Program-made: the position numbers and the translations under genes | From: Patescibacteria group bacterium | GTDB taxonomy: Bacteria > Patescibacteriota > Microgenomatia > UBA10105 > UBA927 | Assembly (NCBI GenBank): GCA_035510735.1 | Contig: DATKGN010000002.1 | Coordinates: 125,118-189,117, forward strand | Direction of reading: 5' to 3' | Length of the DNA stretch: 64,000 nucleotides | The notes under the pieces: generated by a model | Told to the model about the DNA's origin: nothing | The model's database searches: none | The model's input: the letters and a program-made list of their open reading frames with translations, nothing else | Shown here: in pieces, positions 1 through 64,000 of the stretch | Numbering within the stretch: the stretch's first letter is position 1 | Layout: the number at the start of each line of letters is the position of its first letter

Positions 1-389
1 CCCATCCTTACATTTATAAATGACAGATCGAGACGGTTTTAAATTTAAGGGTAGTTGAGTAATCCCAGAAAGGGAGACGAGCCTTCTTAACTCACTGAAA
101 TATTTTTTTTCATATTGAGTTAGCTTCAATATAAAAATACGTTTTTCCCTTTTTAGCCTGCTTTTTTTACCCATTTTAACGAGAATAAAAACTCATTTAT
201 TGTGAATATATTAAAACTGAACTGTTAAATTAGCAATAAATACTGCAAAGTCACTTTTTTTTGAATTTATGACGTTATTATGCCACAAAAGTCCCACTGT
301 TCCTATATGAAATATAATAGCGAGTTAAGTTCGAACTAAAATGCAGATTAGCCCTAATTTATGCCCTAAAGTGGTAAAATGCGGGTACT

Positions 390-1046
390 ATGGTGGAGGT
401 AACACCGAAATCGCTTGAAGACACGCGTAAAGAAAAATTTACTCTCGCGCTAACGCATAGGTATATTTACTACCATTGGGAAAATAGTAAAGGATCGCTT
501 GGCATCCCAACCGAACTTACCGAGCAATTCGCCCTCGTTTGGGGGGACTACACGGGTAATCAAAGTCATAAAGCACGGGAAGCCCACTTCGAATTTTTAA
601 GCAACTACGGATCATTCAATCTCAATATGTGGGTCGTAGACAAGGAACGAAAACAAATCTTCGTGAATGCAGATTTGTATACTCTGGGACTCTCCGGCGA
701 GATCAGAGGAAAAGGAAAAGACGGACTACACGGCATCCATCGAACCCTCCAATCCCTTTCAAATGCCTCAGGATACACGATCTTCCATATAGCAACACCC
801 AATGAGGTATCAGCTCCATTATTTACGGCGGCTGAAGGATATCGGCCGTTTACGACCTCTGACAGAAAACTTTTGGGTAAAGACTTAGACAAATTCAGTA
901 AGTCCAGATGGAACCGGCTCATGCGAACGGCGACATCCTCGCCCTCAAAAATAAAACAGTATGATCCTTCACAAACCGATCTTCACCTACTCCCCCGCGA
1001 ACAACAGGAAATCGATACCATGCTCCCTCTGGTTTTTCTTAAATAG
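390..1046 (+). CDS. hypothetical protein (218 aa)
   Basis: Long ORF after an AT-rich 390 bp leader; no motif I can assign; convergent with the next ORF. Confidence 0.45.
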   Translation: MVEVTPKSLEDTRKEKFTLALTHRYIYYHWENSKGSLGIPTELTEQFALVWGDYTGNQSHKAREAHFEFLSNYGSFNLNMWVVDKERKQIFVNADLYTLGLSGEIRGKGKDGLHGIHRTLQSLSNASGYTIFHIATPNEVSAPLFTAAEGYRPFTTSDRKLLGKDLDKFSKSRWNRLMRTATSSPSKIKQYDPSQTDLHLLPREQQEIDTMLPLVFLK

Positions 1047-1051
1047 AGTAC

Positions 1052-1618
1052 TTATGAAAGTAATTCAGGCTGAACAGGAGCCTGTCCGTAACTATTTGAG
1101 GCAAATTTTTCGACCAATGGAGATGGTGCAGGAAATCTGTAGCCTATTCCCGATTCGTGGAGGTTAAGTTCAAAATACACTGCTCGCTCCATGAGGTCTC
1201 TTGCTTTCACTCCTCCGATTTGAATGGGTAACGTAGCGATCTCTTCACCCGACAAATGCTGAAGGCCGTCATACTTTCGAAGGAGGTCTCTCACGGTGTA
1301 CGGATCGTGAGCATCCAAAGGTACCCAGACACGCAACCAGTCTTCTTCCGGTGTTCTCGTTAAAAGTAACGTTTCACTATTCTTCTTTTGAAAACTGATG
1401 ATACCATCACTACTGAATATCTCGTGTACGGAAAGATTTTTTCTATCTAACTCATCCAGCTGTAAAACGGTGCGGATTTTTCCGGATTTGTCTTTATAAT
1501 AAATATCCAATCCCTCACGATCAAAAGTATTATTAGGAAGAGCTTCCAGTCGCTTTTCAACCTCACCTTGCCATACCCAACCAAGCACTCGGAGAAACCC
1601 TCCATCTTCATACTTCAT
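1052..1618 (-). CDS. hypothetical protein (188 aa)
   Basis: ORF without recognisable motifs; convergent with 390-1046. Confidence 0.45.
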   Translation of the reverse strand: MKYEDGGFLRVLGWVWQGEVEKRLEALPNNTFDREGLDIYYKDKSGKIRTVLQLDELDRKNLSVHEIFSSDGIISFQKKNSETLLLTRTPEEDWLRVWVPLDAHDPYTVRDLLRKYDGLQHLSGEEIATLPIQIGGVKARDLMERAVYFELNLHESGIGYRFPAPSPLVEKFASNSYGQAPVQPELLS

Positions 1619-1667
1619 AATGAGCGGAGTATAACAAAAACGTGTGATTTTGCAACGAGACCCTCCA

Positions 1668-3809
1668 CTACTGCCACGAGGTCACTTTGTATAAACGAAA
1701 ACCCTGCAATGAATCCTCAGCTATGAGCTGAGCGCCTTTTGACGCTTTTTCCCACAATATGTGGTAGACATAATAAAACCGGGTATCGTAGGCGTTAAAC
1801 TCACTCTGGTTTATAAAAAAACAAAACGGCAGTTTGGGTTTCAGGGTGTCAATCTGTTCCGTCGATACGATATACCCCCGAACATATGCATATTGCGTCG
1901 CGGGCGCCACACCCAAAGCCGCGAGTAAATCAAACTCGTACGCATCAACACTCAATAGCGGACAACCGGACGGCAAGTGTTTTACTAAAAACTGATATTC
2001 GGGCAGGTCTTTTGTATTCCAATGATTTATCGAAGATTGTATAAATGCCGAAGACTCTTTTCCGATAGACGCGGCCGCAACTCCATACGGAATCATCATA
2101 AGCGTGCCGCGAAGCGCGCCCAGAACAATGATAAATAAACACAAAAACGTTCCGACCACGAGTACATAATCTTTTTTGACCGATGAACGGTTTTTCCAGG
2201 CTAAATCAACAAGTAATCCGGCCACAATAATAAACGGCATACTCACGCCATAGAGCGTGTGCGGCATGCTCCTCCCCATGTAATACGGAAATGATGTCAA
2301 CTGAATGACGGCGATATAGACGCACGCAATACCCAGTACATCCCGTTTCTTGAGAACGGCATACATACCGGCGATAACGCCCACCAGACTCACGAATAGT
2401 GGGAATATATAGGCGATATCGCCTCCAATGGGGACAAGGTAAACACCGCCTCCGAAAAAGCGTGCAAAATACGTGTACATACCGATATCCGGCAACCGAC
2501 CGGATTTAAAAAGCGTATAGGCGGATACTGCAGCGAAACTGCAAAGCACTGTCCCTCCGATTGGCACGATTACCGATCGCACGAAAAATGCTGGCTGTTT
2601 TTTTGCTACCGCACGAAGCAGCAATAGTGCCAACGCAGCAACGAAAAGCCCCGCGCCGATCTCCACCGAAAAAAATAACCCAAGCGTACTTGCGATAAGG
2701 AACAACGTAAAATAGAGTTCTTTTTTTGACTGGATAAACAACATCAACAACCCGAGAGGGATTAAACAAGCGCCGAAACGAAGGGGTGTAAATGCCGGGT
2801 GGCCTACGAGCGCAATTTTATATCCCGGAAACCCCCAGTACCGTATGAGGATCGTATAAAAAAATACGGCAATGGTCGTACTGAGTGCGAGAAGCCGGCT
2901 CGCGAATAATTTATAAAGGATGACAGTCAAGAGTCCGAAATAGACCACAAGAAATATCATGGTCGCGACAAGGCTCATCTCATACGAAACCGGAAGCTTG
3001 GGAAAAGCGAGAATCCACAAAATCCAGGGGATGAGATACCCATAGCCATATTGACTGTACACATCGATAAACGGAATACCTCCGTGCGCTATGTGGTAGG
3101 CCGATCCGAAGGTGATAAACATATCCCATGCGTCTTCGTACAGAAGCATAAACCGGAGAAGCGCCAGGGATATGAGTGATAGTACAACGACCAGCGGCAC
3201 CCACCTGGGTATTCGACTCACCCACCTCACTACATTCCTGTGTTGCCGTGTCAACCCGTAAAGAATTATGCCGATTGCGCATACGGCGATAAGATAAAAG
3301 TATTGTGTGTATATCGCAGGATCTGCACCGATATCAAAAAAGATCCCACTGGGTAAAAGATATTTCAACAGGGTGCCGCCCATAATAATACCAATAAATG
3401 ATTGCGGTATATCGCGTTTTAAAACATACGATCGCACGGCCCAAATACCTACAACCAAAAATCCCAACGGCACGATATTGAAAACAACATGCGTCATATT
3501 GATTGACGGGTAACAAAGAGCATATAACGTACAGGCGACCGCGGATATACGGGCTAGCGAGATAAACTTTTTATGCTGACGGAATCGGATGAATAACACA
3601 GAGAGGAGCGCCGAGCTCAAAAAAAATAGACCCACAAATGCGATGTAAACAATGTTATCGATTTCATGAGTAAAAATATCCAGAGGATTGAGCAAATGAA
3701 TGGATCCGACCGGGATGCGCCAGAAAAACGGAAATAATGCCCGAATGACCCATGAGGCAATAACTCCCGAAAAAATAGCTGCATAATACATCCACTCAAC
3801 AGGAAACAT
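1668..3809 (-). CDS. large polytopic integral membrane protein (713 aa), GT-C-like architecture (possible glycosyl/lipid transferase)
   Basis: More than 12 predicted TM helices in the N-terminal ~560 aa followed by a ~150 aa soluble C-terminal domain; the function is inferred from architecture only. Confidence 0.55.
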   Translation of the reverse strand: MFPVEWMYYAAIFSGVIASWVIRALFPFFWRIPVGSIHLLNPLDIFTHEIDNIVYIAFVGLFFLSSALLSVLFIRFRQHKKFISLARISAVACTLYALCYPSINMTHVVFNIVPLGFLVVGIWAVRSYVLKRDIPQSFIGIIMGGTLLKYLLPSGIFFDIGADPAIYTQYFYLIAVCAIGIILYGLTRQHRNVVRWVSRIPRWVPLVVVLSLISLALLRFMLLYEDAWDMFITFGSAYHIAHGGIPFIDVYSQYGYGYLIPWILWILAFPKLPVSYEMSLVATMIFLVVYFGLLTVILYKLFASRLLALSTTIAVFFYTILIRYWGFPGYKIALVGHPAFTPLRFGACLIPLGLLMLFIQSKKELYFTLFLIASTLGLFFSVEIGAGLFVAALALLLLRAVAKKQPAFFVRSVIVPIGGTVLCSFAAVSAYTLFKSGRLPDIGMYTYFARFFGGGVYLVPIGGDIAYIFPLFVSLVGVIAGMYAVLKKRDVLGIACVYIAVIQLTSFPYYMGRSMPHTLYGVSMPFIIVAGLLVDLAWKNRSSVKKDYVLVVGTFLCLFIIVLGALRGTLMMIPYGVAAASIGKESSAFIQSSINHWNTKDLPEYQFLVKHLPSGCPLLSVDAYEFDLLAALGVAPATQYAYVRGYIVSTEQIDTLKPKLPFCFFINQSEFNAYDTRFYYVYHILWEKASKGAQLIAEDSLQGFRLYKVTSWQ

Positions 3810-3842
3810 AGATTAGAGTATACCGTATCATCCATTCGTGTA

Positions 3843-3900
3843 AACAGTTGTAAGATTTCTTACAATTGTCCTTGACAGGAAGCTGTACATTTGTTTATAT
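3843..3900 (+). promoter_or_regulatory. sigma70-like promoter preceded by an operator-like palindrome
   Basis: The near-perfect inverted repeat ACAGTTGTAAGAtTTCTTACAATTGT (3843-3868) abuts TTGACA (3872-3877), then a 17-18 nt spacer and a TATATG -10-like hexamer; lies upstream of 3907/4127. Confidence 0.45.
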
Positions 3901-3906
3901 GTCTCT

Positions 3907-4128
3907 ATGATAACGGCGCTTGTTATTCTTTATCTATTCCTTTTTCTCTCGCCCGCTCTCTCACAGGCGCACGCGTATCTGGACCCCGGCAACGGCAGTT
4001 ATATGATCCAATTACTTTTCGGCGGAGCCCTTGGCCTTATTGTCAGCGTTAAATTATTCTGGAAACAAATACACCATTTTTTTTCCCGACTCTTTCATAA
4101 AAAAACAGATGACAAAAACGAGGGTTAA
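3907..4128 (+). CDS. small membrane/secreted protein (73 aa), uncertain
   Basis: Hydrophobic N-terminus (signal-like) plus a second hydrophobic segment; it lies downstream of a TTGACA-17-TATATG-like promoter; it could alternatively be the leader of the next gene. Confidence 0.3.
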   Translation: MITALVILYLFLFLSPALSQAHAYLDPGNGSYMIQLLFGGALGLIVSVKLFWKQIHHFFSRLFHKKTDDKNEG

Positions 4129-5503
4129 CGTGCCAACAACCCGGCTTGGCAGCTCATTCCGCGACCCGAGCGGTCATGTCATTGCCGATAAGGGAATCCT
4201 GAAGCGGACCATTTCCGCGTCTTATATACCAATATACCGGAAGGCCGAAGGATCAGGATTATATGACCGGCTGATGAAGGATGCGTTATTAATCCCCCAC
4301 CGGGAACTCCCGCGCAATAATAGAAAAAATAATCTTGTCATTCAACCTGACGTCATCCCATTCATCTCTTATCCATATGAGTGGTGTTTTGGTGAGCTTC
4401 ATGACGCAGCGCTCACGACGCTCAACATCCAAAAGACCGCCCTCGCATACGGTTTTTCCCTTAAAGACGCGAGTGCGTATAATATCCAGTTCTATAACGG
4501 AAAACCGATTCTTATTGACACGCTGTCGTTTGAGCCGTATGTAGCGGGCTCGCCATGGATTGCATACCGCCAGTTCTGTATGCATTTTCTTATGCCTTTA
4601 CTTCTTATGAGCCGAAAATCCGCAGATTTCAACAAATTATTCATCACGCACCTTGACGGTATACCGCTATCGCTTGGCAGCTCACTATTGCCCAAAACGA
4701 CACTATTGAACCCGTCGCTTCTTGCACACATCCATCTGCACGCCATGATGGAACAAAAACTCGCGGGGAACACAGCACGACACGGCAACAATACACTGTC
4801 CAAAGATGCGTTTGTAACACTTCTTAACAATCTCGAGTCAACCATCAGGCATTTGAAATTACGGGATTCACAAAGCCAGTGGAGCTCATATGAAGAAACG
4901 CATTCATATGGCGTGGGCGGCATGAGGGAGAAAAAGAAAATTGTAACGACACTGCTGCGGAAAATTCATGCGGAATCTGCGCTCGACATCGGTGCAAATA
5001 CCGGTGCATTTACCGCACTTTGTATAGCGGGCGGGATAAATACAATCGCCGTTGATAATGACCACGGGTGCATTGAAAAACTGTATGCCGCAAACAAACG
5101 CAATAACGTAACCAATTGCCTCCCCCTTTGCATCGATATCACGAATCCGAGTCCTTCAATCGGATGGGAGAATAACGAACGGTCATCATTTCTGGATAGG
5201 ACAGACGTTGATCTCGTCCTGGCGCTCGCGCTTATTCATCATATCGCGATTGGCAATAATGTGCCGTTTGATTATATCGCCCGTCTCATGAGCCGACTCG
5301 GCCGCTATCTCATCATAGAATTCGTACCGAAAACCGATATCATGGTCCGACAGATGCTCGCCAATCGCGTTGATGTTTTCACGAACTACACAAAAAAACT
5401 GTTTGAACGGGAATTTAGCGTATATTTCCGAGTGCTGGGTACTTTTCCGGTCTTGAACACCGGGAGAGTCATCTATCTCATGGAGCGAAAACGAGGCGTA
5501 TGA
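4127..5503 (+). CDS. class I SAM-dependent methyltransferase with an N-terminal uncharacterised domain (RLGSSFRDPSGHV)
   Basis: Glycine-rich SAM-binding motif LDIGANTGAFT...AVDND in the C-terminal half; the ORF track starts at 4031, but that extension overlaps the small ORF, and the start at 4127 (MTKTRVNV) is preferred. Confidence 0.6.
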   Translation, partial: NVPTTRLGSSFRDPSGHVIADKGILKRTISASYIPIYRKAEGSGLYDRLMKDALLIPHRELPRNNRKNNLVIQPDVIPFISYPYEWCFGELHDAALTTLNIQKTALAYGFSLKDASAYNIQFYNGKPILIDTLSFEPYVAGSPWIAYRQFCMHFLMPLLLMSRKSADFNKLFITHLDGIPLSLGSSLLPKTTLLNPSLLAHIHLHAMMEQKLAGNTARHGNNTLSKDAFVTLLNNLESTIRHLKLRDSQSQWSSYEETHSYGVGGMREKKKIVTTLLRKIHAESALDIGANTGAFTALCIAGGINTIAVDNDHGCIEKLYAANKRNNVTNCLPLCIDITNPSPSIGWENNERSSFLDRTDVDLVLALALIHHIAIGNNVPFDYIARLMSRLGRYLIIEFVPKTDIMVRQMLANRVDVFTNYTKKLFEREFSVYFRVLGTFPVLNTGRVIYLMERKRGV

Positions 5504-7068
5504 AAAAACTATTTCAATCACCCATTCATATATTCCTTCTCCCTTTGTTCCCAATACTTTCCCTTATCGCACACAACTACAGTGAGTTATTCCCTTCTCA
5601 GATATTTTTTGCCATCGGCTATGTTCTTGTGCCGGTCATATTCCTGTGGATTCTTCTTGATCTTATATTCCTCAAGGACGTAAGGAAGTCAGCGATAGCC
5701 GTCTCCATCGCCTTCTTCATTTTTAAACCGTTTGCCTCAATCGATTTTTTGTCGGAAAATATAGAGCTCAGGCAGTTTATTGCGCTTCATAATGACACGG
5801 TATTCTGGATACTCGGTACTATTATTGTTTTGGCGATTATCATAAAATTCTTCAAACGGAAATTTAACAAAATAACCCTGGTGTTAAATATATTCAGTAT
5901 TTCATTTCTCATCCTGCCGGTCGGTTCCATTCTGTACAGCCAGTCAATCCGCACATTTTTTCCGATACGTCTCCTCCACCCGATACAATATACAAATGAG
6001 GGCAAAAACATAACGACGGCACCGGACATCTACTACATCATCTCCGACCGGTACGCCAATGCAGAGACACTCTCAGATTATTACGGCTACGATAACAGCG
6101 CATTTTACAATGCACTGGGCTCGCGGGGCTTTTACGTGGCGACGAACAGCGCGGCAAATTACCCCTTCACAGAGCCGTCATTGGCATCTTCACTCAATCT
6201 GAATTACTTCGATGTGACACATAGTAATAAACAATCAAGCGATGATACGCCAATACTTGATATTATCGAGAACAATGAAGCGGTGAAGTATCTCAAATCA
6301 CGCGGCTACACGTACTATCATTTCGGCGCCGAGTGGGTGACACCGGTTAATAAAAATGCTGACTTCCAGTACAGTTATAAAACCAAAACGCTCTCACAGG
6401 CCCAAATAGAGCTTATTTCGCTAAATGCCGATTCAAACGCTCTCGGTGAATATTTACATAATAATCGATACGCGACATCGACGTTTCTTTTGTCACAGCC
6501 CCAAAATCACGGCAGTTATATGCTCGACCAGCTCCTGGAACTTTCTAAAATCATCGCAAACCCGGGACCGAAGTTCGTATTCGTCCATTTACTATTAACC
6601 CATGATCCGTATGTGTTTACAAAAGACGGATATTATACAAACAGGACGGCCACCAACCTGAGAAGCGGAGCAAATCCCCTATATCTCGGGCAGCTGCAAT
6701 TTGCAAATAAGATCCTGCTTGCGACTATTGACACGATTTTAAAAAGTTCCAAAAAGCCACCGATTATCATCCTCCAATCCGATGAAGGACCGTACCCCAA
6801 AGCGTTTCGCGATAATTTAAACGGTTTCAGCTGGAAGAAGGCTACAATTGCCGAAATGCGCGAAAAAATTCGGATTCTTAATTCTTTTTATCTCCCAGGT
6901 CAGACATCGACTCCACTCTACGACAACATCTCACCGGTGAATAGTTTCCGAATGATCTTTAACCTATATCTCGGAGAACACTTGCCCCTGCTTCCGGATA
7001 AAAGTTATGCGCAAACCTATCTTCAGCGGAATTACGACTTCTTCGAAGTTACGAATATCGTAAAATAA
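5500..7068 (+). CDS. LtaS-like sulfatase / phosphoglycerol-transferase family membrane protein
   Basis: N-terminal ~5 TM helices then an extracytoplasmic alkaline-phosphatase-superfamily domain (IYYIISDRYANAE..., FVFVHLLLTHDPY, IIILQSDEGP); 4-nt overlap with the upstream MTase. Confidence 0.7.
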   Translation: MKKLFQSPIHIFLLPLFPILSLIAHNYSELFPSQIFFAIGYVLVPVIFLWILLDLIFLKDVRKSAIAVSIAFFIFKPFASIDFLSENIELRQFIALHNDTVFWILGTIIVLAIIIKFFKRKFNKITLVLNIFSISFLILPVGSILYSQSIRTFFPIRLLHPIQYTNEGKNITTAPDIYYIISDRYANAETLSDYYGYDNSAFYNALGSRGFYVATNSAANYPFTEPSLASSLNLNYFDVTHSNKQSSDDTPILDIIENNEAVKYLKSRGYTYYHFGAEWVTPVNKNADFQYSYKTKTLSQAQIELISLNADSNALGEYLHNNRYATSTFLLSQPQNHGSYMLDQLLELSKIIANPGPKFVFVHLLLTHDPYVFTKDGYYTNRTATNLRSGANPLYLGQLQFANKILLATIDTILKSSKKPPIIILQSDEGPYPKAFRDNLNGFSWKKATIAEMREKIRILNSFYLPGQTSTPLYDNISPVNSFRMIFNLYLGEHLPLLPDKSYAQTYLQRNYDFFEVTNIVK

Positions 7069-7074
7069 TCCCGA

Positions 7075-8547
7075 TTACATCCGTGATAACTGCGCAAATA
7101 CCCCTGGCTGTTTTGCCTTGATAATATCCCGTATTTTCGTAATGGTCTGAAGCATATGAATGACTTCACGGTCGCTGCTTTTTATACCCCAAGGCGCGAG
7201 TATGCGCTGGATATTCTCTGCTTCCTCGCCGATGGTGACTCTCAGGCGGTCAAGAAGATATTGCGGTCTGGTTTCGGGCTCGACGAGTAATCCTAACTCT
7301 TCCCAATAATTCTCCAACGGACCCTGGAGCGCGCTACGGAGAAGATACAGCTCATTTTTATTCTTCGTCAATCCAGTGCGTTCCATCTGCTTGGCCACGT
7401 CAGCACCCCAGACATAGGCAGCCATCAATACCAGCCGTTTTTCCTCGGCAGAAAGATGCCGATCACGAAGCACCTGAACCCCGAAGTCAGCACTCATGCG
7501 TTCTAGTGCCGCCCGTTTCTCATCAGGCGGCATCGGTAATACGGCAACACCGGTCAACGAATCAAAAATCCGTACGAGCTTTTCCTGCGTTGAGCGGATG
7601 ACACGATCGTTTTCACTTTCCAAAATTGTTGGATCGAAATTCCCTCGTTCCCGCGCCCGATAATGCGCGAAGGCGCTTTCGGTTATATAATTTTCTTCGG
7701 AGAGCATTTCACCCGGAAAAGTATTTCTGGTAAACCAATCTAATCTGCCCATAACATCAATCGAATATAACTGCCCTTCCGGACGCCATATCCAAAACTG
7801 AACCAAGTCGGACATCCCGGGAGAAGTATTTGTAAACATCTGAATCTCTAGAACGTGTTGCCGCGACAAATATTGAAGTATACGCATGGTATCCGTCTTA
7901 ATAGACACCCTATCGCCATGCTCGCCATCGCGCATATCAGGCAAATGCATGAGATGTTCCTGTTTTGAAAACCAAAACATCATAGGTATAACATCTCGAA
8001 ATAACCGTCGAGCAACGACCTCATTGTCACCCAAGGTCTTACCCAGTGCTTCATAGGCCCCCTGCACAATACGTTTAATCTGGGCATAGTGCTCTACAAA
8101 ATAGTTGGGATTATTACGGCTTTCGGAATACGCTTCTTCAACGCGCGTCCAGATTACCTCTTCCTGTGGGCGCACGAATTGATAGATTGCATCAATATCC
8201 GGATACGGCAACCGCTTAATAATGCCGTTGGCATAAAATCCCCCTCCGGCACCGCCCGCATCTCCTATTTTCTCAATAAACTCATGCACCTTTTGACTTC
8301 GACTTCCTTCACCGCCCAAAAGTAATTCGATCAGCTGATCGGTTTTATAACGGGCAACCTCTACATCCGTCGCCGCCAGTCTACCTAAGAGATCCATGTC
8401 TTCAAATCGATACTCCTCAACCAATCGGGCGACATTTCGCGTGGCGATAAGATAGTTTGTTATATCGGCAGATCCCAAATCTTCCCGGGGAAAGGAGAGA
8501 AGCATATTGAGTCCTTCTTTATCCCGTATCGGCGTATAGCCGAGCAT
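7075..8547 (-). CDS. hypothetical protein (490 aa)
   Basis: Long ORF; Gly-rich stretch GDAGGAGGGFYANG; a possible metal-binding HLMHLPDMRDGEHGDR segment; no confident family assignment. Confidence 0.55.
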   Translation of the reverse strand: MLGYTPIRDKEGLNMLLSFPREDLGSADITNYLIATRNVARLVEEYRFEDMDLLGRLAATDVEVARYKTDQLIELLLGGEGSRSQKVHEFIEKIGDAGGAGGGFYANGIIKRLPYPDIDAIYQFVRPQEEVIWTRVEEAYSESRNNPNYFVEHYAQIKRIVQGAYEALGKTLGDNEVVARRLFRDVIPMMFWFSKQEHLMHLPDMRDGEHGDRVSIKTDTMRILQYLSRQHVLEIQMFTNTSPGMSDLVQFWIWRPEGQLYSIDVMGRLDWFTRNTFPGEMLSEENYITESAFAHYRARERGNFDPTILESENDRVIRSTQEKLVRIFDSLTGVAVLPMPPDEKRAALERMSADFGVQVLRDRHLSAEEKRLVLMAAYVWGADVAKQMERTGLTKNKNELYLLRSALQGPLENYWEELGLLVEPETRPQYLLDRLRVTIGEEAENIQRILAPWGIKSSDREVIHMLQTITKIRDIIKAKQPGVFAQLSRM

Positions 8548-8562
8548 AAATAAAAAAACTTT

Positions 8563-9051
8563 TCAGTAGTTTGATGCGGTCATCGAAGGTTCTTTACGGT
8601 CGGTAAGCACATCCTTGAACCTTTGCGTAGCCATCGTAAGCGTTGCGAGTCTATTAGCTACCAAATAGGTGAACTTTCTCCGATCCAACTCCGCATTTTG
8701 AAATGATTTGTGGTCACGCTCTTTATTGGCAAACGCTCGTTGATACTCCTGCCAAAACTGATCGCTCACCAAGCCCTTGCCGCAGCCTGCAAGTCGTCCA
8801 GCCTGTGTTATCGTGTCGTTATTTATGCTTTCGTGTTTAATCCCTTGAGTCCTAACGACTGACACGAGTGTATCGTAAGCATCAAAAATATGAAGCCATG
8901 CACCATCATCCGAGGTCATTCCGAACGCCGCAAACTCAAGGGATTTTCGGGCTTTCGATGCGGGATCGACGAACGATTCCAAACGAGCGGCCAGCGCCGC
9001 CGTGATTTGCTCCCTGGATCGCGGTTTTTCCTGTTCTGCATCGTTTCCCAT
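8563..9051 (-). CDS. hypothetical protein (162 aa), co-operonic with 7075-8547
   Basis: 16-nt gap to the downstream gene on the same strand; no recognisable motif. Confidence 0.5.
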   Translation of the reverse strand: MGNDAEQEKPRSREQITAALAARLESFVDPASKARKSLEFAAFGMTSDDGAWLHIFDAYDTLVSVVRTQGIKHESINNDTITQAGRLAGCGKGLVSDQFWQEYQRAFANKERDHKSFQNAELDRRKFTYLVANRLATLTMATQRFKDVLTDRKEPSMTASNY

Positions 9052-9187
9052 AGCTATATATCCTTCCGACCTACATAATCCACCCTATAATTGTATCATG
9101 TACCGCCTCCAATCGAACAATATAATTCTTTTCAGCGTCCTTTCAGCGAACCCGATTAGATTATTCGGTGGAAAGAAGGTGAATACT

Positions 9188-9445
9188 ATGTATATGTACT
9201 ATGGCTCGCGCTTCGCAGGACCCGGTCCAGGTTTCGGACTTTTCTGGCCTATCGCATTTGTATTATTTATCATTCTTATAGTATGGATAATAAGTACTCA
9301 TATGGGCACAAATTCCCATAATGATGATGTTAACGATAGTGAATTACCGGAACAGGAGTCAGCTCTTGAGATTCTCAAAAAACGCTATGCACGGGGCGAA
9401 ATCACGAAGCGCCAATATCTTGAAATGAAAAAAGATATCAGCTGA
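9188..9445 (+). CDS. small membrane protein with a C-terminal SHOCT domain
   Basis: TM helix (FGLFWPIAFVLFIILIVWII) followed by ALEILKKRYARGEITKRQYLEMKKDI (SHOCT-like); start moved to the ATG at 9188, which is preceded by GGAAAGAAGGTG. Confidence 0.6.
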   Translation: MYMYYGSRFAGPGPGFGLFWPIAFVLFIILIVWIISTHMGTNSHNDDVNDSELPEQESALEILKKRYARGEITKRQYLEMKKDIS

Positions 9446-9502
9446 TAATTGATTGAACTTTGTGATCTTTTAGCGTAAAATAAGTAAATCTTTTGGTAAT
9501 CT

Positions 9503-10582
9503 ATGACACAAAGCTCAATTCGTATCGCTATTGTTGGTGTCGGAAACTGCGCCTCGTCGCTCGTTCAGGGATTAACCTACTATAAAAATGTAAAAGGCGA
9601 TGCTCCTGTTGTTGGTCTCATGCACAACAGTATAGGCGGCTACAGTATAAAAAACATTGAAGTTGTCGCTGCATTTGACGTCAATAAAACCAAAGTTGGA
9701 AAAGACGTCGCTGAAGCCATATTCGCCCATCCGAACAATACGAAAAAATTCTCGGACGTTGCTAAGACCGGCGTCATTGTGCAAAACGGGCAGGTATTAG
9801 ACGGCATCGGAGAGTTTGTGAAAGATGTTGTCATCCCAAGCGATGCTCAGATGCCTGATCCCGTTGAGATTTTGAAAAAATCAGGTGCACAGATTCTGGT
9901 CAGCTACCTCCCAGTCGGCAGCCAGAAAGCAACGGAATATTGGGCCAATGTATGTCTCAAGGCAAAAGTTGGTTTGATCAATTGCATACCTGTGTTTATC
10001 GCGTCCAATCCCGAGTGGGCGAAAAGGTTTACGGACGCGGGCGTGCCGATTATCGGCGATGACATTAAGTCCCAGGTAGGCGCAACGATTCTCCACCGGA
10101 CGCTCGTCAATCTCTTTCTTGACCGCGGGATGCCGATTGACCACACGTATCAACTCAACGTGGGCGGCAATACGGACTTCCAAAACATGCTTGAACACGC
10201 ACGTCTGACGAGTAAGAAATTATCGAAAACCCGTTCAGTCACGTCGCAGTTTAAATTGCGGGATAAAACGATTGCTGACGAAGATGTCCATATAGGCCCG
10301 AGCGACTATGTTCCGTGGCTTCACGATAATAAACTCGCGTTCATCAGAATTGAAAGCCGCCACTTCGGCGATATACCGATGAATGTGGAGGTCCGTCTCT
10401 CGGTTGAGGATTCGCCCAATTCCGCGGGCGTCGTTATCGATGCGATCCGCTGTTGTAAGGTCGCTCTTGACCGTAAAGTCGCGGGTCCGCTTGAAGGCCC
10501 AAGCGCATATTTTATGAAATCCCCTCCCCGCCAGATGAACGACCATGAAGCTAAAGCTTCAGTTGAAACGTTTATAAAATAA
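9503..10582 (+). CDS. ino1: myo-inositol-1-phosphate synthase (bacterial/archaeal type)
   Basis: IAIVGVGNCASSLVQG NAD-binding N-terminus, SYLPVGS, IGDDIKSQVGATI, LNVGGNTDF, SPNSAGVVIDAIR; near-collinear with my recollection of actinobacterial Ino1. Confidence 0.9.
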   Translation: MTQSSIRIAIVGVGNCASSLVQGLTYYKNVKGDAPVVGLMHNSIGGYSIKNIEVVAAFDVNKTKVGKDVAEAIFAHPNNTKKFSDVAKTGVIVQNGQVLDGIGEFVKDVVIPSDAQMPDPVEILKKSGAQILVSYLPVGSQKATEYWANVCLKAKVGLINCIPVFIASNPEWAKRFTDAGVPIIGDDIKSQVGATILHRTLVNLFLDRGMPIDHTYQLNVGGNTDFQNMLEHARLTSKKLSKTRSVTSQFKLRDKTIADEDVHIGPSDYVPWLHDNKLAFIRIESRHFGDIPMNVEVRLSVEDSPNSAGVVIDAIRCCKVALDRKVAGPLEGPSAYFMKSPPRQMNDHEAKASVETFIK

Positions 10583-10628
10583 ACTTTCCTTCTGGGTAAT
10601 CCCATCAGCGAAACTATATAAGAATGTA

Positions 10629-11459
10629 TTAAGGATATACTTCTCCAACAGTAGCTAACTGGAATTGCTGCGGTGCCGTCGTCACAGAAATAGCGTCAAG
10701 CGCTTGTGCGAAAAGCTGCGTGCCCTCATCGAGTTTATTGTGCAAACCCGATCGTACGTTATCATGCATCTGTAATGCGTCGATTTTATTACTGCAACTA
10801 CGAAACTCCGGTAAGAGTTCGAGATTTACAAAGTTGCGCCAAAAATCTTGTTCGTTCCGAATACCATTTAAGGGATGAACCGGCGAATAACGCCCGCTTT
10901 TAATGAGTTGACGAAGTACTTCTAAATATTCATAAATATGATACTCACTTCCTCCGAGGCCGTGACGGGATAACCTGATGTTAATAACCGGAATCGATAG
11001 CTGCTCCTGATAGGGTGAAAAATGGTAGCCATTTTTGTTTTTTTTAGACATCTGAAGTGTAACATCAAATAACAAAAACGGTTTGTAGCCGGAGTCCGTC
11101 TCATGTGCGATTAATATATCCGCGCCTCTGGATTTCTTGTTTTTATCAAGAGACTCCGGAGTCAACACAGCCCGCAGCGGAACACCATGATCCGATGGTA
11201 TAGATTGGACAAGACACTGCAATACATCACGCGTCCAAACTTCTGCAAGTTGTGAACGGGCATATCGTTCAGAATCCGGATGAAGTCCATCGCGGCCAAG
11301 GACCCACGCCTTTAAAATCATTGATGTTGATAAAACTTTTCTAAGATCATAAAAATCCGGAGAATACAAATACCCTCCAAGCACTAATGGCGACATCCGT
11401 TCTCGGTAGTAATTTGCGCTTAAATCTGAGGCCGTTATTAGGCCTGGTAATTCATTCAT
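10629..11459 (-). CDS. hypothetical protein (276 aa)
   Basis: ORF convergent with ino1; no motif assigned. Confidence 0.45.
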   Translation of the reverse strand: MNELPGLITASDLSANYYRERMSPLVLGGYLYSPDFYDLRKVLSTSMILKAWVLGRDGLHPDSERYARSQLAEVWTRDVLQCLVQSIPSDHGVPLRAVLTPESLDKNKKSRGADILIAHETDSGYKPFLLFDVTLQMSKKNKNGYHFSPYQEQLSIPVINIRLSRHGLGGSEYHIYEYLEVLRQLIKSGRYSPVHPLNGIRNEQDFWRNFVNLELLPEFRSCSNKIDALQMHDNVRSGLHNKLDEGTQLFAQALDAISVTTAPQQFQLATVGEVYP

Positions 11460-11535
11460 GCGGGCATTCTACTATACGTTAATTCGAAATAAAATATCCG
11501 TTCCGGCACTGGTCAGTTACGAGCAAGTTTCCCAG

Positions 11536-12027
11536 TTACAACTCAAGAGTCTTATAGGTAAACCGAATCCCCACTTCTTCGTGGAACTCATCAAAAAGAA
11601 CTTTTTTAAACCGTGAAAAATCGGGGAAAAACGTGTCAGCTCCCGGAGCCTCGGCGTCAACGATGGTGAGGTATAAACGATCTGCTTTACCTATCACCTG
11701 CGCGTAGATCTGCCCTCCGCCGATGACAAAGATTTCTTCGCTTCCCGGGGATTTATTTGCTACGTCAATAGCTTCATCAAAAGAATGAACGATAACGAAT
11801 CCTTCCTTCTGATAGGTCACATCATGGGTGATGACAATATTTGTCCGACCGGGAAGCGGGGCGCCACCTTTGTATTGGAACGTGGCATGGGTTTTCCTGC
11901 CCATGATAACGGGGTGGCCCCAGGTCAGTTTCTTAAATCTCGGAAGATCGCCGGGGATGTGCCACAGGAGCTCGTTCTTTTCCCCTAATTCTCTATTCTT
12001 TCCTATGACCGCAATAATGGATAACAT
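11536..12027 (-). CDS. folA: dihydrofolate reductase
   Basis: MLSIIAVIGKNRELGEKNELLWHIPGDLPRFKKLTWGHPVIMGRKT classic DHFR N-terminus; 163 aa. Confidence 0.9.
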   Translation of the reverse strand: MLSIIAVIGKNRELGEKNELLWHIPGDLPRFKKLTWGHPVIMGRKTHATFQYKGGAPLPGRTNIVITHDVTYQKEGFVIVHSFDEAIDVANKSPGSEEIFVIGGGQIYAQVIGKADRLYLTIVDAEAPGADTFFPDFSRFKKVLFDEFHEEVGIRFTYKTLEL

Positions 12028-12035
12028 ACCAAAGT

Positions 12036-12119
12036 TGTCATTGCGAGACCGTTCTTACGGCAAAGCAATCTCTCAAAAAATGAGATCGCCACGTCTCGAA
12101 GACTCGACTCGCGATGACA
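12036..12119. repeat. nested palindromic intergenic repeat, copy A (TGTCATTGCGAG...CTCGCGATGACA)
   Basis: 84 bp element between the thyA stop and the folA start; an 11-bp outer inverted repeat plus inner hairpins (ccgttcttacgg; gcaatctct/agagat); homologous to the copies at 48554 and 49533. Confidence 0.7.
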
Positions 12120-12124
12120 AAAAA

Positions 12125-13132
12125 CTAAAACCCACCAACAACAGTTATGTCACCTTTAATCGGCGGGTGCGGATCGTAGCCGACAAGCTCAAAATCCTCG
12201 AATTTGAAATCATCAATATTCTTCACCTTCGGATTGATTTTCATCGTCGGGAATGGCCGCGGAGTCCGTGACAGCTGCTCTTTACACTGATCAAAATGAT
12301 TTTCGTAGATGTGGACATCGCCGAACACATGGACGAAATCACCGGGTTTATAGCCCGTGACCTGCGCAAGCATCATGGTTAAGAGTGCGTATGACGCAAT
12401 ATTAAACGGCACTCCCAGGAAAAGATCCGCACTCCGTTGGTAAAGGAGTAAGGACAACCGGTCGCCGGTGATGTTGATGTGGTACATCGTGTGACACGGT
12501 GCAATGACCATAGAGGCGCTATGGCTCCCGCTCATCTCATAGATACATCCCGCATTCCACGCGGAGATCACATAGTGCTTTTTCATCGGGTACTTTTTTA
12601 TCTTTTCGATCGCCCAACCGAGCTGATCGACCGTACGCGTCCGAAAACCGGGCTTGCCCGCCGAAGCTTCAGCGTAGGTGGGCCACTTGCGCCACTGGAC
12701 GCCGTACACAGGCCCCAACTCTCCCCATTTCTTCAGGAACTTCGGATCGCTTTGGGCATTTTGCATAAATGTCTCAAACGGCATGGGCTTTGCTTTTTTT
12801 CCTGCCTGCGCAGGCAGGTCTTTCACCGCCCATTCGTACTTTTTGTACGCCCACTCGTCCCAAATGTGCACATTGTTGTCGACGAGATATTTGATATTGC
12901 TTGAACCCGAGAGAAACCAGATGAGCTCGTGGATAATACCGCGGGTAAAAACCTTTTTGGTCGTAAGAACCGGGAGGCCTTTTGAAAGGTCATAGCGGCA
13001 CATGCGGCCGAAGACGCTTTTGAGCTTTACGCCGGTCGAGTGGCTTATTTTCCATTTTCCGTTGTCCATGATGTCTTGCATGAGATCAAGATATTGGTAT
13101 TCGGGATGGGTGTGATTGGTTTTTGTAGACAT
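12125..13132 (-). CDS. thyA: thymidylate synthase (ThyA, long form)
   Basis: PCHTMYHINITGDRLSLLLYQRSADLFLGVPFNIASYALLTMMLAQVTGY active-site region; 335 aa. Confidence 0.95.
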   Translation of the reverse strand: MSTKTNHTHPEYQYLDLMQDIMDNGKWKISHSTGVKLKSVFGRMCRYDLSKGLPVLTTKKVFTRGIIHELIWFLSGSSNIKYLVDNNVHIWDEWAYKKYEWAVKDLPAQAGKKAKPMPFETFMQNAQSDPKFLKKWGELGPVYGVQWRKWPTYAEASAGKPGFRTRTVDQLGWAIEKIKKYPMKKHYVISAWNAGCIYEMSGSHSASMVIAPCHTMYHINITGDRLSLLLYQRSADLFLGVPFNIASYALLTMMLAQVTGYKPGDFVHVFGDVHIYENHFDQCKEQLSRTPRPFPTMKINPKVKNIDDFKFEDFELVGYDPHPPIKGDITVVGGF

Positions 13133-13255
13133 ATTTCCCCCTCGTGTTAAAAGCGCTTTCGTTCGTGGTGAAATTTTCTCGAATCGCAGCTCGCGAGATT
13201 GCCTATTTTAGTTGCTTCTCCTTGCTTAGCTCGGTTGCGCTCATCGAAAATTTTA

Positions 13256-13837
13256 TCACTCACCGCGCGAAATCTTTATTGTTTTCAATTCAGTTACGAT
13301 GGCCGTTACCCGAACATCATACGATGAGTGAGGGACTTCTGCAATAACCTGAAAATCATACGCAAGTCCAATTTTAGGAACGGCTATATCTCTCAGTAAT
13401 CGATCGTAATATCCCCTACCCCTTCCGAGGCGGTTTCCTTGTCTGTCAAATGCTATGCCGGGAACAATGAATAGGTCTATTGTTGATATGGGCACTATTG
13501 TGCCTGTATTCCTCGGCTCAAGAATATGGAAAACGCCGGGTGCAAGATCATCAAGCGTTGTGATTTTATAAAGACTCATGACGCTCTTCGAAATAACTTT
13601 CGGCACCACAACGGTCTTTTTTTGCAAAAGTAATGCAGTAATTATCTTCTTTGTATCAACCTCATCGGGAAGTGAAACGTAGGAACAAACAACATTGGCA
13701 TTAATTATTAAAGGAATGTGTATTAATCGCTTCGTTATTAAGTCATCTGCGCGTTTCCGCTCATGTGGTGTAAAACGACGATTCGCGAGCGTAATCCCTT
13801 TTCGTATCGAATCTTTCGCAGTGTGACTATCAAGCAT
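13256..13837 (-). CDS. 5-formyltetrahydrofolate cyclo-ligase
   Basis: GNRLGRGRGYYDR motif, size ~190 aa; start trimmed to M20 (MLDSHTAK) to avoid overlap with the upstream gene. Confidence 0.7.
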   Translation of the reverse strand: MLDSHTAKDSIRKGITLANRRFTPHERKRADDLITKRLIHIPLIINANVVCSYVSLPDEVDTKKIITALLLQKKTVVVPKVISKSVMSLYKITTLDDLAPGVFHILEPRNTGTIVPISTIDLFIVPGIAFDRQGNRLGRGRGYYDRLLRDIAVPKIGLAYDFQVIAEVPHSSYDVRVTAIVTELKTIKISRGE

Positions 13838-13847
13838 AAGAATGTTT

Positions 13848-14480
13848 TCACGAAATTGCCGTCCTCCGCTTTTTTGCTGATATAAATGAAGCAAGCTCAG
13901 CGATGCTAGCGGCGCCGATAAGAGCGCTCCACGCCAGGCGTCCCTGAAACATTACGTGAAGTGTAATTATCCACATGGTGACGTACGTGAGCGCATGGAT
14001 TTTATTCCACCAATCGCCCAGCCACTTCACGCTAAAATCATTGGATGTAATAAAAAGGAAAAAAAGCAATACTGCGGCAATAAGACCGAAGACCTCAAAG
14101 CCCCGTGTCGGCAGAAAGAATCCGCCCATCCCGATTGATGAAAATAACCAAACCGCAGACAGATGATTGATAACAAACATGAAAGAAGCAATACCGATGT
14201 ACCGCCGGAACATCATAAGGATTGAAATAAATTTATGTGATATTCCGTACCTCCGGGCCATGCCGGGGATCGTGGTTAAGATAAAGCAGATAATCGCCGC
14301 CTCAGCGCATTTTTTTCCGAGGGAATAAAACAGATCATAATTCCCCTGTAGAAGCACGAAGACGCGGTACTCGAAGTATAAGAATACGAGCTGAAGGACG
14401 TAAAATATCTGAAATAGTCGGACAATGGTATTTCGCCACGCAACGACGAAGCGGAAAAGAGCATTGATGAATGCATCCAT
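13848..14480 (-). CDS. ferric-reductase-like transmembrane heme-binding protein (MsrQ/YedZ family)
   Basis: 6 TM helices with conserved His in TM helices (FLFITSN...WLGDWWNKIHALTYVTMWIITLHV); start moved to MDAFINALF; no MsrP partner adjacent. Confidence 0.5.
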   Translation of the reverse strand: MDAFINALFRFVVAWRNTIVRLFQIFYVLQLVFLYFEYRVFVLLQGNYDLFYSLGKKCAEAAIICFILTTIPGMARRYGISHKFISILMMFRRYIGIASFMFVINHLSAVWLFSSIGMGGFFLPTRGFEVFGLIAAVLLFFLFITSNDFSVKWLGDWWNKIHALTYVTMWIITLHVMFQGRLAWSALIGAASIAELASFISAKKRRTAIS

Positions 14481-14485
14481 ATACC

Positions 14486-15022
14486 TTATTCTTCGGGCGG
14501 AGCCGGCTGTTCGAGCTGTTCGCCGGGTTTGAGCCAGTGGACGAACGTGCATCCGGTGGCAATTCGTTTCTCCCGGTCCCAACCAGATGTCGAACATTTT
14601 TTCATCCGTTTTCCTGCCGCAGTCGTGTAGAGAACGAGTTTGCTCCCGCACTCCGGACACTCTTCATCCAAAGCAACAGTCGTCCCGTTAATCCACTCGA
14701 TGTAATCGCAACCTGTTGCTTTTTTGGCGACTTTATCCCATCCGCCGGTAGAGCATTTCTTCATCTTTTTGCCGAAGCGTGTAACGACAAGGACGAGCGG
14801 ATTTCCGCATTTCGGACATTTCTCATCTAAGGGCTGTGGTGGCACCTCAAGCCATTTAACGTAGTCGCATCCTTCATTCTTTTTTGTCTCGGAATTCCAG
14901 CGGCCCGTGCTGCATCGCTGCAACCGTTTGCCGCTTGGAGTGGTCGTCACTTCACCGAGCGGGTTACCGCATTTCGGACACACCTCTGTACTGGGTTTAG
15001 AAGAACTGTCTGTTGTATTCAT
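14486..15022 (-). CDS. protein with three tandem topoisomerase-type C4 zinc-ribbon repeats
   Basis: Three ~55-aa repeats of CPKCG-x(n)-CS-x-GxW-x(n)-C-x-Y/F-x-W; 5-nt gap to the downstream MsrQ-like gene. Confidence 0.6.
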   Translation of the reverse strand: MNTTDSSSKPSTEVCPKCGNPLGEVTTTPSGKRLQRCSTGRWNSETKKNEGCDYVKWLEVPPQPLDEKCPKCGNPLVLVVTRFGKKMKKCSTGGWDKVAKKATGCDYIEWINGTTVALDEECPECGSKLVLYTTAAGKRMKKCSTSGWDREKRIATGCTFVHWLKPGEQLEQPAPPEE

Positions 15023-15064
15023 AATTTAGAAATCGTATCACAAATGAGAGGATGAAAAAATAGG

Positions 15065-16033
15065 TCATCTCACAAATTTCAGCATTTCTTCTATGATGGG
15101 ATAGACTTCTTCAGGTTTTTTTGTCTCCATGACGCGCATCCGCCACTGTGACGCTCCGTCAAATCCTCTGAGGTAGATTTTGAAAAACTTTTTGAGAATC
15201 GCATACGGCTTCTTTTTACCCCAAACTTCGGTAAAGAGTTCTATGTGGCGCCGCATGAGATTCATATGTTCACCGATTGAATGGGAAACGCCGGGATGTA
15301 TCCGGTCAAATGCCCACGGATTTTCAAAAATGCCCCGGCCGATCATAATGCCGTCCACATGATATTTTTTGACTTTGGTAAGTCCGTCCGTCGCATCGAC
15401 CACATCACCGTTCCCGATGATGAGCGTATTAACCTTCATCTGATTACGTATGGCCACTGCTTTCCCGATCTCATCCCAGTGCGCAGGAACCTTCGACATC
15501 TCGGCCGCTGTCCTCCCGTGAACCGTTAATGCCGCAATATCAAGAGATAAGAGAAACGAAATCCATTCTTCCGTTGCAATTGATTGAAACCCGATTCTCG
15601 TCTTCACGCTCACCGGAATCTTCCGACCTGCGCCTTCTTTTGTTGCAAGAATGATCTCGCGGCCAAGCGAAGGGTTTTTGATGAGCGCAGCGCACCCGCC
15701 GTGAGCGACCACTTTCTTCTCAGGGCACCCCATATTGATATCAATGCCGTCAAATCCGGCGCTAACCAATTCTTGCGCAGTTCGGTAATAATTTTCTGGG
15801 CGCTTTCCCCAAACCTGAGCGACAATCGGATGTTCACTATCTGCATATTTCAGGCGGTTGGCAACGACATCATGTCCCGCCGATTGGATGCCGTCGACGT
15901 TGGTAAATTCCGTAAAAAATATATCCGGACGGGCACATGAGGCGACGATCTGCCGGAACACGGTATCCGAGACATCCTCCATAGGAGCAAGGATAAATAT
16001 GGGCGTAGCAATAGTTTTCCAAATGGATTTCAT
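15065..16033 (-). CDS. dus: tRNA-dihydrouridine synthase
   Basis: IFILAPMEDVSDTVFRQI FMN TIM-barrel N-terminus; catalytic Cys region GCP; start moved to MKSIWK because the first 11 codons of the ORF track form a perfect hairpin (ccgatggct-gag-agccatcgg). Confidence 0.85.
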   Translation of the reverse strand: MKSIWKTIATPIFILAPMEDVSDTVFRQIVASCARPDIFFTEFTNVDGIQSAGHDVVANRLKYADSEHPIVAQVWGKRPENYYRTAQELVSAGFDGIDINMGCPEKKVVAHGGCAALIKNPSLGREIILATKEGAGRKIPVSVKTRIGFQSIATEEWISFLLSLDIAALTVHGRTAAEMSKVPAHWDEIGKAVAIRNQMKVNTLIIGNGDVVDATDGLTKVKKYHVDGIMIGRGIFENPWAFDRIHPGVSHSIGEHMNLMRRHIELFTEVWGKKKPYAILKKFFKIYLRGFDGASQWRMRVMETKKPEEVYPIIEEMLKFVR

Positions 16034-16204
16034 ATCCGTATTGAAGCTCCGATGGCTGAGAGCCATCGGACTCTTTTATTGTATATCAATCTGCTTCAGG
16101 GATCTTAAAGCTTCAAATCCCACGAAGCGGTATCAACAACGCTTCTACCGAGCGTGTATTGCCCTTCGGGATACCGCGTAGTGGGATTATCGCACAAATA
16201 GGCG

Positions 16205-18680
<2,476 letters not shown>

Positions 18681-18684
18681 AGTA

Positions 18685-20160
18685 TTATTGTTGACTGGAT
18701 TCTCCGGTCACAAACTCTTCCTTCACATCCCCGGCGATGGCAATAATCTTATTCTTAAGTTCATCATCAAACGCACGCTCGTGAATGGCAGAGAGGACAT
18801 CGCCATAGCGCGTCTGGACAAGCTCGCGCACATGGCGTTCAAAATCCCGCCACTGTGTATGATCCAGGTCATCAAAATATCCATGTTCGACGAGATAAAA
18901 GAGAACGACCTGTTCCGCCCAGGGTATCGTCTCATGTTTATCCTGTTTGAGAAGTTCCAAAATGAGCTCTCCTCGATAAATCTTTTTCTTCGATGCTGCA
19001 CTAACTGTCGTTTCAAGCTGGGTCAGTTTCTGGAGCTCCTTTTGCTGAGCTAGTGCCAACCGCAAACCACCGGTGACCTCTTTCAGTGCCGCGTGCTGAG
19101 CTTTGGATCCGACTCGGGAAACCGAGAGTCCGACATTAACGGCGGGGATAAACCCTTTTTGATACAATCCGCGCTCAAGATAAATCTGCCCGTCAGTTAT
19201 GGAGATAATGTTGGTTGCGATATAAGAAGTGATATCACCCTCCTGCGTTTCAATAATCGGGATAGCCGTAATTGATCCGCCACCTAACTCTTTTTTTCGC
19301 TTGCCCGCACGCTCCAATAGTTGTGCATGAAGGGAAAAAACATCTCCGGGGTACGCCTCACGACCCGGCGCGCGCCCGAATAAAAGCGCGGTGTCGCGGT
19401 AACTGTTGGCATGCTTGGTTAAATCGTCGTAAATAATAAGGACATCACTCCCTTTATTTCTCAGGTATTCCGCAATGGTTATGCCAGTGAAGGGGGCAAG
19501 ATAATGAGCGGCATACGAATCGCCGGAGGTCGCGGCCACCACGGTCGTGTAACGGAGTGCGCCTGACTCTTCAAACAGCCCGACGGCCTCCTGAAGTTTT
19601 TGGACCGGCTGGCCGATAAGAACATAGATGCAATACACCTTGGGGTCCGCACGCCGCTGGTGGATAACCATATCCTGTGCTATCGTCGACTTGCCGAGTT
19701 TCCGGTCCCCGATGAGGAGTTCCCGTTGTCCGCGGCCAATGGGCAGCGTGGTGTCTATTATCTTAATTCCAGTCGTAACAGGAGTTGCAACCGGCTCACG
19801 GTCGATGATCGGCATGGCAGGCCCAAATAGTGAAACACGATCGCCCTCAATTTTACCCGGCCGGTCAATGGGATGACCAAATCCGTCAACGACGCGTCCC
19901 ACATACGTATCCGACACCGGGATGCTGACCGGGAGGCCGCTTCTGTACAACGATGACTCAACGTCCAGTTGATCAGTCATGAGGAGCGCATCAACAGCGT
20001 GTTCGTTAAATCCAACGACAACGCCAACTGCCGCCCCGTCTCCGTCTACAAGCGCTTCGTTGAGAAACACATGCGGAAGTCCTGTAATTTTAGCGACCCC
20101 CGAGAATAGAGACTCTATGTGACCGACTTCTTTACGGTGTCTCGTTGTGGTGTATGGCAT
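18685..20160 (-). CDS. atpA: ATP synthase alpha subunit
   Basis: GDRKLGKSTIA P-loop, 491 aa. Confidence 0.95.
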   Translation of the reverse strand: MPYTTTRHRKEVGHIESLFSGVAKITGLPHVFLNEALVDGDGAAVGVVVGFNEHAVDALLMTDQLDVESSLYRSGLPVSIPVSDTYVGRVVDGFGHPIDRPGKIEGDRVSLFGPAMPIIDREPVATPVTTGIKIIDTTLPIGRGQRELLIGDRKLGKSTIAQDMVIHQRRADPKVYCIYVLIGQPVQKLQEAVGLFEESGALRYTTVVAATSGDSYAAHYLAPFTGITIAEYLRNKGSDVLIIYDDLTKHANSYRDTALLFGRAPGREAYPGDVFSLHAQLLERAGKRKKELGGGSITAIPIIETQEGDITSYIATNIISITDGQIYLERGLYQKGFIPAVNVGLSVSRVGSKAQHAALKEVTGGLRLALAQQKELQKLTQLETTVSAASKKKIYRGELILELLKQDKHETIPWAEQVVLFYLVEHGYFDDLDHTQWRDFERHVRELVQTRYGDVLSAIHERAFDDELKNKIIAIAGDVKEEFVTGESSQQ

Positions 20161-20881
20161 AGGTGATGTCTTCCAACAAATGATGGTTTAATTGATAGCC
20201 CGCAAATTCCAGGCGGTACCCGCTGATGAGATCCGGCTTTTCTTTGGTTTCCAGAGAGATTTCCCGTCCGGTTTTATCATGGAGCGTTGACTTCACCCTA
20301 TCGATATCAGCGCCGTCAGGCGCGACACCGTATTCAAGAACGCCGTGCGATGCGTCACCAGAGATTGAGGGAAGCGACGCGATCTCATGAGTGAGTTGTT
20401 CAAGATATCCGCGCTCAAGATCCTTAAGACTATTGGTGTTTGCCATTTTGACAAATGATTCCTTGAGCCGCTGCCGCACCCGACTGGCAAGTTTCTGTTT
20501 TTCCTCATCACGGGCGCTCTCCGCTTCATTTTTGAGCTGCTCGCTCGTTTGATTAAGGAGGACCTGTTTGGCATCTTCTGTTTCCTTTTGAATCGTGAGG
20601 CGTACCATCTCCCCGACCCGTTCCGCTTCTTCAAGAATATGTTCTGAGCGCTTCTTGGCTTCAGTAAGCGTCTGGTCACGCTCTATGATGGTTTTCTTCT
20701 TTTCCTCTTCAAGATGTTTTACATCGTCAACGAGTTTCTGCTTTTCCTTTTCTTCCTTATCAACAAGCTTCATGAGGGGTTTATAGACAAATTTCGTGAG
20801 GATCCACAACAACAGCACAAAGTTGATGATTTGTGCAATGAGCGACCAAAAATCGATACCGAGTGTGCCTAATACTTCCAT
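20132..20881 (-). CDS. atpFH: ATP synthase fused b/delta subunit
   Basis: N-terminal TM helix plus charged coiled-coil (b-like), C-terminal ~90 aa OSCP/delta-like; there is no separate atpH in the operon. Confidence 0.65.
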   Translation of the reverse strand: MEVLGTLGIDFWSLIAQIINFVLLLWILTKFVYKPLMKLVDKEEKEKQKLVDDVKHLEEEKKKTIIERDQTLTEAKKRSEHILEEAERVGEMVRLTIQKETEDAKQVLLNQTSEQLKNEAESARDEEKQKLASRVRQRLKESFVKMANTNSLKDLERGYLEQLTHEIASLPSISGDASHGVLEYGVAPDGADIDRVKSTLHDKTGREISLETKEKPDLISGYRLEFAGYQLNHHLLEDITYAIHHNETP

Positions 20882-20885
20882 ACGT

Positions 20886-21098
20886 TCACGCGATAAACTT
20901 CAAAAGTAACGATACGACAAGCGCGTAAATGGCGATTGCCTCAGCGAAGGCAATTGCAATAATCATTGTCGTCTGAATCTTATCCGCATGCTGGGGGTTT
21001 CGCGCGATTCCTAAGAGCGCCGCAGCTCCTATGATTCCGATTGCCAGCGCCGGTCCTATCGTTCCGACTCCCATGACAAATGCTGTTGCATTATTCAT
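20886..21098 (-). CDS. atpE: ATP synthase c subunit
   Basis: Two-helix hairpin GIIGAAALLGIARNPQ...FAEAIAIYALVV; start trimmed to MNNATAF. Confidence 0.85.
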   Translation of the reverse strand: MNNATAFVMGVGTIGPALAIGIIGAAALLGIARNPQHADKIQTTMIIAIAFAEAIAIYALVVSLLLKFIA

Positions 21099-21861
21099 TG
21101 TATGAGAGCACCTCCTTCCCGACTTCTTCCCCGCCACCCGTACTTATTGAGATAAATGACAGGGTAAGCGTTGCGAAAATAAATGCCTGGATAAATCCGA
21201 CAAACACCTCAAGTGCCATAAACGGCACGGGTAAAATAAACGGCACGAGGAATGCACAGATCAGAAGGAGTACTTCGCCTGCAAACATATTACCGAATAA
21301 CCGGAAAGAAAAAGACAGAAGCTTTGTAAGTTCACTTACTAGTTCAAAAAATCCGATAACCGCCTTCAAAGGGCTACCGAAATTAATAAACCGCCCAAGG
21401 TACGCCCTCAATTTCAACTGCCGCAGGGAAAAATACTGCGTGGCCGCCACCGAAATGACCGCAAGCGCGAGGGTCGTTGAGAGATCGGTATTGGGCGACC
21501 GTAAAAACGGATATTTCGCGCCGGAGGAGGCAATGACATACAAGGATCCCAGGAATCCCGGGAAAAGGGCGAGCAGATTTGCCGTCAGGATGAATAGGAA
21601 AAACGTCGCGATAAGGGGTAACACCCTGCGGGACATGGCGGGATTATGGGTCACGGCATCAATACGCCGTATCCACTCATGCATGGCGAGCATCAGAAGC
21701 TTCACGAACACACTTTTCGGTTTATTGACTTCTCTGGAAAACGAAATAGCAAGTATTGTAAGGACAATTGTCACGAGAATGCTCGTCACAAATGTATTGG
21801 TCATGGGGAGACCGAGTACCCGAAGGACGACCGCTGAACGTATATCGACAGGTATGTGCAT
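21091..21861 (-). CDS. atpB: ATP synthase a subunit
   Basis: FRLFGNMFAGEVLL conserved Arg-containing helix. Confidence 0.85.
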   Translation of the reverse strand: MHIPVDIRSAVVLRVLGLPMTNTFVTSILVTIVLTILAISFSREVNKPKSVFVKLLMLAMHEWIRRIDAVTHNPAMSRRVLPLIATFFLFILTANLLALFPGFLGSLYVIASSGAKYPFLRSPNTDLSTTLALAVISVAATQYFSLRQLKLRAYLGRFINFGSPLKAVIGFFELVSELTKLLSFSFRLFGNMFAGEVLLLICAFLVPFILPVPFMALEVFVGFIQAFIFATLTLSFISISTGGGEEVGKEVLSYNE

Positions 21862-22101
21862 GGGCAGGTAACCACTATCTTATGCTGGTTTGTCACGTAA
21901 GTGCGTGACCAAAGCAGCTTAGATATGGTTATACTTCTCTACGTTACCACAAAATAATCATTTTGAGAATGAATCGTGTTAGGTGTTTTACAGAGACCGC
22001 CGCGATGATATAGTAGATATATGAGTATCGGCATCCATCATTGGCACAAACGTCATGCGAAAAAAACAGTAAACTATAAAAAGGGACTTCAATCCGAACG
22101 A

Positions 22102-22359
22102 ATGAAAGAGTTCCTGGATAAGTTAGTATACTTATCCTCAATAACAGCGGTTGCGGCCAACATCCCTCAGCTTTACACCATATGGTTTCTCCATAAAACC
22201 GACGGTGTCTCATCAATTTCGTGGATCACGTTTTTCCTTAGCTCCCTCTTCTGGCTTTTCTACGGCTACGTCCACAAGAGTAAACCGATCATACTCCTCA
22301 ATACCTCGCTCGCATGTGTCCAGCTTGCGATCGTCGTCGGCATCCTCGTAAAACCGTAA
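22102..22359 (+). CDS. SemiSWEET / PQ-loop family small transporter
   Basis: 86 aa, 3 TM helices, PQ motif in TM1 (AANIPQLYTIW); start moved to the ATG at 22102. Confidence 0.5.
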   Translation: MKEFLDKLVYLSSITAVAANIPQLYTIWFLHKTDGVSSISWITFFLSSLFWLFYGYVHKSKPIILLNTSLACVQLAIVVGILVKP

Positions 22360-22439
22360 TTTACCGCCTTGCTCCGCGCACAAATTGCAGCACCGTCACG
22401 AGCATAAGACTATGACAGTCTTTTTAACGCGTTTGTCGC

Positions 22440-22900
22440 CAACGACATTGAGATCCGGGCTTCAGTTTCACTCGTGAAATATGGTTTTACCTTCCATCAA
22501 GATTCTTCTCACTCGCAAAGTGAATCCGGACTCAATGCTGTTGGCTCCCTCGCGGTTAGTCCAACTAGATTACGAAATAGTCTCAAGCGTTGGCGGATGT
22601 CCTCGATCCTGAGATCAAGGATCTAAGGGCGCAAAAATTGTGCGTGCTCGCCGCGTTTATTAATCTCTTAGCTGGTATTAAAAGAAACCGTCACCAGAAT
22701 CCTCACGACTGCCACCGCTCTTAAATATAAAAGGGTTCATTGGCATTTCTCGAGCATCGCAACCCCGAGCCAACTGACTCTCAGCAAACCCGATGAGCGT
22801 ACATTTTACGTAAATGCAGGGGAAATAACAGAACTCCGGCGATGCGAGGAAATGACAAAAGAACCCGGGTTACGACATATAAAACTTCCGCTTGGGTTCC
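22440..22900 (+). ncRNA. rnpB: RNase P RNA (bacterial type A-like)
   Basis: 500-bp ORF-free region. AAAGTGAATCCGGACTCAATG matches the P4 5' strand GGAAAGUCCGGGCUCCAUAG. CTAAGGGCGCAAAAATTGTGCG matches AAGGGUGAAAGGGUGCG. AAATATAAAAGGGTTCATTGG matches AAAUAGGGGUUCAUAAGG. GAGGAAATGACAAAAGAACCCGGGTTACG matches GAUGAAUGAC..ACAGAACCCGGCUUA (the P4 3' strand). The exact ends (P1) are not resolved. Confidence 0.7.
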
Positions 22901-23562
22901 GGAAACTTTTCGATCGCGTACCGGAGCATCGTCCGTGGCATGGTTTTGTAATGTTTGTTGAGGAATGCAATTTCAGCCGCCTCATCCATCTTCCCCAATT
23001 CCCGTAGCATCCACCCGACGGCTTTGTGAATAAGATCATGGTCGTCATGAAGGAGAATTTCAGAGATGGCGAAGGTCTCATTAAATTGTTTTTGGCGAAG
23101 AAGTGCGTAACACGCAACCATCGAAATCCTTCGTTCCCACAGGCTTTTTGATTTGGCGAGCCGAAGGAGTAGCGTTCGCTCTTTGGGATGGTCAAGGAGA
23201 TACGTTCCTACAATTTCGTGAGAGGATAAATCGACAAGATCCCAGTTATTAATGTATTTGGTATTGGCGAGGTACAGGTCAACAATCTTTTTCCGTTCTT
23301 CATCCCCCGCTTTCTCAATTTTATAGCAAAGGATGAGAAGGGCCGTCAGGCGGTATTCGTGAAGCTTGTTATGAAGGAGCATCTCAACTTCGGTAAGCGG
23401 CAGATTTGTATATTTCTTTGCAACCGCCCGCTGGTCGGGTACCGTGATCCCCAAAAACACGTCACCTTCGCCGTACTGTCCCTTCCCGGTTTTGAAGAAC
23501 CGGAGGAGGAACACCGCTTTTTCCTTGTTTGCAAGCTTATTTAAATCCTGGGTAACACTCAT
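22870..23562 (-). CDS. DNA alkylation repair protein (AlkD/AlkC-like HEAT-repeat glycosylase)
   Basis: HEAT-like repeats, YINNWDLVDLSSHEIVG motif; start trimmed to M24 (MSVTQDL) to remove overlap with the upstream gene. Confidence 0.65.
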   Translation of the reverse strand: MSVTQDLNKLANKEKAVFLLRFFKTGKGQYGEGDVFLGITVPDQRAVAKKYTNLPLTEVEMLLHNKLHEYRLTALLILCYKIEKAGDEERKKIVDLYLANTKYINNWDLVDLSSHEIVGTYLLDHPKERTLLLRLAKSKSLWERRISMVACYALLRQKQFNETFAISEILLHDDHDLIHKAVGWMLRELGKMDEAAEIAFLNKHYKTMPRTMLRYAIEKFPEPKRKFYMS

Positions 23563-23572
23563 CACGCCTATT

Positions 23573-23935
23573 CTACTCCATGGGGGTCGCAAGTTGGAAG
23601 TAGTTGCCGTCCGGATCTTCAAATGTCGCAAGCGTCATTTCGGAACTCTCACCCGGATGATACGGAGCGGCCACCACTTTGGCGCCGGTCGCTTTAATCC
23701 GTTTAAATTCCTCTTCGACGTTCTTGGTCTCAACGTTGAACATCATGCGCTCCGGGTTTTTATTTTTACCTTTTACCTTATCGTGCGGTCCGACCATGAC
23801 GAAGCCCGTCCCGACTTGAAATCCCGAGTATTCACCCTGTTTCCATCCGGGATCGACGTTGAAGACCTTCTTATAAAATTCTGCAAGCTTACCGGGATTT
23901 TCCGAAAATATAAGTAGAGAATTAAATGACAACAT
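23573..23935 (-). CDS. VOC/glyoxalase-bleomycin resistance family protein
   Basis: 120 aa, beta-alpha-beta-beta-beta pattern, metal-ligand-like H/E positions (VMVGPHD..., FEDPDGNYFQL). Confidence 0.65.
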   Translation of the reverse strand: MLSFNSLLIFSENPGKLAEFYKKVFNVDPGWKQGEYSGFQVGTGFVMVGPHDKVKGKNKNPERMMFNVETKNVEEEFKRIKATGAKVVAAPYHPGESSEMTLATFEDPDGNYFQLATPME

Positions 23936-23987
23936 ATGCTTGAACCTCCTTCAGGTCCACCCAGCATATATGTAATCTATATTACAG

Positions 23988-24851
23988 TCAAGAAGTCAAA
24001 GTGGTAAGGATTTCCTCCGCGTGGGAAACGGAAATAAAATGTCCTTCCCCTGGATAAACCGTCAGCACGCTTCCCGCGATATGTGAATGGTAATACTTCC
24101 CCATGTTAAGTGATACGTTCCGGTCGTCCTCTCCGTAAAACAAAAATGCTTTTGCATGGATTGCACCGACGTCAAATCCCCAATCGGTACAATAGAGCTT
24201 AAGATCGAGCTCGGGTCCTCTGATCCCCTGCCGGAATGCCTCGCGGTAGTTTGCGAGAACCGATTCCGAAAGCTTCGGGTTCCTATACAGTTTGCGGTCT
24301 TCTTTCGCCCCGAAAAAATACTTGTGAAGCCCCAAATGGATTCCGTAATACGCATTTATATACTGAATCAACGTTGAAATTCTGCGGACAACGGGATATT
24401 TCCTATAATTCGCCCAGCCGATTTTACTCATCCACATCATGCCGTCAAGCGATTCAGGGCCGATAATGGGCGCAAGTCCGACAACAATCCCGGCTTTTGT
24501 AATCCGCTCCGGGATTTTATACGCACACACCGCAGCGTACGGCCCGCCGCCGGATTGACCCATGACGGCAAACGTCTTGATCTTCAGATGATCAGTAAGA
24601 GCGGTGACGTCGCCCGGCCAATCGAGAAGCGTCCGGTCTTTTTGGTAATCAGAATATCCGAATCCGGGCCGGTCAGGAGAAATGATGCGGATATGGAGTT
24701 TTTTGGCGAGTGCATCGTTTTTTGCCGCAAATAACCGTGACGAAGGCCAACCATGGAAAAAGAATACCGGTTTCCCTTTGAGATCGCCGTACTCGTTATA
24801 TGCGAGGTACCGCCCGTCTTTCAGCCTGCAAAGTTCAAACGCATCGTTCAT
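23988..24851 (-). CDS. alpha/beta hydrolase
   Basis: HGWPSS oxyanion motif, GQSGGG nucleophile elbow; start trimmed to MNDAFEL. Confidence 0.75.
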   Translation of the reverse strand: MNDAFELCRLKDGRYLAYNEYGDLKGKPVFFFHGWPSSRLFAAKNDALAKKLHIRIISPDRPGFGYSDYQKDRTLLDWPGDVTALTDHLKIKTFAVMGQSGGGPYAAVCAYKIPERITKAGIVVGLAPIIGPESLDGMMWMSKIGWANYRKYPVVRRISTLIQYINAYYGIHLGLHKYFFGAKEDRKLYRNPKLSESVLANYREAFRQGIRGPELDLKLYCTDWGFDVGAIHAKAFLFYGEDDRNVSLNMGKYYHSHIAGSVLTVYPGEGHFISVSHAEEILTTLTS

Positions 24852-24852
24852 A

Positions 24853-25200
24853 TTACTTTTTCTTTTTGGCCCGCAGTGCCGCTTCATATGCTGCAATCGC
24901 CCAAGGATAAATCGCCTCTGGGTTGTCGGCAACAATCCCAGGCACTTCCCAAAACGACAGCGCTACCGTTTTCCCCGTGTGGCCGGTATACATAAAGGGT
25001 TTACTCCCTTCTGCTTCGTAATCCTTCTGACTTACCGAATCGACCTTAAAGTACAACATGCCAGAGTGGATTAAGCCGATGCAAACTCCATGCCGGTAAA
25101 TCCCGTGTCCGCCGAACAGTGTCCGAACACTGATCCCGTCAACCTCACGCAGTAATTCATCCTCGACATATTCCTTAAAACTGTCATCTTTATGTGCCAT
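24853..25200 (-). CDS. TfoX N-terminal domain protein
   Basis: 115 aa, TLFGGHGIYRHGVCIGL motif typical of TfoX_N; no C-terminal TfoX domain. Confidence 0.55.
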   Translation of the reverse strand: MAHKDDSFKEYVEDELLREVDGISVRTLFGGHGIYRHGVCIGLIHSGMLYFKVDSVSQKDYEAEGSKPFMYTGHTGKTVALSFWEVPGIVADNPEAIYPWAIAAYEAALRAKKKK

Positions 25201-26064
25201 AGGTGCATTGTATCAAAGCCAAAGACTCCGGCAAGTTATATTTACTATAAGATTGATTATTACCTTATAGTAAGGTATACTTACTTTATGTTTTACGCAG
25301 AAAGAGTCGACAAACACAGCCCGCGTTATGCCATTGAATCATTTTATGATAGTGCGAAGTTGTATCTGCCTTCCGGTCTGACACCATATAAAGAAAAATA
25401 TGATTCAAATAATCAAATAGCGTTTAATTCCCCCAATGGCGATTTGGTAACCGTATATTTGGAAAAAACCCAGGGGTTAGACCAAAGACATGGCACATAT
25501 GCATATGTAGTGGCGAGAAGGAACAAACAGGATAGTGGGTTTGTTTGGATGGCATTAAAATTTCATCAACGACAACATGAACCGTTTTTCCAATCTATTC
25601 TGAACCAAGACCATTATAATAAACAATTAGGATATACCGTCTTTTCCCTTAATCGGAACAGTCATAAGGGAGAGGTAAATATGGGTATAGATTTCAACAG
25701 AAGTCCTAATCGTAATCCAAGTCTTACAAAACCTGCTCACGCAAAGCTCTATATATTTGATCTCTGGAAATATCATCGGGCAAAGTTGATAGTTACCGCA
25801 GATTCCCGTGATGAAAACTACTCCGAGTTGTTATTTGGACCTGATTCAGGCGGCTTATATGATGAAAATGGCGGTGATCTTCAGTTACCGGACACAATTC
25901 CCCAGCTCACACGGTTTCGCATATCAACTGATATGCCGCTCATAAAGGCAGCGTTTAATGAGCACATCGGCAACAAAGGAGAACCAATAAATCCATTTGT
26001 CTCTTTTCCCCAGGCGTACACAAAGATTGAGCGGTACGCGCTTAACTCTCTGAAGGCGGAATAG
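25192..26064 (+). CDS. hypothetical protein
   Basis: ORF; the real start is possibly at MFYAERVD; its 3' end overlaps the convergent ORF by 23 nt. Confidence 0.4.
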   Translation: MCHRCIVSKPKTPASYIYYKIDYYLIVRYTYFMFYAERVDKHSPRYAIESFYDSAKLYLPSGLTPYKEKYDSNNQIAFNSPNGDLVTVYLEKTQGLDQRHGTYAYVVARRNKQDSGFVWMALKFHQRQHEPFFQSILNQDHYNKQLGYTVFSLNRNSHKGEVNMGIDFNRSPNRNPSLTKPAHAKLYIFDLWKYHRAKLIVTADSRDENYSELLFGPDSGGLYDENGGDLQLPDTIPQLTRFRISTDMPLIKAAFNEHIGNKGEPINPFVSFPQAYTKIERYALNSLKAE

Positions 26065-26692
26065 CCTCTTCTTCCTTATCTTTCCTATCGTAATTAATGA
26101 AGGGAGGGTTGTAGTCAGGCATCACGGTTCTCATATTTTTAGTAAATGCGATTAAGCTGTTTTGTGACGGGCAGATGCGTTTGAGGTCGTCTGCTTTAAG
26201 CACCGCGAGCTCCGGAACCGTGTGCAGTTTCTCATCAATCATCCGATTATAGAGATAACGCCCGGGTTTAATAGTTTCCAGAGCTCTGTCGCCAAAATAC
26301 CATCTGCGCCACACGCGGACCAAAACCCAATATAACTCCTGCCGGAAGTCGCCGATCTTCGGGTCTCCGCTCGTCTGGGCTTTGATCTCTGACTCCGTCA
26401 GAAACCGTTTGTACTTCCCCTCTCCCTGCCGGTCGATAGACAAGGTTAAGATTAATACATCATGCGGGGAAAGCACCTGATCAACGGTAAATTGACCGCT
26501 CGCCTGAATTTCCGTAATGTTGTAGCGGAGCTGGTCCCGAAACGGGTGGGTAAACCGCCTATCCTTCAGTTCGTTCTTCTGTAATACGTCGTGGTCAACA
26601 TGTTCCGGCATCCACGATTTCCTGACAACCTCACGGACCTCAACGCCTGCAAACTCAGGTAACATCTGTGGATTCCCCTCCGGCAAAGTCAT
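26042..26692 (-). CDS. hypothetical protein (216 aa)
   Basis: ORF, no motif. Confidence 0.45.
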   Translation of the reverse strand: MTLPEGNPQMLPEFAGVEVREVVRKSWMPEHVDHDVLQKNELKDRRFTHPFRDQLRYNITEIQASGQFTVDQVLSPHDVLILTLSIDRQGEGKYKRFLTESEIKAQTSGDPKIGDFRQELYWVLVRVWRRWYFGDRALETIKPGRYLYNRMIDEKLHTVPELAVLKADDLKRICPSQNSLIAFTKNMRTVMPDYNPPFINYDRKDKEEEAIPPSES

Positions 26693-26813
26693 AGGAAGCT
26701 ATTGTAGTATATATACCCTCTTAATCTAAAATAGATTAACACCCGCCCGCAATTCCGATTGCGAGGGGTAGATCACGTATATACTTGATGTGTCACACCC
26801 GGTAATTTATTTA

Positions 26814-27503
26814 TTATCCTGTCACCTCTGTAACACCAAATATTTCAACACCGTCGTAACTAGTTTGAACTTGCAATATTCGGGTGCCAACCTTAATAAC
26901 AATTATCCTGGGGCCGGGTTCTTGAGATATTGAAATAATTTTGGCAGTTTCTAGCCATCCTAATTCCCGTAATTTCTCAATAACTAAAGAGTAATAATTT
27001 TCTCTTTGTGATTGATAAGTCTCCTTCTTCCGAATATCTTCAAGCCAAATAAATATAATAAACGTAGTCGATGTTAGCATTGCCCCATAACTTAACCATT
27101 GGCAAAAAATTGCGAAGTTCATGATATTAGGTTGAATAATATTTTTTGAGGAAATAATAAATATAAAAACTAAAAGTGAAGCGAAAAACAACTTTATCAA
27201 ATTTTTTAAAAATCCATAAGCAATCTTTTCAGGAGCTACGTATGGCGCCGGCTGAGTCGGATTACTATTCGTCCGTATCATAAAGAAGTTAGATTTCCAG
27301 TACGAGTAAATTGCGATTGTAATTATTGAAAAAAATAAAACGATGATATTTACTAAATTTAAATTTTCATGGTTTAGGAGCAGTGAGTTGAGCTTTAATC
27401 TGTCTGAAAAATCCACTGCGAAAAATGCAAAAACCTGTACCAAAGCGGGTGTTAAAGATATTATCGTATTAAAAATATTATTTGCAAAATCCTTGTGTTT
27501 CAT
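26814..27503 (-). CDS. hypothetical membrane protein in an AT-rich segment
   Basis: 4 TM helices plus a C-terminal soluble ~60 aa; the local sequence is visibly much more AT-rich than its flanks. Confidence 0.5.
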   Translation of the reverse strand: MKHKDFANNIFNTIISLTPALVQVFAFFAVDFSDRLKLNSLLLNHENLNLVNIIVLFFSIITIAIYSYWKSNFFMIRTNSNPTQPAPYVAPEKIAYGFLKNLIKLFFASLLVFIFIISSKNIIQPNIMNFAIFCQWLSYGAMLTSTTFIIFIWLEDIRKKETYQSQRENYYSLVIEKLRELGWLETAKIISISQEPGPRIIVIKVGTRILQVQTSYDGVEIFGVTEVTG

Positions 27504-27516
27504 AAGTTGATATCTA

Positions 27517-28032
27517 CTATTTCCACTGAAATATCGCGCCGAGGAGCGTCATCATCGGTGAAACGTTCCACCACTGGAACGACGGCGTGGTTGCAGGCTG
27601 TGGCGGCATGTACGTTGGCGTTGCGGTAACCGTTACCATTGCAGTCGGTGTCGCTGTCGGCGTAGTTATTTCGGTCGGCGCTGGGGTAAGCGTTACCGTC
27701 CCCACCTTCGCTGAAGCTTCGGTGGGTAAAGGCGTTGGCGTATAGGTTGCAATCGGCGCGTAGGCCGCAGGCGGTAGGATATATCGGGTGGGTGGAACGG
27801 TGACAACCGGCGCCTGTGTAGTAACGGTATTATTCGTGCTTCCGCCGCACATGACCATGGAAGCATACGAGCAGGATGAACCGGTCCAGCCGTCATTGCA
27901 GATCACATTGCCATTCCCCTGCGGCCCCACACCACAATTGACGCCGCTATGACCCGAACAACAGCCACTGGTTGCAAAAACAATTGAAGGAAAAAGTAAG
28001 AAAAGTGCGGGCAGGAGGAATATTTTTTTCAT
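27517..28032 (-). CDS. secreted Cys-rich protein with a Thr/Pro-rich linker
   Basis: Signal peptide MKKIFLLPALFLLFPSIVFA, then 10 Cys in ~45 aa (CCSGHSGVNCG...), a TP-rich low-complexity region and a short hydrophobic C-terminus. Confidence 0.6.
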   Translation of the reverse strand: MKKIFLLPALFLLFPSIVFATSGCCSGHSGVNCGVGPQGNGNVICNDGWTGSSCSYASMVMCGGSTNNTVTTQAPVVTVPPTRYILPPAAYAPIATYTPTPLPTEASAKVGTVTLTPAPTEITTPTATPTAMVTVTATPTYMPPQPATTPSFQWWNVSPMMTLLGAIFQWK

Positions 28033-28160
28033 ATGCCTCCCTGATCATCGGCATACTACCACAAACCGTCGGGTTTACCAATACGAAGTTACCGAAACGG
28101 AATCTGTGGCATGCAGGCCATTTTGTACTTACCCGATGTTCCTTGGTATAATGAGCGTTC

Positions 28161-28715
28161 ATGAATCCTATTGTTCCGCCTATTGCCAAATTCTTAACCG
28201 CAGGCACGATTCTTGCCGATATCGCAATCGTCGCCTACGTTATCGGGTGGCTTGTGGGATTGGCTATCAAGCCCATTACTGCGCTCCGCAATAAGGCAAT
28301 TGAGATGATCGCGCCATACGCCCGCATCCTCGGATTTCTTCTCGCTCTCTCAGCTATGGCAGGTAGCCTGTTTTACTCGGAGATCGCCAAGTATCCGCCG
28401 TGCTTCCTCTGCTGGTGGCAGCGGATTTTCATGTATCCGCAGGTGCTTCTTATCGCCATGGGGATAATGAAGGATGACAAGAAAGTTGCTGATTACACGA
28501 TCGCCATGTCTATTATCGGTTTTGTCATTTCCGTCTACCAATATTACATCCAGATGGGCGGAGGCCAGCTTTTCCAATGCGATCTCAATGGCGGCGTCTC
28601 CTGCACCCAGCATTTCCCCTTGGAATTCGGCTACGTGACGCTGCCCATGATGGGCCTGACGGCTTTTGCGGGGCTCATTATCCTTATGTGGATTTCAAAA
28701 AAGCACGCGAAGTAA
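28161..28715 (+). CDS. disulfide bond formation protein B (DsbB/BdbC family)
   Basis: 4 TM helices, CFLCWWQRIFMYP first Cys pair and a second Cys pair CDLNGGVSC in the second periplasmic loop. Confidence 0.7.
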   Translation: MNPIVPPIAKFLTAGTILADIAIVAYVIGWLVGLAIKPITALRNKAIEMIAPYARILGFLLALSAMAGSLFYSEIAKYPPCFLCWWQRIFMYPQVLLIAMGIMKDDKKVADYTIAMSIIGFVISVYQYYIQMGGGQLFQCDLNGGVSCTQHFPLEFGYVTLPMMGLTAFAGLIILMWISKKHAK

Positions 28716-28716
28716 G

Positions 28717-29862
28717 TTATTTCTTCTTTGATCTCACCATTTGTACCATCCCGCCTAAACCCCAGATGACAGCGAGAAATCCGACGATCCCGCCGACAAA
28801 CGGCGCCTTAAACATGAACCAGAGGACGGGCACCCCGACGGCAATCTGAAGGAATGTGTTATCTTTCGTTTTCGCTTTGAAACTATCGAGTATATACCAC
28901 CCGACCCAGAGGGCGACAAACAGGCGGCTTATGGCAATCGCGATAATGTAAAGTAAAACAAGAAGTAACGCAAACGGGATTCCAATAATGGTCACAGCGA
29001 GAATGACGGCAACCACGGGAACGACCATAAGATACACAAACCCCTTCAGCGCTACGGCTATAGGATCTTCCTTCATGACGGTGAATATCTTCTGCGTGAC
29101 TGCCGGCATAAACTTGAGCATAAGAAGACCTACAACGAGAAAAAATAAAATAGACGGAATTGCATTGGCCGGCCAGGGATTGGGAGCGGGCTTTGCGGCA
29201 GCCTGCTGTTTATTCTGCTTCGCAGTAGGCTCATTGGTGACCATCCCGAGAATGGATGCGCTCTTCGGTACAACCACTTTCGTATCGCTCACATAGTGAA
29301 GATTTCCGTACACTTTTGCGGAATCTCCCAAAATAAGTGAACTGGTCTCTACATCAACATTTCCGTGAACTTTCCCGTTAATACCGATCGTTTCCCCGTA
29401 CCCGCCGAGCGATTTTCCGATAATGCCGTTCTGTGTCAGTGTCTGTGCGGCAACAAATAACTCACCCGATACAGAGCTTGCTTGCGATTGGGTAAGCGTT
29501 TGTCCGAATGCGGTAACATTCCGTTTTACCGGTCCTTCGATAGTGATCGTTTGACCGGCGAGTCGTAGATTTCCGTCAACAACTCCACTCACCCGAAGCA
29601 TTTGAGCTGCACAGATGACATCGCCCTCAACAGTCCCTGATATGGTCACATCGTTTCCTGCACAATAGACGTCACCGTGTACGACTCCGTCCACTTTCAC
29701 CGATTTGGCACCAATAAAAAGAGATCCATCAATGACCTGATCTCGGCTTACGTCTACCATCTCCCCGCTTTCGACTTCAAATGCGTGCGCCGCTGGAACC
29801 ACGCGGAATGCGGCAAATAAAATGGTTATGGCAAGTATAAACCGAACAAACTTCATATTCAT
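28717..29862 (-). CDS. signal-peptide protein with a bactofilin-like beta-helix repeat domain and a C-terminal 4-TM domain
   Basis: Repeats of G-x-V-x-G-D/N-V (VDGVVHGDVYCAGNDVTISGTVEGDVICAA...) after the signal peptide; multi-TM C-terminus; 12-nt gap to the upstream ATPase gene. Confidence 0.55.
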   Translation of the reverse strand: MNMKFVRFILAITILFAAFRVVPAAHAFEVESGEMVDVSRDQVIDGSLFIGAKSVKVDGVVHGDVYCAGNDVTISGTVEGDVICAAQMLRVSGVVDGNLRLAGQTITIEGPVKRNVTAFGQTLTQSQASSVSGELFVAAQTLTQNGIIGKSLGGYGETIGINGKVHGNVDVETSSLILGDSAKVYGNLHYVSDTKVVVPKSASILGMVTNEPTAKQNKQQAAAKPAPNPWPANAIPSILFFLVVGLLMLKFMPAVTQKIFTVMKEDPIAVALKGFVYLMVVPVVAVILAVTIIGIPFALLLVLLYIIAIAISRLFVALWVGWYILDSFKAKTKDNTFLQIAVGVPVLWFMFKAPFVGGIVGFLAVIWGLGGMVQMVRSKKK

Positions 29863-29874
29863 ACTATATCATAA

Positions 29875-31665
29875 TTATCGGCTGGCACGAAGCGCATTAA
29901 ATATGACGCTCACATCAATAGCTTCCTGGATAAATGCACCCAAAAGCGGTGGAATCATGCCGAGCGCCGCCAAAATCATCCCGATGATGCTTAAGCCGAT
30001 ACCGACCCAAATACTCTGAAGCGCAATTGCGATTGTCCGCCGTGCAATCGTGAGCGATTCAAGGACGACCGAAAAGCTTCCGCCCAAAAACACGAGGTCA
30101 GCCGCCTCGGAGGCCGCCGTTTGCTCCTCATTACTGAAAACCATTCCGACGTCGGCGGACGCTAGAGCGGGCGCATCGTTAATCCCGTCCCCGACCATAG
30201 CCGTCACCCGTCCAAGCTGACGCAAATGCTTAATACCGTTCATCTTATCCTGAGGTGTGCATTCCGTTTTTATATCGATATCTAATCCGAGCGATTTGAC
30301 AACCTCCTGGGCTGTTTCTTTTTTGTCCCCGGTAAATATGGATAAATGAAGTCCCCAGGCATGAAGTTGTGAGAGAATTTTACGCGACTCCGGCTTAATC
30401 CGGTCCTCAAACTGGATAACGGCGATACGCCTCCGGCCCTCCCGGAGTTCAATACCGTATCCAACTGATTCTTTCACCTTTGAAAGGACATAGTGATGGT
30501 TGTCGATGGTGCCGAGTATTCCGTAGCCTATTTTTTCAGACACGCCGCGCGCGACCAAATGCTTCACCGTGCGGCTCCTTGCTTCCATAACGATAGCTTT
30601 TGCAAACGGATGTAAACTATTGCGTTCTATGGCTTCGCTCATTGCCAGTATCTGATTCTCCGTATACTTCTTATTCTTGATGATGACCCCGGATACCTGC
30701 GGTTTACCCAGCGTAATCGTCCCCGTCTTATCAAACATAATATCGGTTACCCGCGAAAGCGTCTCGATACTTGAAAGGGTTTTGACAATCACTTTACGCC
30801 GCGCGAGCGCATTCATGCCGCCGATAAGAGCAATCGGCGTTGCAAGAATAAGCGGACACGGGGTGGCGATGACGAGAACAGCAAGGACATGGTGGATATT
30901 ACCTGAAACGAGATAGGCCGCTCCGGCAAGCAAAAGGGTAACTAGGGTAAAAATACTGCTGTAGCGGTCGGCAATGCGGACAAGCGGCGATTGTGCTTCT
31001 TGCGCCTGACGCACCATATCAATAATTTTCCGGTACGTGGAATCTTTATCAGACTGGGTAACGCGGACAATCATAGGCCGCCTGATATTGATCGTGCCGC
31101 TACGAATCTGATCACCAAGAAGTTTCTCCATTTCGTAGGGTTCTCCTGTTAGCGATGATTCATCCGCCATGCCGTCCTCACTGACGAGAATGCCATCAAG
31201 CGGAATGACCTCACCTTTCCGGACGAAAATCTGCTCCCCTACCGCAACCTCGCTGATTTTTACCTTTTTTCCGATGTCATTATCCTTCCAAAGCAAAACA
31301 CTATCGGGAATCCGGCTGGTGAGAGCCGTCAGTGATTTTTTGGCCCGGGAAACCGCATATTTCTCAAGCGCCTCTCCGCCCGCAAGCATGAGGACGATAA
31401 CGGCAGCAACTAAAAATTCACCGGAAATAAGACCGGTCGTGATCGCAAGAAGAGCGATGTAATCAAGAGCAAACTGCCTATGTATGAGTGCAACGATAGC
31501 GTCACGCACCTGATCGATGCACCCGAAGAGGATAGCGACAACAATAACCGCATCGGCGAAAAACCAGTTATGAAACCCATACAGAAGAATAAGATACGCA
31601 ATAATACCCAGTACTTCAATTGCGGGCAATAAAAACAGGGTAATAAATTGTCTATACCGTTTCAT
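29875..31665 (-). CDS. P1B-type (PCP-motif, P1B-5-like) metal-translocating P-type ATPase
   Basis: DKTGTIT, TGDKKETA, GDGINDAPAL; TM6 ATPCPLILATP (a PCP rather than CPC motif); no N-terminal metal-binding domain; start moved to MKRYRQ (the 130-codon upstream extension looks non-coding). Confidence 0.8.
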   Translation of the reverse strand: MKRYRQFITLFLLPAIEVLGIIAYLILLYGFHNWFFADAVIVVAILFGCIDQVRDAIVALIHRQFALDYIALLAITTGLISGEFLVAAVIVLMLAGGEALEKYAVSRAKKSLTALTSRIPDSVLLWKDNDIGKKVKISEVAVGEQIFVRKGEVIPLDGILVSEDGMADESSLTGEPYEMEKLLGDQIRSGTINIRRPMIVRVTQSDKDSTYRKIIDMVRQAQEAQSPLVRIADRYSSIFTLVTLLLAGAAYLVSGNIHHVLAVLVIATPCPLILATPIALIGGMNALARRKVIVKTLSSIETLSRVTDIMFDKTGTITLGKPQVSGVIIKNKKYTENQILAMSEAIERNSLHPFAKAIVMEARSRTVKHLVARGVSEKIGYGILGTIDNHHYVLSKVKESVGYGIELREGRRRIAVIQFEDRIKPESRKILSQLHAWGLHLSIFTGDKKETAQEVVKSLGLDIDIKTECTPQDKMNGIKHLRQLGRVTAMVGDGINDAPALASADVGMVFSNEEQTAASEAADLVFLGGSFSVVLESLTIARRTIAIALQSIWVGIGLSIIGMILAALGMIPPLLGAFIQEAIDVSVIFNALRASR

Positions 31666-31774
31666 AGAAATCTTCCCTAGTATAGAATTGACGCCGCGCG
31701 TTGTCCATACACACCAGGAGCGCACCCGCACCGAATTGACAAGACTTTGATCTCGTGGAACAATACAAGTACAT

Positions 31775-32173
31775 ATGTTTCGAAATAAGAATGTATGGCT
31801 TTTGGGAAGCGTAGGACTTATTGTTATTGCGATCGGACTCGTTGCGATTCTTGATAGAACGAGCTCCCCGGGTAATTCTCCAAATGATGTACGAGCCAGG
31901 GCCGCCACCGCAAATACGCTCCAGTTCAACGGTACAGTGAGCGTTGTCAATGAAACCAAAGGAACAGTCGTTATTTCCGATTTATATTTTGCAAGCGTCA
32001 GCCGTTCGGGCGATGCGACGAATCTGGGGACATGGACCGTGACGGCGCCGCCCAATTTTGATTACACAACAATTTCGCAGGGAGCAAATGTTGTGGTAGG
32101 CATTGACGCAAAAACATTTCTTGCAACATCGCATACGTTGACGGCAATTACGCTTGTCCCCGGTACAAGATAA
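31775..32173 (+). CDS. hypothetical N-terminally anchored protein (132 aa)
   Basis: Single N-terminal TM helix then a Thr/Val-rich beta-like domain; divergent from the ATPase. Confidence 0.4.
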   Translation: MFRNKNVWLLGSVGLIVIAIGLVAILDRTSSPGNSPNDVRARAATANTLQFNGTVSVVNETKGTVVISDLYFASVSRSGDATNLGTWTVTAPPNFDYTTISQGANVVVGIDAKTFLATSHTLTAITLVPGTR

Positions 32174-32179
32174 TCTTCA

Positions 32180-34438
32180 TTATCCGAACGGAAAGTTATC
32201 CCCAGATTGAACAACCTTTTCGCGGCCGTTCCGTATAAGATGAACCATCCCAACGCCTAATACTTGAGACTCGTGCCGGGTCACATCGACGACGCATGCT
32301 GTTTGTTCATCAATCCCCAGTATCGTCATCCCGCCGGGCAACAGACTAACAAGCTTCTCAAACCGGCTGACCCCCATATAGCAGCGCGTCGTATCAAAGT
32401 CCTCCCCCTCCTGATTATTCCAGTGCGGGATAATGACCACGTTGGGAATCCATTGTTTAAACAGATTTATTCCCGCTATCCAATGCAGCTCCTCCCCTAC
32501 TTTAAATATTTCATAGACGGGAAGGACCTGCGCGCCCACGGCCATCGCGGTAGCTGACCCCAGACAGACGGTCATTCCGGTTTGAAACGCTTTTTCAATA
32601 TTGTGAGCCGCGCGCGAACCCTTGAGGTGCTTTACCGTATAACCGGGAGAACCGGCCCCGCAGTAGAGATAGTCTTCATGGAGAATTGAATCCACAGTTG
32701 CAGGATCATTTGTAGAATTTTGGCCGTCACAACGCCATGCACGAATTCTCGTAATCTCAGGCTTTATATTGATGAGTTTCGTCTTGAAAAATTGCTCCAT
32801 CCGCTCGGGCCACCCGTGAATCGCATTCACTTCAAAGCCTGTCGGTGTTTCAAGGATGCCGATCTTCACTCCGGCCGTTAATCCAGCCTGCTTTATTACC
32901 GTCTCATGAATTTTTCTTCCGGTCGGAGACATCTCGCCGGAGCCAAATAGGACAATTAGACCTGGTTCCCCGCGACGGAGTTTATCCTGAGCATTGCCGA
33001 AGGACTCGGGGTGAAAAATTGATTTGTTTGTCAATTTTTCATTTTTTTTTACGCGGATTCCTTGTGGAGTATCTTCAATGACGTACCCTTTGTCTTCAAT
33101 TTCGCGGCGGACGGCATCGGCATCGGCAAACCGTTTTTCCTTGCGAAGTGCTTCGCGCTTTGCCAATAAATCAGAAATTTCCTTTGGCACCGCAACTTCT
33201 TCGCTTTTGGCACTGGCAAGATCAAGTCCTAATACGCCATCGAATGATATGAGCAAATCATACCGCTCTTTTGGACTTAAGGATTGTGCCCGTATAACCT
33301 CCCAAACCACTGCAAGAGCTCTGGGAATATTTAAATTATCTTCGAGTGTTTCTTTGAATTTTTGTACGAATTCCTGCCGCAGCGGCGTCTGGTCTTTTGA
33401 TGCAAAAGATTCGCTTCTTAAGGCTGCGACAGCACTAATCAGTTCGTGTCGTGCGTTTTTGGACGCATCAAGCGCTGTCCAGGTGAAGTTGAGAAATGCC
33501 CGGTAATGTGCAGTCAGATAGAGATACCTAAGGTCTAACGGATCGTAACCCTTAGATTCAATATCTGCTAACCGGTAAAAATTCCCTTTGCTTTTGGCCA
33601 TCTTGGCGCCGTCAACCATGATGAATTGCCCGTGCACCCAATACCGCACAAACGGAGATTTGCCGGAAGCGGCTTCCGACTGGGCAATCTCATTGGTATT
33701 ATGAATGGGAATAAGATCAGCGCCGCCGGTGTGGATGTCGATCTGATCGCCTAAATGCTTTTTACTCATCGCGGAACATTCGATATGCCAGCCGGGAAAT
33801 CCCACACCCCACGGGCTCTCCCACTCCATATCCCGTTTCGGTCCTTTCGGGGAAAATTTCCAAAGGGCGAAATCGGTCGGATTCTTCTTCTGCGGATTTG
33901 GTTCTACGCGTGCGCCTTCCTTAAGTTCATCAAGGCTTTGACCCGTTAATTTTCCGTAGTCTTTAAATTTACTGGTGTCGAAATAGATCCCGTCATCAAT
34001 CTTGTAGGCGAATCCTTTAGAAAGGAGCATTTCTACCATAGCGATTTGCTCGGCAATGTGTTCGGTCGGCTTCGGCCGGACATCCGGGTCCAGGAGATTC
34101 AACTTCTTACTGTCCGCCAAAAACGCATCGGTGTAAAATCTCGCGATGTCCCACGCGGTTTTCCCCTCACGTTTGGCGCCCTTTTCCATCTTATCTTCAC
34201 CGCTATCGGAATCGGAAACAAGGTGGCCGACATCGGTAATATTGGAAACGTATTTAACCGGATACCCCAGGTATTTAATCGTCCGTACCAGAAGATCCGA
34301 CATTGTATACGTCCGGAAGTTGCCGATATGCGCATAGTCATACACCGTCGGGCCGCAGCAATAGACCGTTACCAATTTCGGATCTCTTGGAGTAAATGTT
34401 TCAACTTTTTTCCCTAATGTATTGAAGAGTCTGAGCAT
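32180..34438 (-). CDS. cysS: cysteinyl-tRNA synthetase fused to a ~290-aa C-terminal domain (peptidase S51/GATase1-like?)
   Basis: VYCCGPTVYDYAHIGN (HIGH), KMAKSKGN (KMSKS), Cys ligands; the CysRS core ends at about aa 465; the extension has GSGE and CLGSATAMA motifs. Confidence 0.85.
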   Translation of the reverse strand: MLRLFNTLGKKVETFTPRDPKLVTVYCCGPTVYDYAHIGNFRTYTMSDLLVRTIKYLGYPVKYVSNITDVGHLVSDSDSGEDKMEKGAKREGKTAWDIARFYTDAFLADSKKLNLLDPDVRPKPTEHIAEQIAMVEMLLSKGFAYKIDDGIYFDTSKFKDYGKLTGQSLDELKEGARVEPNPQKKNPTDFALWKFSPKGPKRDMEWESPWGVGFPGWHIECSAMSKKHLGDQIDIHTGGADLIPIHNTNEIAQSEAASGKSPFVRYWVHGQFIMVDGAKMAKSKGNFYRLADIESKGYDPLDLRYLYLTAHYRAFLNFTWTALDASKNARHELISAVAALRSESFASKDQTPLRQEFVQKFKETLEDNLNIPRALAVVWEVIRAQSLSPKERYDLLISFDGVLGLDLASAKSEEVAVPKEISDLLAKREALRKEKRFADADAVRREIEDKGYVIEDTPQGIRVKKNEKLTNKSIFHPESFGNAQDKLRRGEPGLIVLFGSGEMSPTGRKIHETVIKQAGLTAGVKIGILETPTGFEVNAIHGWPERMEQFFKTKLINIKPEITRIRAWRCDGQNSTNDPATVDSILHEDYLYCGAGSPGYTVKHLKGSRAAHNIEKAFQTGMTVCLGSATAMAVGAQVLPVYEIFKVGEELHWIAGINLFKQWIPNVVIIPHWNNQEGEDFDTTRCYMGVSRFEKLVSLLPGGMTILGIDEQTACVVDVTRHESQVLGVGMVHLIRNGREKVVQSGDNFPFG

Positions 34439-34453
34439 GGAGTAAGCTTACTA

Positions 34454-35356
34454 TTAAATCTTCAACTTTTCAACGCCGATGCCGGCCGCAATAATAAGTA
34501 GTCCGCCAAAAATCTGGATAAGCGTGAGTGACTCCCCGAGAAACGAAAACGCCAATACCGACACGATAACCGGCGTCAATGAAAAAATCATGGTAACAAA
34601 TGACGCGGACGACTCCTTAAGCGCCCGGTAACGGAACGTCGTAATAAGAATTTGACATATCGTTAGGGCAATGATGAGCGGGATCCCTGACGGGATGACC
34701 AAGGCATGTTGCCACCACGTGACGATGAGAAGCGGAATGAATCCCAACAGCGTGCTTACCGACGCTGCAACATCACTGTGAACAATTTTCGCAGCTATTC
34801 GGCCCAACACATTATTTCCCAAACTGATAAGCAATGCCTCAGTAATGGTGAGTATGTCGCCGGTTGATAGAGACAGTACACGTCCTTTTGTGGTAAGAAA
34901 ATACGACCCGACAAGTATAACGACTGCAAGAATAATTTTCTTTTTCGTTAACGGTTCCTTAAGGAAAATATATGCTTCAAGAATGGTAAAAAGTATAACC
35001 GTCCGAATGAGAAATGAATAATTTACGGCAGGACTGTATGTCAACGCATAAACTTCCGTAATAGTGACGCCGACAGAACTCACAAGAGCAATACCCAACA
35101 AAACTCCCCACGCTTTTGCATTCAACGATCTAATATCCCGTCTAAATTGAAACGCCTTTATCATCCAATACGGCAACTCAAATATTGAAGCCCAAATAGC
35201 GACGGTCAGCGTGAGATTTGACGTTTGGTGTAAAAGAATCCGTTCGAGAATAATCGCGATTGCCCAAACGATTGCTGCAATTGTGGCGTACCGGAATCCT
35301 GAGCTCATATACTTATAATGTAACCGCCTTCGGTAATGAGTAATTAAATTGTTCAA
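34454..35356 (-). CDS. EamA/DMT-family transporter
   Basis: 10 TM helices in two 5-TM halves. Confidence 0.65.
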   Translation of the reverse strand: MNNLITHYRRRLHYKYMSSGFRYATIAAIVWAIAIILERILLHQTSNLTLTVAIWASIFELPYWMIKAFQFRRDIRSLNAKAWGVLLGIALVSSVGVTITEVYALTYSPAVNYSFLIRTVILFTILEAYIFLKEPLTKKKIILAVVILVGSYFLTTKGRVLSLSTGDILTITEALLISLGNNVLGRIAAKIVHSDVAASVSTLLGFIPLLIVTWWQHALVIPSGIPLIIALTICQILITTFRYRALKESSASFVTMIFSLTPVIVSVLAFSFLGESLTLIQIFGGLLIIAAGIGVEKLKI

Positions 35357-37136
35357 TACTCTTCCATTGGTCCGTTGTTATGTGTGGTATTTTATTGTTT
35401 TTTATATACAGACAGGACGGCGCATTATCGTGATCGAGCCGAACGTAAAGATACGCTAATTGAGGCGGCATCGTGGTAAATTCGTTCGATTTCCCCCAGC
35501 ACCGGCCGTAAAAAAAGACCGGAGGATCCTTTTTGAGCATTTCATCGCGCGCTTTTGTATACACCGTAAAATACGGCATGAGCGATGTATACCAGCTGTA
35601 CGGGTAATCGGAATACCTGCCAGCCTGCCAGTAAATAAGATCATCCTGACCGTCAAGGAATAGGGTGTCAGCGGGATTGGATAATAACCGTACCGTTTCT
35701 CCGACGACATAATATTGATTGTAATTTGTCGTGAACTCCGTTTGCCGGTCAACCTGTTCATGAAGATAGGATGCGGGCGACACAAGCGCATATACCGATA
35801 ATCCCAAAAATACCGCCCCGCCGATAAGAGAAATCCATCGTACATTTCTGTACTGCCATACTTTTACCAACAGGCTCAGAACGGTGAATATGACCAGCGC
35901 ATACCACTCTATATGATGAAACGTGCCGTAATAGAGACTTCCGGGGATAATCGTCCTAATGTTTGCGAGTGTTAACACAGCAAGCGCAATAATGACGCCT
36001 GATATATTTTTCGATTTCACCAATACCAAAATTCCAAATAAAATAAGTAATGCCATGAGGCCTGCTTCCACCTCACGAAATAGATTCCAATTCCCTTCAT
36101 AAAATACCTGCAGTGGATATAAAAAAACACTCCACGTTCCCCCGCTTTGAGCAGCAACCTGCGTGGCTTCGATAGTGATGTTATGTTCATTAACCGTAAA
36201 CACGTTAAACATAAAATCGTTTATGCCAAAGTACGTAACAGAAGCGAGTGACATAAGAAAAAGAAGTATTCCCGACCACCAAATCCAGACAGTTTTTCTC
36301 ATAAACCAGAGCATTACGGCAAATAGCATAAGAACGAGCGGAATATACGGTTCGCGGGTAAATACGACAAACCATGTAAATATGGTTGCGAGAAATACTT
36401 CGAAGGGTGACACGCGCTTCTTTTGCAAAAATTCCCACACAAGACCCCACAAATACACGACCGGGTAGACGATGATGGGCTCGGCCAAAAACCGGTCGCC
36501 GAAAATAAACCCTTTTGTCGATTCAAAGAGAATGGCAAATCCGAATCCGACAACGCCAAACCGTAGTGTGAGGAAGATGTCAGCAATAATGGACAGATAA
36601 ATCATAAACATCCGGTGCTGGTAAATAAGCATGTAGATGGAATCCGGTTTCGTCAGGTGCTGGATAAGGGCGCTTATGTAGGCCATCGACGGCATGTGGT
36701 TAAAGAAAATTTCAGAGAACATCTTTTTGCCGTGAAGGAGGAAATACCCGCCCATCATGTTATTGCAGTCGTCGAAACACCCGAATGCACCGATCCGGTC
36801 GCGGTAAATTGAACGAAGATATATCCATAACGGGATGAGGAGAAAAACGAAAAGCAATCTTAGGGAGAAGCGCTTTGGTCGCTGCGCCTTTTGTGCGCAT
36901 CCGTCAGTGCTTGAGTCGCGGGTGACGCGGGACGGAGGGCCTCCACCGGCCGGGGTCCCCTTCGTGGGTGGCCGTGGAGGAAAACCCGCGGCAGGACCCG
37001 CACTCTGATCTTGCGCAGTGACGGTGCTGACAAAACGTGCAGCTCCCCGCGCTTCTCTGTTCTTTTGATTATTCTGAATATTAATCCTGTCTAACGTTGC
37101 GGTTTTCCGTCGCGGTTTGTTTGGCTTTTTTGCCAT
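35313..37136 (-). CDS. large polytopic membrane protein with a basic low-complexity N-terminal tail
   Basis: More than 10 TM helices plus a C-terminal soluble domain; start chosen at MAKKPNKPRRK; the ORF-track extension overlaps the upstream gene. Confidence 0.5.
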   Translation of the reverse strand: MAKKPNKPRRKTATLDRINIQNNQKNREARGAARFVSTVTAQDQSAGPAAGFPPRPPTKGTPAGGGPPSRVTRDSSTDGCAQKAQRPKRFSLRLLFVFLLIPLWIYLRSIYRDRIGAFGCFDDCNNMMGGYFLLHGKKMFSEIFFNHMPSMAYISALIQHLTKPDSIYMLIYQHRMFMIYLSIIADIFLTLRFGVVGFGFAILFESTKGFIFGDRFLAEPIIVYPVVYLWGLVWEFLQKKRVSPFEVFLATIFTWFVVFTREPYIPLVLMLFAVMLWFMRKTVWIWWSGILLFLMSLASVTYFGINDFMFNVFTVNEHNITIEATQVAAQSGGTWSVFLYPLQVFYEGNWNLFREVEAGLMALLILFGILVLVKSKNISGVIIALAVLTLANIRTIIPGSLYYGTFHHIEWYALVIFTVLSLLVKVWQYRNVRWISLIGGAVFLGLSVYALVSPASYLHEQVDRQTEFTTNYNQYYVVGETVRLLSNPADTLFLDGQDDLIYWQAGRYSDYPYSWYTSLMPYFTVYTKARDEMLKKDPPVFFYGRCWGKSNEFTTMPPQLAYLYVRLDHDNAPSCLYIKNNKIPHITTDQWKSIEQFNYSLPKAVTL

Positions 37137-37587
37137 ACAGATCTCCTCGCGGGCGCTTACTTGTGGCCATCGGCAGCGATTGAGCCGACTGCTGCGCCTG
37201 ATTTTGGGCAAGCACGTTTTTTTTCTGTTCCTGCTCCTGCTGTAGTCGTTCCCAGATGGACGGCTCTTTCTTCTTTGCGATGGCGCCGCTTGTGAGCTCC
37301 TCAAGAGCCCGACGCGCCATATGGCGCTTCACTGCCTGGTCATTTTCCCCGTCAATCTGCTCCCAGGCTGTAGCCGGCTTTCCACCCTCTCCGGGAGTCC
37401 CTGACGTCACGACCGTTTGTCCTTTGGAATTTTTCGAACTTGAAGTTCCGAGGCTTTCGAGCGCCTTCCCTGCAATATCTTTGGGAACTTTTGCAACCTC
37501 CGTGCCGATCTGTTTGCCGATCTGACCGAGCTCAGAGATTATTGATCCGCCGATATTGCCGCTGTCTGCCATAATTCCTCTTGTCAC
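37081..37587 (-). CDS. hypothetical low-complexity (G/Q/K-rich) protein
   Basis: ORF; coiled/low-complexity composition. Confidence 0.4.
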   Translation of the reverse strand: MTRGIMADSGNIGGSIISELGQIGKQIGTEVAKVPKDIAGKALESLGTSSSKNSKGQTVVTSGTPGEGGKPATAWEQIDGENDQAVKRHMARRALEELTSGAIAKKKEPSIWERLQQEQEQKKNVLAQNQAQQSAQSLPMATSKRPRGDLYGKKAKQTATENRNVRQD

Positions 37588-37590
37588 AAC

Positions 37591-37893
37591 TTAGGAAAAC
37601 CCGAGCTGCATTTTCGCCTCTTCACTCATTGTATCAGGTGTCCACGGCGGATCAAAGGTAAGTTCTACCTCAACTTTCTTCACTCCCTTGATGGCACCGA
37701 CCGTATCTTTAATAGGCTCAGCTATCTGATCAAAGAGCGGGCATCCGAGGGTCGTTAAAGTCATCACAACTCTGACATTACCCTTTTTATCAATTTCAAT
37801 TCTATAAATGAGCCCGAGCTGTAAAATGGAAACTCCGATCTCAGGATCCGGAATTTTGTCTAGCACAGACTCGACCTGTTTTTTCGTTACCAT
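37591..37893 (-). CDS. DUF59/MIP18-family Fe-S cluster assembly protein
   Basis: 100 aa, conserved Cys in TLTTLGCPLFDQI. Confidence 0.65.
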   Translation of the reverse strand: MVTKKQVESVLDKIPDPEIGVSILQLGLIYRIEIDKKGNVRVVMTLTTLGCPLFDQIAEPIKDTVGAIKGVKKVEVELTFDPPWTPDTMSEEAKMQLGFS

Positions 37894-37895
37894 AG

Positions 37896-38561
37896 TTAAT
37901 ATTCCGTACGGCCTTCAAGCGCACGGCGCAGCGTCACTTCATCGGCATATTCAATGTCTGCTCCGACCGGAAGCCCGTGGGCTAGGCGCGTCACTTTAAT
38001 TTTATGGTTATTATTGTTACTTGTTACTTTGTTAATTTGTTTATGTATGTACATTGCCGTTGCCTCCCCCTCCATATTGGGGTTCATGGCTAAGATAACC
38101 TCGGCAACTTTTGATGAATCTGCGGCCACCCGCTTTACCAAATCCTCAATATAGATCTCATCCGGACCGATATTATTTAAAGGATCTATGGCGCCGTGAA
38201 GCACGTGATAGACACCGTTAAAGTGCCCGGTCCGTTCAATGGAGAGGACATCACTCGGACTCTCGACGACACAAATAATCGTATGATCGCGCGACGGATT
38301 ATCGCAGATGATGCACGGATCCTGTTCGGCAACGTTCTTACAAATGCCGCAGAGAATCGTATCTTTTTTTAGGCCCGATAAACTTTTGGCGAATAAGTCG
38401 AGGTCTTCCTGCGGAACGTGAAGAAGATAAAACGCAAGCCGCTGGGCGGTTTTTGGTCCTACGCCCGGCAGACGCTCAAACGACTCAATAACCCGCGAAA
38501 CCGCTTTCGGAAGAATTGCCATCTTGTTATTTGTCATCGCGAATCCCGATACGATCGGCAT
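37896..38561 (-). CDS. recR: recombination protein RecR
   Basis: HhH LPGVGPKTAQRLAFYLL, C4 zinc finger CGICKNV...CIICDN, Toprim domain. Confidence 0.9.
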   Translation of the reverse strand: MPIVSGFAMTNNKMAILPKAVSRVIESFERLPGVGPKTAQRLAFYLLHVPQEDLDLFAKSLSGLKKDTILCGICKNVAEQDPCIICDNPSRDHTIICVVESPSDVLSIERTGHFNGVYHVLHGAIDPLNNIGPDEIYIEDLVKRVAADSSKVAEVILAMNPNMEGEATAMYIHKQINKVTSNNNNHKIKVTRLAHGLPVGADIEYADEVTLRRALEGRTEY

Positions 38562-38636
38562 GTGGCGATCTCATATAAATATTGTGTTTGGATTGCTTCG
38601 CCGTGTGAACGGTCTCGCAATGACAATATAGTAATT

Positions 38637-39551
38637 TTACCTTACCAGCGTTGAAATTGCATTGGCGATCAAAGGAGCGATAGAGACCGTATGCAACTTA
38701 TCGAATTTTTTGTCCCCGATGATATCAATCGAGTTGGTGACGATGATTTTATCAATCGGCGCATGGGACAACTTTTCAACCGCTTCACCGGCTAGTACGC
38801 CGTGAGTAGCAAGCGCGATCACACTTGTCGCCCCCGCCTGCCGGAGAGACTCAGCCGCCTGTACCGTTGTACCGCCCGTTGAAATAATATCATCGATAAT
38901 GATCGCTGTTTTATCATTGACGTCGCCTATGATCTGATAGGTTTCGCTCGTATCATGCTTATCCAGGAATCTCCGCTTTTCCATAACGACCATTGGAAGA
39001 TCAAGCGCATAGGCCAAATTGCGGGCACGCTTGACTCCGCCGACATCGGGTGAGATCACAACGCCGTTTTGAATGTTCATCTTCTTGATCTCGTCCGCTA
39101 ATACCTGAAGGGCAGAAATATGCATAACAGGGATCTGGAAAAATCCCACAATGGCATCATTATGAAGATCGACGCAGATAATCTCATCAAACATGCTGAC
39201 TTCCAAGAATTTCGCAATCACGCGCGCGGAGACCGGCTCGCCCAACCGATGGAGCTTATCCTGACGGGAATATCCCATATACGGGATAACGGCAATGACG
39301 GCCCGGGGCGCACAACGGCGGATCGCGTCTCCCATAAGGACCATCTCCATAATGTGCTCATCCATGGGGAAGGAAAAAGACTCAAGAACGATAACTGTTT
39401 TATCCCGTATATCATCCTGAATCCACGGCCGGAGCTCGCCATCCGCAAACCGCGTTAAGTCAACGTGACCAAGCGTTATATGGAGGGATTTTGCGACTTC
39501 ATGCGCAAGAGGTAAATTACTGGAACCGGCATACAAAATAAAGTCTTTCAT
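38637..39551 (-). CDS. prs: ribose-phosphate pyrophosphokinase
   Basis: 304 aa, PRPP-binding IIDDIISTGGT, DLHNDAIVGFF. Confidence 0.9.
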   Translation of the reverse strand: MKDFILYAGSSNLPLAHEVAKSLHITLGHVDLTRFADGELRPWIQDDIRDKTVIVLESFSFPMDEHIMEMVLMGDAIRRCAPRAVIAVIPYMGYSRQDKLHRLGEPVSARVIAKFLEVSMFDEIICVDLHNDAIVGFFQIPVMHISALQVLADEIKKMNIQNGVVISPDVGGVKRARNLAYALDLPMVVMEKRRFLDKHDTSETYQIIGDVNDKTAIIIDDIISTGGTTVQAAESLRQAGATSVIALATHGVLAGEAVEKLSHAPIDKIIVTNSIDIIGDKKFDKLHTVSIAPLIANAISTLVR

Positions 39552-39593
39552 TTTAATTTGTCATCCCTTCTATGCCACTATACTACTCCCAAA

Positions 39594-40301
39594 TCAGGCT
39601 ATTGAAAAGAGGGATAAGACCGAAGGATCCATGAGAGAATTCACGATAAGGTCAGGGTTTTCCTTAGCGAGTTCATTAGGGCTTCCGTGCATGCCCGTCG
39701 TGACGGCGATCGTGAAAGCGCCGATAGCCTTGCCGCAGCGGATATCAAATACGGTGTCGCCGATTATTACAACCTCGCCGGGCGCGAGATCCAATCCGAA
39801 TTGTTTCTTCGCTTTCGCAAACACCTGACCCGCGAGCTCAATACGGTCATCGGCTTCATCTCCATAGAGACCGAATGAAAAATACTTGGAAATTCCCGTA
39901 TGGGATAACTTCCAATCTGCAATTTTCCTCGCATTACCGGTCAAAATCCCGCGAATAACACCCGGGTGATTCTTTTTCAGGAATTGTACAAAAGCGACGG
40001 CATCGGGAATAATTTTAAATAATTTCACGTTCTTTCCCCACTGCGTCAACAATCCGTGCATGACGTTGACGTAATCAGGAAATTTTTTCAGGAATTCCTC
40101 ACGGCTTATCTTTCCCGCTTCTTTTACAAGTTCCCACGCGAGGAGCCGCTCCACCGTCCCGTTATACTGCATCACATTATATGTGCCGGTGATGCCGTAG
40201 ACTTTCCGTAACCCCTCATAATACTGCTCTTCCCATTTACGGATACCGACATGGTACACGAGCGTGCCGTCTATATCAAATAACACTATTTTTTTATTCA
40301 T
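39594..40301 (-). CDS. HAD-family hydrolase (phosphatase)
   Basis: LFDIDGTL motif I; start trimmed to MNKKIVLFDIDGT. Confidence 0.7.
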   Translation of the reverse strand: MNKKIVLFDIDGTLVYHVGIRKWEEQYYEGLRKVYGITGTYNVMQYNGTVERLLAWELVKEAGKISREEFLKKFPDYVNVMHGLLTQWGKNVKLFKIIPDAVAFVQFLKKNHPGVIRGILTGNARKIADWKLSHTGISKYFSFGLYGDEADDRIELAGQVFAKAKKQFGLDLAPGEVVIIGDTVFDIRCGKAIGAFTIAVTTGMHGSPNELAKENPDLIVNSLMDPSVLSLFSIA

Positions 40302-40489
40302 GGTAATGCTTTTCAATGAGCGCGTGAAATACGTTTTTTTAGACAACTGCACGTTTGCCCGCATTATTGTGAATCATATCCCGAATATGCAAACGTGCAT
40401 TTAGTGAAATATGGAAATGCCTCATGATCTGTTATGACTGATGAACGGGTCTAAAAAATGTATTTCGCACGCTCCCCACACCCAAGGCA

Positions 40490-41693
40490 CTATTTATTAT
40501 ATTCGGTGAGGGCTTTTGAGAGAAGCTCGACACTTCGTTTCAATGCTTTTGTGTTTAGGACGTATGCGATGCGCACTTCATTTTTCCCAAGTCCGCGGGT
40601 GGCATAGAAGCCGGCAGCGGGAGCGACCATCACCGTCTCGTTGTTGTCCCGGAAATCCGTAAGAAGCCACTTAGCAAAGTCTTCGGAATCACTTATGGGA
40701 AGTCCGACAATAGAATAAAATGCCCCTTCGGGTTTCGGAATCGTCACGCCGGGAATCTTTTTTAATCCTTCGTACAGCACATCGCGCCGCTTGGCCCATT
40801 CCTCATGCGTTTGATGAAGCCAGCTCTCAGGAACTTCCGTAAGTTTTGCCGCAATCATCTGGTCGACAATTCCGCTTGAAAGCCTCCCCTGCCCGATCCG
40901 AAGAACCCCGGCCATAACGTCGGCGTTGAGTGATACGAGTACGCCGAGTCTGACGCCGCACAAATTATAGCGTTTGGACATACTATCAAGCATAATGGCC
41001 TGATCGGGAATTTCCTGCATATAGGACAAAAGCGAGGTTTGCATGCGGCCGTCATACGTATATTCGCGGTAGACTTCATCAACCAGCATAAATAATCCGT
41101 GTTTTTTGGCGAGCCCGACAAGCATATCCATCTCCGCCTTTGTAAATACCGTGCCCGTAGGATTATTGGGTGAACAGATGAGAATTGCTTTCGTTCTCTT
41201 AGAAATATGCTTTTCTATAACGGATTTTTCTGGCAAGTGAAATCCGTTTTCAATCGATGTTCTCACTGGCACCAATTTCACCCCGTTGACAACCGCATAC
41301 GTGTTGTAATTTGCGTAAAACGGCTCAAAGACGATAACCTCATCGTCGGGTTCACTAATGGCAAAGAGCGCCATGGATATGGCCTCTGATCCGCCGCTTG
41401 TGACCTGAATATTCGGGATATCGATGAAGCCGTAACCTAAGCGGTTGTAATAAATTTTTAATGCTTCCAAAAACTCCGGCTGCCCCTGCGACTGGCTGTA
41501 ACCGATGGGATCAATGTTCCAGTTTTTAAGGACGTCCATCATGACGCCCGGTGTTTTAATATCCGGATCCCCGATGTTGAGATGATAGACGTGAACGCCG
41601 GCTTTTTTCGCAGCCATTGCGAATGGAACGAGTTTTCTGATCGGGGACGCCGGAACATTGAGAAGTCTTTTTGATACCGTTACCATAGTGTAT

Positions 41694-41713
<20 letters not shown>
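40490..41713 (-). CDS. class I/II PLP-dependent aminotransferase
   Basis: 407 aa, SMSKRYNLCGVRLG PLP-lysine region. Confidence 0.85.
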
Positions 41714-43804
<2,091 letters not shown>

Positions 43805-44356
43805 CTACACAAGAGGCAGGTACATAACTATTTGGCCAATATAGCTTCCTTTAAATAATATCGCTTCCGGTATAACACCCGTCTTCTTAAACCCGAGTGA
43901 CTCGTAGAGATGCAATCCGCAAACATTATTTTCAAAACAATGAAGCATAAGTAATCGTAATCCTAATTTTTTTGACTCGTCTATTAGAGTTTGAAATAAC
44001 ACTTTTCCTATACCCTCGCCTCTGTATTCTCCGGCAATAGAAATCCCCGGAATTCCGACGTGATGACTTCGGTATTTTTCTCTCGCAATACCTGCCATGC
44101 CGCAAACAGTTTTGTTAATTTCAACAATAATGGAAATCTCTTCATCCTTTTCTATATTCTTCAACCTATCATTTAAAAACGTCATTTCTTCGCGCCTAGT
44201 AATTGGTTTGCCGCTTATAAGGACGTACGTGTCTTCTGCGATAAGGTTATTGGCATAGGCAAGGATTTGATCAATGTCATCATGCATAGGAGTGCGCATA
44301 GTAATGACATTTCCCTTTTTACTTGTAAAAGTCTTAATGATTTCACCGGGTTTCAT
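43805..44356 (-). CDS. GNAT family N-acetyltransferase
   Basis: 183 aa, acetyl-CoA-binding RGEGIGKVLFQ. Confidence 0.7.
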   Translation of the reverse strand: MKPGEIIKTFTSKKGNVITMRTPMHDDIDQILAYANNLIAEDTYVLISGKPITRREEMTFLNDRLKNIEKDEEISIIVEINKTVCGMAGIAREKYRSHHVGIPGISIAGEYRGEGIGKVLFQTLIDESKKLGLRLLMLHCFENNVCGLHLYESLGFKKTGVIPEAILFKGSYIGQIVMYLPLV

Positions 44357-44455
44357 GGGTTACATTCAGTAATTATTATAACAGTCAAGGAACTCGAACC
44401 CCTCGCCCTTTATAATACCAGTACTCACACGTATCTGCTATAATTCTTTATAATT

Positions 44456-45403
44456 ATGCCGGAAGAAAATATACAATCACAAAAACTTGTTGCAGAGCAT
44501 GAAATAGCCGGTAAAAAACTGGACGAGCTAAAAAGAAATGGAGTTGCCCTTCTCGGTGCAGATTTCGACGGTACTGTATTTGATAGAACTGACCCACGGT
44601 ATAATCTTCAACAAGTTATCCAATTAGCTTATGATGTAACCAGTAAAAAAGCGGACTTTGCCTTAATTTCTGCCCGAAATACAACATTAGAACTCACGTT
44701 AAGACAGGAGGTAGTACAGTTTTGCAGAAAAAGAAATACCTCATTCTCCCTATGGAGATCAGGAGGAAATGGAATGAATTTAAGTAAGGTCACAAGTAGT
44801 CCTGAAGGAGTAAAAGTAGAACCCATCTACTCTCATTATTTGACTCTGGAGGATGCACAAAAGTCCCTGGAAGCTTACAGATCCTTGCATATCGACCCTG
44901 ATGTCCCATCACAAAAATTCTTTCAAACCTTTCTACAACAGGATATACCGGAAGACCTCGTACCAAAAAACTTTCTGGCATTAGCAAAACCATATGATGG
45001 TTTAGTTTTCGGGGAAGCCGTTAAAATCTCCTTTGTGTTACCTACCGCAATTAAGGACCAGGAAACATGCATCGAGTCTCTTAGAAAATCCCTTGAGCCG
45101 CATGGTTTAGTTGTTGGTTGGGCGAGAATGCCGTTTGCTGACATTAGCAAACAATCCGTCGTAGACGGGAAGTTATTCGCAATTCAACGTGTAATGGAAC
45201 AATTAGGAGTAGATGGTTCACACGTTGGTACATTTGGTGACGCCCCTAACGATAGTGATAAAGGATTAGTATGTCTTCCATACGGATTTACAAATCATCA
45301 AGAAGTTGAAAAAACCGATATCAATAGCCCGCCTTTTATACTTGACGTTAAAGATTCACCCGTCGGGACGGTTCATCAGGCTATACAGTTTCTGATACAA
45401 TGA
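44456..45403 (+). CDS. HAD-IIB-like phosphatase
   Basis: GADFDGTV motif I and GDAPNDSD motif IV. Confidence 0.5.
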   Translation: MPEENIQSQKLVAEHEIAGKKLDELKRNGVALLGADFDGTVFDRTDPRYNLQQVIQLAYDVTSKKADFALISARNTTLELTLRQEVVQFCRKRNTSFSLWRSGGNGMNLSKVTSSPEGVKVEPIYSHYLTLEDAQKSLEAYRSLHIDPDVPSQKFFQTFLQQDIPEDLVPKNFLALAKPYDGLVFGEAVKISFVLPTAIKDQETCIESLRKSLEPHGLVVGWARMPFADISKQSVVDGKLFAIQRVMEQLGVDGSHVGTFGDAPNDSDKGLVCLPYGFTNHQEVEKTDINSPPFILDVKDSPVGTVHQAIQFLIQ

Positions 45404-45407
45404 ATTC

Positions 45408-45761
45408 ATGAAGAAACTCACCGCACAGGATGCATACACGAATAACACTGAAGCACAGGATGCTTGGTATTATCAGCTTCCTGAGATAAATGGCGGTACA
45501 TCAGTCATTTACTCGGAGGTTACAGGGGACCACGGTCAGAGAGTCATTGGTCCACATCCTCGTATTTACTATATATTTGAGGGAGAGGGAGAATTTACAA
45601 TAAATGGAGAAACGACTATCGGGAAACCAAAAGATGTCATTGTTATTCCCCCGCTTGCCACCTATACCTATCATGCGACCAAACCCGTGCTCAAACTTCT
45701 GCTCGTTATGGATTTAATTGATCTGACCAAACTCCCTCCAAAAAAACCAGTCAAGAAATAA
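45408..45761 (+). CDS. cupin-domain protein
   Basis: 117 aa, small beta-barrel pattern YYIFEGEGEFTINGE. Confidence 0.45.
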   Translation: MKKLTAQDAYTNNTEAQDAWYYQLPEINGGTSVIYSEVTGDHGQRVIGPHPRIYYIFEGEGEFTINGETTIGKPKDVIVIPPLATYTYHATKPVLKLLLVMDLIDLTKLPPKKPVKK

Positions 45762-45769
45762 AGAAGACT

Positions 45770-46720
45770 TTACAGCTTTATCGTCGTTCCGAAATTCTCT
45801 TTATACCGTGCGATAAATTCTTTTTTTGTAAAATCATGAGTTTGCGTGCCGTATTTCTCGACCGTATAGACAGCGGCTACCGATCCCATCTGTCCGCACA
45901 CGGGAAGATCATACCCCCGTAAGTAACCGGCAACAAATCCTGCGCGATACGCGTCCCCGGCGCCGGTCGGGTCACTGATATTTTTTGGCGTTGCGGGTTT
46001 AATATGCATAGCATCATGGCGTGTCTCAATGATTGATCCTTTGGCTCCGAGCGTCGTCACAAGCACCGGCACCAAAAGGATAAGTTCCTCGTGACTGATT
46101 CCTATCTTTTCCTCAATAAGGGCGATTTCATAATCATTGCCGATAAGGATCTTTGCGTGTTCAATGCCGCGCTTCAATTCATCGGCAGAAAAATTGGCGA
46201 CTTGAAATGCCGGATCGTACATGTAGGGAAAGTTTTTCTGTGCGCATTCGAGGACGTATGTATTCATGGCTGAGGGTTCCGTCGCCGACAGGACAACGAA
46301 GGATTGCTTCGGCACTTTGGATATTGTCAGGTTTTTTGCAAACTTTGTAGCTCCTAAATAAAACGAACCGATCTGATTATCATCGCTATCCGTCATAACG
46401 AAATACGAGCTGGTTGAGACGTGATTGTGGAGGGAAATATATTTCGTTGATATCTTATGCTTCTTCAAGTGACGCTCATACAACTCGAAGTCTTTCCGGC
46501 CCGCAGGCGCTAGAACCCATGGCACGACTCCTAATATATTGAGCGTATAGGCAATGTTGCCTGCGGTACCGCCGAATTGTTTATGGAGGCGGTCGACAAG
46601 AAAACTCAGCGAAAGGCTATGGATTTTATCCGCCATGATGCGGTCTCCAAACCGGCCGCTGAAATCCATGATGTAATCGAAGCTGATCGTTCCGGTGACA
46701 ACGACGTGAATGGGCGGCAT
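45770..46720 (-). CDS. PfkB-family carbohydrate/nucleoside kinase
   Basis: DPTGAGDAYRAGFVAGYLRG signature; start trimmed to MPPIHVV. Confidence 0.8.
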   Translation of the reverse strand: MPPIHVVVTGTISFDYIMDFSGRFGDRIMADKIHSLSLSFLVDRLHKQFGGTAGNIAYTLNILGVVPWVLAPAGRKDFELYERHLKKHKISTKYISLHNHVSTSSYFVMTDSDDNQIGSFYLGATKFAKNLTISKVPKQSFVVLSATEPSAMNTYVLECAQKNFPYMYDPAFQVANFSADELKRGIEHAKILIGNDYEIALIEEKIGISHEELILLVPVLVTTLGAKGSIIETRHDAMHIKPATPKNISDPTGAGDAYRAGFVAGYLRGYDLPVCGQMGSVAAVYTVEKYGTQTHDFTKKEFIARYKENFGTTIKL

Positions 46721-46721
46721 G

Positions 46722-46988
46722 TTACTGTCCCATCGACTTTGAAAGTTCGGCAAGCTTGCCTGCGGCAGCTTGTTGCGAACGTTTGATAGCATCGTTAATT
46801 GCCTTAACCATATCCGGCTGATACACGCCGTCTACCTCAACGGTTTTGACGTTCTGATTGCCGGTAATGACAATACGGACATTCCCCGTAATGACCTCAA
46901 ATTCTTCTTTCTCAAGCGCCTGCTGGATTGCCATCGCCTGTTTCCGCATGGCATTCATGTCGCCTAATGCCTTAAATGGATTCATCAT
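46722..46988 (-). CDS. ybaB: nucleoid-associated protein YbaB/EbfC
   Basis: 88 aa, MRKQAMAIQQALE...VEVDGVYQP pattern; lies next to dnaX. Confidence 0.85.
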   Translation of the reverse strand: MMNPFKALGDMNAMRKQAMAIQQALEKEEFEVITGNVRIVITGNQNVKTVEVDGVYQPDMVKAINDAIKRSQQAAAGKLAELSKSMGQ

Positions 46989-47112
46989 ATAACCCCTTTC
47001 TTTTTAAATCCAAAATCCAAATTTCTAAATCCAAAATACTATCAAATGTCTCAAATTTCAATTTTCAAAACATTTTGAATTTATTTTGATTTTTGGATTT
47101 TGTGCTTAAATA

Positions 47113-48543
47113 TTACTTTTTACCTAATACTACATCCACCTTCACCTTTTCCCCGAATAATTTATTCAGAACGTTCCCTATCACTTCCCTGGTCTTCACT
47201 TCCGATAATTTATCCTTATGAAATGTATAAAACGCCTCGATAGTCACTATACCACCTGCGACGGACTTCGGTCTAGTGGAACGCATTACGCCTGCGACCG
47301 AATGATTAAACGGCTTAAGTTCCGCTATCACATCGCCCCAATGGTCCGTGAGCTTCTCAAGCGTGAGCAATCCCGTGGACTCTTCACCTGCCGGTTGTAC
47401 CGCAACGCGTACACTCTTCTCTATAGTCGGCGCGATGCCAACAGTTGACCCGAAAGTTTTGAAAGAAACAGAGTCAGTCACCCCTTCATTTTTTGATACA
47501 GTCCCGGTTTGTCTCTTTTCCATGTCGCAATATTCGACGACCGCAAGTTCAAGAGGAAGCTCAGAAATCGGCGCCCCTTTTATCTCCGTATATGCCTGTG
47601 AAAGTTTGTGAATGATCTGCGTCAAATCTTCCCGCGTCCAGCCGCCGGGCGAGCTCCCCCGAACTTGTGCAATAAGAGTTTTTTCAAGCGAAGACAGGCA
47701 ATCAACGACAAACATCTTGATATCTTTCCCTTCTTTTGCCAACTGTTGTATAACCACAAGCGATTCTGTTGTTTTTTTTGCGCGAAGAGACGTAAGGAAT
47801 AATTCTTTTATTTTCTCCTCACTTAAGGCAAGTATTGACCGGACTACTTCGGCATTGATTTTCCCCTTATGAAAACTCACCTGTTCGAGATATTTAACCG
47901 CATCCCGGAATGCTCCGTCGACACTGCTCGCGATGATCGTCAACGCTTCATCATCAATCTGAATTTTTTCCTTCACTACAATTCGTTTGAGCGCGTTGGT
48001 AAGCTCTTCAGTTGATGCTTTCGAAAAAACGAAAGAAACACAGCGTGATTTTATCGTCACCGGTACTTTCTGGGAATCGGTCGTTGCGAGCACAAATACG
48101 GCGTGGGCGGGCGGCTCCTCAAGCGTTTTAAGAAGCGCATTAAACGCTTCAGTCGTCAACATGTGTACTTCGTCGATAATGTAAATTTTATACGCGCCTG
48201 AGGACGGCGTCAGATTAATTCCGTCGCGAAGCGTTCTCATTTCATCAATCCCTCGGTTACTTGCAGCATCGATCTCAAGAATATCCAAATCCCGGCCCTC
48301 AGAGATGGAAACGCATGCCTCACACAAACCGCAGGGGCCCGACTTCGTGGGTTTCTGGCAATTAAATAATTTTGCTATAATCCGTGCGGCCGTTGTTTTT
48401 CCGGCGCCTCTGGGGCCACTGAAAAGAAACGCGTGAGGCAGATCTTTTTTGGGTTTTTCAAGAAGCCGAAGGAGGGCGTCCCGCACGGAAACATTATCGA
48501 TTTCATCGATAACCTGCGGACGATAAATACGATAGAACGACAT
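47113..48543 (-). CDS. dnaX: DNA polymerase III subunit gamma/tau
   Basis: GPRGAGKTTAARIIAK Walker A, CGLCEAC zinc module, DEVHML. Confidence 0.9.
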   Translation of the reverse strand: MSFYRIYRPQVIDEIDNVSVRDALLRLLEKPKKDLPHAFLFSGPRGAGKTTAARIIAKLFNCQKPTKSGPCGLCEACVSISEGRDLDILEIDAASNRGIDEMRTLRDGINLTPSSGAYKIYIIDEVHMLTTEAFNALLKTLEEPPAHAVFVLATTDSQKVPVTIKSRCVSFVFSKASTEELTNALKRIVVKEKIQIDDEALTIIASSVDGAFRDAVKYLEQVSFHKGKINAEVVRSILALSEEKIKELFLTSLRAKKTTESLVVIQQLAKEGKDIKMFVVDCLSSLEKTLIAQVRGSSPGGWTREDLTQIIHKLSQAYTEIKGAPISELPLELAVVEYCDMEKRQTGTVSKNEGVTDSVSFKTFGSTVGIAPTIEKSVRVAVQPAGEESTGLLTLEKLTDHWGDVIAELKPFNHSVAGVMRSTRPKSVAGGIVTIEAFYTFHKDKLSEVKTREVIGNVLNKLFGEKVKVDVVLGKK

Positions 48544-48553
48544 AATATTGTTG

Positions 48554-48637
48554 TGTCATTGCGAGTCCGTTCAAACGGCGAAGCAATCTTTTTTGTTAAA
48601 GATTGCCGCGCCTCGAAGACTCGGCTCGCAATGACAA
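48554..48637. repeat. nested palindromic intergenic repeat, copy B
   Basis: TGTCATTGCGAGTCCGTTCAAACGGCGAAGCAATCTTTTTTGTTAAAGATTGC...CTCGCAATGACA between the ybeY stop and the dnaX start; collinear with copy A. Confidence 0.7.
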
Positions 48638-48645
48638 GTGCATTT

Positions 48646-49050
48646 TCATTCCGGGTGGTGTATCCCCAATAAATGATTTAACCCGTGAAGCACCAAAAAT
48701 ACGATCTGATCATCGACCATTTTATTTTCCTCGGCGGCTTCAGAAACCGCCTGGGGAAATGAAACAATGATATCACCGAGCCGGAGTACGCCATCTGGAG
48801 TCTCAACAAATTGTGTCTCAGGTTTATCGCTCGGATCGTTGAGGGGAAATGAAAGCACATCAGTGGTGTCGTCGATATTTCTATACTGTTTATTAAGTCC
48901 GTGCATGCGACGGTCGCCGACGATGGTGACGCTAACCTCGGCCGGACCCTTTATTTTGCCCCCCAACTCGATGATGATGGAATCGATCACTTTTTTCCGG
49001 TCCACCGGAAAATGGGATTCTGTCTGGAATAACACGGTAATCATAAACAA
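48646..49050 (-). CDS. ybeY: rRNA maturation endoribonuclease YbeY
   Basis: HGLNHLLGIHH metal-binding motif; TTG start in the ORF track. Confidence 0.85.
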   Translation of the reverse strand: MFMITVLFQTESHFPVDRKKVIDSIIIELGGKIKGPAEVSVTIVGDRRMHGLNKQYRNIDDTTDVLSFPLNDPSDKPETQFVETPDGVLRLGDIIVSFPQAVSEAAEENKMVDDQIVFLVLHGLNHLLGIHHPE

Positions 49051-49073
49051 TTGAACAATACAACAATCCGGGA

Positions 49074-49538
49074 TTATTTGGAAGAGAGTAATTGCGTGAG
49101 CATCGCCGAAACCCGCCCGCCGTCCGCTTTGCCTTTGAGTTCACCCATTGCCATTTTCATAAGGAGTCCGAAATTCTTCTCCCCGCTTGCCGCAATAGGC
49201 GTAAGGATAGTCCTAAGTTCATCGTCTGACATCTCCTTCGGAGCAAATTCAGAAAGGATGGTGAGTTCATCCTTTTCTTTTTTGACAAGCTCCGCTCGGC
49301 CCGCATTCCCAAAAGCAGTGATGGATTCGTTATGCGCCTTTATTTGTTTTTTAACTCCGTCCGCGATATCTGCTTCCGTCAGCGACGTTTCCCATGCTGC
49401 TCCGTATTTGGCAATCGCAGCGTTGCGAATGGCGGCCATGAGCATCCGGAGCGTGCTCACCCGTTCAGCTTTCCCAGCCTTAAGGGAACTATTGAGATCC
49501 GCCTGTAGTTGAGCAATCGTCATATCTTTTCTTGTCAT
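49074..49538 (-). CDS. yqeY: GatB/YqeY domain protein
   Basis: 154 aa, characteristic all-helical sequence. Confidence 0.75.
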   Translation of the reverse strand: MTRKDMTIAQLQADLNSSLKAGKAERVSTLRMLMAAIRNAAIAKYGAAWETSLTEADIADGVKKQIKAHNESITAFGNAGRAELVKKEKDELTILSEFAPKEMSDDELRTILTPIAASGEKNFGLLMKMAMGELKGKADGGRVSAMLTQLLSSK

Positions 49539-49631
49539 TGCGAGGATCCCGAGCGTAGTCGAGGGAGACGCGGCAGTCCCATAAATTATTTAGAGATTGC
49601 TTCATCTCGCACACTCGATTCGCAATGACAA
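49533..49631. repeat. nested palindromic intergenic repeat, copy C (diverged)
   Basis: TGTCATTGCGAGG...CTCGATTCGCAATGACAA; its 5' arm overlaps the yqeY start codon (ATGACA); lies between the rpsU stop and yqeY. Confidence 0.65.
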
Positions 49632-49636
49632 CTGGG

Positions 49637-49825
49637 CTATCCTCTGTTTGGATGTCGAAGTCTGCGCGCTAGTTCGCGTTTTTTCTCCTTACGGACTTCC
49701 GCTGGCTTCTGATAAAATTCACGTTTCTTGAGATCCTGTAAAATTCCCTCGGCGAGAACTTTGCGGGTAAATTTTCGGATCAATGAATCGGATGAATCTC
49801 CTGGTTGTGCTTTAACAAATACCAT
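49637..49825 (-). CDS. rpsU: 30S ribosomal protein S21
   Basis: KAQPGDSSDSLIRKFTRKV... basic C-terminus; start chosen at ATG (MVFVKA) rather than the upstream GTG. Confidence 0.8.
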   Translation of the reverse strand: MVFVKAQPGDSSDSLIRKFTRKVLAEGILQDLKKREFYQKPAEVRKEKKRELARRLRHPNRG

Positions 49826-49842
49826 AAAAACAAACACCCCCT

Positions 49843-49960
49843 CTTAGAAACACTTAGCGAATATGAGTGAGCTTAGTGTTTCTTAGACCCGCCGATTACG
49901 CGCTCTTTGGGACGTGTACGAATAGTACTGAAAAGTCCCAAAGGAAGCGTAGGCGGGCTT
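49843..49960 (-). promoter_or_regulatory. structured rpsU 5' leader / HIT 3' region (two hairpins)
   Basis: A 17-bp imperfect hairpin TCTTAGAAACACTTAGC...GCTTAGTGTTTCTTAGA directly 5' of the GAGGGGG SD-like element, plus a nested stem (CCCGCC..CTTTGGGA-loop-TCCCAAAG..GGCGGG). Confidence 0.4.
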
Positions 49961-49986
49961 ACTTTCCTCCGTTATTATACCACGAT

Positions 49987-50319
49987 TTACAGATTTCGAT
50001 GTTTATCAATTGACCCTATGATATGGATGTGGACATGGCGTATTAATTCGGCTCCTCCGCCGTTATTCACGATGCGGTAGTTTTTTATCCCATGATCATG
50101 AATCATTTGTCCAACAACCTTCATCGACGTTGCAATTTCAGATGAGGAAAGTGCCGTAAAATCGGCTATATGAGCCTTCGGGATTACTAACAGATGGACG
50201 GGAGCCTGCGGGTGGATATCCTTTATGACAATTGTATCTGTGTCCTCAAATATGAGCGTCCGGGGTAGCTTCCCCGCTATAACGTCACAAAATACACATG
50301 TATCCGGCATATGAGCCAT
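49987..50319 (-). CDS. HIT-family protein
   Basis: Histidine triad HVHIHII. Confidence 0.8.
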   Translation of the reverse strand: MAHMPDTCVFCDVIAGKLPRTLIFEDTDTIVIKDIHPQAPVHLLVIPKAHIADFTALSSSEIATSMKVVGQMIHDHGIKNYRIVNNGGGAELIRHVHIHIIGSIDKHRNL

Positions 50320-50349
50320 GAACTATGAGCTATGAACCATGAACGAAAA

Positions 50350-50832
50350 TCATAATTTATAGCCGATCGTTCGCAAAAATTCTTTCCTCTTTTTTTCTTC
50401 TACTTTCGATTCCGTGCCTTTGGGCGTCCCGCCGTCAATAACACCCAAAACTCCCCTCCCTAGTTTTGTTTCAGCGACAATGACCTCCGTAGGATTTGCG
50501 GTCGCACAAAATATCGTGACGACCTCAGAAACATTTTTAATGGCAGAGAGAACATTAATCGGAAACGCATTTTCAAGGAAAATGAAAAATGTGTGCCCGG
50601 CGGCTACAGTGAGGGCATTTTTCGCGGCCAAATCAATCATCGCTTTATCCGTTCCGCTTGTTCGCACGAGCTGTGGGCCCGATGCTTCACAAAAAGCCAA
50701 TCCGAACTTAATGCCCGGAACACTTTCGGCCAAGGTCTCATGAAGATCTTCAACGGTTTTGATGAAATGTGACTGACCAAAAATAAAGTTTTTGGCCTCA
50801 GGATTGTGAACAGCAATATTTTTAATATCCAT
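50350..50832 (-). CDS. hypothetical protein; possibly adenosine-specific-kinase-like family
   Basis: ~160 aa; the assignment is a low-confidence recollection of family size and N-terminus only. Confidence 0.3.
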   Translation of the reverse strand: MDIKNIAVHNPEAKNFIFGQSHFIKTVEDLHETLAESVPGIKFGLAFCEASGPQLVRTSGTDKAMIDLAAKNALTVAAGHTFFIFLENAFPINVLSAIKNVSEVVTIFCATANPTEVIVAETKLGRGVLGVIDGGTPKGTESKVEEKKRKEFLRTIGYKL

Positions 50833-50885
50833 ACATTCCCTCCCTATAAACACTATCGTATTATCATGTTAACATGTTAATATAC

Positions 50886-51716
50886 TTACTTTATGTTTGT
50901 TATGACATCGATAACTTGTTGTAGTGTTTTTTTTGTGGCCCTCATATCCGGGTTTTTCGAACTTCCGTTTAAGACCATGTGATGGCTTGCGTGGAGGAAC
51001 CATGTGGCCTCCGGCTCCTGCGCTTTGAGAATATCGTAGACAGGTGTGAGATCAATCTCTTTTTTCGGAAATGCTTTCACACGAAGATATCCTTTTTTCG
51101 GATCCTTGCGGATGGCGATCATATATCCCATTTTTTGAGCGAGATGGACGACATCATCGTTAGGGGTCACGACGCCAATACCTTTCCCCCACTTCGTGGT
51201 AAATTCAACGCCTTTTTCCTTTAACTCCTTTTCCGCCCATACTTTATTCTGCAGTGATTTGTAAATACCATCGAGCGCATTCATTCCGAGATCGACAATT
51301 TTAATGGGATTGTCGGCGTAAAGAAGGCGCCACCCATCAATCTGGGCGACAAGTCCGAATTCCCAAAAATCCGCAGTCGGATTGGGAAAATACACTTCGC
51401 GGAAATGGTCAACATCGTTGACGATGGCAATAAGCCGCTCAAGGGCCGCGTCCGCTCCGCGCATCCTTTTGATCTCTTCGTAGATAAGTGTGGAGGCACA
51501 GATGTCTGCATCCGTCTGATGGTGGTCAAATTTCCCGAATCCGGTGTCCACATGAAGAATCTCTTCATCATCGTCAGGTGGAAGTTTCCCAAGCGTTGTC
51601 CCAGCAGGCACAAACGCATACGCCGCTTCTTCCCAACCCACGAGAAATGTTTTCACAAGCCAGACGCTCGTGACGGCATCGCAGTCAGGACCGATATGGG
51701 TGACAATCGTTTTCAT
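50886..51716 (-). CDS. DHH-family phosphoesterase
   Basis: Motif I HIGPDCDAV, motif II LHVDTG, motif III FDHH. Confidence 0.6.
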   Translation of the reverse strand: MKTIVTHIGPDCDAVTSVWLVKTFLVGWEEAAYAFVPAGTTLGKLPPDDDEEILHVDTGFGKFDHHQTDADICASTLIYEEIKRMRGADAALERLIAIVNDVDHFREVYFPNPTADFWEFGLVAQIDGWRLLYADNPIKIVDLGMNALDGIYKSLQNKVWAEKELKEKGVEFTTKWGKGIGVVTPNDDVVHLAQKMGYMIAIRKDPKKGYLRVKAFPKKEIDLTPVYDILKAQEPEATWFLHASHHMVLNGSSKNPDMRATKKTLQQVIDVITNIK

Positions 51717-51814
51717 AGAATTTGAGTATAGTCTAATAGCTATGCTTCCTCAATAGGTTTGCGTTTTGCCCGTCTGCATGCTATATTCAAGCGCTCTTAA
51801 AAAAGATCATACAT

Positions 51815-52240
51815 ATGCCATCAACACTAGCCGAACTCGCACGAGAGGCACAGCAAAGTACGCTTATCCTTCAAGAAAATGAAACGGTTCTCATTTCCCA
51901 ACTTTATAAGAATACCGAAAAAATGTTAGGCAAGGCTTACGCTTCCGCGTTTAATCTCCCCGGTGATACGTGTGCAAATATAACAATACATGAAGACTCC
52001 GAACATCCGGAACAAATTAATATCAAATTATCTGCCGGCGATATTATCCAAACCGGAGATCTACTTCATCATTATCAGCTTACCGAAAGCAACCTCACAG
52101 AAAACCAGCTCGAATCAGATTTTTCCATGCATCGCGAACCGTTCTCCCGTGAACAGGCTCTGAAATTACTGAGTGAAGTTATTGAACTCGGTAACAAGAA
52201 ACTGCACCCCGAAAAAAAGAAATTGAATTCTTCACATTGA
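51815..52240 (+). CDS. hypothetical protein (141 aa)
   Basis: ORF only. Confidence 0.35.
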   Translation: MPSTLAELAREAQQSTLILQENETVLISQLYKNTEKMLGKAYASAFNLPGDTCANITIHEDSEHPEQINIKLSAGDIIQTGDLLHHYQLTESNLTENQLESDFSMHREPFSREQALKLLSEVIELGNKKLHPEKKKLNSSH

Positions 52241-52307
52241 GATCAATACGCCCGGGCGAAGACCTAATAGCTTCTAGTGCACGCTGACTGAACTGGGATC
52301 GTTTGTT

Positions 52308-52826
52308 TCATACCTTTATGTATTTCCCATTTCTTGATAATTTACCATGGCGTATTTCATTGAGATACCGAATTAACTCATCATCATCTGATAATTCTAA
52401 AAACTTTTTAAACTGAATGGAAACCGCACAAAATTTAGTAAATTTGCTTCCGGTTACTAATTCTTTATGACCATGGTAGGAGAATAATTTTTCTACAGCG
52501 GATGCAAACCTATCATTTGTGTTAAATATGAGTTGTGTGTCATCTGTTAGGGTAAACCAGTCCGGAATATTGGATCCATTCCGGTATGTTTCATGGAGCG
52601 ATCCCAGTCCAATCCGAAACATGCCCGCATATAACGCCGCTGTTGGTAAATCCTGAGAGGAAGTAATGCTGTCTGCTGGCACAAAGTTCCCACGACAATT
52701 ACTATCTAAGTGGTTAAACCGAAAAAATAGACCCGTATTGCCGACTTCATAAACAGGACTATCTTTGGTAGTATAGCGAATACTATCGGTAACTTTTGCC
52801 AACCTGTCCAAAAAATTTTCACGCAT
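52308..52826 (-). CDS. hypothetical protein (172 aa)
   Basis: ORF only. Confidence 0.4.
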   Translation of the reverse strand: MRENFLDRLAKVTDSIRYTTKDSPVYEVGNTGLFFRFNHLDSNCRGNFVPADSITSSQDLPTAALYAGMFRIGLGSLHETYRNGSNIPDWFTLTDDTQLIFNTNDRFASAVEKLFSYHGHKELVTGSKFTKFCAVSIQFKKFLELSDDDELIRYLNEIRHGKLSRNGKYIKV

Positions 52827-52846
52827 TAAAAATTACTCGTTCAAAA

Positions 52847-54307
52847 TTAGTACGCCTGGGCAAATATCCACCGGTGTGTAGCCGGTTTTCCACAGTAAAC
52901 ACACTTCCCTTGTTCTTCTTTCGCATGAAGTGGTAAGCAACGCGTTGTCGCCTTCGTTTCCTTCTTAATCGCATCTTCACACGCGGCATCTTCACACCAA
53001 AACGCCCGGATGAATCCCCGATCCGTGGCCATAATATTTTTGAATTCCTGATAATTTTGCGCGTCACGCGTATTCTCATCAAGGAACTTCTTGGCTTTGG
53101 CGAAAAGGTTCGTCTGGATATCTTTGAGAATTTTCTCAACGGTCACAAGCATATTTTCCCGCTTCACGGTGATCTTTTCTCCGGTATCCCGGCGTGCAAT
53201 CGTCACACTCCGGTCATCGAATTCTTTTTGCCCGATCTCAAACCGGACCGGCACGCCCTTCACTTCCCATTCATTAAACCTTCGGCCGACGCTTGTCTCA
53301 GTCCGGTCGTCGAGTTTACTCCTTACCCCTCCATTATTGAGCGCTTCTTTTATCTCGCCGCAATACGCTGACAATAATGCCGAATCGTTCTCTTTTCTCA
53401 TGATCGGCATGAGAACAACTTGGATTGGAGCAATTTTAGGTGGCAGCACGAGACCACTGTCATCGCCGTGGACAAGGAATAATCCCCCTAAACTCCGGGT
53501 GGAAAGTCCCCACGACGTTTGCCAGGCAAATTCCATTTTGCCCTCACGGCTTTGGAACTGGATATCAAAGACTTTGGAAAAATTTTGCCCGAGATTATGT
53601 GACGTCCCTGCCTGGAGCGCTTTCCCATCCGGCATAAGCGCTTCGATTGCAAACGTTGCCTTGGCGCCCGCAAACTTTTCCGATTCGCTTTTCCGTCCTA
53701 ACACACAGGGAATTGCGTAATAATCTTCATACACCTGCCGGTACCAATCCAGTGCCTTCATGACGATATCGACGGCCTCCCGCTCCGTCTCGTGAACCGT
53801 ATGCCCCTCCTGCCAAAGAAATTCAGTCGTCCTCAAGAACAAATACGTGCGCTTCTCCCACCGAACCACATTGTTCCATTGATTGATGAGCATCGGGAGG
53901 TCGCGCCAGCTATGAATCCACTTTTTATACATTTCATACATGATGGTTTCGCTCGTTGGCCGGACCACAAGAGGATCCTTAAGCGTTTCACCGCCGCCGA
54001 TCGTCACAATCGCAAGCTCCGGTGAAAACCCCTTGACGTGCTCTTTTTCCTTTTCGAGTAACGAATACGGGATAAATAAAGGAAAATATGCATTCTCAAC
54101 ACCCGCCGGCCGGATCATCCCGTTAAATATCTCCTGCACTTTTTCCCAAAGCGCATACCCGTATGGACGGATCACCATTGTGCCTTTGACGGGTCCGTAA
54201 TCGGCAAGTGTCGCTTTGAGAATCACATCGGTATACCAATCCGACAGGTTTTCACTTTTCTTCTTCAATTCCTTTTTATCAAATTGTTTTGCCATATATT
54301 CCTCCAC
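52847..54307 (-). CDS. proS: prolyl-tRNA synthetase, archaeal/eukaryal-type
   Basis: 486 aa class II core with a C-terminal Zn-binding domain (CVYCGKPATHRW) and no INS editing domain. Confidence 0.9.
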   Translation of the reverse strand: MEEYMAKQFDKKELKKKSENLSDWYTDVILKATLADYGPVKGTMVIRPYGYALWEKVQEIFNGMIRPAGVENAYFPLFIPYSLLEKEKEHVKGFSPELAIVTIGGGETLKDPLVVRPTSETIMYEMYKKWIHSWRDLPMLINQWNNVVRWEKRTYLFLRTTEFLWQEGHTVHETEREAVDIVMKALDWYRQVYEDYYAIPCVLGRKSESEKFAGAKATFAIEALMPDGKALQAGTSHNLGQNFSKVFDIQFQSREGKMEFAWQTSWGLSTRSLGGLFLVHGDDSGLVLPPKIAPIQVVLMPIMRKENDSALLSAYCGEIKEALNNGGVRSKLDDRTETSVGRRFNEWEVKGVPVRFEIGQKEFDDRSVTIARRDTGEKITVKRENMLVTVEKILKDIQTNLFAKAKKFLDENTRDAQNYQEFKNIMATDRGFIRAFWCEDAACEDAIKKETKATTRCLPLHAKEEQGKCVYCGKPATHRWIFAQAY

Positions 54308-54338
54308 AAAAAAACCGTTCCTCCATAAGGACGAACGG
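54308..54338 (-). terminator. intrinsic terminator (expression platform of the T-box leader)
   Basis: 10-bp GC-rich stem (one mismatch), 4-nt loop, a 7-U tract, 3 nt before the SD/ATG of proS. Confidence 0.6.
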
Positions 54339-54525
54339 CTGTTCGTGGTACCACCTTAATTTAGGGTTTAGGGATTAGAGTTTAGAATTTAGTTATCCTA
54401 AACTCTAATGCTCTACACTCTAAGCTCTCTTATTTACAGCTATTTCGGGCTTATCCGTCCCCGTTCTTAGCGGGACCGCTCGCTATGCTCGGAACATAGC
54501 GTTCCCTCTAAAGGATCGCGTTGCT
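54308..54525 (-). promoter_or_regulatory. probable T-box riboswitch leader of proS
   Basis: Read on the minus strand: a TTGACA-17-TAGAGT promoter (54530-54558), a ~215-nt structured leader, the T-box motif AAUUAAGGUGGUACCACGAAC (at 54341-54362), and a terminator CCGUUCGUCC-UUAU-GGAGGAACGG followed by UUUUUUU (54308-54338); ACGAAC upstream can pair with GUUCGU of the terminator 5' arm (antiterminator). Confidence 0.6.
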
Positions 54526-54580
54526 CTCTACTCTACGGGTTTTCCATCCTGTTGTCAAGAATACAGCGATCATCGTTTCT

Positions 54581-55429
54581 TCAATTTCCATGCCCCTTAC
54601 CAAATCCGCTACCATACCCATTATTTCCGTATCCGTTGCTGTTTCCGTTGTTATTCCCGTTCCAATAATTATTCTGATGGCCCCCCGGCGTCGAAGTGGG
54701 TGTCGGCGAATTGGTCGTCTGAAGCGAGGACTCTTGAAAGGCCGGAGCAGGAGAAGGTGAGGGTGTCGGTGTAAATGTCGGTTGAGGTGTGGGCGCGGGT
54801 GTCGGCGTTACAGTATTTTGCTGTTCTGAATTTGCAGGTTGATACGTATTAAGCAGTTGAACATCATGAATGATGGTGGTGATTTGATTTTGCGTGGTAT
54901 CTATTTGATGTATTACCTCGACAACCTGCGTCACCTGGGTTACATGATTCACAATAATCACTTCCCGATGAACGACAGATGGTGCTGTATTAATGGATCC
55001 CGATGAAACACTTGCGCCGTTATATTTGTTGAATATCTGTTTTTGTTGTTCAAGCTGACTGGACGCATTTTGAAGCGCCGTTACATACTGAATAGTCATC
55101 TGATCCCGTGACGGACCGGGAGGTGCTTGTGCGATAGCCAGTTTTGCCGCCTCCGCCTGCTCTGTAAAATACGCGAGACCATCCGGCGATGCGCTGTTGT
55201 TAAGAAGCGTCGTCGCTTCAGAAAATCGTTGATTGGTGAATGCTATCTGCAATTCTCCTTTCGCCTGACTCGTCGGCGCGAGCGCTAAAACCGTATTTTC
55301 CATGGCGATCTTCACACCGTACAACCGGTTTCCGGGAACATCGTTCCATGAAGCAACCGCAAGTCCGCTCGGAATTAAAAATAGGAGCAACAATATCCAA
55401 ATCGTCGTATCAATCCAGGAACTCCGCAT
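54581..55429 (-). CDS. secreted/anchored low-complexity protein (TP-rich and G/N-rich C-terminus)
   Basis: N-terminal hydrophobic anchor, Q/T-rich middle, PTPAPTPQPTFTPTP and GNNNGNSNGYG tails. Confidence 0.5.
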   Translation of the reverse strand: MRSSWIDTTIWILLLLFLIPSGLAVASWNDVPGNRLYGVKIAMENTVLALAPTSQAKGELQIAFTNQRFSEATTLLNNSASPDGLAYFTEQAEAAKLAIAQAPPGPSRDQMTIQYVTALQNASSQLEQQKQIFNKYNGASVSSGSINTAPSVVHREVIIVNHVTQVTQVVEVIHQIDTTQNQITTIIHDVQLLNTYQPANSEQQNTVTPTPAPTPQPTFTPTPSPSPAPAFQESSLQTTNSPTPTSTPGGHQNNYWNGNNNGNSNGYGNNGYGSGFGKGHGN

Positions 55430-55463
55430 GCTATGTCAGCGTAAATGATATTCTTTCTCCCTG

Positions 55464-56588
55464 TCAACCACCCTGGGCCAACCTGAGAATATCGTGTATT
55501 GAAATAAGAACGACCAGAGCCAAGAGTATGAGCATCCCAATCTGATGGGTCGAACGCTCAAACGCGGGGGCGATTTTCCGCCCTAATATTTTTTCAAGAA
55601 ATACAAATAGCACACGGCCTCCATCAAGCGCGGGAATCGGAAGAACGTTTAACACCGCCAAATTTAATGACAAAAGACTCATAAACTCCAGAACCGCGCG
55701 GAAACCGAACTTAACCGCCTGACCGGTTACTTGAGCTATCCCGATCGGTCCTGCTACATCTGCGCCCACCGGCTTTAACTGTGCCACCTTCACGATAAGA
55801 CCCCAGATACCGGTAAACATATCACCCGCCCGCGCCACGTTTTGTTTTACTGCGACCCACGGCGCGCGCGATAACGGATACGTCTTAAACTCCAAGTCCG
55901 AAACTGCAACACCCATCGGCCCCTCCCCTGCCGGAAACGTTTTACGCGGAACCAACGAGACCGGAAATGTCGAACTGTTCCTCACGATAGTAAAAGTTAT
56001 AGACTCGCCTTCATGTGCGTGGGTAAACGTCACTAAATCACTGGGCACAATGACGCTCTTTGTTTCACCACTTACACCTAAAGGCGAGTACGTTACGCGT
56101 GTGATGATATCGTTTTGCTTAATGCCGGCGGCGGCGGCCGGGCTTCCCGCGACAACACGTTCTATATGGACCTGACCAGTGGTTTCATAAACGCCTTGCG
56201 TCAAAAGATATGTCGTAATGCCAACGGCCAATAGAAAATTCATGGTCACACCAGCAAGGAGTATCGCGACGCGTTCCGTTTTACTCCGTGCCCAGAAATA
56301 TTGAGAAAGTGTCTGTTTGCTCGACCCTTTGCCCGCCGAAGCCTTGGCGGAGGGCGGGTCATCATCTTCTCCGGAGAGCTTCACAAACCCGCCGATCGGA
56401 AGCCAATTAATGGAGTATATTGTTTTCCCTATCTTTTTCCCCCAAATCCGGGGCGGCAATCCGAACCCGAATTCCTCAACGTGGACCCCTATGAGTCGCG
56501 CAACCGTATAATGGCCAAGCTCATGAACGAATACGAGGATACTGAGAATAATGAAAAATACGACAATGGTGATAATAGTGGTTATCAT
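55464..56588 (-). CDS. rseP: RIP metalloprotease RseP (site-2 protease)
   Basis: HELGHY zinc motif in TM1, PDZ domain, LDGG motif; start trimmed to MITTII. Confidence 0.85.
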   Translation of the reverse strand: MITTIITIVVFFIILSILVFVHELGHYTVARLIGVHVEEFGFGLPPRIWGKKIGKTIYSINWLPIGGFVKLSGEDDDPPSAKASAGKGSSKQTLSQYFWARSKTERVAILLAGVTMNFLLAVGITTYLLTQGVYETTGQVHIERVVAGSPAAAAGIKQNDIITRVTYSPLGVSGETKSVIVPSDLVTFTHAHEGESITFTIVRNSSTFPVSLVPRKTFPAGEGPMGVAVSDLEFKTYPLSRAPWVAVKQNVARAGDMFTGIWGLIVKVAQLKPVGADVAGPIGIAQVTGQAVKFGFRAVLEFMSLLSLNLAVLNVLPIPALDGGRVLFVFLEKILGRKIAPAFERSTHQIGMLILLALVVLISIHDILRLAQGG

Positions 56589-56664
56589 AAAAACAATATA
56601 ATGACCTGATGAAGCTATTATCCAATGATTCGGAGGTAGAAGTAAATAGGGATTAACTAAACTC

Positions 56665-57228
56665 TCACACCTGGAGAAGTTCTGCTTCTTTCTTTGCGCC
56701 GATTGCGTCAATTTCAGCAATCATCTCGTCCGTCATCTCCTGAACAAGTTTATCACCGTGCTCCTGTTGATCCTCTGAAATGGTTTTTTCATCGGCCTCT
56801 TTCTTCAGGTTTTTCATCGCCTCATGCCGTATCTGCCGTATCATGATGCGCCCGCCTTCAAGTTTGGCTTTTGCTAATTTCGTATATTCGAGGCGCCGTT
56901 CCTCCGATAATGGCGGAAGTGAAATCCGGATGATCTCTTTATCAATAACCGGGGTTAGGCCGCTACTTCCGGCTAAGATGCCCTTTTCAATTTCCGCTAG
57001 TTGTGATGGATCGTATGGTGATATCACAATCGTTTTGGCATCCATTGTCGAAATGGTCGCCATCTCCATGAGCCTCAAGTGCTGGCTCCCGCCATAGGAC
57101 GCAATCATAATATTTTCAACAAGTGCGGGAGTGGCGCGACCGGAACGAATCGTACTTAAATCCTGATTCGTGACCTCGAGGGCTTTTTTCATGTGGTCAC
57201 GCGTTCTTTGAAGTATTGTGTCAACCAT
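56665..57228 (-). CDS. frr: ribosome recycling factor
   Basis: 187 aa, typical RRF sequence. Confidence 0.9.
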   Translation of the reverse strand: MVDTILQRTRDHMKKALEVTNQDLSTIRSGRATPALVENIMIASYGGSQHLRLMEMATISTMDAKTIVISPYDPSQLAEIEKGILAGSSGLTPVIDKEIIRISLPPLSEERRLEYTKLAKAKLEGGRIMIRQIRHEAMKNLKKEADEKTISEDQQEHGDKLVQEMTDEMIAEIDAIGAKKEAELLQV

Positions 57229-57298
57229 TGCTGTAGGTATCTTACCCGCCTCCTGCCTTGAATGTCAAGAACCGTATAAGATCCAGGTCAGTTGAACG

Positions 57299-58288
57299 TT
57301 AATATCGCTTCGGAATAATAAGTTTATTATCAGATATCGCCCGCGTAACCGACCTAAACCTGCCGTTATTTCGGGCGTCATTCAGCGTCTCCGGGGTCTC
57401 ATCTTCTCCGAATATATGGAAAAAATAATCATGATCAAAATAGTAACGCACAACCTGTAGAAATGAATCGTAAGACGTATTCGGCAATGATAAAAGATAA
57501 TATTTACCTGAACCTGATTCTTTTGATCCTGTCTTTACATGGTCGATGAATGTCAGAGTTAAACCGCTTTTTTGAGCAAGTTTCTCGGGGTCATCATTTG
57601 AGCCAAAGTGATATGAGTTAAAAATACTTATGAACATATTCCGCTGCCAAAACGTTTCTTCGCCCTTCATAAATGCGAGTGTGTCTACGGTATTATGAGG
57701 GTCATTCTTCGCGGATTCGATTATCGAGAGACCAGAGTCAACTTTTATCAGGTTAGCATTATCATACGGCGAATCCTTAAGGGTAAAACGCACATAATTG
57801 ATGAGCCAACCGGCGACCAGTTCACCTGTTTTATACCGACTCATTTCGTACCGTGCCGCCGGGTTCCGGTCTGAAGAAAAAATCACATAGTCACCATCAA
57901 GTATTTCGTTTGCTTGGTGTGAGGTCAATTCATTCCGATCAGTAGTCGCCCATAAGAATATCGGCAACAGGTCCTTTGCGACTTTGAGTAAGCGAAGCTT
58001 AGCACGAATCTGAGGCCCGTCGATATACGGAGAGCTTATCGCCTCAACCGCTGTTTCTGCATTTTCATACATTACGCGCGCGTTGAACTTGTCCAACAGG
58101 TCTGCCTTTTCAAAAATTGAATGAACGAGTGTATTGCTTTCGTAGTTATCTCCGTTAGGATCAGACAAGTCACCCCGGACAATACCGATATCATGCGTGT
58201 GATTTGTTGCACCGTGCTCGAATAGTGTTCGTGCAAAAACTTGAGGATTTGTAGTTGAAGAATACTTTTCTACCGCACCTAATGCCAT
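57299..58288 (-). CDS. hypothetical protein (329 aa) occupying the position of pyrH
   Basis: ORF between tsf and frr; it lacks the Gly-rich amino-acid-kinase-fold motifs of UMP kinase. Confidence 0.5.
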   Translation of the reverse strand: MALGAVEKYSSTTNPQVFARTLFEHGATNHTHDIGIVRGDLSDPNGDNYESNTLVHSIFEKADLLDKFNARVMYENAETAVEAISSPYIDGPQIRAKLRLLKVAKDLLPIFLWATTDRNELTSHQANEILDGDYVIFSSDRNPAARYEMSRYKTGELVAGWLINYVRFTLKDSPYDNANLIKVDSGLSIIESAKNDPHNTVDTLAFMKGEETFWQRNMFISIFNSYHFGSNDDPEKLAQKSGLTLTFIDHVKTGSKESGSGKYYLLSLPNTSYDSFLQVVRYYFDHDYFFHIFGEDETPETLNDARNNGRFRSVTRAISDNKLIIPKRY

Positions 58289-58314
58289 ACGATTTGTACG
58301 TTTCCGGCAGGATC

Positions 58315-58770
58315 TTATTCCCCCAGCGCCATCCGCGTAAAGCGTGCTATGGTAATATTTTCCCCGACCTTTGCGATCGTCTGTTTGACGAGTGCTTCGA
58401 TCGTAAGCTTCGGATCACGGATATATTCACTTTTCAACAGGATTTTGACATCCTTGGGATTCATGGACGCAACCTGCAGGGCCAACTCATGCGTCAAGGT
58501 TTTAAATGCATCGGTCCGTGCCACGAAATCGGTTTCACAGCGGACTTCAACAAGGACGCCGACTTTCCCACCATGGACATAGGATTCAATAAGCCCTGCT
58601 CCTGTTTTGCGGTCTGCCTTCTTCGCCGCTTTTTCGACGCCGCGGGCGATAAGCAATTTTTTCGCCTTTTCGTAATCGCTGTTTGCGTCTTCAAGCGCCT
58701 GTCTGCAGTTCGACACACCTGCCGATGTTTCGGCCCGTAGTTTTTTCAGTAAATCAAGTGATATCTGCAT
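58315..58770 (-). CDS. tsf: elongation factor Ts (short form)
   Basis: UBA-like N-terminus LLKKLRAETSAGVSNCRQALEDANSDYEKAKKLL, single core subdomain, 151 aa. Confidence 0.85.
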   Translation of the reverse strand: MQISLDLLKKLRAETSAGVSNCRQALEDANSDYEKAKKLLIARGVEKAAKKADRKTGAGLIESYVHGGKVGVLVEVRCETDFVARTDAFKTLTHELALQVASMNPKDVKILLKSEYIRDPKLTIEALVKQTIAKVGENITIARFTRMALGE

Positions 58771-58772
58771 AG

Positions 58773-59702
58773 TTATTTCCCCGCTTTCTTTGTGACTCCT
58801 GGTTTAGCCAACTCGGGTGCCGCTTCCTTTTTTACTTCAACTTTGGCTGCGGCGGCTTTCTTCGCCATTTTCTCTGCCTCGCGTTTTTGCTCTTCTTTTA
58901 ATGACAACACTTTTTTAGCATCTTCATCCTGTTTTTTCTTTGCTTCTTCAGCTTTTACTCTGAGCTCCTCATTTTTTACTTGTTCTTCTTCCTTCCGCCT
59001 GTTAAGAATATCTTTGCCTTCCTGATACGCTGTGGCTATGTAATGAACGATATAGGTAACCGAACCGACCGCATCATCGTTTGCAGGAATGACGTAATCA
59101 ATTCCTGTCGGATCTGAATTGGTATCAACGACACCGACAACCGGAACTACACGCCGCTGTGCTTCACGAACAGCAGCAATTTCTTTACGAGTGTCTACGA
59201 CAAATAATACTGCTGGCACCTGCATGAGGTGAAGTACTCCGCCATAATATATTTTTATCCTACTTAAATACCGTGCCATCTTCGTTTGTTCGTGCTTGGG
59301 AAATTTTTTCCACGCGCCTGTTGCCTGTTCATCGGTCATCCGGTTAATTTTCTCAATATTTTTCCGGATCTGGTCCCAATTCGTTAAAAATCCGCCGATC
59401 CATCGTTCGGAAAAATATGGCGCACCGACTGCTTCGGCTTCCTGTTGCAAAATTCCCCGTGCCTGGCGCTTCGTCCCGACAAACAATACCTCACCCCCGC
59501 CTGCTACCACGGATTTAATATGTTCTCCCGCCGCCTCAAGACCTGCTTTGGTTTTGGCTAAATCAATAATGTGGATTCCGTCTTTCTCGGTATAAATAAA
59601 TTGGGACGCTTTCGGGTGCCAACGCTCAGATTTGTGGCCAAAATGACAACCCGCTTCAAGTAATGCCTGTAGTGTAATTTCTTGCATAATTATATTTGTC
59701 AT
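58773..59702 (-). CDS. rpsB: 30S ribosomal protein S2 with a K/E-rich C-terminal extension
   Basis: Conserved S2 core (HFGHKSERWHPK...), ~70-aa lysine/glutamate-rich tail. Confidence 0.9.
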   Translation of the reverse strand: MTNIIMQEITLQALLEAGCHFGHKSERWHPKASQFIYTEKDGIHIIDLAKTKAGLEAAGEHIKSVVAGGGEVLFVGTKRQARGILQQEAEAVGAPYFSERWIGGFLTNWDQIRKNIEKINRMTDEQATGAWKKFPKHEQTKMARYLSRIKIYYGGVLHLMQVPAVLFVVDTRKEIAAVREAQRRVVPVVGVVDTNSDPTGIDYVIPANDDAVGSVTYIVHYIATAYQEGKDILNRRKEEEQVKNEELRVKAEEAKKKQDEDAKKVLSLKEEQKREAEKMAKKAAAAKVEVKKEAAPELAKPGVTKKAGK

Positions 59703-60028
59703 TCCCGCGTAGGCGGGAATCTCCTCGCTATCCTCCTTCGCTCAAATTCGTCTTGTGGTTTACATCCACACATCCGAATGTTCGCTTCGGCGGATTGATC
59801 ATATCTAAACTCTCCCTCGACAAACTCGGGATCGTTAAGCTATGAATCAAAAAAAGCACCGATACGCCGGTGCTTAAACCTTCTTGCGTATCTCTTTAAA
59901 CAAACACTCAATTGCCCTTCGACTCAGCCGGAGGGAAGAGATAGCTTATTGAGTGCGATAATGAACGTATTATACGGTCAAATCAAATTATTTGCAATAC
60001 AGTACATAGTACGGTATTGTAAGCTCAT

Positions 60029-60487
60029 ATGATTGATTTTAATGCGGTTTATAATGTCTTCATCGATTCACTGTCATTTAATGATATTCCTCAACAGTTT
60101 AAAACTGAATTGATCTTATCTATTCCGACAGGACAGGACCGGATCGCGGCAGGAGCGGCTCAAATGGTTGAATCATGGCGAAACGATTGGGCGAAAGACT
60201 ATAAGAACATTGAAAAATCCAATCTTATCGACGACGTAGCAGATAAACGGGTGCGCATTGAACAAAAGGAAACAGAAGCTCCCGAAGAAATCCATATTCA
60301 GAGGCTACTTGAAGATATTATCCCCGGTTTCAAGGATGGAACATACCAACAGGCTCTTGATGAGCGCGATATGTATGTTGTAACCCAAATGGCTGATTTC
60401 CTAGGCCGCATCGGCAAACCTGTTCCGCACGCCGTAACGACTTTCTTCAATGAACGGCTCTCGGTCCCCCCGACAAAACATACATAA
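60029..60487 (+). CDS. hypothetical protein (152 aa)
   Basis: ORF only; it is the only plus-strand gene in a minus-strand block. Confidence 0.4.
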   Translation: MIDFNAVYNVFIDSLSFNDIPQQFKTELILSIPTGQDRIAAGAAQMVESWRNDWAKDYKNIEKSNLIDDVADKRVRIEQKETEAPEEIHIQRLLEDIIPGFKDGTYQQALDERDMYVVTQMADFLGRIGKPVPHAVTTFFNERLSVPPTKHT

Positions 60488-60497
60488 ACCTCCGATG

Positions 60498-61820
60498 TTA
60501 CGGAACGGGAAATTTTCTGGCAAACAGTTTCACCTCGCGCCCTATTCGCAACAAATTTTTATTCTTCCATAATTCAACCTTCACTTGCTTTACGAACGCG
60601 CTTCGTTCTTCCTTGGCCTCCGGCAACCGGTAATGAGAAACTTCACAGACAACCTCATAAATCCACGCACTAATCGTTTTCATATCTTCCTCTTTCATGC
60701 CCCGCGTCGTCAAAATCGGCGTCCCCAAGCGGACTCCTGACGGATACATCGGCGGGTTCGTATCGTGCGGCACCGTGTTGTAATTAGCCACAATATTGGC
60801 CACCTCCAACGCTTCCGCAACGATGTTGCCTATGACCTTCTCCTTGCGTAAATCTATAACGATCAAATGACTATCCGTGCCGCCGGTCGTTAACGTCAGG
60901 CCTTTGGCCGTTAGCCCCGCGGCTAAAGCTTTGGCATTTTTCACGATCTGGTGGCCGTATTTTTTAAACGCAGGGGTTGCCGCTTCTTTCATGCAGACGG
61001 CGATAGCTGCTGACACATTATCATGCGGCCCACCCTGAAGCCCCGGAAATATCGCACGATCAATCTTTTTCCCCATATCCGCGTCTTTCTGCAATCCCTG
61101 GTCGGTAACGAGAAGGACGGCTCCGCGGGGACCCCTCATCGTTTTGTGTGTCGTGAACATGACGACATCAACATACGCTACGGGCGTCGGATACGCGCCG
61201 ACTGCCACCATGCCGGCAACGTGAGAAATGTCAGCTAAAAGAAAAGCGCCCACGGAATCGGCAATGGCTTTCCATTTTGCCCATTCTAGAACCCTCGGAT
61301 ATGCAGTCGTTCCGATTGCCATCATCTTCGGTTTTTCTATTTTGGCAAGAGCTGCCACTTTATCCATATCAATCCAACCGTCCTGCTCAACATCAAACTG
61401 CGCGGAAGTAAAATATTTGCCTGAAAACGTGACATTTGGATGTCCGTGCGTCAGATGCCCCCCGCCGGAAAGCTTTAATCCCATGATTTTGTCACCGGGA
61501 GCAAGAAGCGCGAAGTACACGGCGGCATTCGCCGGTGATCCGGAATATGGTTGCACATTGGCGTGGGGCACACCAAACAGTTTCTTTGTACGCTCTACGG
61601 CAGTTAATTCAATTTCATCAACAAACCGGTTCCCCTGATAATACCGCTTATTGGCGTATCCTTCTGAATATTTATTGGTAAGAATACTTCCGAGTGCTTC
61701 ACGCACTGCGGCCGATGCATAATTTTCACTGGGGATCATTTCAAGCACATCTCGTTGTCTCTTATCCTCTAAGTCAATGAGTTTCGCAATTTGCGGATCT
61801 GTTTGTTTTAATGTCTTCAT
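60498..61820 (-). CDS. glyA: serine hydroxymethyltransferase
   Basis: PLP-Lys region TTHKTMRGPRGA, 440 aa. Confidence 0.95.
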   Translation of the reverse strand: MKTLKQTDPQIAKLIDLEDKRQRDVLEMIPSENYASAAVREALGSILTNKYSEGYANKRYYQGNRFVDEIELTAVERTKKLFGVPHANVQPYSGSPANAAVYFALLAPGDKIMGLKLSGGGHLTHGHPNVTFSGKYFTSAQFDVEQDGWIDMDKVAALAKIEKPKMMAIGTTAYPRVLEWAKWKAIADSVGAFLLADISHVAGMVAVGAYPTPVAYVDVVMFTTHKTMRGPRGAVLLVTDQGLQKDADMGKKIDRAIFPGLQGGPHDNVSAAIAVCMKEAATPAFKKYGHQIVKNAKALAAGLTAKGLTLTTGGTDSHLIVIDLRKEKVIGNIVAEALEVANIVANYNTVPHDTNPPMYPSGVRLGTPILTTRGMKEEDMKTISAWIYEVVCEVSHYRLPEAKEERSAFVKQVKVELWKNKNLLRIGREVKLFARKFPVP

Positions 61821-61950
61821 ATGTAGTCTCCTTTAATAAAATAACGTACGGGCAGAAATAATAAGCAAAACGAAGGTAATGAAGAAGATGTTAGATCATA
61901 CAATTACACTTATAATAGTGTATCTATTTTCCCTTTGCAAGAAAGAAATA

Positions 61951-63036
61951 TCAGAGGGTATAATTGGCGCCGGGATCACGTATCACAATGCTGTGCGGGT
62001 GACTTTCGATGAGACTGGCTGGCGTTATCCGGACAAACCGTGCTTTCGCTTGGAATTCCGCCATTGTCTTGGCGCCGACATAATAAAATGAAGAACGCAA
62101 AGACCCCGTCACCTGGTCAAAATAATCCGTAACGTTTCCTTTATATGGCACCAAGCCTTCGACACCCTCCGATATGAGTTTCTTCTGCTCTGTCTCTTTC
62201 GATTGCCCATACCGCTCGGCACTCCCCTTTTTCATGGCGCTCACTGATCCCATGCCTCGGTATTGCTTGTACTTTGCGCCATTAATTATGGTAACTTCAC
62301 CCGGAGATTCGTCATATCCTGCGAGCAAGCTCCCGAGCATGACGGCGGCGGCTCCTATCCCAAAGGCTTTGGCCATATCGCCGATTTGGCGTATTCCCCC
62401 GTCAGCAATAATGGTGACGCCAGTCCCCTTTGCCGCTTTCACGGCTTCGGCAATAGCGGTCAGCTGCGGCACACCCATACCAGTGATAATACGGGTTGTA
62501 CAGATGCTCCCCGGGCCCATTCCAACCCGCAGGATATCCGCGCCTGCATCAATTAACCGTTTGGCGCCGTCATATGTGGCAACATTACCGGCCATAACAA
62601 CTACATCCGAAAAACGTTTTTTAATCAACTGGACCGAATCGACAACAAACTTCGTATTTCCGTGACCGGAATCGACAACCAATACGTCAACCTTCGCGTT
62701 CACAAGAGCATCAACCCTGGCTTCCAAGTCGGTGCCCGCGCCAACTGCCGCTCCAACTTGGTAATTTTTCTGTTTTACACCGGAAACCTGCTTCGCTTGA
62801 TCATCGATTGATAAATTTCTGTGAATAATCCCAAGACCACCTGCTTGCGCCAGGACCACTGCCATGGTTTCCTCAGTAACCGTATCCATCGGAGAAGAAA
62901 TGATGGGGAGTTTTAATTGAAGCCGCTTATGGAGTTTCGTTGTCAGATCGACATCCGCACGTTTAAAATCCGTATAGCCCGGCAGAAGTAGTACGTCATC
63001 GAATGTAATTCCCTCTTTCGAAATTTTATCCTCCAT
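61951..63036 (-). CDS. IMP dehydrogenase/GMP reductase family protein (no CBS domains)
   Basis: 361 aa, catalytic Cys loop [14 protein letters not shown] barrel; could be GuaB (CBS-less) or GuaC. Confidence 0.85.
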
Positions 63037-63045
63037 ATTGCCTCC

Positions 63046-64000
63046 TTATCGCACAAATGTCGCCTCGAGTGCCGCCTTCGTACATGCCGTAATGTCAGAA
63101 ACGGTCATGATATGCTTATCCAGTAACAATTCAAATTCTTCCCTAACGCTTGTCCCCAACAACTCAGGCCCGTCAGAGTTGATGGTAAGCGGCACATGGT
63201 GCGTGAGAAGTGTTTGAATAACTGTTTTCATCTCTTCCCAGGTTTTGACGGCACTAGTCTGAAGATTCGAGAGCGGACAAACCTCAAGTGTAATCTTCTC
63301 ATCACGTAAATATTCCATTAATTTGGGATCATCAACACAGCGGATACCGTGGCCTATACGGTCCGGGGATAATGTTTTAATGACTTCCCACATCTCCGCG
63401 ACTCCCGTCACCTCACCAGTATGGATAGTAATTTTCACTCCCGCTTCACGGGCTATCTTTACGGCACCGACAATATCGCTCACACGAAACGAGGAGGTTA
63501 TCGGCCCTGCGATATCCAGCCCGACAACGCCTTCAGGAGCAAATTTCGCGGCTTTTCCGGCAATAATTTCGTTTTGTTCTTTGGTAAACCGCCGGTCCAT
63601 CATGAGAATGAGTCCCGCGCGGACGGGATATTCCATACACGCCCGTTTGATACCCACGACCGCACCGAAAATGATCTTATCAAGATCCTGCTGCCCGCTC
63701 CTGTTCCGGAGCATCGGATTAAACCGGATTTCCATCGTGCGCACATTCCCCTTCCGGTATGCACGACTCACAGCCTGATGGGCCGCCCGCTCAATTGCAT
63801 ATGTCGAAGACTGGATAAGTTCCGTAAGGTCAAAAAACTTGAGGTATTTGTCATACGTTATTTGTTCTTTGATGGTAATCGAATCGATGAAGGTAAAATA
63901 GTCTTTTTCCTTAAGCCGTATCCCCTGTTCGTGGGCAAGTTCCCAGAGAAAATGCGGCGTAGATGATGAACCCAAATGAAGGTGAAGATCGACAAGATTT
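63046..64000 (-). CDS. add: adenosine deaminase (partial, N-terminus beyond the window end)
   Basis: HTGE, GHGIRC, SDGPEL/DDP motifs; the HxHLDG N-terminal motif is missing, so the gene continues past 64000. Confidence 0.8.
   Translation of the reverse strand, partial: NLVDLHLHLGSSSTPHFLWELAHEQGIRLKEKDYFTFIDSITIKEQITYDKYLKFFDLTELIQSSTYAIERAAHQAVSRAYRKGNVRTMEIRFNPMLRNRSGQQDLDKIIFGAVVGIKRACMEYPVRAGLILMMDRRFTKEQNEIIAGKAAKFAPEGVVGLDIAGPITSSFRVSDIVGAVKIAREAGVKITIHTGEVTGVAEMWEVIKTLSPDRIGHGIRCVDDPKLMEYLRDEKITLEVCPLSNLQTSAVKTWEEMKTVIQTLLTHHVPLTINSDGPELLGTSVREEFELLLDKHIMTVSDITACTKAALEATFVR

Follow-up and report, generated by a model that had tools for sequence, protein, structure and literature searches.

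The palindromic repeats between minus-strand genes in the window (the whole 64,000-nt stretch of Patescibacteria DNA analysed here) are lineage-specific insertions of DNA that form a divergent branch of an already described repeat family and are not a new RNA regulator. With a probability of roughly 0.7, we read them as gene-less inverted doublets of arms of the Ssn-related motif (SRM)/CGTC-tagged REP type, which would be the non-autonomous form of an ssn-plus-arms unit and would have spread through single-stranded DNA.

Measured from the TTGTCA tag to TGACAA, the window doublets are 82-100 bp in size. Doublet A (12035..12120, + orientation) lies between thyA (12125-13132) and dfrA (11536-12027), with arms at 12037-12070 (+) and 12084-12118 (-), the right arm being an ATCGC/GCGAT variant. 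Doublet B (48554..48637, +) lies between ybeY (48646-49050) and dnaX (47113-48543), with arms at 48555-48588 (+) and 48601-48635 (-). Doublet C (49532..49631, +) separates rpsU (49637-49837) from yqeY (49074-49523) and is the most decayed copy, with a left arm at 49534-49580 that has lost its inner block and a right arm at 49595-49629 (-). The original prediction had placed three copies at these positions, and all three were recovered there; a fourth, doublet D (38531..38626, -), is inverted relative to A, B and C and occupies the gap between prs (38637-39551) and recR (37896-38522), with arms at 38591-38624 (-) and 38533-38570 (+). All genes flanking the four doublets are on the minus strand, the first-named of each pair being upstream, and the location described for the first three copies, short gaps between minus-strand genes, also holds for D. 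Each window copy lies 4-10 nt from the upstream stop codon and 9-11 nt from the downstream start codon.

The exact 10-mer TCATTGCGAG occurs 5 times in the window against about 0.1 expected, and in the shuffled-sequence control proposed with the original prediction, the paired pattern GTCATTGCGA-N50-80-TCGCRATGAC was found at 4 loci in the real window and at 0 in 100 dinucleotide shuffles. By repeat scan and BLAST of the copies against the window, A and B are nearly collinear as had been claimed, at 89% identity in the left-hand 36 nt and 92% in the right-hand 25 nt, and D matches both of them at 91-94% identity along the left arm (~35 nt). The terminal and inner blocks reported as common to B and C are indeed present in C and are all that it has in common with the other copies, its left inner block having decayed to GCAGTC; the ccgttcaaacgg hairpin, also reported as common, is absent from C.

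We then compared the orthologous junctions in syntenic relatives with conserved gene order. All four sites are empty in the more distant of these, where stop and start codons are 0-13 nt apart or overlap: site A is a TAATG overlap in contigs L294 and L295, site B is 1-2 nt long in L209 and L211, site C is 0 nt (adjacent genes) in L209 and 4 nt in the closest relative there, L208, and site D is 11-13 nt in L291 and L292. Since the sites are empty in relatives, the doublets are lineage-specific insertions of DNA into gene junctions. The closest relatives (85-88% amino acid identity) carry palindromes of other kinds at three of the four junctions. At site A, L293 (87%) has a canonical-SRM doublet, TGTCATTCTCGCGCTGGCGAGAATCC...GATTCCCGATTGAGGTCGGGAATGACAA (L293 922-1004); at site D, L290 (88%) has a different canonical-SRM doublet (L290 2912-3000); and at site B, L207 and L208 have an unrelated AT-rich palindrome. 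The L290 and L293 doublets are heterodimers of canonical SRM arms and occupy the very positions at which GTCATTGCGAG-type doublets stand in the window. Because other palindromes sit at the same junctions in the closest relatives, the junctions appear to have been hit repeatedly or turned over in place, and the canonical doublets at A and D point to in-place turnover or a shared insertion hotspot. Most likely, the window doublets are passengers that split gene pairs formerly overlapping or coupled, and any effect that they have as mRNA hairpins would be a side effect. The nearest named relatives of the window RecR belong to Candidatus Gottesmanbacteria (73-75% identity). Same-strain contigs from five samples carry copy D, and contig L122 begins within copy B; the repeat breaks metagenome assemblies.

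Each arm has the form 5'-(T/C)GTC, ATYGC, a loop of 17-25 nt with its own mini-hairpin, GCRAT, C(T/C)-3', and a doublet consists of two facing arms with their GTC tags outward and a spacer of 6-25 nt between them. The consensus of a doublet reads GTCATTGCGAG, variable hairpin, GAAGCAATCC, variable spacer, GGATTGCTTC, variable hairpin, CTCGCAATGAC. The outer-block ATTGC can pair with the inner-block GCAAT of the same arm, and in the variant arm ATCGC pairs with GCGAT. We found that GTCAY followed by a stem of at least 5 bp and then C fits 7 of the 8 window arms, and that sites of this form number 13 in the window against 2.0 expected. Among 305 distinct oriented copies, a right outer block GCGAT is accompanied by ATCGC in the inner block of the same arm in 36/38 copies, and GCAAT by ATTGC in 265/267. 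The inner block of the opposite arm stays GCAATC in 38/38 of the GCGAT cases, the outer block of that arm being fixed as ATTGC by the search pattern. The GCGAT/ATCGC double change within one arm thus leaves the arm hairpin intact and gives the long hairpin of the whole doublet a wobble or mismatch; this covariation within arms could go back to a very small number of ancestral events.

This architecture resembles repeats associated with Ssn, a family of GIY-YIG nucleases (cd10448; Chenal et al. 2025, Nat Commun 16:2388, PMC11893778). The Neisseria repeat NTS is CGTCATTCCCGCGMAVGCGGGAATCYRG, and the wider class is termed SRM. According to the main text of that paper, Ssn binds the hairpin as single-stranded DNA only and on the forward strand only, cuts a few nt upstream of it, and does not bind RNA; the most important positions are the C that follows the palindrome and the three nucleotides preceding it, and the loop is not critical and may be changed or extended. 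The same text likens the NTS-ssnA-NTS arrangement to an insertion sequence and offers transposition by Ssn as a hypothesis only (PMC11893778). Similar to NTS and other SRMs, the window arms have a (C/T)GTCAT tag followed by a palindrome running from AT to AAT and then C, and the family reaches high copy number at mostly intergenic sites. TGTCAT is present in all eight window arms, in agreement with the HGTCWY tag, and the palindrome is followed by C in 7 of them, the isolated-arm fold being recovered but weak. However, none of the eight arms matches the published SRM search motif HGTCWYN(0-2)YYVSBRHN(0-5)WNVSBRGN(0-2)RNCYNB, because their stem is short (5 bp, ATTGC/GCAAT) and their loop long (17-25 nt with a mini-hairpin). 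An NTS control and a single canonical NTS-like hairpin of the same superfamily, TGTCATTCCCGCGTAGGCGGGAATCTCC, located immediately upstream of rpsB (59697..59724, +), do match; this singlet is the sole match to the published motif in the window (0.23 expected) and folds as DNA at -8.9 kcal/mol (z -4.7). The published motif therefore misses a whole branch of the Ssn/SRM system, which is here extended to Patescibacteria, a group unmentioned in the main text of PMC11893778. Gene-less doublets as units, empty sites and in-frame genic copies are described here and were not found in that text; the filled and empty orthologous sites and the in-frame genic insertions bear on the mobility of Ssn-flanked repeats.

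The doublets also resemble the CGTC/TGTC-tagged REPs (Di Nocera 2013, BMC Genomics 14:522, PMC3733652), which have 8-9 bp stems and 4-5 nt loops, occur mostly as inverted dimers, take in dRS3 and Rickettsia RPE-4 and RPE-6, include intragenic copies and have no associated transposase. Shared features are the CGTC/TGTC tag, AT at the start of the stem, a short tail, a predominance of inverted dimers whose halves may fold singly or together into one large stem-loop, structured spacers, and in-frame copies within ORFs, which in the REPs add 20-30 residues (PMC3733652). In contrast, the stem and loop here are 5 bp and 17-25 nt, an Ssn-type gene can lie inside the dimer, and the ATTGC-type arm falls outside the four CGTC-tagged REP families, the string ATTGC occurring 0 times in the text of PMC3733652. 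A comparison with REPIN/RAYT (Bertels & Rainey 2011; Nunvar 2010) is likewise partial. In both systems the inverted hairpin doublet is the non-autonomous unit that is dispersed, the same repeats stand on either side of a single small nuclease gene, no target duplication is made, and recognition of a hairpin in single-stranded DNA is presumed. The doublets lack the GTAG tag and Y1 HUH transposase gene of REPIN/RAYT, the tag here being (C/T)GTC and the nuclease GIY-YIG, and, unlike for REPIN/RAYT, the mobility of the ssn-plus-arms unit is unproven.

We found that the spacer of the doublet can hold a gene. In contigs L229, L233, L234, L241, L248, L249, L261 and L264, it is replaced by a 93-98 aa GIY-YIG ORF, and in L258 a GIY-YIG gene in the shell adjoins a gene-less doublet; in these nine related contigs, as with NTS, the repeats flank a single-domain gene of about 95 aa on both sides, an arrangement that does not occur in the window. 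The ORF may take either orientation relative to the CCGTTC-type arm, starts 3-5 nt from one inner block and has its stop codon TGA fused to the other, the ssn-plus-arms unit measuring 365-400 bp in all. The shell-borne protein consists of the GIY-YIG domain alone and is 49% identical (E 1e-30) to an NTS-flanked N. gonorrhoeae homologue; among solved structures, UPF0213 1zg2 was its sole match, with a weak E-value of 0.02. By sequence, the gene is probably a cd10448-type ssn. Palindromic repeats were close to the GIY-YIG gene in all six cultured bacteria that we examined (Planktothrix, Rhizobium, Neisseria, Azospirillum, Novosphingobium and Spirosoma): a single perfect inverted pair spans the gene in Rhizobium and Novosphingobium, an NTS/dRS3 array surrounds it in Neisseria, and repeat doublets stand on one or both sides of it in Azospirillum, Spirosoma and Planktothrix, the Azospirillum gene sitting between sufB and sufC. 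GTC-tagged hairpin arms were present in 5 of the 6, the Planktothrix repeat having no GTC tag.

No ssn homologue was found within the 64-kb window, nor on plasmid pSA1 of Novosphingobium resinovorum despite at least 40 doublets in this one replicon. Among the viral contigs that the repeat patterns brought up, none had ssn in a GTCATTGCGAG-type shell at gene-sized spacing; such spacings were adjacent copies, one helix-turn-helix (HTH) cargo, or chance matches. The HTH cargo lies in viral contig L270 (6116-6502), where a doublet shell encloses, in the place of ssn, a small ORF that looks HTH-like by eye, and the spacer can thus hold cargo other than ssn.

By analogy with characterised members of the family, the doublets would most likely have been mobilised by an Ssn nuclease. 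The doublets would be the non-autonomous form of the ssn-plus-arms unit and would spread, or once have spread, by a single-stranded-DNA route. In this scheme a nuclease of the Ssn type, with its gene somewhere else in the genome, would bind the arm hairpin and make a nick a few nt to the 5' side of the GTC tag; the inverted arrangement of the arms would give each strand one cleavable arm at its 5' end. We infer the route because Ssn from Neisseria and Wolbachia behaves in this way in the experiments of PMC11893778. A bolder reading, which we put forward only tentatively, is that ssn with its two inverted arms forms an autonomous mobile element that works on single-stranded DNA by a mechanism of a new class, the GIY-YIG equivalent of RAYT/REPIN; its gene-less doublets would colonise the stop/start junctions and even the reading frames of essential genes in minimal CPR genomes, with arm types replaced in place at fixed junctions, as at A and D.

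The family is widespread. Its end-pair pattern matches at least 120 viral contigs, a canonical copy matches plasmids of Novosphingobium, Methylosinus, Methylocystis and Methylobacterium, and a metagenome scan with the left arm from the window returned 57 loci. As a negative control, no paired element was found in 1.15 Mb of dnaX neighbourhoods from many phyla (relatives with at most 51% dnaX identity). Position -1 is C or T in 95-100% of 169 sites, as in the published HGTCWY, and position -2 is weakly conserved. At 13 co-directional junctions, orientation relative to transcription was 7:6, showing no bias, with 1-12 nt from stop codon to element and mostly 5-11 nt from element to start codon. 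About 15 of 39 distinct sites of the window sub-family in sister contigs lie in frame within long ORFs, and Pfam confirms five such hosts (GatB, LepA, RadA, ArgRS and DUF2298), in which the domain is interrupted by ~25-31 residues. In-frame genic loci include L226, L222, L245, L236, L246, L215 and L228, with LepA and RadA hit at the same position in two contigs each; the resulting peptides, such as VIARSEATRQS...IASPSERSRND, recall the behaviour of Rickettsia palindromic elements. The spurious peptides 'VIASEAKQS / LLRFARND / CFASLAMT' come from this very common, mostly unannotated palindrome, which is here connected with the Ssn/SRM system, itself defined only recently. Literature searches with the repeat DNA strings or the spurious peptide strings, and on MITE/CPR, nested palindromes, COG2827 or 'GIY-YIG transposon', returned nothing relevant.

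The original prediction also offered that the repeats might be miniature mobile elements, and the four empty sites, the very wide family and the GIY-YIG gene in the same shell elsewhere support this alternative. Its classical form, MITEs that are deletion derivatives of DDE insertion sequences mobilised in trans via 11-13 bp terminal inverted repeats, would suit the terminal inverted repeats TTGTCATTGCGAG / CTCGCAATGACAA, the small size, the many copies and the polymorphic sites, but is in our view highly improbable. The flanking target-site duplication by which MITEs are recognised was absent: duplications of any length from 2 to 8 nt were at or below chance at 169 distinct sites (122 + 47). 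The only coding cargo that we found in the shell is the 93-98 aa GIY-YIG gene and one HTH-like ORF, and no transposase was found. Copy pairs 1-2 kb apart in viral contigs enclose phage portal, terminase and capsid genes, which rules out a transposase between them.

The folding check proposed with the original prediction showed that all four elements fold strongly as single strands: as RNA, on either strand, energies were -28 to -46 kcal/mol (z -2.2 to -8), and copy B folded as DNA gave -27 to -28 kcal/mol (z about -7). The long hairpin of the whole element is far more stable than isolated arms, which as DNA fold weakly (-2 to -6.5 kcal/mol, z +1.1 to -2.1), a result that we counted against the Ssn-arm reading. 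Strong folds on the mRNA strand are what a functional RNA would be expected to offer, and it had been proposed that the elements, transcribed within operons, act as processing sites, attenuators or stabilisers; as stem-loops they might be RNase III or other processing sites, barriers to 3' exonucleases, or translation decouplers. The placement of every window copy just past a stop codon and just before a start codon would agree with such a role, as would the palindromes of another sequence type that the closest relative has at 3/4 junctions, as if a hairpin were wanted there. Apart from the folding energy, however, we found nothing that positively supports the proposal. No Rfam family was matched by the window or canonical copies at either gathering or E-value thresholds, and no terminator-like site (GC hairpin followed by a U tract) was found at the elements on the coding strand. 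The random orientation and the in-frame copies within ORFs speak against an RNA function, as do the more distant relatives, which manage with gaps of 0-13 nt. Furthermore, compensatory change is intra-arm, preserving the arm hairpin and degrading the long hairpin, and Ssn does not bind RNA (main text of PMC11893778). We therefore consider a functional RNA quite unlikely.

Another explanation, compatible with an origin by transposition, is that the doublets are domesticated host sites, that is, Ssn cleavage tags that restrict or trim incoming or replicative single-stranded DNA and are kept for that role and not as selfish DNA. NTS and SsnA have an in vivo role in transformation in N. meningitidis (PMC11893778), and each doublet has arms in both orientations, so that either strand would, by analogy, be cleavable. 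Against this, the four housekeeping junctions are scattered with no clustering by gene class in the window, copy C is decaying, and the in-frame copies in essential genes look tolerated and not chosen. We regard domestication as unlikely, and inserted gene-less doublets remain our preferred reading.

The original prediction further held that the 5' arm of copy C supplies the yqeY start codon, and this was not borne out. Homologues of YqeY are 146-151 aa long with a conserved start, MT[IV]AQLQ, so the in-frame tag ATG is not the ancestral yqeY start; an empty-site relative reads TAATTTTATGACCGTT at this position, and its ATG is still present in the window, 15 nt downstream from the one in the tag. 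For recR and rpsB, too, the tag ATG was rejected as the real start on the grounds of homologue length and empty sites. Because the tag reads ATGACA in frame, gene calls run into the repeat: recR is over-extended to 221 aa instead of 208 aa (38523-38561 in the window), and yqeY to 154 aa instead of 149 aa (49524-49538); the loci concerned also include L121-L125 and P0001. The rpsB hairpin (59697-59724) has the same geometry, its tag ATG being in frame with, and five codons ahead of, the conserved start of rpsB (about 59687). An ATG-containing tag thus leads gene callers to over-extend the starts of downstream genes. The distance from the GAC end of the arm to the downstream start codon is a constant 9-11 nt at all five start-adjacent tagged ends. 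Filled intergenic sites also have 13-19 nt of extra non-repeat sequence that is absent from empty sites; flank transduction as its source received no support from the LepA genic insertion, as judged against E. coli LepA.

Other palindromes occur nearby. ThyA (12125-13132, -) has two in-frame palindromic inserts that are absent from the 319-aa ThyA of relatives: a perfect 18-nt palindrome, CCTGCCTGCGCAGGCAGG, at 12801-12818, which adds DLPAQA, and the motif CCCACCTACGCTGAAGCTTCGGCGGGCAA at 12654-12682, which adds about 10 aa (YAEASAGKPG). The motif CCCACCTACGCTGAAGCTTCGGCGGGCAA recurs inverted and in frame at 27701-27729 within ORF 27517-28032, and a similar palindrome with the same CCTGCC / GGCAGG half-sites is found in the doublet spacers of L218, L238, L250 and L266. 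The ybaB/dnaX gap (46989-47112) contains an AT-rich palindrome of ~108 nt from another family, relatives having 10-11 nt there, and the AT-rich palindromic insert at the ybeY/dnaX junction of the 85% relative L207 spans 3163-3282. In the Gottesmanbacteria contig L295, whose thyA/dfrA junction is empty, a Y1_Tnp (IS200/RAYT-like) gene (3731-4387) is located 1.2 kb from that junction.

Follow-up and report, generated by a model that had tools for sequence, protein, structure and literature searches.

Actinobacterial ileS T-boxes with an ultrashort or intermediate Stem I were reportedly described by Sherwood, Grundy and Henkin in 2015. They form 'class II' of TBDB and are represented by the Mycobacterium tuberculosis and Nocardia farcinica structures. 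In these leaders, Stem II and the Stem IIA/B pseudoknot are required for tRNA binding (PMC7583486; PMC11297988). Transcriptional T-boxes, by contrast, generally need an elbow-binding distal Stem I, and a G·U wobble in helix A2 beside the bulge serves as a steric sensor of the aminoacyl group (PMC7583486). Among proline T-boxes, TBDB records a preference for the CCU specifier.

The window (the whole 64-kb stretch of DNA that was analyzed) carries a proline T-box leader on its minus strand, upstream of an archaeal-type proS gene; promoter and leader together span 54558-54296. We consider the segment 54523-54296 (-) to be a compact proline-specific T-box riboswitch, most likely controlling proS by transcription attenuation, and place the probability of this reading at roughly 85%. 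A T-box riboswitch at this position had been suggested by a sequence-only reading of the window, and homology, helix covariation and a terminator/antiterminator switch now support a T-box-type leader.

Compared with canonical class I T-boxes (RF00230; Bacillus subtilis tyrS and the proline T-boxes of Firmicutes), the leader has the same order of elements, the 7-nt UGGNACC bulge, a terminator that precludes the antiterminator and precedes a U run, a specifier that fits the regulated aminoacyl-tRNA synthetase with a purine after it, and, on energetic grounds, a default OFF state. It differs in lacking a long Stem I, and with it the S-turn, the AG bulge/C-loop and the distal double T-loop platform; the codon is placed in a terminal rather than an internal loop. 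Moreover, Stem II of the window family is a hairpin of 5-6 bp that has no S-turn, A2 is closed by A-U or G-C rather than G·U, and the specifier of the window is CCG instead of the CCU preferred by the proline T-boxes in TBDB.

Actinobacterial ileS T-boxes likewise have a truncated Stem I without elbow platform and keep Stem II and IIA/B. However, they are translational, with a sequestered Shine-Dalgarno sequence and no terminator, they are specific for isoleucine (AUC) and belong to another phylum, and their Stem II contains an S-turn and a string of five purines. The window leader, on the other hand, has a terminator with a U7 tract, a Shine-Dalgarno sequence outside the hairpin, a proline CCG codon, a plain-hairpin Stem II with a purine-rich loop, and a specifier hairpin embedded in a three-way junction. 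The glyQS leaders of Bacillus and Geobacillus resemble it in being compact, transcriptional and devoid of part of the standard architecture, but they have lost Stem II and IIA/B while keeping a long Stem I with platform, which is the reverse of what is seen in the window family.

Architecture of the proS leader

The sequence elements of the leader and of the gene it precedes are listed in Table 1.

Table 1. Elements of the proS leader and gene, in order of transcription (R1, covariance model described in the text)
Element	Position	Strand	Remarks
-35 hexamer TTGACA	54553..54558	-	promoter match 10/12, 17-nt spacer
-10 hexamer TAGAGT	54530..54535	-	same sigma70-like promoter
Basal helix P0, 5' strand CGC	54518..54520	-	closes Stem I domain; in minimum free energy fold of 54522-54477
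Accessory hairpin CCUUUAGAGG	54505..54514	-	between P0 and specifier hairpin
Ultrashort Stem I, GCUAUG-UUCCGAG-CAUAGC	54482..54500	-	6 bp, 7-nt loop; R1 aligns to Stem I
Basal helix P0, 3' strand GCG	54477..54479	-	preceded by GA (54481-54480)
Stem II, (G)UCCCG-CUAAGAA-CGGGG(A C)	54457..54476	-	short hairpin; conserved purine-rich loop CYAANAA
Stem IIA, CGG-AUAAGC-CCG	54446..54457	-	aligned to RF00230 IIA by cmscan; predicted by RNAalifold
Linker, conserved AGC and purine-rich stretch AAAUAAGAGAG	54424..54445	-	5' of Stem III
Stem III, 15-bp hairpin, loop AACUAA	54374..54409	-	-15.8 kcal/mol; z = -6.6; 0/200 shuffles as good
T-box sequence AAUUAAGGUGGUACCACG	54344..54361	-	includes 7-nt bulge UGGUACC (54353-54347)
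Antiterminator	54327..54357	-	A1 AAGG (54357-54354)/CCUU (54330-54327); A2 ACGAA/UUCGU (54346-54331)
Intrinsic terminator, CCGUUCGUCC-UUAU-GGAGGAACGG	54308..54338	-	hairpin 54338-54315, U7 54314-54308
Shine-Dalgarno GGAGG and ATG	54293..54305	-	GGAGG 54305-54301, ATG 54295-54293; both outside terminator hairpin
proS, 482 aa, archaeal/eukaryote-like prolyl-tRNA synthetase	52847..54295	-	TIGR00408, 601.7 bits

The sigma70-like promoter TTGACA-17-TAGAGT proposed in the sequence-only reading is present on the minus strand at 54558-54530. Judging from its position, transcription probably starts near 54523, which gives a leader of about 228 nt up to the ATG; the several stems expected by that reading were recovered, but not its length of about 215 nt. 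Similar promoter-like sequences (TTGACN-16..18-TAnnnT, at least 9 of 12 matches) lie 4-22 nt 5' of the leader in 22 of the 28 leaders compared, that is, the window and 27 homologues.

The Stem I domain is closed by the short basal helix P0. The GA that follows the CGC strand faces the GA that precedes the GCG strand, and tandem G·A pairs are possible beside P0; there is no 3-nt bulge and no clear K-turn in the window, while leaders of Shapirobacteria-type relatives show the canonical K-turn pattern CC-NNN-GA...GA-GG. Because an accessory hairpin is inserted between P0 and the specifier hairpin, the domain forms a three-way junction. Extra hairpins occur elsewhere in some homologues; in L036 they lie on the 5' side, in L010, L015, L019, L026 and L080 on the 3' side.

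Stem I itself is a stably folding 19-nt hairpin, the loop of which fits the Y-U-NNN-R-N format of an anticodon loop and presents the codon CCG (54492-54490) followed by the purine A54489. The earlier reading had been unable to assign a specifier by eye because the codon sits in the terminal loop of an ultrashort hairpin. CCG is the commonest proline codon in the long open reading frames of the window (46% of proline codons). A CCN codon followed by a purine is found in all 28 Stem I loops (CCG in 20, CCC in 7 and CCU in 1), with variation confined to the third codon position.

Downstream of Stem II, the loop of Stem IIA contains an AGC (54451-54449) that can pair with GCU (54440-54438), forming a putative Stem IIB. 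This helix covaries in L014, L017 and L041 only; in the main group of leaders it amounts to 2-4 complementary bases, with no convincing covariation. The linker is kept as AAUGAGAAG or similar in relatives, and purine-rich stretches flank Stem III on both sides. Stem III had been noticed earlier as a perfect 12-bp stem (ATTAGAGTTTAG/CTAAACTCTAAT) in the expected position; it is real and extends to 15 bp. It is missing altogether in seven relatives.

In the discriminator region, AAGGUGGUACCACG shares 12 of the 14 positions of the T-box consensus AGGGUGGNACCGCG, as had been claimed, and none of the homologues deviates from the UGGUACC bulge. The terminator contains the 3' halves of both A2 and A1, so that antiterminator and terminator are mutually exclusive; the switch foreseen in the sequence-only reading thus corresponds to A2 (ACGAA/UUCGU), its 3' strand being part of the 5' arm of the terminator. 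The terminator (z = -3.8) is much the stabler of the two, with -15.0 kcal/mol for the hairpin and -20.1 kcal/mol for the whole segment, against -4.1 kcal/mol for the antiterminator alone. Its stem comprises 10 positions, 9 pairs and one G-G mismatch, and this internal mismatch is the reason why a simple terminator scanner missed it. The hairpin and its U7 tract had been placed 3 nt before the start codon. Both were found, but the distance did not hold: the U7 directly adjoins an in-frame GUG (54307) and ends 12 nt ahead of the ATG at 54295, which fits the N-termini of homologues (MAKQFDKKEL).

The encoded protein carries the domains PF00587, PF03129 and PF09180 (ProRS-C_1) and is identical to NCBI entry HUD19010.1, annotated as 'Patescibacteria group bacterium'. 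The archaeal type assigned to proS earlier is borne out by the TIGR00408 match and the ProRS-C_1 domain, and the Patescibacteria-like character of the genome by its nearest relatives, which are metagenome-assembled genomes of Gottesmanbacteria. A tRNA_bind gene normally lies 3' of the leader in relatives; a search for it showed that neither the window nor L001, where about 145 extra nt follow the leader, contains one. ARAGORN detected no tRNA gene in the window and none for tRNA-Pro in 60 related loci. One tRNA-Gln gene and no other tRNA was found in these 60 loci.

Homologous leaders and covariance-model evidence

The Rfam T-box model RF00230 matched the leader with 35.9 bits and E = 1.9e-6 (501-nt search, E-value mode). 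This match is significant but falls far short of the 93-bit gathering score, which makes the outcome of the Rfam check suggested by the earlier reading ambiguous; in gathering mode, a search of the whole 64-kb window gave zero matches to any family. The alignment nevertheless runs end to end (model positions 1-219) in the canonical order of Stem I base, Stem II, IIA, Stem III and antiterminator. According to cmscan, about 84 Stem I model positions are deleted and replaced by 10 nt, which accounts for the low score. For 7 of the 9 relatives tested, the T-box was the only significant Rfam match, at 35-48 bits. A covariance model built from nine relatives with the window left out (R1) recognized the window leader with 53.2 bits (E = 8e-10), its sole match within the 64 kb. 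The motif GGTGGTACCNCG has exactly one occurrence in the window.

In Gottesmanbacteria and other Microgenomates, 27 homologous leaders were found upstream of proS. All 28 leaders precede proS or a tRNA_bind-proS operon. Their helices covary across the family. RNAalifold, applied to an unfitted MAFFT alignment, predicted the same five helices, Stem II among them. In the model-fitted alignment, paired cells make up 96.7% and double changes occur at all 24 pairs, whereas none of 500 shuffles equalled these values and slid controls reached at most 52.5% paired. As the fitted alignment misplaces Stem IIA where Stem III is long, its IIA columns were not relied on and a curated parse was used instead. 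In this parse, P0, Stem I, Stem II and A2 are each represented by 14-16 distinct helices that are 99-100% paired: 14 helices for P0, all fully paired (0 of 2000 shuffles match that), 16 for Stem II (99% paired), and 15 for A2, all paired. Double changes occur at every pair of A1 and A2. The comparison with orthologous leaders called for by the sequence-only reading thus shows the antiterminator pairing to be kept and covarying in the 27 homologues. The A2 pair beside the bulge is A54346-U54331 in the window; in the family it is A-U 13 times, G-C 14 times and C-G twice, and never a G·U in the sensor orientation.

Most relatives carry a GUUCCG...CGGAAC hairpin, from which the Stem I of the window departs both in sequence and in position. 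Apart from the window, this subtype is found only in L001 and in L204, the latter a sequence identical to the window, so that covariation within the subtype gives it almost no support. The ProS proteins of the window and L001 are 96% identical; in the two leaders, discriminator and terminator agree fully and the modules 5' of Stem III differ at few positions, while the sequences of Stem III are unrelated. That the functional modules were kept while the interior of Stem III was completely replaced over the same period argues for purifying selection on the modules. The presence of the T-box is patchy among close relatives. No T-box leader was found in L201-L203, the nearest ProRS relatives with DNA that could be read (81-83% identity), indicating that the leader is dispensable.

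Proposed mechanism and alternative readings

Transcription would begin at the sigma70-like promoter, and the 5' domain, consisting of P0, the ultrashort Stem I, the short Stem II and IIA/B, would display CCG in the terminal loop of its 6-bp hairpin, where tRNA-Pro could be bound through anticodon-codon pairing. Stem II and IIA/B may make up for the missing elbow-binding platform. The 3' end of an uncharged tRNA-Pro (A73-C-C-A) would pair with the UGGU (54353-54350) of the 7-nt bulge and stabilize the weak antiterminator formed by A1 and A2 (-4 kcal/mol), allowing RNA polymerase to read through into proS. With the tRNA charged or absent, the stronger terminator (-15 to -20 kcal/mol, U7) would be expected to form and transcription to stop 12 nt before the start codon. 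We infer binding of the tRNA, sensing of its charge and termination as the output. What counts against this reading is the Rfam score, the lack of an elbow-binding distal Stem I and of a clear K-turn, the A-U closing pair of A2, the divergent Stem I hairpin with its scant covariation, and the absence of the leader from L201-L203.

The leader could also be a T-box with translational or dual output, in which the 54338-54315 hairpin mainly sequesters the ribosome-binding site. The T-boxes known to have an ultrashort Stem I act on translation (PMC7583486), and the 3' arm of the hairpin contains the Shine-Dalgarno sequence in many relatives, with an AUG right after the U run (for instance GGGAGGGAUUUUUUUAUG in L002). 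The U run is interrupted in L013 and L026 (UUUUAUUAUG). The window, too, has a GGAGG within the hairpin's 3' arm (54323-54319), together with the in-frame GUG at 54307. The 11 nt between these two are, however, a poor spacing, and the homologue-matching ATG has its own GGAGG downstream of the hairpin. Moreover, an uninterrupted U7 after a hairpin is the signature of an intrinsic terminator, and a hairpin followed by at least five U is likewise present in 23 of 27 leaders. A mainly translational or dual output thus appears unlikely, and termination is the probable output of the leader.

Far less probable still is that the leader is a relic, decaying or constitutive, in which Stem I, once remodelled, has lost the ability to bind tRNA-Pro, leaving only a leaky terminator or attenuator. 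Such a reading could draw on the Stem I of the window and L001, which departs from the family consensus and is essentially without covariation of its own, on the loss of the tRNA_bind gene from the window, on the extra sequence in L001 and on the patchy distribution of the T-box. It is at odds with what the window and L001 have kept, namely the loop UUCCGAG, Stem II, IIA, the bulge, A1, A2 and the terminator. In Stem II, a change between U·G and U-A left pairing intact, and the Stem I loop still shows CCG and A on a stable hairpin. We give hardly any weight to readings without a tRNA sensor, such as a protein-dependent (for example PyrR-like) attenuator or a promoter with an unrelated hairpin and terminator. 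The Rfam PyrR model RF00515 does match weakly at 54306-54444 (29.1 bits, E = 0.046), and the long hairpin of Stem III attracts matches to several miRNA-precursor models. The PyrR match was rejected, as it falls short of the gathering score of 54, its alignment rests on the generic Stem III and terminator, and the gene is proS, not pyr; the miRNA-precursor matches, which occur on both strands, are hairpin artefacts. Non-sensor readings would also leave unexplained why the UGGUACC bulge is invariant, why the loop carries CCN and why the five-helix architecture covaries.

A candidate class of miniature T-boxes in Microgenomates

A full-text literature search yielded no publication that connects T-boxes with CPR or Patescibacteria, Gottesmanbacteria included. 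Whereas translational ileS T-boxes of actinobacteria are known to have an ultrashort Stem I, terminator-coupled T-boxes are not known to. It is conceivable, though we would put it at rather less than even odds, that the leaders represent an unrecognized class of miniature T-boxes native to Microgenomates and acting via intrinsic termination without contact to the tRNA elbow. Such a class would, with the same reservation for its features taken jointly, be marked by a core of about 115-125 nt, a 4-6-bp hairpin with the codon in its terminal loop, a plain-hairpin Stem II, an optional Stem III and a Watson-Crick pair replacing the G·U sensor pair. If it exists, it would contradict the view that cotranscriptional T-boxes depend on a long Stem I to capture tRNA quickly. 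A Trbp111/CsaA-like tRNA-binding protein (PF01588) is predicted to be cotranscribed in most relatives and, more speculatively, might supply the elbow contact in trans.

The combination of an ultrashort Stem I with an intrinsic terminator offers a natural test of whether kinetic, transcription-coupled T-boxes need the elbow platform, and relatives without Stem III, together with the missing G·U pair, test structural models of aminoacyl-group sensing. With a core of about 120 nt, the leaders would be among the smallest tRNA-sensing modules, making them attractive for structural work and engineering. They also predict feedback control of an aminoacyl-tRNA synthetase in very reduced genomes. As the curated Rfam threshold of 93 bits misses this whole T-box clade, in which the relatives tested score 35-48 bits, riboswitch censuses of candidate phyla probably undercount.

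A metagenome scan with TAAGGTGGTACCNCG was meant to find the same miniature class before other genes and with other codons. Among the matches listed, there were canonical T-boxes only, and in a reciprocal control these loci scored at most 37 bits with R1. Canonical leaders with the same discriminator motif reached 96-140 bits against RF00230 in 9 of the 12 loci tested, compared with 36 bits for the window.

Layout of the leader and its match to the T-box family

The window proS encodes an archaeal-type ProRS (TIGR00408, 602 bits; PF09180), the same protein as HUD19010.1 ('Patescibacteria group bacterium'), and its leader lies in the 285-nt gap that separates it, on the minus strand, from a DUF5667 gene upstream (54581-55429). 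The sequence-only reading had taken this leader (54308-54560) for a probable T-box, which is supported by an Rfam match, a family model, covariation and a CCG specifier. Its feature list was correct overall, with two details wrong: the U7 tract, placed 3 nt before the start, adjoins an in-frame GUG, with 12 nt between it and the ATG that agrees with the N-termini of homologues, and the stem given as 12 bp is present but spans 15 bp.

Features of the proS leader in the window
Feature	Position	Strand	Remark
Promoter	TTGACA 54558-54553, 17 nt, TAGAGT 54535-54530	-	10/12 match
Basal helix P0, closing the Stem I domain	CGC 54520-54518 with GCG 54479-54477	-	3 bp
Small hairpin	54514-54505	-	
Stem I	54500-54482	-	hairpin GCUAUG-UUCCGAG-CAUAGC
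Stem II	within 54476-54457	-	short hairpin UCCCG-CUAAGAA-CGGGG
IIA of the Stem IIA/B element	54457-54446	-	CGG-AUAAGC-CCG
Purine-rich linker	between the 54457-54446 element and the 15-bp hairpin	-	
Stem III	54409-54374	-	15-bp hairpin
T-box sequence	54361-54344	-	AAUUAAGGUGGUACCACG
Antiterminator strands	54346-54331; 54330-54327	-	helix ACGAA/UUCGU; CCUU
Terminator hairpin, then U7	54338-54315; 54314-54308	-	
GGAGG; proS ATG	54305-54301; 54295	-	

Using Rfam in gathering mode, no family was reported for the full 64-kb window. In E-value mode, T-box RF00230 was the sole significant match in 54200-54700 (35.9 bits, E=1.9e-6), a real match but far under the gathering score of 93; it aligns to the leader end to end, with 10 nt standing for 84 Stem I model positions. 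The next-best matches, PyrR (29 bits) and miRNA precursors (both strands), were rejected as hairpin/terminator artefacts. Nine relatives were also run against Rfam; seven had T-box as their only significant family, scoring 35-48 bits and never reaching the gathering score.

Family model, covariation and specifier

Relatives were taken from a scan with one genome per species, yielding 80 proS loci (L-numbers), the closest from Candidatus Gottesmanbacteria (Microgenomates group). T-box leaders were found at 27 of these, 25 with the motif RGGTGGTACC upstream of proS and two (L016, L050) through the covariance model R1. This model derives from a MAFFT alignment (alignment A1) of nine minimal relatives of 122-126 nt, the window being left out. 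RNAalifold on the unfitted alignment gave Stem I, Stem II, IIA and the antiterminator helices A1 and A2, with compensatory changes in 11 pairs. R1 matches the window once, at 54326-54507 on the minus strand (53.2 bits, E=8e-10), and recovers the other leaders too. In the model-fitted alignment, 96.7% of cells are paired and double changes occur in all 24 pairs; none of 500 shuffles was as good, and slid controls reached at most 52.5% paired. Because this alignment is fitted to R1 and puts IIA in the wrong place in leaders with a long Stem III, a hand parse of 28 leaders (the window and 27 homologues) was added, in which P0, Stem I, Stem II and A2 comprise 14-16 distinct helices each, 99-100% paired, with 0/2000 shuffles equally good. 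The antiterminator pairing is kept in orthologous leaders, where helix A2 covaries.

A reciprocal control consisted of metagenome leaders having TAAGGTGGTACCNCG. Rfam scored nine of the 12 loci tested at 96-140 bits, while R1 gave more than 37 bits to none of the 80 among the matches listed. Since this control separates it, the window's family constitutes a distinct structural subclass, and more than a set of weak T-boxes.

All 28 leaders, each upstream of a proS operon, carry CCN followed by a purine in the Stem I terminal loop. Codon positions 1-2 are invariant and the loop context varies between four subgroups; the codon is CCG in 20 leaders (including L022, read by alignment to CCGAA loops), CCC in seven and CCU in one. 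The window loop UUCCGAG places CCG, which could not be assigned by eye, at 54492-54490 of an ultrashort Stem I, with A at 54489. Among the proline codons in the long ORFs of the window, CCG likewise ranks first (46%). The window Stem I hairpin is unlike the usual GUUCCG-NNNNCCGAN-CGGAAC in sequence and position and is common only to L001 and L204 (the latter identical to the window), so that its assignment rests on analogy, the R1 alignment and conservation between window and L001. A proline T-box with predicted specifier CCG is supported by these comparisons. The loop of the 54482-54500 hairpin has the tRNA anticodon-loop format Y-U-NNN-R-N on a 6-bp stem, and the MFE fold shrinks it to a triloop consisting of exactly the CCG codon.

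Architecture and expression platform

Relative to published T-box features (PMC7583486, PMC7778990, PMC11297988), the window leader retains the T-box sequence, the 7-nt bulge flanked by helices A1 and A2, terminator/antiterminator competition, a specifier followed by a purine, IIA, a possible 3-bp IIB and Stem III. By contrast, the distal Stem I (S-turn, C-loop, double T-loop platform) is entirely absent, as is the Stem II S-turn; there is no clear K-turn, and in place of the G.U sensor pair the window has A-U, the family as a whole showing covarying A-U or G-C pairs. Actinobacterial ileS T-boxes share the ultrashort Stem I but are translational. The leader is best classed as a new structural variant of T-box. 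It would gain in interest if this miniature, platform-less architecture does work co-transcriptionally. No paper on T-boxes in CPR, Patescibacteria or Microgenomates was found in the full-text library searched, which is no proof of novelty.

Stem III, described as indispensable in the T-box literature consulted, is missing between IIA/B and helix A1 in at least seven relatives (L002, L005, L008, L009, L012, L020, L027 and others), whose core measures just 122-126 nt. Between the window and L001 (ProS 96% identical), discriminator and terminator are identical and the upstream modules differ at few positions, while the Stem III region is wholly replaced (window 54360-54445, L001 1020-1105), with a hairpin in both. 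TAGAG repeats abound in the window version, and two tandem CCCTAAA units (54373-54360) come after it. A second, smaller subtype (L051, L052, L057, L059; Shapirobacteria/Microgenomates; 114-122 nt in three of four) shows a K-turn of the canonical kind (CC-NNN-GA...GA-GG); its Stem I is 4 bp long and carries the loop NNUCCCG, and its Stem II is of another build. L052 and L057 have no evident terminator.

The terminator takes up the 3' strands of A2 and A1 and is far more stable than the antiterminator alone (-15 to -20 versus -4.1 kcal/mol), consistent with the default-OFF arrangement of a T-box. As the Shine-Dalgarno sequence (SD) of the window ATG lies outside the hairpin, the predicted output is most simply transcription termination. 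Many relatives have the SD within the 3' arm and the AUG after the U run, an arrangement suggestive of dual control; the U run is interrupted in two relatives. Five relatives (L005, L010, L011, L024, L036) have a different OFF state, in which a downstream GGUACC or GGUGCC with U6-7 immediately after it pairs with the T-box bulge's own palindromic GGUACC (-13.6 to -23.7 kcal/mol) and helix A2 stays folded. This pairing would sequester the predicted binding site of the tRNA acceptor end.

Operons and distribution

At 22 loci the leader is followed by a small PF01588 tRNA-binding-domain gene and then proS; it immediately precedes proS in the window, L001, L005, L050-L052 and L057. The window and L001 have lost the PF01588 gene. 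Its product (L002 2655-2990 and 21 other loci) is a Trbp111/CsaA-like protein of 109-111 aa in a two-gene operon with proS. Such proteins bind the tRNA elbow, the contact normally made by the Stem I platform that is missing here. In L001, some 145 nt more (1160-1313) separate the leader GGAGG/ATG from the proS ATG, with no similarity to the tRNA_bind gene.

Leader distribution is patchy: it is absent from the nearest ProRS relatives examined, at 81-83% identity, and from some tRNA_bind-proS operons. No tRNA genes were found across the 64-kb window, where the minus strand carries 35 of 41 long ORFs and the GC skew stays negative from end to end. Two close relatives without the T-box carry an IS200-like Y1 transposase gene directly downstream of proS (L202 2337-2939, L203 3478-4092). 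Upstream of the window leader, the DUF5667 protein (54581-55429, minus strand) has an Asn/Gly-rich, low-complexity C-terminus and is preceded by an RseP-type site-2 protease (55464-56720, minus strand); the synteny RseP-(DUF5667)-proS recurs in the relatives L201, L203 and L204.
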